DNA from: Escherichia coli
Lineage (GTDB): Bacteria > Pseudomonadota > Gammaproteobacteria > Enterobacterales > Enterobacteriaceae
Length of the DNA stretch: 11,380 bases
Reading direction: 5' to 3' (one strand)
Assembly: GCF_003334255.1 (NCBI RefSeq)
Contig: NZ_QOWU01000083.1
Below, piece after piece: positions 1-11,380 of this stretch; the first letter of the stretch is position 1; each line of letters starts with the position of its first letter. A program made the position numbers and the translations under genes. The notes beneath the pieces were generated by a model. That model worked only from the letters and a program-made list of their open reading frames with translations, did not search any database and was not told the DNA's origin.

Positions 1-62
1 AATCGGTGGAGCTGCATGACAAAGTCATCGGGCATTATCTGAACATAAAACACTATCAATAA

Positions 63-575
63 GTTGGAGTCATTACCAAACAGGGATTATTTATTCTCTC
101 AGGCGAGAATAAAATAGACGAAGAATGTTTCATTAATATAGTCCAAACGGCTGTCGCCATAAATAACATCGGTAGAGAATCTAATGGTTATATTTTAGTT
201 GGTGTTTCCGATACCAAAGCTACGGCAGACAGAGTTAAGACTTTATATGGTGTTACCCCTATTGAGTGCAATGGCTATTATATCAATGGAATTGATCATG
301 AAGCTGTAATTCAATCAAAAAACATAGATAATTACTTTCTGTTCATAAAACAAAAAATAGAATCATTTAATTTTAATGAGGCTTTGAAACAACAAATACT
401 AAAAGATATTTCATTATGTTCATATGAAGGACTGCATGTTTTAAAAATCGAAATAAAAAGTGTCGGAGAAGTCTGTCATTTTGAAAATAGGTATTATATA
501 AGACAAGGAACAGCTACGCATTTAATCACTGACGGTGAAGCAATTAGTAGTTTACACAGATTATATTACTCATAA
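63..575 (+). CDS. Start-less ORF with Schlafen/AlbA_2-like domain signature (possible truncated or disrupted gene)
   Basis: Frame is open from 63 to the TAA at 573-575 (171 codons) in AT-rich DNA, where long open frames are unlikely by chance. Translation contains ...CFINIVQTAVAINNIGRESNGYILVGVSD... and ...GLHVLKIEIKSVGEVCHFENRYYIRQGTATHLI..., which resemble the AlbA_2/Schlafen-type motifs (CAFANtxGGxLxIGVxD; ...YIRxGxxT) from memory. No ATG/GTG in frame; first canonical start is TTG at 384; in-frame TAA at 60-62 and all three frames closed within the first 62 nt. Confidence 0.35.
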   Translation, partial: VGVITKQGLFILSGENKIDEECFINIVQTAVAINNIGRESNGYILVGVSDTKATADRVKTLYGVTPIECNGYYINGIDHEAVIQSKNIDNYFLFIKQKIESFNFNEALKQQILKDISLCSYEGLHVLKIEIKSVGEVCHFENRYYIRQGTATHLITDGEAISSLHRLYYS

Positions 576-1278
576 TTACTTAAGCACTATGAAGGTATCA
601 TACACCTTCATAGTGTACTTTTTTACTGCGCTTTGGGGCTAAATTGTTTTTGTGAATAGCCAGAATATCGTGGCTACGGCGGCAATGGAAATATATGATC
701 TCTGCTGCCAGAGACTGGAGATGTAATTGGGGGCAGTTTGGATATCGAAAATTATTGTACTATAAGGGGTCCGCTTGAGGGGGCCGCTTGGAAAACGGAA
801 ATTTTCCCACGCTAAGAGAATTGAGTTGAACGAGTGGTTACATCTAGGCCAGCTAACTCACTGAACGTAAAGGCTGTACGAAATGTTCCGACCGTCCGAT
901 AACCATTTGGCTTACTTCCGTACATTTCCTTGCGTAGATGTACAGAATTGTACGATTTCGGACACCAAAACTGCTGTTGTCCCGGTGCATGAAGCTACTT
1001 TCCGGGTTGGTGGTACTGACTTTGGTGTTCTTAACGACGACGTTTTCAACTCTGAAAATCGCCTCTCTGCACGGGGATTTTTACCCCCCCATAGAGCCGT
1101 CATATAAATTCAAATTATTAACTTTGATGGTAGAATTATCTTAGGTTTGATAAAATTTTGAGCCGTCGCCGTTTACTTCACAGGATTCAATATAATGGCT
1201 AAATATACAGTTTGTGATTACCAATAAACTATTAGAAATAATGGGAATGGTTGTGCCAATCTCTATCTGGAGGTCTTA

Positions 1279-1500
1279 TTGCAGGGAACATCCACCCCAT
1301 CGTTACACCAATACAGAATTGCCCCCGATACAAGACATCCAGACATTAACCTAATAAAAGCGCACCTTGACGAGGGCTTTCAGCAGGCAAAGTCTGAGGG
1401 ATTAAAAGTAGAGATTTCAGATTATAAAGAACGTCTTTACCTGTACATTAGAACACCTGGTAATAACCTAATGCAATATTCTGGTTGCAGAGAAAAATAA
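1279..1500 (+). CDS. Hypothetical small ORF (73 aa, TTG start); weak resemblance to integrase N-terminal arm-type segment; possibly a remnant
   Basis: ORF track only; TTG start, no convincing RBS. Segment ...SDYKERLYLYIRTPGN... loosely resembles the D-G-x-GLYLxVxPxGxK motif of P4-type integrase N-termini. Speculative. Confidence 0.2.
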   Translation: MQGTSTPSLHQYRIAPDTRHPDINLIKAHLDEGFQQAKSEGLKVEISDYKERLYLYIRTPGNNLMQYSGCREK

Positions 1501-1607
1501 TACAGTCGCGCTGGATACGCTGACATTGACGCAGTTATATGATTTTCTGGCGTTGGTCAGTAAACCAGCTGCAGCCAAAACGGTGTAGTCCCTGACACAG
1601 GCGCCGG

Positions 1608-1844
1608 TCATTCTGTTAACTCATCCACGTATGGGATGAACAGTTGTTTCAGTTTGAAACCAGGGATGTCAGACGGATTTTTGCTGGCGAGTACGAAATC
1701 CGTTACGAACTTAATGGCCAGACTATTTATGTATTGCGCCTGTGACACACACGAGAAAACAGGTAGATTGTGTGTGAGGGCAACTTTAACATAGCCTGCA
1801 GGTGTTAATTCAGGAGCATTGTTATCAGACCAAATATTTTTCAT
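1608..1844 (-). CDS. Hypothetical protein (78 aa)
   Basis: ATG-initiated ORF on the minus strand in AT-rich DNA; weak RBS; divergent from the 1873-2154 ORF. No recognisable family. Confidence 0.3.
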
Positions 1845-1872
1845 TCCATTAAATAGTCTTGTAGGGGATAAA

Positions 1873-2154
1873 ATGAATTACGATGAAATAACGAAAATCA
1901 CTGCAGAACGTATTAGCGACTACATGACTGAAGCGGTTAATACAGACTCTAAATCTGTTGCGGAAATGTTTCATAACGCTGCATGGGGAGTGCTATCATT
2001 GTGGTTTGAACTCGTCACAAAAATAGATCTGGATATACATAAAAAGAACAGGTATGCAAGTTATGATTTTAGAAGAAAAATCGAAATGCAGCATGAAGAG
2101 TTTCAGAAAATGACAGAGCGTGAGCAAGTGCCTTTATTGAAATTGCCTGAATAA
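1873..2154 (+). CDS. Hypothetical protein (93 aa from ATG 1873; ORF track gives a TTG start at 1819)
   Basis: ATG at 1873 preceded by AGGGGA (about 1863-1868) at reasonable spacing; ORF ends TAA 2152-2154; followed by a strong hairpin at 2220-2266. No recognisable family. Confidence 0.4.
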
Positions 2155-2219
2155 CAGAGACAGTGCAAACGATTATTTCATAATAACGATTATGTAATGA
2201 CTGGTAAGAAAATAACTTG

Positions 2220-2266
2220 ATTGAGTTCCCTTTATCCAGCCTGATAGTGGATAAAGGGAACTCAAT
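2220..2266. terminator. Perfect 18-19 bp inverted repeat hairpin between convergent genes; likely bidirectional intrinsic terminator
   Basis: TTGAGTTCCCTTTATCCA (2221-2238) / loop GCCTGATAG / TGGATAAAGGGAACTCAA (2248-2265), exact reverse complements. Flanked by A/T-rich sequence on both sides. Lies between the stop of the + ORF (2154) and the stop of parR (2277, minus). Confidence 0.55.
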
Positions 2267-2276
2267 AATAATTGAA

Positions 2277-2630
2277 TTAATTTATTAGCTTCATCGCATT
2301 TTTTTTGGTCTCTTCATCACTTTTTTGCTCTTGTTGTGAAGAGGATTGAGTGACTATTGAAGAATTAAAATCGGCCATCTCTTTTGGAAATAGCGATCTC
2401 AATATATTCACGATATCTGAAAATGTGGTTTCTTTCGTCAGCAGCTCACATAAAAGGAAAGGGGTCCGGGGATCTTGTCTGTATAAGGCCAGACCTGCCG
2501 TCAGTGCGGCCCGGTTAAGGCGGCTTCGTTCCCCTTGCGGGATACTGTCCAGTGTATCACAAACAATTTTATCTGTTTGATTTACATCTGGATTTAGTTT
2601 GAAGGCAATGGTTCTGCGCTTGTCCATCAT
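2277..2630 (-). CDS. parR: ParR (StbB) centromere-binding adaptor protein of type II (actin-like) partition system
   Basis: 117-aa translation [54 protein letters not shown]... matches my recollection of plasmid R1 ParR. Lies immediately downstream of parM with a TAATG stop/start overlap, the known parMR operon arrangement. Confidence 0.9.
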   Translation of the reverse strand: MMDKRRTIAFKLNPDVNQTDKIVCDTLDSIPQGERSRLNRAALTAGLALYRQDPRTPFLLCELLTKETTFSDIVNILRSLFPKEMADFNSSIVTQSSSQQEQKSDEETKKNAMKLIN

Positions 2631-3592
2631 TAATTACCTATGAGATACATACCGTTAACTAAATCATATTGAGAGTTATTGGTTTTGAAAAAACGTTCAT
2701 CACGAATCTGTGTGTGTTTTTTTACTGCATCGCATATTAATTCTGCGCCACCGCCTATAACCATAACATGAGTATAACCAGAAAATTCATTGAGCGTATT
2801 TAATACACGTTGCTCAAGTTTACGAAGTGCTTCATTCATTGCTTCGGTGACTATTGATATTTTGTTCTCATCATTAATTCGTTGCTTCAGATAGTTATTA
2901 TCTTTTCTGTGAATGATTATATCGTCAGCAAGATAGCTACTTCCTTTTGTTCTCGCAAGAGAAAGGGCATCTTTTACTGCAGATGTAACCAGAGAGACAC
3001 CAAGAGATGAGTCTCCGTATATTTTACTGATCCCCGATAATTTCCCCATTACCTGAGAAATATCTAATGTGGTGCCCCCGAGATCTATAATTAATAAAGA
3101 ATCTAACTCATCCAGTTCTTGTAGAACTTCATAACCTGCCGGTATAGATTCAGGCATGACTTTTACATCTTTTATTGTGAATGTATCCCCGCCATTTAAT
3201 GTAATTTTTTTCCGGAAGTTTGCTTTCTTACGCTCAATATTTTCCGTATTGGGTTGGTTATTTCTGTCGTAATACTCTGTCAGAGGAAGTGTGCAAACAA
3301 TATCCACTTCGCTTACCGGCAGACCACTGGTCAGTAAGGCGTGATGCACTGCAACGACATTAACGTCGCTGTATTGCCATGCGATATTGGTTGTGACTAC
3401 AGCATCCGGGCTGATTGGATCAAATGAATACTGTTCGCCGTTCAGTGTGTAGTTAAAGACCTTTTTATCACCAAAAGAGACTGCCCACTCGCGTTTGAAG
3501 CTGTTCGGGCTAATGTGCTGTTTAATTGTTCCGTCGCTTTCCTGCCACTGTAGTTTGATGTTTGTTGAACCGTCATCAATGAATACCAACAT
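2630..3592 (-). CDS. parM: ParM (StbA) actin-like plasmid segregation ATPase
   Basis: 320-aa translation [22 protein letters not shown]...[14 protein letters not shown]...[11 protein letters not shown]... carries actin-fold phosphate-binding motifs (DDGSTN, DLGGTT, GGGA) and matches R1 ParM as I recall it. RBS AAGGAG lies upstream of the ATG at 3590-3592. Confidence 0.95.
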
Positions 3593-3607
3593 TTATAAAA
3601 CTCCTTA

Positions 3608-3772
3608 TGGTGTTTTTTTGGTGTGTGTTTGGGTATGTTTTGGGTTTTAAGTGGGTTTGTTTGTCAAGTTTACCCCATTTCAACCATCAATCAATGATTA
3701 TTTGTCTTGTTTTGGTGTTTTATTGGGTTGGGTATGGGTTGTTTTTGGGTTTTGTTTGGCGGGTAACAAAAG
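3608..3772 (-). promoter_or_regulatory. parC: parC centromere/promoter region: two blocks of about five 11-bp iterons flanking the parMR promoter
   Basis: 11-bp periodic T/G-rich repeats on the + strand (for example ttgggtatgtt, ttgggttttaa, gtgggtttgtt, then after a ~45-bp spacer ttgttttggtg, ttttattgggt, tgggtatgggt, tgtttttgggt, tttgtttggcg). The spacer, read on the minus strand, contains TTGATT-16 bp-TAAACT and TTGACA. Architecture matches established R1 parC (10 iterons around the promoter). Confidence 0.7.
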
Positions 3773-4108
3773 ATGTCGCCGGGCTCCTCTTTTTACTGCG
3801 CCGGCTGACGCGGCGCGGCAGGAACGCTGCCTGTGGTCAGTGTCCCGCGTCCGGCCGGGCACGGGACGGGCGCTTTTACCGCTCCCGGCTGGCGTTGGTG
3901 ACAGTGTACGCCAGCCCGTCGCCCTTTTCTGATGAACGCCCTTCAAGCCGCTTTCGCGGCATATCCTCGCCGTCAAAAAGACGACGGCTGCGGTATTCCA
4001 CGGTCGGCCTGACCCGTTACCGGACGCGGTGAACAGCCCACAGGCAGCGGGGAACGGGCACCACAGGGGTGCCCTCCCGGTGCCCTCTGTAAGAGAAGGA
4101 GTGCTGTT
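3773..4108 (+). promoter_or_regulatory. Long GC-rich untranslated leader upstream of the methyltransferase operon; candidate structured promoter/ssi-like element
   Basis: About 335 bp with no credible ORF (only overlapping R/P/G-rich frames on both strands). Shares the 13-mer TGAACAGCCCACA (4030-4042) with 8399-8411. Ends with RBS AAGGAG before ATG 4109. Confidence 0.3.
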
Positions 4109-4792
4109 ATGTCCCGTTTTATCCTGGGTGACTGCGTGCGTGTTATGGCCACGTTTCCGGGCAATGCTGTCGATTTCATCCTCACCGACCCGCCGTATCT
4201 CGTCGGTTTCCGTGACCGTTCCGGGCGCACCATCGCCGGCGATAAAACCGATGAATGGCTGCAACCAGCCTGTAATGAAATGTACCGCGTACTCAAAAAA
4301 GACGCGTTAATGGTGAGCTTCTATGGCTGGAACCGCGTCGATCGCTTTATGGCCGCCTGGAAAAATGCGGGATTCAGCGTTGTTGGTCACCTGGTCTTCA
4401 CCAAAAACTACACATCGAAGGCCGCATATGTGGGCTATCGCCACGAATGTGCCTACATCCTGGCAAAAGGCCGTCCACGTCTGCCACAAAACCCGCTGCC
4501 GGACGTGCTGGGCTGGAAATATTCGGGCAATCGCCATCACCCGACGGAAAAGCCCGTTACCAGCCTGCAACCGCTGATTGAGAGCTTCACACACCCGAAC
4601 GCAATTGTGCTGGACCCGTTTGCAGGCAGCGGCTCAACCTGCGTCGCCGCCCTCCAGTCCGGACGCCGGTATATCGGTATCGAGCTGCTTGAGCAGTATC
4701 ACCGTGCCGGGCAGCAACGCCTTGCCGCCGTGCAACGGGCCATGCAGCAGGGGGCCGCGAATGATGACTGGTTTATGCCGGAGGCTGCGTAA
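4109..4792 (+). CDS. Orphan DNA methyltransferase, N6-adenine/N4-cytosine beta class (PF01555-like)
   Basis: 227 aa. Motif IV DPPY near the N-terminus (LTDPPYLVG) and motif I near the C-terminus (VLDPFAGSGSTCVAA), the order typical of beta-class amino-methyltransferases. Good RBS AAGGAG before the ATG. No adjacent restriction endonuclease candidate. Confidence 0.85.
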   Translation: MSRFILGDCVRVMATFPGNAVDFILTDPPYLVGFRDRSGRTIAGDKTDEWLQPACNEMYRVLKKDALMVSFYGWNRVDRFMAAWKNAGFSVVGHLVFTKNYTSKAAYVGYRHECAYILAKGRPRLPQNPLPDVLGWKYSGNRHHPTEKPVTSLQPLIESFTHPNAIVLDPFAGSGSTCVAALQSGRRYIGIELLEQYHRAGQQRLAAVQRAMQQGAANDDWFMPEAA

Positions 4793-5014
4793 ATGAACTA
4801 TGCAGGACACGAAAAACTGCGCGCCGAAGTGGCGGAGGTGGCCAATGCCATGTGCGACCTGCGTACAACCATGAATGAGATGGAGCAGCGGTACAGCTTT
4901 AATGCCGACACCCTGCCGGAACGTCTGGTGCGTCAGACGCTGTTTCGCGCAAACCGCCTCCTGATGGAGGCATATACCGAAATTCTGGAACTGGAAGCGT
5001 GCTTTAAAGATTGA
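4793..5014 (+). CDS. Hypothetical protein (73 aa), translationally coupled to the methyltransferase
   Basis: ATG immediately follows the methyltransferase TAA (TAAATG); GGAGG lies about 10 nt upstream; GC-rich codon usage consistent with neighbours. No recognisable family. Confidence 0.55.
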   Translation: MNYAGHEKLRAEVAEVANAMCDLRTTMNEMEQRYSFNADTLPERLVRQTLFRANRLLMEAYTEILELEACFKD

Positions 5015-5027
5015 GAAGGAGACGAGA

Positions 5028-5462
5028 ATGTACGGAACATGCGAAACGCTATGCCGGGAGCTGGCAGTAAAGTATCCGGGAGACATGCCGCTGATGCTGG
5101 TTATCTGGTCCCCGGAAGAGATTCAGGCACTGGCTGACGGTATGGAAATTTCTCTGACCGGTCATGAAATCAGGACCGTCCTGGCACGCCTGGAGGACAT
5201 CCCGGAAGACCAGCGGATTGAGTCCGGTATTTCTTCCGCTGCGGTGATGGAGATTATCCGCAACGAGAGCGAAAACCGCCTGGTGACCGTCCCTGCTGAA
5301 CTGCTGGCGTCCCTGATTCAGACCGCTGAACAGGCATTGTGGAAACGTGAATGGGCCGCCCGGGATCATGGCCTCGCCGTCCCGGAATGCGTCACCCGCC
5401 GTCAGGAGGTGGTTAATCAGGCCCGCACCCTGCTGAAAAACAACACACACGAAAACGACTGA
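5028..5462 (+). CDS. Conserved plasmid protein of unknown function (144 aa; possibly DUF1380-like), paralog of 7179-7601
   Basis: RBS GAAGGAGACGAGAATG. Aligns by eye with the 7179-7601 product (MY.T...RE...SLT..E..TV..RL.D...RxVTVPA..L). The DUF name is recalled, not verified. Confidence 0.6.
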
Positions 5463-6289
5463 TGTTATCGCCGCCTGCCCTGCGGGCGGCGATACAGGGA
5501 GAACGCTTAATCATGAACGAAAACAGCACGCTGAACGCACTGATTTGTCGTCACGCCCGCAACCTGCTGCTGGCGCAGGGCTGGCCGGAAGAGACGGATG
5601 TTGACCAGCGTAACCCGAAGTATCCGGGCTGGATCAGCATTTATGTTCTGCTGGATGCGCCCCGGCTGGCGACGTTACTTATCAACCGTCACGGCGGCGT
5701 ACTGCCGCCGCTCCTGGCCTCCGCCATTCAGAAACTGACCGGAACCGGGGCGGAACTGGTACTGTCCGGCAGTCAGTGGCAGTCGCTGCCGGTACTTCCG
5801 GCAGACGGAACGCAGGTGTCTTTCCCGTATGCCGGAGAATGGCTGACCGAAGACGAAATCAGGGCTGTACTTGCGGCGGTGCGCGATGCGGTACGCAGTG
5901 TCAGTTGCCGGGTGGCAGAAGATGCGCGGCGTATCCGGGCGGCGCTGACCACCACCGGTCAGACGTTGCTGACTCGCCAGACGCGCCGCTTTCGTCTGGT
6001 TGTGAAGGAAAGCGATCACCCCTGCTGGCTCGATGAAGATGACGAAAACCTGCCCGTGGTGCTCGATGCCATCGTGAACCGGGGAGCACGTTTTTCGTCG
6101 GTGGAAATGTACCTGGTCAGCGATTGTATTGAGCATATCCTGTCCAGTGGGCTGGCCTGCGATGTGCTGCGTATACCGGATGAACCGCCCCGCCGCTGGT
6201 TTGACCGTGGTGTTCTGCGGGAGGTGGTCCGGGAAGCCCGGGCCGAAATCCGCAGCATGGCGGATGCCCTGGCAAAAATCCGGAAATGA
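5462..6289 (+). CDS. Hypothetical protein (275 aa; alternative start ATG 5513 giving 258 aa)
   Basis: ATG 5462 overlaps the upstream stop (TGATG). An internal ATG at 5513 has its own RBS (AGGGAGA). Long GC-rich ORF co-oriented with neighbours. No recognisable motif. Confidence 0.6.
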
Positions 6290-6706
6290 TGACGTTGGCG
6301 GGGTAAATCCCCGCCTTTTTCCTGCCGGTCCCCGGACAGAGCACAAAGGAAGTCGCCGCCGGCTCCGCTTTACCCGGCCATGCAGGGCATGGCCTTGTGG
6401 TTTTTCAGTTATGTGGCCTCAGCGTCGTGTGCGGGCTGTGCCGTGCCTCCATCTTAGCCGGGCTGGCAGGGATGCAAGGGTACGCTTCGCCGCTGCGGTC
6501 ACCCGGTCCCTCCTTCCCGTCTGCCGTGATTTTCCGGTCGTTCACCCGCTCAGATTTCGCGGTCTCACCCTCCAACTCCCGCCAGCCGTGTGCGTCAGGC
6601 TGCGGCTTCCCTTGCGCCCTGTGCATCCCCGCCTTATCGCCCGGCTTTTATGGAGGCACGGCACCGCCCGGTGTCGCGGAATATGTGAACAACGGAGGAA
6701 AACATC
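6290..6706 (+). promoter_or_regulatory. GC-rich about 415-bp untranslated region upstream of klcA; candidate structured promoter/ssi-like element
   Basis: No credible ORF (the 6129-6734 and 6397-6741 frames are R/C/W/P-rich and overlap). Ends with TGAACAACGGAGGAAAACATCATG (RBS GGAGGA before klcA ATG 6707). Confidence 0.3.
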
Positions 6707-7132
6707 ATGCAATATGCGAAACCTGTCACTCTGAACGTTGAAGAGTGCGACCGTCTCTCCTTTCTACCGTATCTGTTTGGCAACGATTTTCTGTATGCCG
6801 AGGCGTATGTGTACGCGCTGGCGCAAAAAATGATGCCGGAATATCAGGGAGGCTTCTGGCACTTCATCCGCCTGCCGGACGGTGGCGGTTACATGATGCC
6901 GGATGGCGACCGTTTCCACATGGTGAACGGTGCAAACTGGTTTGACCGTACCGTGAGTGCTGATGCCGCAGGCATCATTCTGACTTCCCTTGTGATTAAC
7001 CGCCAGTTGTGGCTGTACCACGACAGCGGGGATGCAGGACTGACCCAGCTTTACCGGATGCGCGATGCGCAGTTGTGGCGTCACATCGAATTTCACCCCG
7101 AATGCAACGCGATTTACGCGGCACTGGACTGA
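6707..7132 (+). CDS. klcA: KlcA/ArdB-family antirestriction protein
   Basis: 141 aa; ...[68 protein letters not shown]... matches my recollection of KlcA/ArdB (Antirestrict family) proteins on IncF/IncP/IncN plasmids. RBS GGAGGA 7 nt upstream. Confidence 0.85.
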
Positions 7133-7141
7133 TTAACGGAC

Positions 7142-7160
7142 GGGGCGGCAATGCCGCCCC
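7142..7160. other. Intercistronic GC hairpin (GGGGCGGC-AAT-GCCGCCCC) directly upstream of an RBS
   Basis: Perfect 8-bp GC stem with 3-nt loop, 10 nt after the klcA stop and immediately before AAAGGAGACGAGAACATG. No downstream T-run, so not a canonical intrinsic terminator. Confidence 0.5.
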
Positions 7161-7178
7161 TGTAAAGGAGACGAGAAC

Positions 7179-7601
7179 ATGTACTGTACTGTTAAAGAAA
7201 TTATCCGCGAAGTGCTGAACACAGACGTGCCGGACAGTGAATGCGTTTTTGCCGTGGTGCTGACCCGTGGGGATGTGCGTCACATAGCCCAGGACTGGAG
7301 TCTGACAGACGATGAGCTGGAAACCGTCATGCAGCGACTGGACGATGCCTTTGCGCATGGTGCGGATGTCAGCATTGTTCACGACGTTGTTCGTGAGCTG
7401 ATGGAAGAAAAGCGCGCCAGCCGTCAGGTGACAGTTCCGGCGGTGATGCTGGAAAAAGTGATGGCGCTGGCAGGCAGTGAAATGAAGCGCCTGTATGCCG
7501 TCGGGAGCGAGAACGGGGGCGACGGTGACGCATTCGTCAGGGAAGAACGCGAAGCAATGGACGTTGTGTTACAGGCGCTGGACGGGGAGCACATGTCATG
7601 A
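7179..7601 (+). CDS. Conserved plasmid protein of unknown function (140 aa; possibly DUF1380-like), paralog of 5028-5462
   Basis: RBS AAAGGAGACGAGAACATG nearly identical to that of 5028. Sequence similarity to the 5028 product along the whole length, including the shared VTVPA motif. Confidence 0.6.
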   Translation: MYCTVKEIIREVLNTDVPDSECVFAVVLTRGDVRHIAQDWSLTDDELETVMQRLDDAFAHGADVSIVHDVVRELMEEKRASRQVTVPAVMLEKVMALAGSEMKRLYAVGSENGGDGDAFVREEREAMDVVLQALDGEHMS

Positions 7602-7789
7602 ATATCAGCACAGAAACCCGCGAAATTCTGCGCAATTACAAAGCCGTGATTAATGCGCGGCGTCGTGAAATGGGGCAGAAACCGCTCACCACTGCGCAGA
7701 TTGTTGATGAAATCTGCGATTTTGTGGCGAATCAGCAGGCTGTATTCCTCGGCGGTCACTACATCCTTCAGGGCAGCATAAACAGGTGA
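7598..7789 (+). CDS. Hypothetical small protein (63 aa), translationally coupled (ATGA overlap)
   Basis: ATG 7598 overlaps the TGA of the upstream gene; co-oriented; no recognisable family. Confidence 0.45.
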   Translation: MNISTETREILRNYKAVINARRREMGQKPLTTAQIVDEICDFVANQQAVFLGGHYILQGSINR

Positions 7790-7957
7790 TACAGGGGCAG
7801 GCGGTGGAGGCCGCCTGTCAGCCCGCGCGAAAACCCCTGGCAGGCTGACGCCTGCCGGAAGGGAAGCGGGCCACGCTGGCGCGTCGCCCGTTACCCTTCC
7901 CGTCTGTGATGTGTCTGACTCAGGAGTGTTTCTTTCTTATGTTATGGAACTGTTCCT

Positions 7958-8058
7958 GATGTTGTTGTTCCTTTATCTACTGCTCTGATTCTGACTACTG
8001 CAGTGTTGTTCTGTCTGCCGGGCGCACCTTCGGCTCCCGGCTGCCTGGCGGCATCCGG
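7958..8058. repeat. Copy 1 of a repeated leading-region element (77-bp core with 1 mismatch to copy 2)
   Basis: Core 7982-8058 (GCTCTGATTCTGACTACTGCAGTGTTGTTCTGTCTGCCGGGCGCACCTTCGGCTCCCGGCTGCCTGGCGGCATCCGG) matches 11304-11380 with a single T/C difference. The upstream GATGTTGTTGTTCC (7958-7971) is also shared with 11247-11260. Confidence 0.6.
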
Positions 8059-8409
8059 TCGTCAGGCCCGACTCCGACAGGCAGCTGCTGGCGCACCTGC
8101 CAGTCTCCGCCGAACCCGCTGGCGCGGTTTCGGGCTGCCGCTACGGTCCGATGCGTGAAAACCCCTGGCTTGCAGCGACCGTTCCGGTCGCGCCGCCTCT
8201 GTCGCGCCGTGGCCTGCGCTCCCGGCATCCCGGCAAAAGGCCGCCGGGATGTAAGGGGCAACGCCGTTTCGCGCACGCGCTCTCCGTCGTTGCGGCGGGC
8301 CCCTGCTCATTGCCTGCCGGGTGCCACACACCCGTATGAGTCCCTGTCGCCGGGGGCTGATACAGCCACAACCTGCCGCACTGACTGTCCAGGGTAAATG
8401 AACAGCCCA

Positions 8410-8445
8410 CAAAATTTTTTACCCAAAACCCGGTAAAAAATTTTG
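8410..8445. repeat. Perfect 14-bp inverted repeat (CAAAATTTTTTACC / GGTAAAAAATTTTG) with 8-nt loop
   Basis: 8410-8423 and 8432-8445 are exact reverse complements; an AT-rich stem embedded in GC-rich DNA, immediately after the shared 13-mer TGAACAGCCCACA. Confidence 0.5.
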
Positions 8446-8729
8446 CGTTCTGCCCAGGACAGGTGCGTCAGGCCGTGGCAGTGATGCCCCTTGCGGCGAA
8501 GGTTCTCAAACGGGTGAAGTTCATACCACAGTGAATACAGCAGCAGGTTCCCGCGAAACGTCAAAACCGCGGCTCCCGAAACTCAACGGGTGATGTTCTT
8601 TAAAAATCAGGATTTATTTCAGGCTCCGGCAATACGCATTTATTTGTTCTGTCAGTCATCCGGCTGACAGGTAATGAGAACGCAGGAACAGAAGGAGGAA
8701 AACACCGGAAAGCGTCAGATGCAGATATG

Positions 8730-8753
8730 AAAAAAGCAGGTCAGGCACCTGCT
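8730..8753 (-). terminator. Terminator-like hairpin oriented for the minus strand (stem AGCAGGT/ACCTGCT, followed by T6 on the minus strand)
   Basis: On the + strand: AAAAAA-AGCAGGT-CAGGC-ACCTGCT. On the minus strand this is a 7-bp stem followed by TTTTTT. Located about 75 bp upstream of ATG 8827. Confidence 0.35.
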
Positions 8754-8826
8754 TAATCCACGCCGTAAGAATTGTGCGACCAATTTTGACGGCATTGTTA
8801 ACCAATTTGTCATAAGGAATCCATTT

Positions 8827-9057
8827 ATGACTGTAAGCATTGTTTCACCTTCCGCAGCGGCTGTAAAGCCCCGCCGTCATCCCCGTTTCAGACGCGAAGA
8901 CATCCCCACGCCGGAAATTGACCCCGTGTTGAAAGCCTTCGGGCGACACATAGCCCGGAGTTTTCACCGGGGGCGTGGTGTACACATCCCCGCCATGAAA
9001 AACACGGCTTTCGGGCAGGTGCTCCGCACACTCGAACTGAAACGCGCTTTTAACTGA
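8827..9057 (+). CDS. Hypothetical small basic protein (76 aa)
   Basis: ATG with AAGGA upstream; R/K/H-rich product; co-oriented and followed after 51 bp by the 453-aa gene. No recognisable family. Confidence 0.45.
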   Translation: MTVSIVSPSAAAVKPRRHPRFRREDIPTPEIDPVLKAFGRHIARSFHRGRGVHIPAMKNTAFGQVLRTLELKRAFN

Positions 9058-9065
9058 TGAGGTGA

Positions 9066-9085
9066 GCCGCCCCGCGAGGGGCGGC
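9066..9085. other. Intercistronic GC hairpin (GCCGCCCC-GCGA-GGGGCGGC) directly upstream of an RBS
   Basis: Same 8-bp stem sequence as the hairpin at 7142-7160; followed by AACAGACGGAAGGAGAACATTTTATG. Confidence 0.5.
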
Positions 9086-9108
9086 AACAGACGGAAGGAG
9101 AACATTTT

Positions 9109-10470
9109 ATGACATTAGCAGCAATCACCATGACCGCCCCGGAAGCCGCCAGCCCTGTGCAGATGTACCGCGCGACCTACTCACCGGATGACAACAAACT
9201 GCGCCTGTATGCCGTGTCACGTCTTGACCCGGAGACGTATAAAAAAGTGCATGATGCTGGTTTTCGCTGGGCACCAAAACAGGCGCTGTTTGTCGCGCCA
9301 GCCTGGACACCGGGCCGGGAAGACGTGCTCCTCTCACTTGCCGGAGAGATTGAGGATGAAGACAGCACGCTCGCTGAACGTCAGGAAGCACGGGCGGAGC
9401 GGTTTACCGGATACAGCGGAAAGCGGGCCAGTGAATCCGCACAGGCACTTGATGAAGTGGAAAGACTGGCCGCGATGATCCCGCCCGGTCAGCCCATTCT
9501 TGTGGGGCATCACAGCGAACGCCGCGCCCGTCGTGATGCGCAGCGTATTGAAAACGGCATGAAACGTGCCGTGATGCTCTTTGAACGTGCGGAATACTGG
9601 GAAGAGCGGGCGCGGTCGGCACTGCTTCACGCGAAGTATAAAGAACGTCCGGACGTTCGCTGGCGTCGTATCAAAAAAATCGAAGCTGATTTGCGCAAGG
9701 CTGAAAAGACCATCGCGCAGTCGCAGAAATATCTGACGATGTGGCGGGCTGAATCGCTGGATCTGAATATGGCAAAACTCATCAGCAGTCATGACCATAT
9801 CAGCGCCTGTTTCCCGCTGGATACGTATCCGCGCCCGGCAGAAAAAAGCCAGTATGAAGGGAGCCGGTCGTTATGGTCGGCCCTGGATGATGACATCATC
9901 ACCACGGAGCAGGCCCGCGAAATTGCGATCCGCTGTCATGAACGGCAGATTCAGCATCAGCAACGCTGGGTTAACCACTATCAGAACCGCCTGATCTATG
10001 AGCGTGCCATGCTGGACGAAAGCGGCGGCGTGGTTACCCGGACACAGGATTTTGAGCCGGGCGGACAGGTTTTCAGCCGGGGCGAGTGGCTGACCATCAT
10101 CCGCGTGAACAAAAGCAACGGGGCGGTGAGTTCAGTCACAACGCCGAATTACAGTTTTCTCGGGTACAGCGGCACGATGAAAGTGACGCCCGATCGCATC
10201 ACGGACTACAAAGCACCATCGGCAGAAGAGGCTGCCATCGCCAGCCAGGCCGCGAAGCGTCCGCCGGTAGTCAACTATCCGGGGGAAGGTTTCCGGGAAA
10301 TGACAAAGGCACAGTGGGCCGCCCTGCCCCGGGACTGTAAGGCCGTGCGCAGTGTGGCAGAAGCAGAAGACCACGGGGCATACCGCTACCGCCGCACAAT
10401 GGACAATAATTTCCGCCTGGTGAATGTGTATATCACCGACATGAAAATCACGGAAATCCCACAGAAATAA
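9109..10470 (+). CDS. Conserved plasmid protein of unknown function (453 aa; possibly the DUF3560 family, unverified)
   Basis: Strong RBS AAGGAGA; long ORF with GC-rich codon usage. Central region is highly charged (R/E/K-rich, probably helical). No catalytic motif recognised by eye. Confidence 0.7.
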   Translation: MTLAAITMTAPEAASPVQMYRATYSPDDNKLRLYAVSRLDPETYKKVHDAGFRWAPKQALFVAPAWTPGREDVLLSLAGEIEDEDSTLAERQEARAERFTGYSGKRASESAQALDEVERLAAMIPPGQPILVGHHSERRARRDAQRIENGMKRAVMLFERAEYWEERARSALLHAKYKERPDVRWRRIKKIEADLRKAEKTIAQSQKYLTMWRAESLDLNMAKLISSHDHISACFPLDTYPRPAEKSQYEGSRSLWSALDDDIITTEQAREIAIRCHERQIQHQQRWVNHYQNRLIYERAMLDESGGVVTRTQDFEPGGQVFSRGEWLTIIRVNKSNGAVSSVTTPNYSFLGYSGTMKVTPDRITDYKAPSAEEAAIASQAAKRPPVVNYPGEGFREMTKAQWAALPRDCKAVRSVAEAEDHGAYRYRRTMDNNFRLVNVYITDMKITEIPQK

Positions 10471-10475
10471 GGTAT

Positions 10476-10501
10476 ATCCCCCCGGGAAATCCCCGGGGGA
10501 T
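10476..10501. other. Intercistronic GC stem-loop (ATCCCCC...GGGGGAT) between the 453-aa gene and the downstream methyltransferase
   Basis: 10476-10482 ATCCCCC pairs with 10495-10501 GGGGGAT; the loop contains the palindrome CCCGGG. Followed by RBS GGAGA and ATG 10517. Confidence 0.45.
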
Positions 10502-10516
10502 GACGGAGATAATGAC

Positions 10517-11080
10517 ATGCACAGTCAGTTAAGAGAACGTATCCGGCTGATGCGCGCAAGGCTGGATAACGCCGCGCCGGTTGCTGAAATCCGGGCTGAA
10601 TCTCAGCTTTTTGTGACTCCTGCCCCGGTCTGTGATCGCCTGGTGACGCTGGCGGAAATCAGCAACCGTGATCACATTCTGGAACCCTCTGCCGGCACCG
10701 GGGCCATACTGCGGGCGATTCGGGATACCGCGCCGGAGGCCATGTGTGATGCGGTGGAGATTAACAGCGGGCTGGTCCGGTATCTGCGGGAAAATTTTAA
10801 CGGTGTCAGGGTACAGTGTGGCGACTTCATGGAATGGCAGCCGGTGCAGTATTACAGCCGGATCATTATGAATCCGCCGTTCAGTCACGGGCAGGATATC
10901 CGGCATATCCTGCGGGCTTTTTCCCTGTTGCGTCCGGGGGGCGTGCTGGTTGCCGTCTGTCTCAACGGGCCGCGCCAGCAGGAGAAGCTGTTACCGTTTT
11001 CTGACGTCCGCGAGGAGCTGCCGCGCGGCACGTTTGCTTATACCGATGTCCCGACGATGATTATTCGTTTGCGTGCCTGA
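10517..11080 (+). CDS. Small class I SAM-dependent methyltransferase with amino-methyltransferase NPPF motif (putative orphan DNA or RNA methyltransferase)
   Basis: 187 aa. Motif I-like LEPSAGTGAIL followed about 55 residues later by IMNPPFS (the (D/N)PP(F/Y) motif IV), i.e. a gamma-like order. Too short for a separate target-recognition domain. RBS GGAGA 7 nt upstream. Confidence 0.75.
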   Translation: MHSQLRERIRLMRARLDNAAPVAEIRAESQLFVTPAPVCDRLVTLAEISNRDHILEPSAGTGAILRAIRDTAPEAMCDAVEINSGLVRYLRENFNGVRVQCGDFMEWQPVQYYSRIIMNPPFSHGQDIRHILRAFSLLRPGGVLVAVCLNGPRQQEKLLPFSDVREELPRGTFAYTDVPTMIIRLRA

Positions 11081-11246
11081 TGACACAGGGCTGGCGGGAG
11101 GATAAATGCCCGTCTGTCCGCACCGGGAAAAGACCGCGCGCCGGTGGCGCTGAAAGGGGCCGCGCTCACGCGCCGCCCCTTTCATTACGCGGACGTTCTG
11201 ATGGGGGCTTCTGTCTTTTCAGACCTGTCATTTGTCTGTTACTGAT

Positions 11247-11380
11247 GATGTTGTTGTTCCTGCTACTGCTACTGCTACTGCTACTGCTCTTCTTTTTCCT
11301 GCCGCTCTGATTCTGACTACTGCAGTGTTGTCCTGTCTGCCGGGCGCACCTTCGGCTCCCGGCTGCCTGGCGGCATCCGG
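11247..11380. repeat. Copy 2 of the repeated leading-region element, truncated by the window end; contains a (TGCTAC)4-5 microsatellite insertion relative to copy 1
   Basis: 11304-11380 matches 7982-8058 (76/77). Between the shared GATGTTGTTGTTCC and the core there are tandem hexamers TGCTAC x4 plus TGCTC (11261-11289) that are absent from copy 1. Confidence 0.6.

Follow-up and report, generated by a model that had tools for sequence, protein, structure and literature searches.

Does a perfect hexanucleotide repeat next to a single-strand promoter set the spacing or folding of that promoter, is it part of a gene, or does it change in length with little consequence for its plasmid? The question is raised by a stretch of 11,380 nucleotides of Escherichia coli DNA, here called the window. 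An earlier note, made from the letters alone, had placed a slippage-prone hexamer tract inside the second copy of a repeated element of the window, had suggested that its length could tune the spacing or folding of that element, and had held that such variation in a plasmid regulatory element would be unusual.

The window is the leading region of an IncF conjugative plasmid and matches such a plasmid at 100% identity. Its genes run in the order parM, a DNA methylase gene, DUF1380 and antirestriction genes, a DUF3560 gene (9109-10470, from annotation) and a class I SAM-dependent methyltransferase gene (10517-11080 on the plus strand, from the open reading frame and annotation), which is the final gene of certain status ahead of the tract. 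Further on, outside the window, come ssb, psiB, hok, oriT and traM; the tract occupies the spacer that separates the methyltransferase gene from the single-strand promoter of ssb. In the matching plasmid the minus strand bears an F-type nic sequence. From this and from the direction of the genes, the minus strand is taken as the transferred one and the plus strand as the coding one.

Several other features of the window were recorded. At 11156-11179 on the plus strand is a GC-rich hairpin, GGGGCCGCGC-TCAC-GCGCCGCCCC, followed by TTTCATT. It was read from the sequence, folds stably in the prediction for the transferred strand, and is possibly a weak terminator after the methyltransferase operon; a simple terminator scan left it unflagged. 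Two clusters of G/T-rich direct repeats of about 11 bp resembling TTGTTTTTGGG, with 3.5 and 4.9 copies, occupy 3599-3763 directly upstream of parM (2630-3592, minus strand), a layout that we take to resemble the parC centromere of R1-type ParMRC systems. Two long imperfect inverted repeats lie just upstream of the antirestriction gene at 6707 (6432-6670, with 32-nt arms 175 nt apart) and just upstream of the DNA methylase gene at 4109 (3825-4049, with 30-nt arms 165 nt apart). Both fit the recently described "class 2" and "class 3" single-strand promoters, found upstream of ardA/klcA and of M.EcoGIX homologues. At 765-790 a 13-nt unit, AGGGGGCCGCTTG, occurs twice in tandem, in a stretch corresponding to an IS1B annotated in the matching plasmid.

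Sequence and length variation of the hexamer tract

Tandem Repeats Finder returned a repeat at 11260-11288 with period 6, 4.8 copies, 100% matches and the consensus CTGCTA, that is, (CTGCTA)4 followed by CTGCT. Read directly in the register used earlier, four TGCTAC units span 11261-11284 and are followed by TGCTC; GCTACT is a further register of the same unit. The run of 29 nt is the longest of period 6 in the window, and the chance level, taken from 500 dinucleotide-preserving shuffles of the window, had a mean of 12.5 and a maximum of 17. The tract described in the earlier note is thus real. Beside it on the left, at 11244-11258, are the trinucleotide runs (GAT)2(GTT)3, whose unit numbers also depended on the plasmid, with (GAT)1-2 and (GTT)1 or 3 in the plasmid comparison. 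A T-rich flank, CTTCTTTTTCCTGCCGCTCTGATT, adjoins it on the right at 11289-11312.

Units were then counted in 18 fetched homologous loci and the window, giving 19 sequences. All 19 tracts were uninterrupted, and they held 1, 2, 2, 2, 2, 3, 4, 4, 4, 5, 6, 7, 7, 7, 8, 9, 10, 12 and 14 units, so that aligning related plasmids, as had been advised, did not return one constant number. Sequences with 100% identical flanks also differed in unit number, with 4 in the window and in the locus L006 and 10 in the locus L001. A 156-nt query across the tract kept its length in 3 of 52 full-length database matches, the other 49 differing by -21 to +57 nt. The control was copy 1 of the repeated element, which is free of the repeat: its homologous stretch of 156 nt kept its length in 19 of 23 full-length matches (4 of 23 differing). 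The length differences among the 52 matches were all multiples of 3, and not of 6 only, because the (GAT) and (GTT) runs vary too. The tracts of 1-14 units were carried by IncFIA/FIB/FIC/FII plasmids of Escherichia, Klebsiella, Salmonella and Shigella. With a unit of 1-6 nt, a run above chance and a polymorphic unit number, the tract is a simple-sequence repeat (microsatellite or VNTR), and the proposal that it is slippage-prone, with a plasmid-dependent length, agrees with these counts.

The view that such variation would be unusual is outdated, since the polymorphism has already been published as 6-bp GCTACT repeats in yddA (PMC6052338). In that study some plasmids were identical except for the hexamer repeat and the 9-bp CAACAGCCG repeats in traD, and the hexamer was handled purely as a backbone length polymorphism between near-identical plasmids. 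The repeat is the same hexamer in another register, at the same place between ydcA (the methyltransferase gene) and ssb. The kind of variation is also the same, with 6-9 units in one lineage there and 1-14 units over a wider range of plasmids here, and MG197496, a plasmid from that study, was among our matches at 100% up to the tract end. The length polymorphism is thus already known, and what was worked out here is its position relative to Frpo/ssiD. The traD repeats of F-like plasmids are likewise in-frame and length-variable, belong to the same backbone and separate near-identical plasmids (PMC6052338); they lie outside the window, however, and traD is a proven protein-coding gene, which the open reading frame over the hexamer tract is not.

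Position of the tract beside the Frpo/ssiD module

The repeated element is a module carrying a class 1 single-strand promoter (Frpo/ssi). The long stem-loop of such a promoter rebuilds -35 and -10 boxes. Frpo/ssiD promoters of class 1 are known from IncF and IncI1 leading regions (Masai and Arai 1997). Their stem-loop forms on the single strand that enters the cell, and ssb and psiB are expressed early from it (PMC9849209, PMC11541004, PMC12672017). Two positions have been described in the F plasmid, Frpo2 before ssb and Frpo1 before ygeA (PMC9849209).

The plasmid matching the window has three copies of the module: one precedes the DUF3560/methyltransferase operon, one precedes ssb and one precedes a DUF932 gene. 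Copy 1 was placed at 7949-8600 on the plus strand by repeat search and ssiD mapping, and its ssiD/Frpo homologue spans 8252-8595 with the hairpin apex at 8403-8452. In plasmids of the window type it is a third class 1 Frpo copy (9353-9696 in L001), upstream of an operon of hypothetical, DUF3560 and methyltransferase genes. The high-identity part of copy 2, placed on the plus strand by repeat family D2, the three-copy alignment and ssiD mapping, covers 11304-11380 and is cut by the window end, past which its Frpo/ssiD core is expected at about 11574-11920. Near-identity among the three copies starts at GCTCTGATTCTGAC (11304), about 20 nt right of the tract; to the left of the tract a weaker similarity, shared by copies 1 and 2 only, was found (CTGATGTTGTTGTTCC). 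The tract is missing from copy 1, as had been stated earlier, and the matching place at 7970-7990 reads CCTTTATCTACTGCTCTGATT with no array.

The published F ssiD sequence (351 nt) was taken from the supplement of PMC11541004 and mapped onto the locus L006, whose sequence around the tract is that of the window and which served to place ssiD beyond the window. It aligned to L006 1685-2031, and the tract is at L006 1371-1399, leaving a gap of 286 nt to the ssiD edge. Leftward from the mapped ssiD, the conserved repeated element continues for about 290 nt and nearly reaches the tract. The tract therefore adjoins a Frpo/ssiD element on the transferred strand upstream of ssb, in the Frpo2 position, but it is outside the ssiD homology, takes no part in the stem-loop and is missing from the two other module copies, and it is not a member of the Frpo/ssi promoter. 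It had been described as lying inside copy 2; more exactly, it sits at the edge of the repeated element, outside the conserved core, which starts about 20 nt rightward. The tract is the outer edge of the Frpo module, outside the functional core.

Two variants of the right flank were seen. Type 1 is that of the window, in which the stretch from the tract up to the pre-ssiD block is that of copies 1 and 3, and type 2 occurs in L005, L014-L018 and the F33 lineage. Type 2 plasmids (including Klebsiella IncFII, pO157-like and F33 plasmids) have the same tract and left flank as the window, followed from just right of the tract (window 11313 onwards) to the conserved pre-ssiD block by a different sequence that is about 48 nt shorter. 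The T-rich flank is kept with point changes in both variants. This pattern suggests that gene conversion has taken place between Frpo modules, the converted stretch having one end beside the tract. Transposase genes of the IS110 family were inserted in or beside the Frpo2/ssb module of two unrelated plasmids (L017 1650-2634 and L009 2218 onwards), and the junction in L017 is the left edge of ssiD (GGGATGTAAG/CAACTG, the slash marking the junction). In L011 the region is replaced by an element of the IS21 family.

Coding and regulatory readings of the tract

Two plus-strand frames cross the tract. Frame A, from the open reading frame listing, encodes 76 aa at 11080-11310, is called hypothetical in some records, reads the tract as (Leu-Leu)n and is closed by a TGA at 11308-11310 within the T-rich flank. 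Frame B, annotated at the equivalent place in many records and here referred to as yddA, starts at 11232, runs past the window end at 11380 and gives (Ala-Thr)n over the tract. In one record the two genes upstream of the tract are called ydbA and ydcA, the latter being the methyltransferase gene, and this naming fits yddA as the open reading frame over the tract.

It is unlikely that the tract is an in-frame coding repeat of a real small protein whose length or speed of translation changes with unit number. The candidates would be yddA, with (Ala-Thr)n before a hydrophobic segment, and the hydrophobic peptide of frame A, with (Leu-Leu)n and the rare CUA codon. An open reading frame is called here both by PGAP of NCBI and by the published annotation. 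Both frames are open across the tract in every locus, frame A always ending at the same TGA and frame B, whichever right-flank variant follows, going on for about 50 codons beyond the tract and ending just before the same conserved block. The differences of the 52 matches in multiples of 3 also point this way, but they follow automatically from units of 3 and 6 nt, and the DNA around the tract is A-poor and T/C-rich, so that few stop codons arise in any frame.

Other observations speak against translation of the tract. By direct reading, frame B has a TTG start without a Shine-Dalgarno sequence. The long form of frame A is shifted by a 1-nt indel in five loci, and its ATG is missing in L004, L012, L016 and L017. 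Frame A, frame B (in two variants), the open reading frame of copy 3 and that of the minus strand gave nothing significant when searched with NCBIfam, PHROGs and Pfam. A search of 5.8 billion proteins returned only enterobacterial "hypothetical" matches with at least 68% identity, of 51-137 aa and several with frameshifted tails, and no distant homologues. The frame B products of type 1 and type 2 plasmids are similar only where their DNA is homologous. Synonymous and non-synonymous changes in the T-rich flank, counted by eye, stood at about 3:3 for frame A and 2:4 for frame B, too few to discriminate. RefSeq records for 11080-11380 and the homologous loci carry three different overlapping "hypothetical protein" open reading frames, two on the plus strand and one on the minus strand, a disagreement that further weakens the coding reading. 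Frame A is probably not a real gene, the coding status of yddA is doubtful, and a real coding role for the tract is unlikely. Because of the lost ATG and the 1-nt indel, we also rejected the idea that coupling of frame A translation to the stop codon of the methyltransferase gene (TGATG) is a conserved feature. Each variant in repeat number receives a new protein accession, and the locus is in this respect a generator of annotation artefacts.

A regulatory role, in which the tract would act within the single-strand promoter module as a spacer of adjustable length or as part of its structure, we regard as improbable. Unit number would here determine how far upstream sequence lies from the Frpo hairpin, how the two fold or how SSB is loaded, and would in this way modulate early ssb/psiB expression or priming. 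In favour of it, tract and hairpin belong to the same transferred strand, with the tract on the 3' side in predicted single-stranded DNA, and the conserved element extends nearly to the tract. SSB is reported to stimulate Frpo transcription in a review-type statement in PMC11541004. The fold of the transferred strand was predicted for the stretch bounded by the methyltransferase stop and the ssb start, and it included the long hairpin expected of Frpo (z = -10). In the predicted centroid structure the tract was unpaired, with a mean predicted pairing probability of about 0.35-0.40 versus 0.75 for ssiD. The sequence was also rebuilt in silico with 0, 1, 4, 7, 10 and 14 units. Over this range the predicted minimum free energy shifted by about 1 kcal/mol, and the predicted ssiD structure was identical at 0-10 units and 94% identical at 14.

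A fold so insensitive to unit number argues against the role, as do the position of the tract, 286 nt beyond the ssiD edge and about 205 nt away from the predicted hairpin base, and the existence of promoter-module copies 1 and 3 without it. The occurrence of 1-14 units in successful natural plasmids argues against a tuned spacing, and Frpo transcripts would head toward ssb and away from the tract, judging from gene orientation and the minus-strand nic. The modelling does not support a regulatory reading of the tract, and the earlier suggestion of a tuned spacing or folding of the element was not upheld. In L006 1100-2100, a permissive Rfam scan gave chance-level miRNA and sRNA matches (E > 0.02), none of them over the tract, and a promoter scan found no sigma-70-like site. 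The terminator scan gave three terminator-like matches, none at the tract. A Rho utilisation site at the tract was ruled out by inspection, there being no YC dinucleotide in the unit CTGCTA and base counts of C41/G37 over 11190-11345. Hairpin-driven instability of the tract was ruled out as well, the tract alone folding at -3 to -4 kcal/mol for 60 nt versus -19.8 for (CTG)20.

It is very improbable that the tract is translated in fresh transconjugants within a small hydrophobic peptide (frame A or yddA), its length tuning a membrane-active product or ribosome transit and hence read-through from the methyltransferase operon toward Frpo2-ssb; if this were true, plasmid lineages would have a heritable, rapidly adjustable setting for early establishment functions. 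Simple repeats are known to cause assembly errors and some database proteins from the locus have apparent frameshifts, yet we hold it to be extremely improbable that the length differences are artefacts of assembly or sequencing, because the longest tract, of about 89 nt, is below common read lengths, the differences are exact multiples of the unit in perfect tracts, the polymorphism was independently reported from finished plasmids, and, in the same records, the control region without the repeat is stable in length.

Origin and meaning of the length variation

Phase-variable simple-sequence contingency loci of Haemophilus, Neisseria and Campylobacter switch genes through units that are not multiples of 3 within an open reading frame, or through changes in -35/-10 spacing. 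The hexamer tract resembles them in that its short units stand in perfect tandem, slippage would alter their number, and isolates differ in tract length. It differs from them in its 6-nt unit, in forming no promoter spacer (no sigma-70-like promoter in L006 1100-2100, and 286 nt from ssiD) and in switching no credible gene, and we do not class it as a contingency locus. On/off phase variation by frameshift is impossible with a unit of 6 nt. Iterons of the parC or Rep type are repeats of about 11-22 bp with helical phasing and an adjacent gene for the cognate binding protein; protein-binding iterons are unlikely here, with a 6-bp unit, a copy number free to range from 1 to 14 and no adjacent binding-protein gene.

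We consider it likely that the tract is a hypermutable, functionally near-neutral simple-sequence repeat in the spacer between the methyltransferase gene and the Frpo2/ssiD-type promoter driving ssb, that is, between the last gene of the DUF3560/methyltransferase operon and a class 1 promoter of IncF plasmids. The repeat is perfect, its extreme polymorphism is confined to the repeat itself, and it is located outside the promoter core; slippage as the mechanism and the neutrality of the tract are what we infer. Units would be gained and lost by slipped-strand mispairing during DNA synthesis. Loops of 6 nt are poorly recognised by MutS-dependent mismatch repair, and conjugative plasmids undergo extra synthesis with each transfer, rolling-circle in the donor and complementary-strand in the recipient. 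This extra synthesis would add an opportunity for slippage at every conjugative transfer. Gains and losses of units would be tolerated, since they fall outside the promoter hairpin, alter no promoter spacer and leave all reading frames intact.

The tract persists in both right-flank variants and in thousands of plasmids. Mutation dynamics alone can suffice for this persistence, and weak selection is also compatible with it. A point against near-neutrality is that changes in multiples of 3 and two open plus-strand frames would also be expected of coding DNA.

If unit number altered early ssb/psiB expression, the tract would be the first slippage-tuned setting in the establishment programme of a conjugative plasmid, but the evidence points in the opposite direction, and the tract does not appear to represent a new regulatory principle. 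For annotation pipelines it is a hazard, giving rise to spurious differences or to variants of a "hypothetical protein". It is among the fastest-changing sites of the highly conserved IncF backbone, the carrier of much of the clinical resistance load, and it has a modest use as a typing marker that separates near-identical plasmids when outbreaks or transfers are traced.
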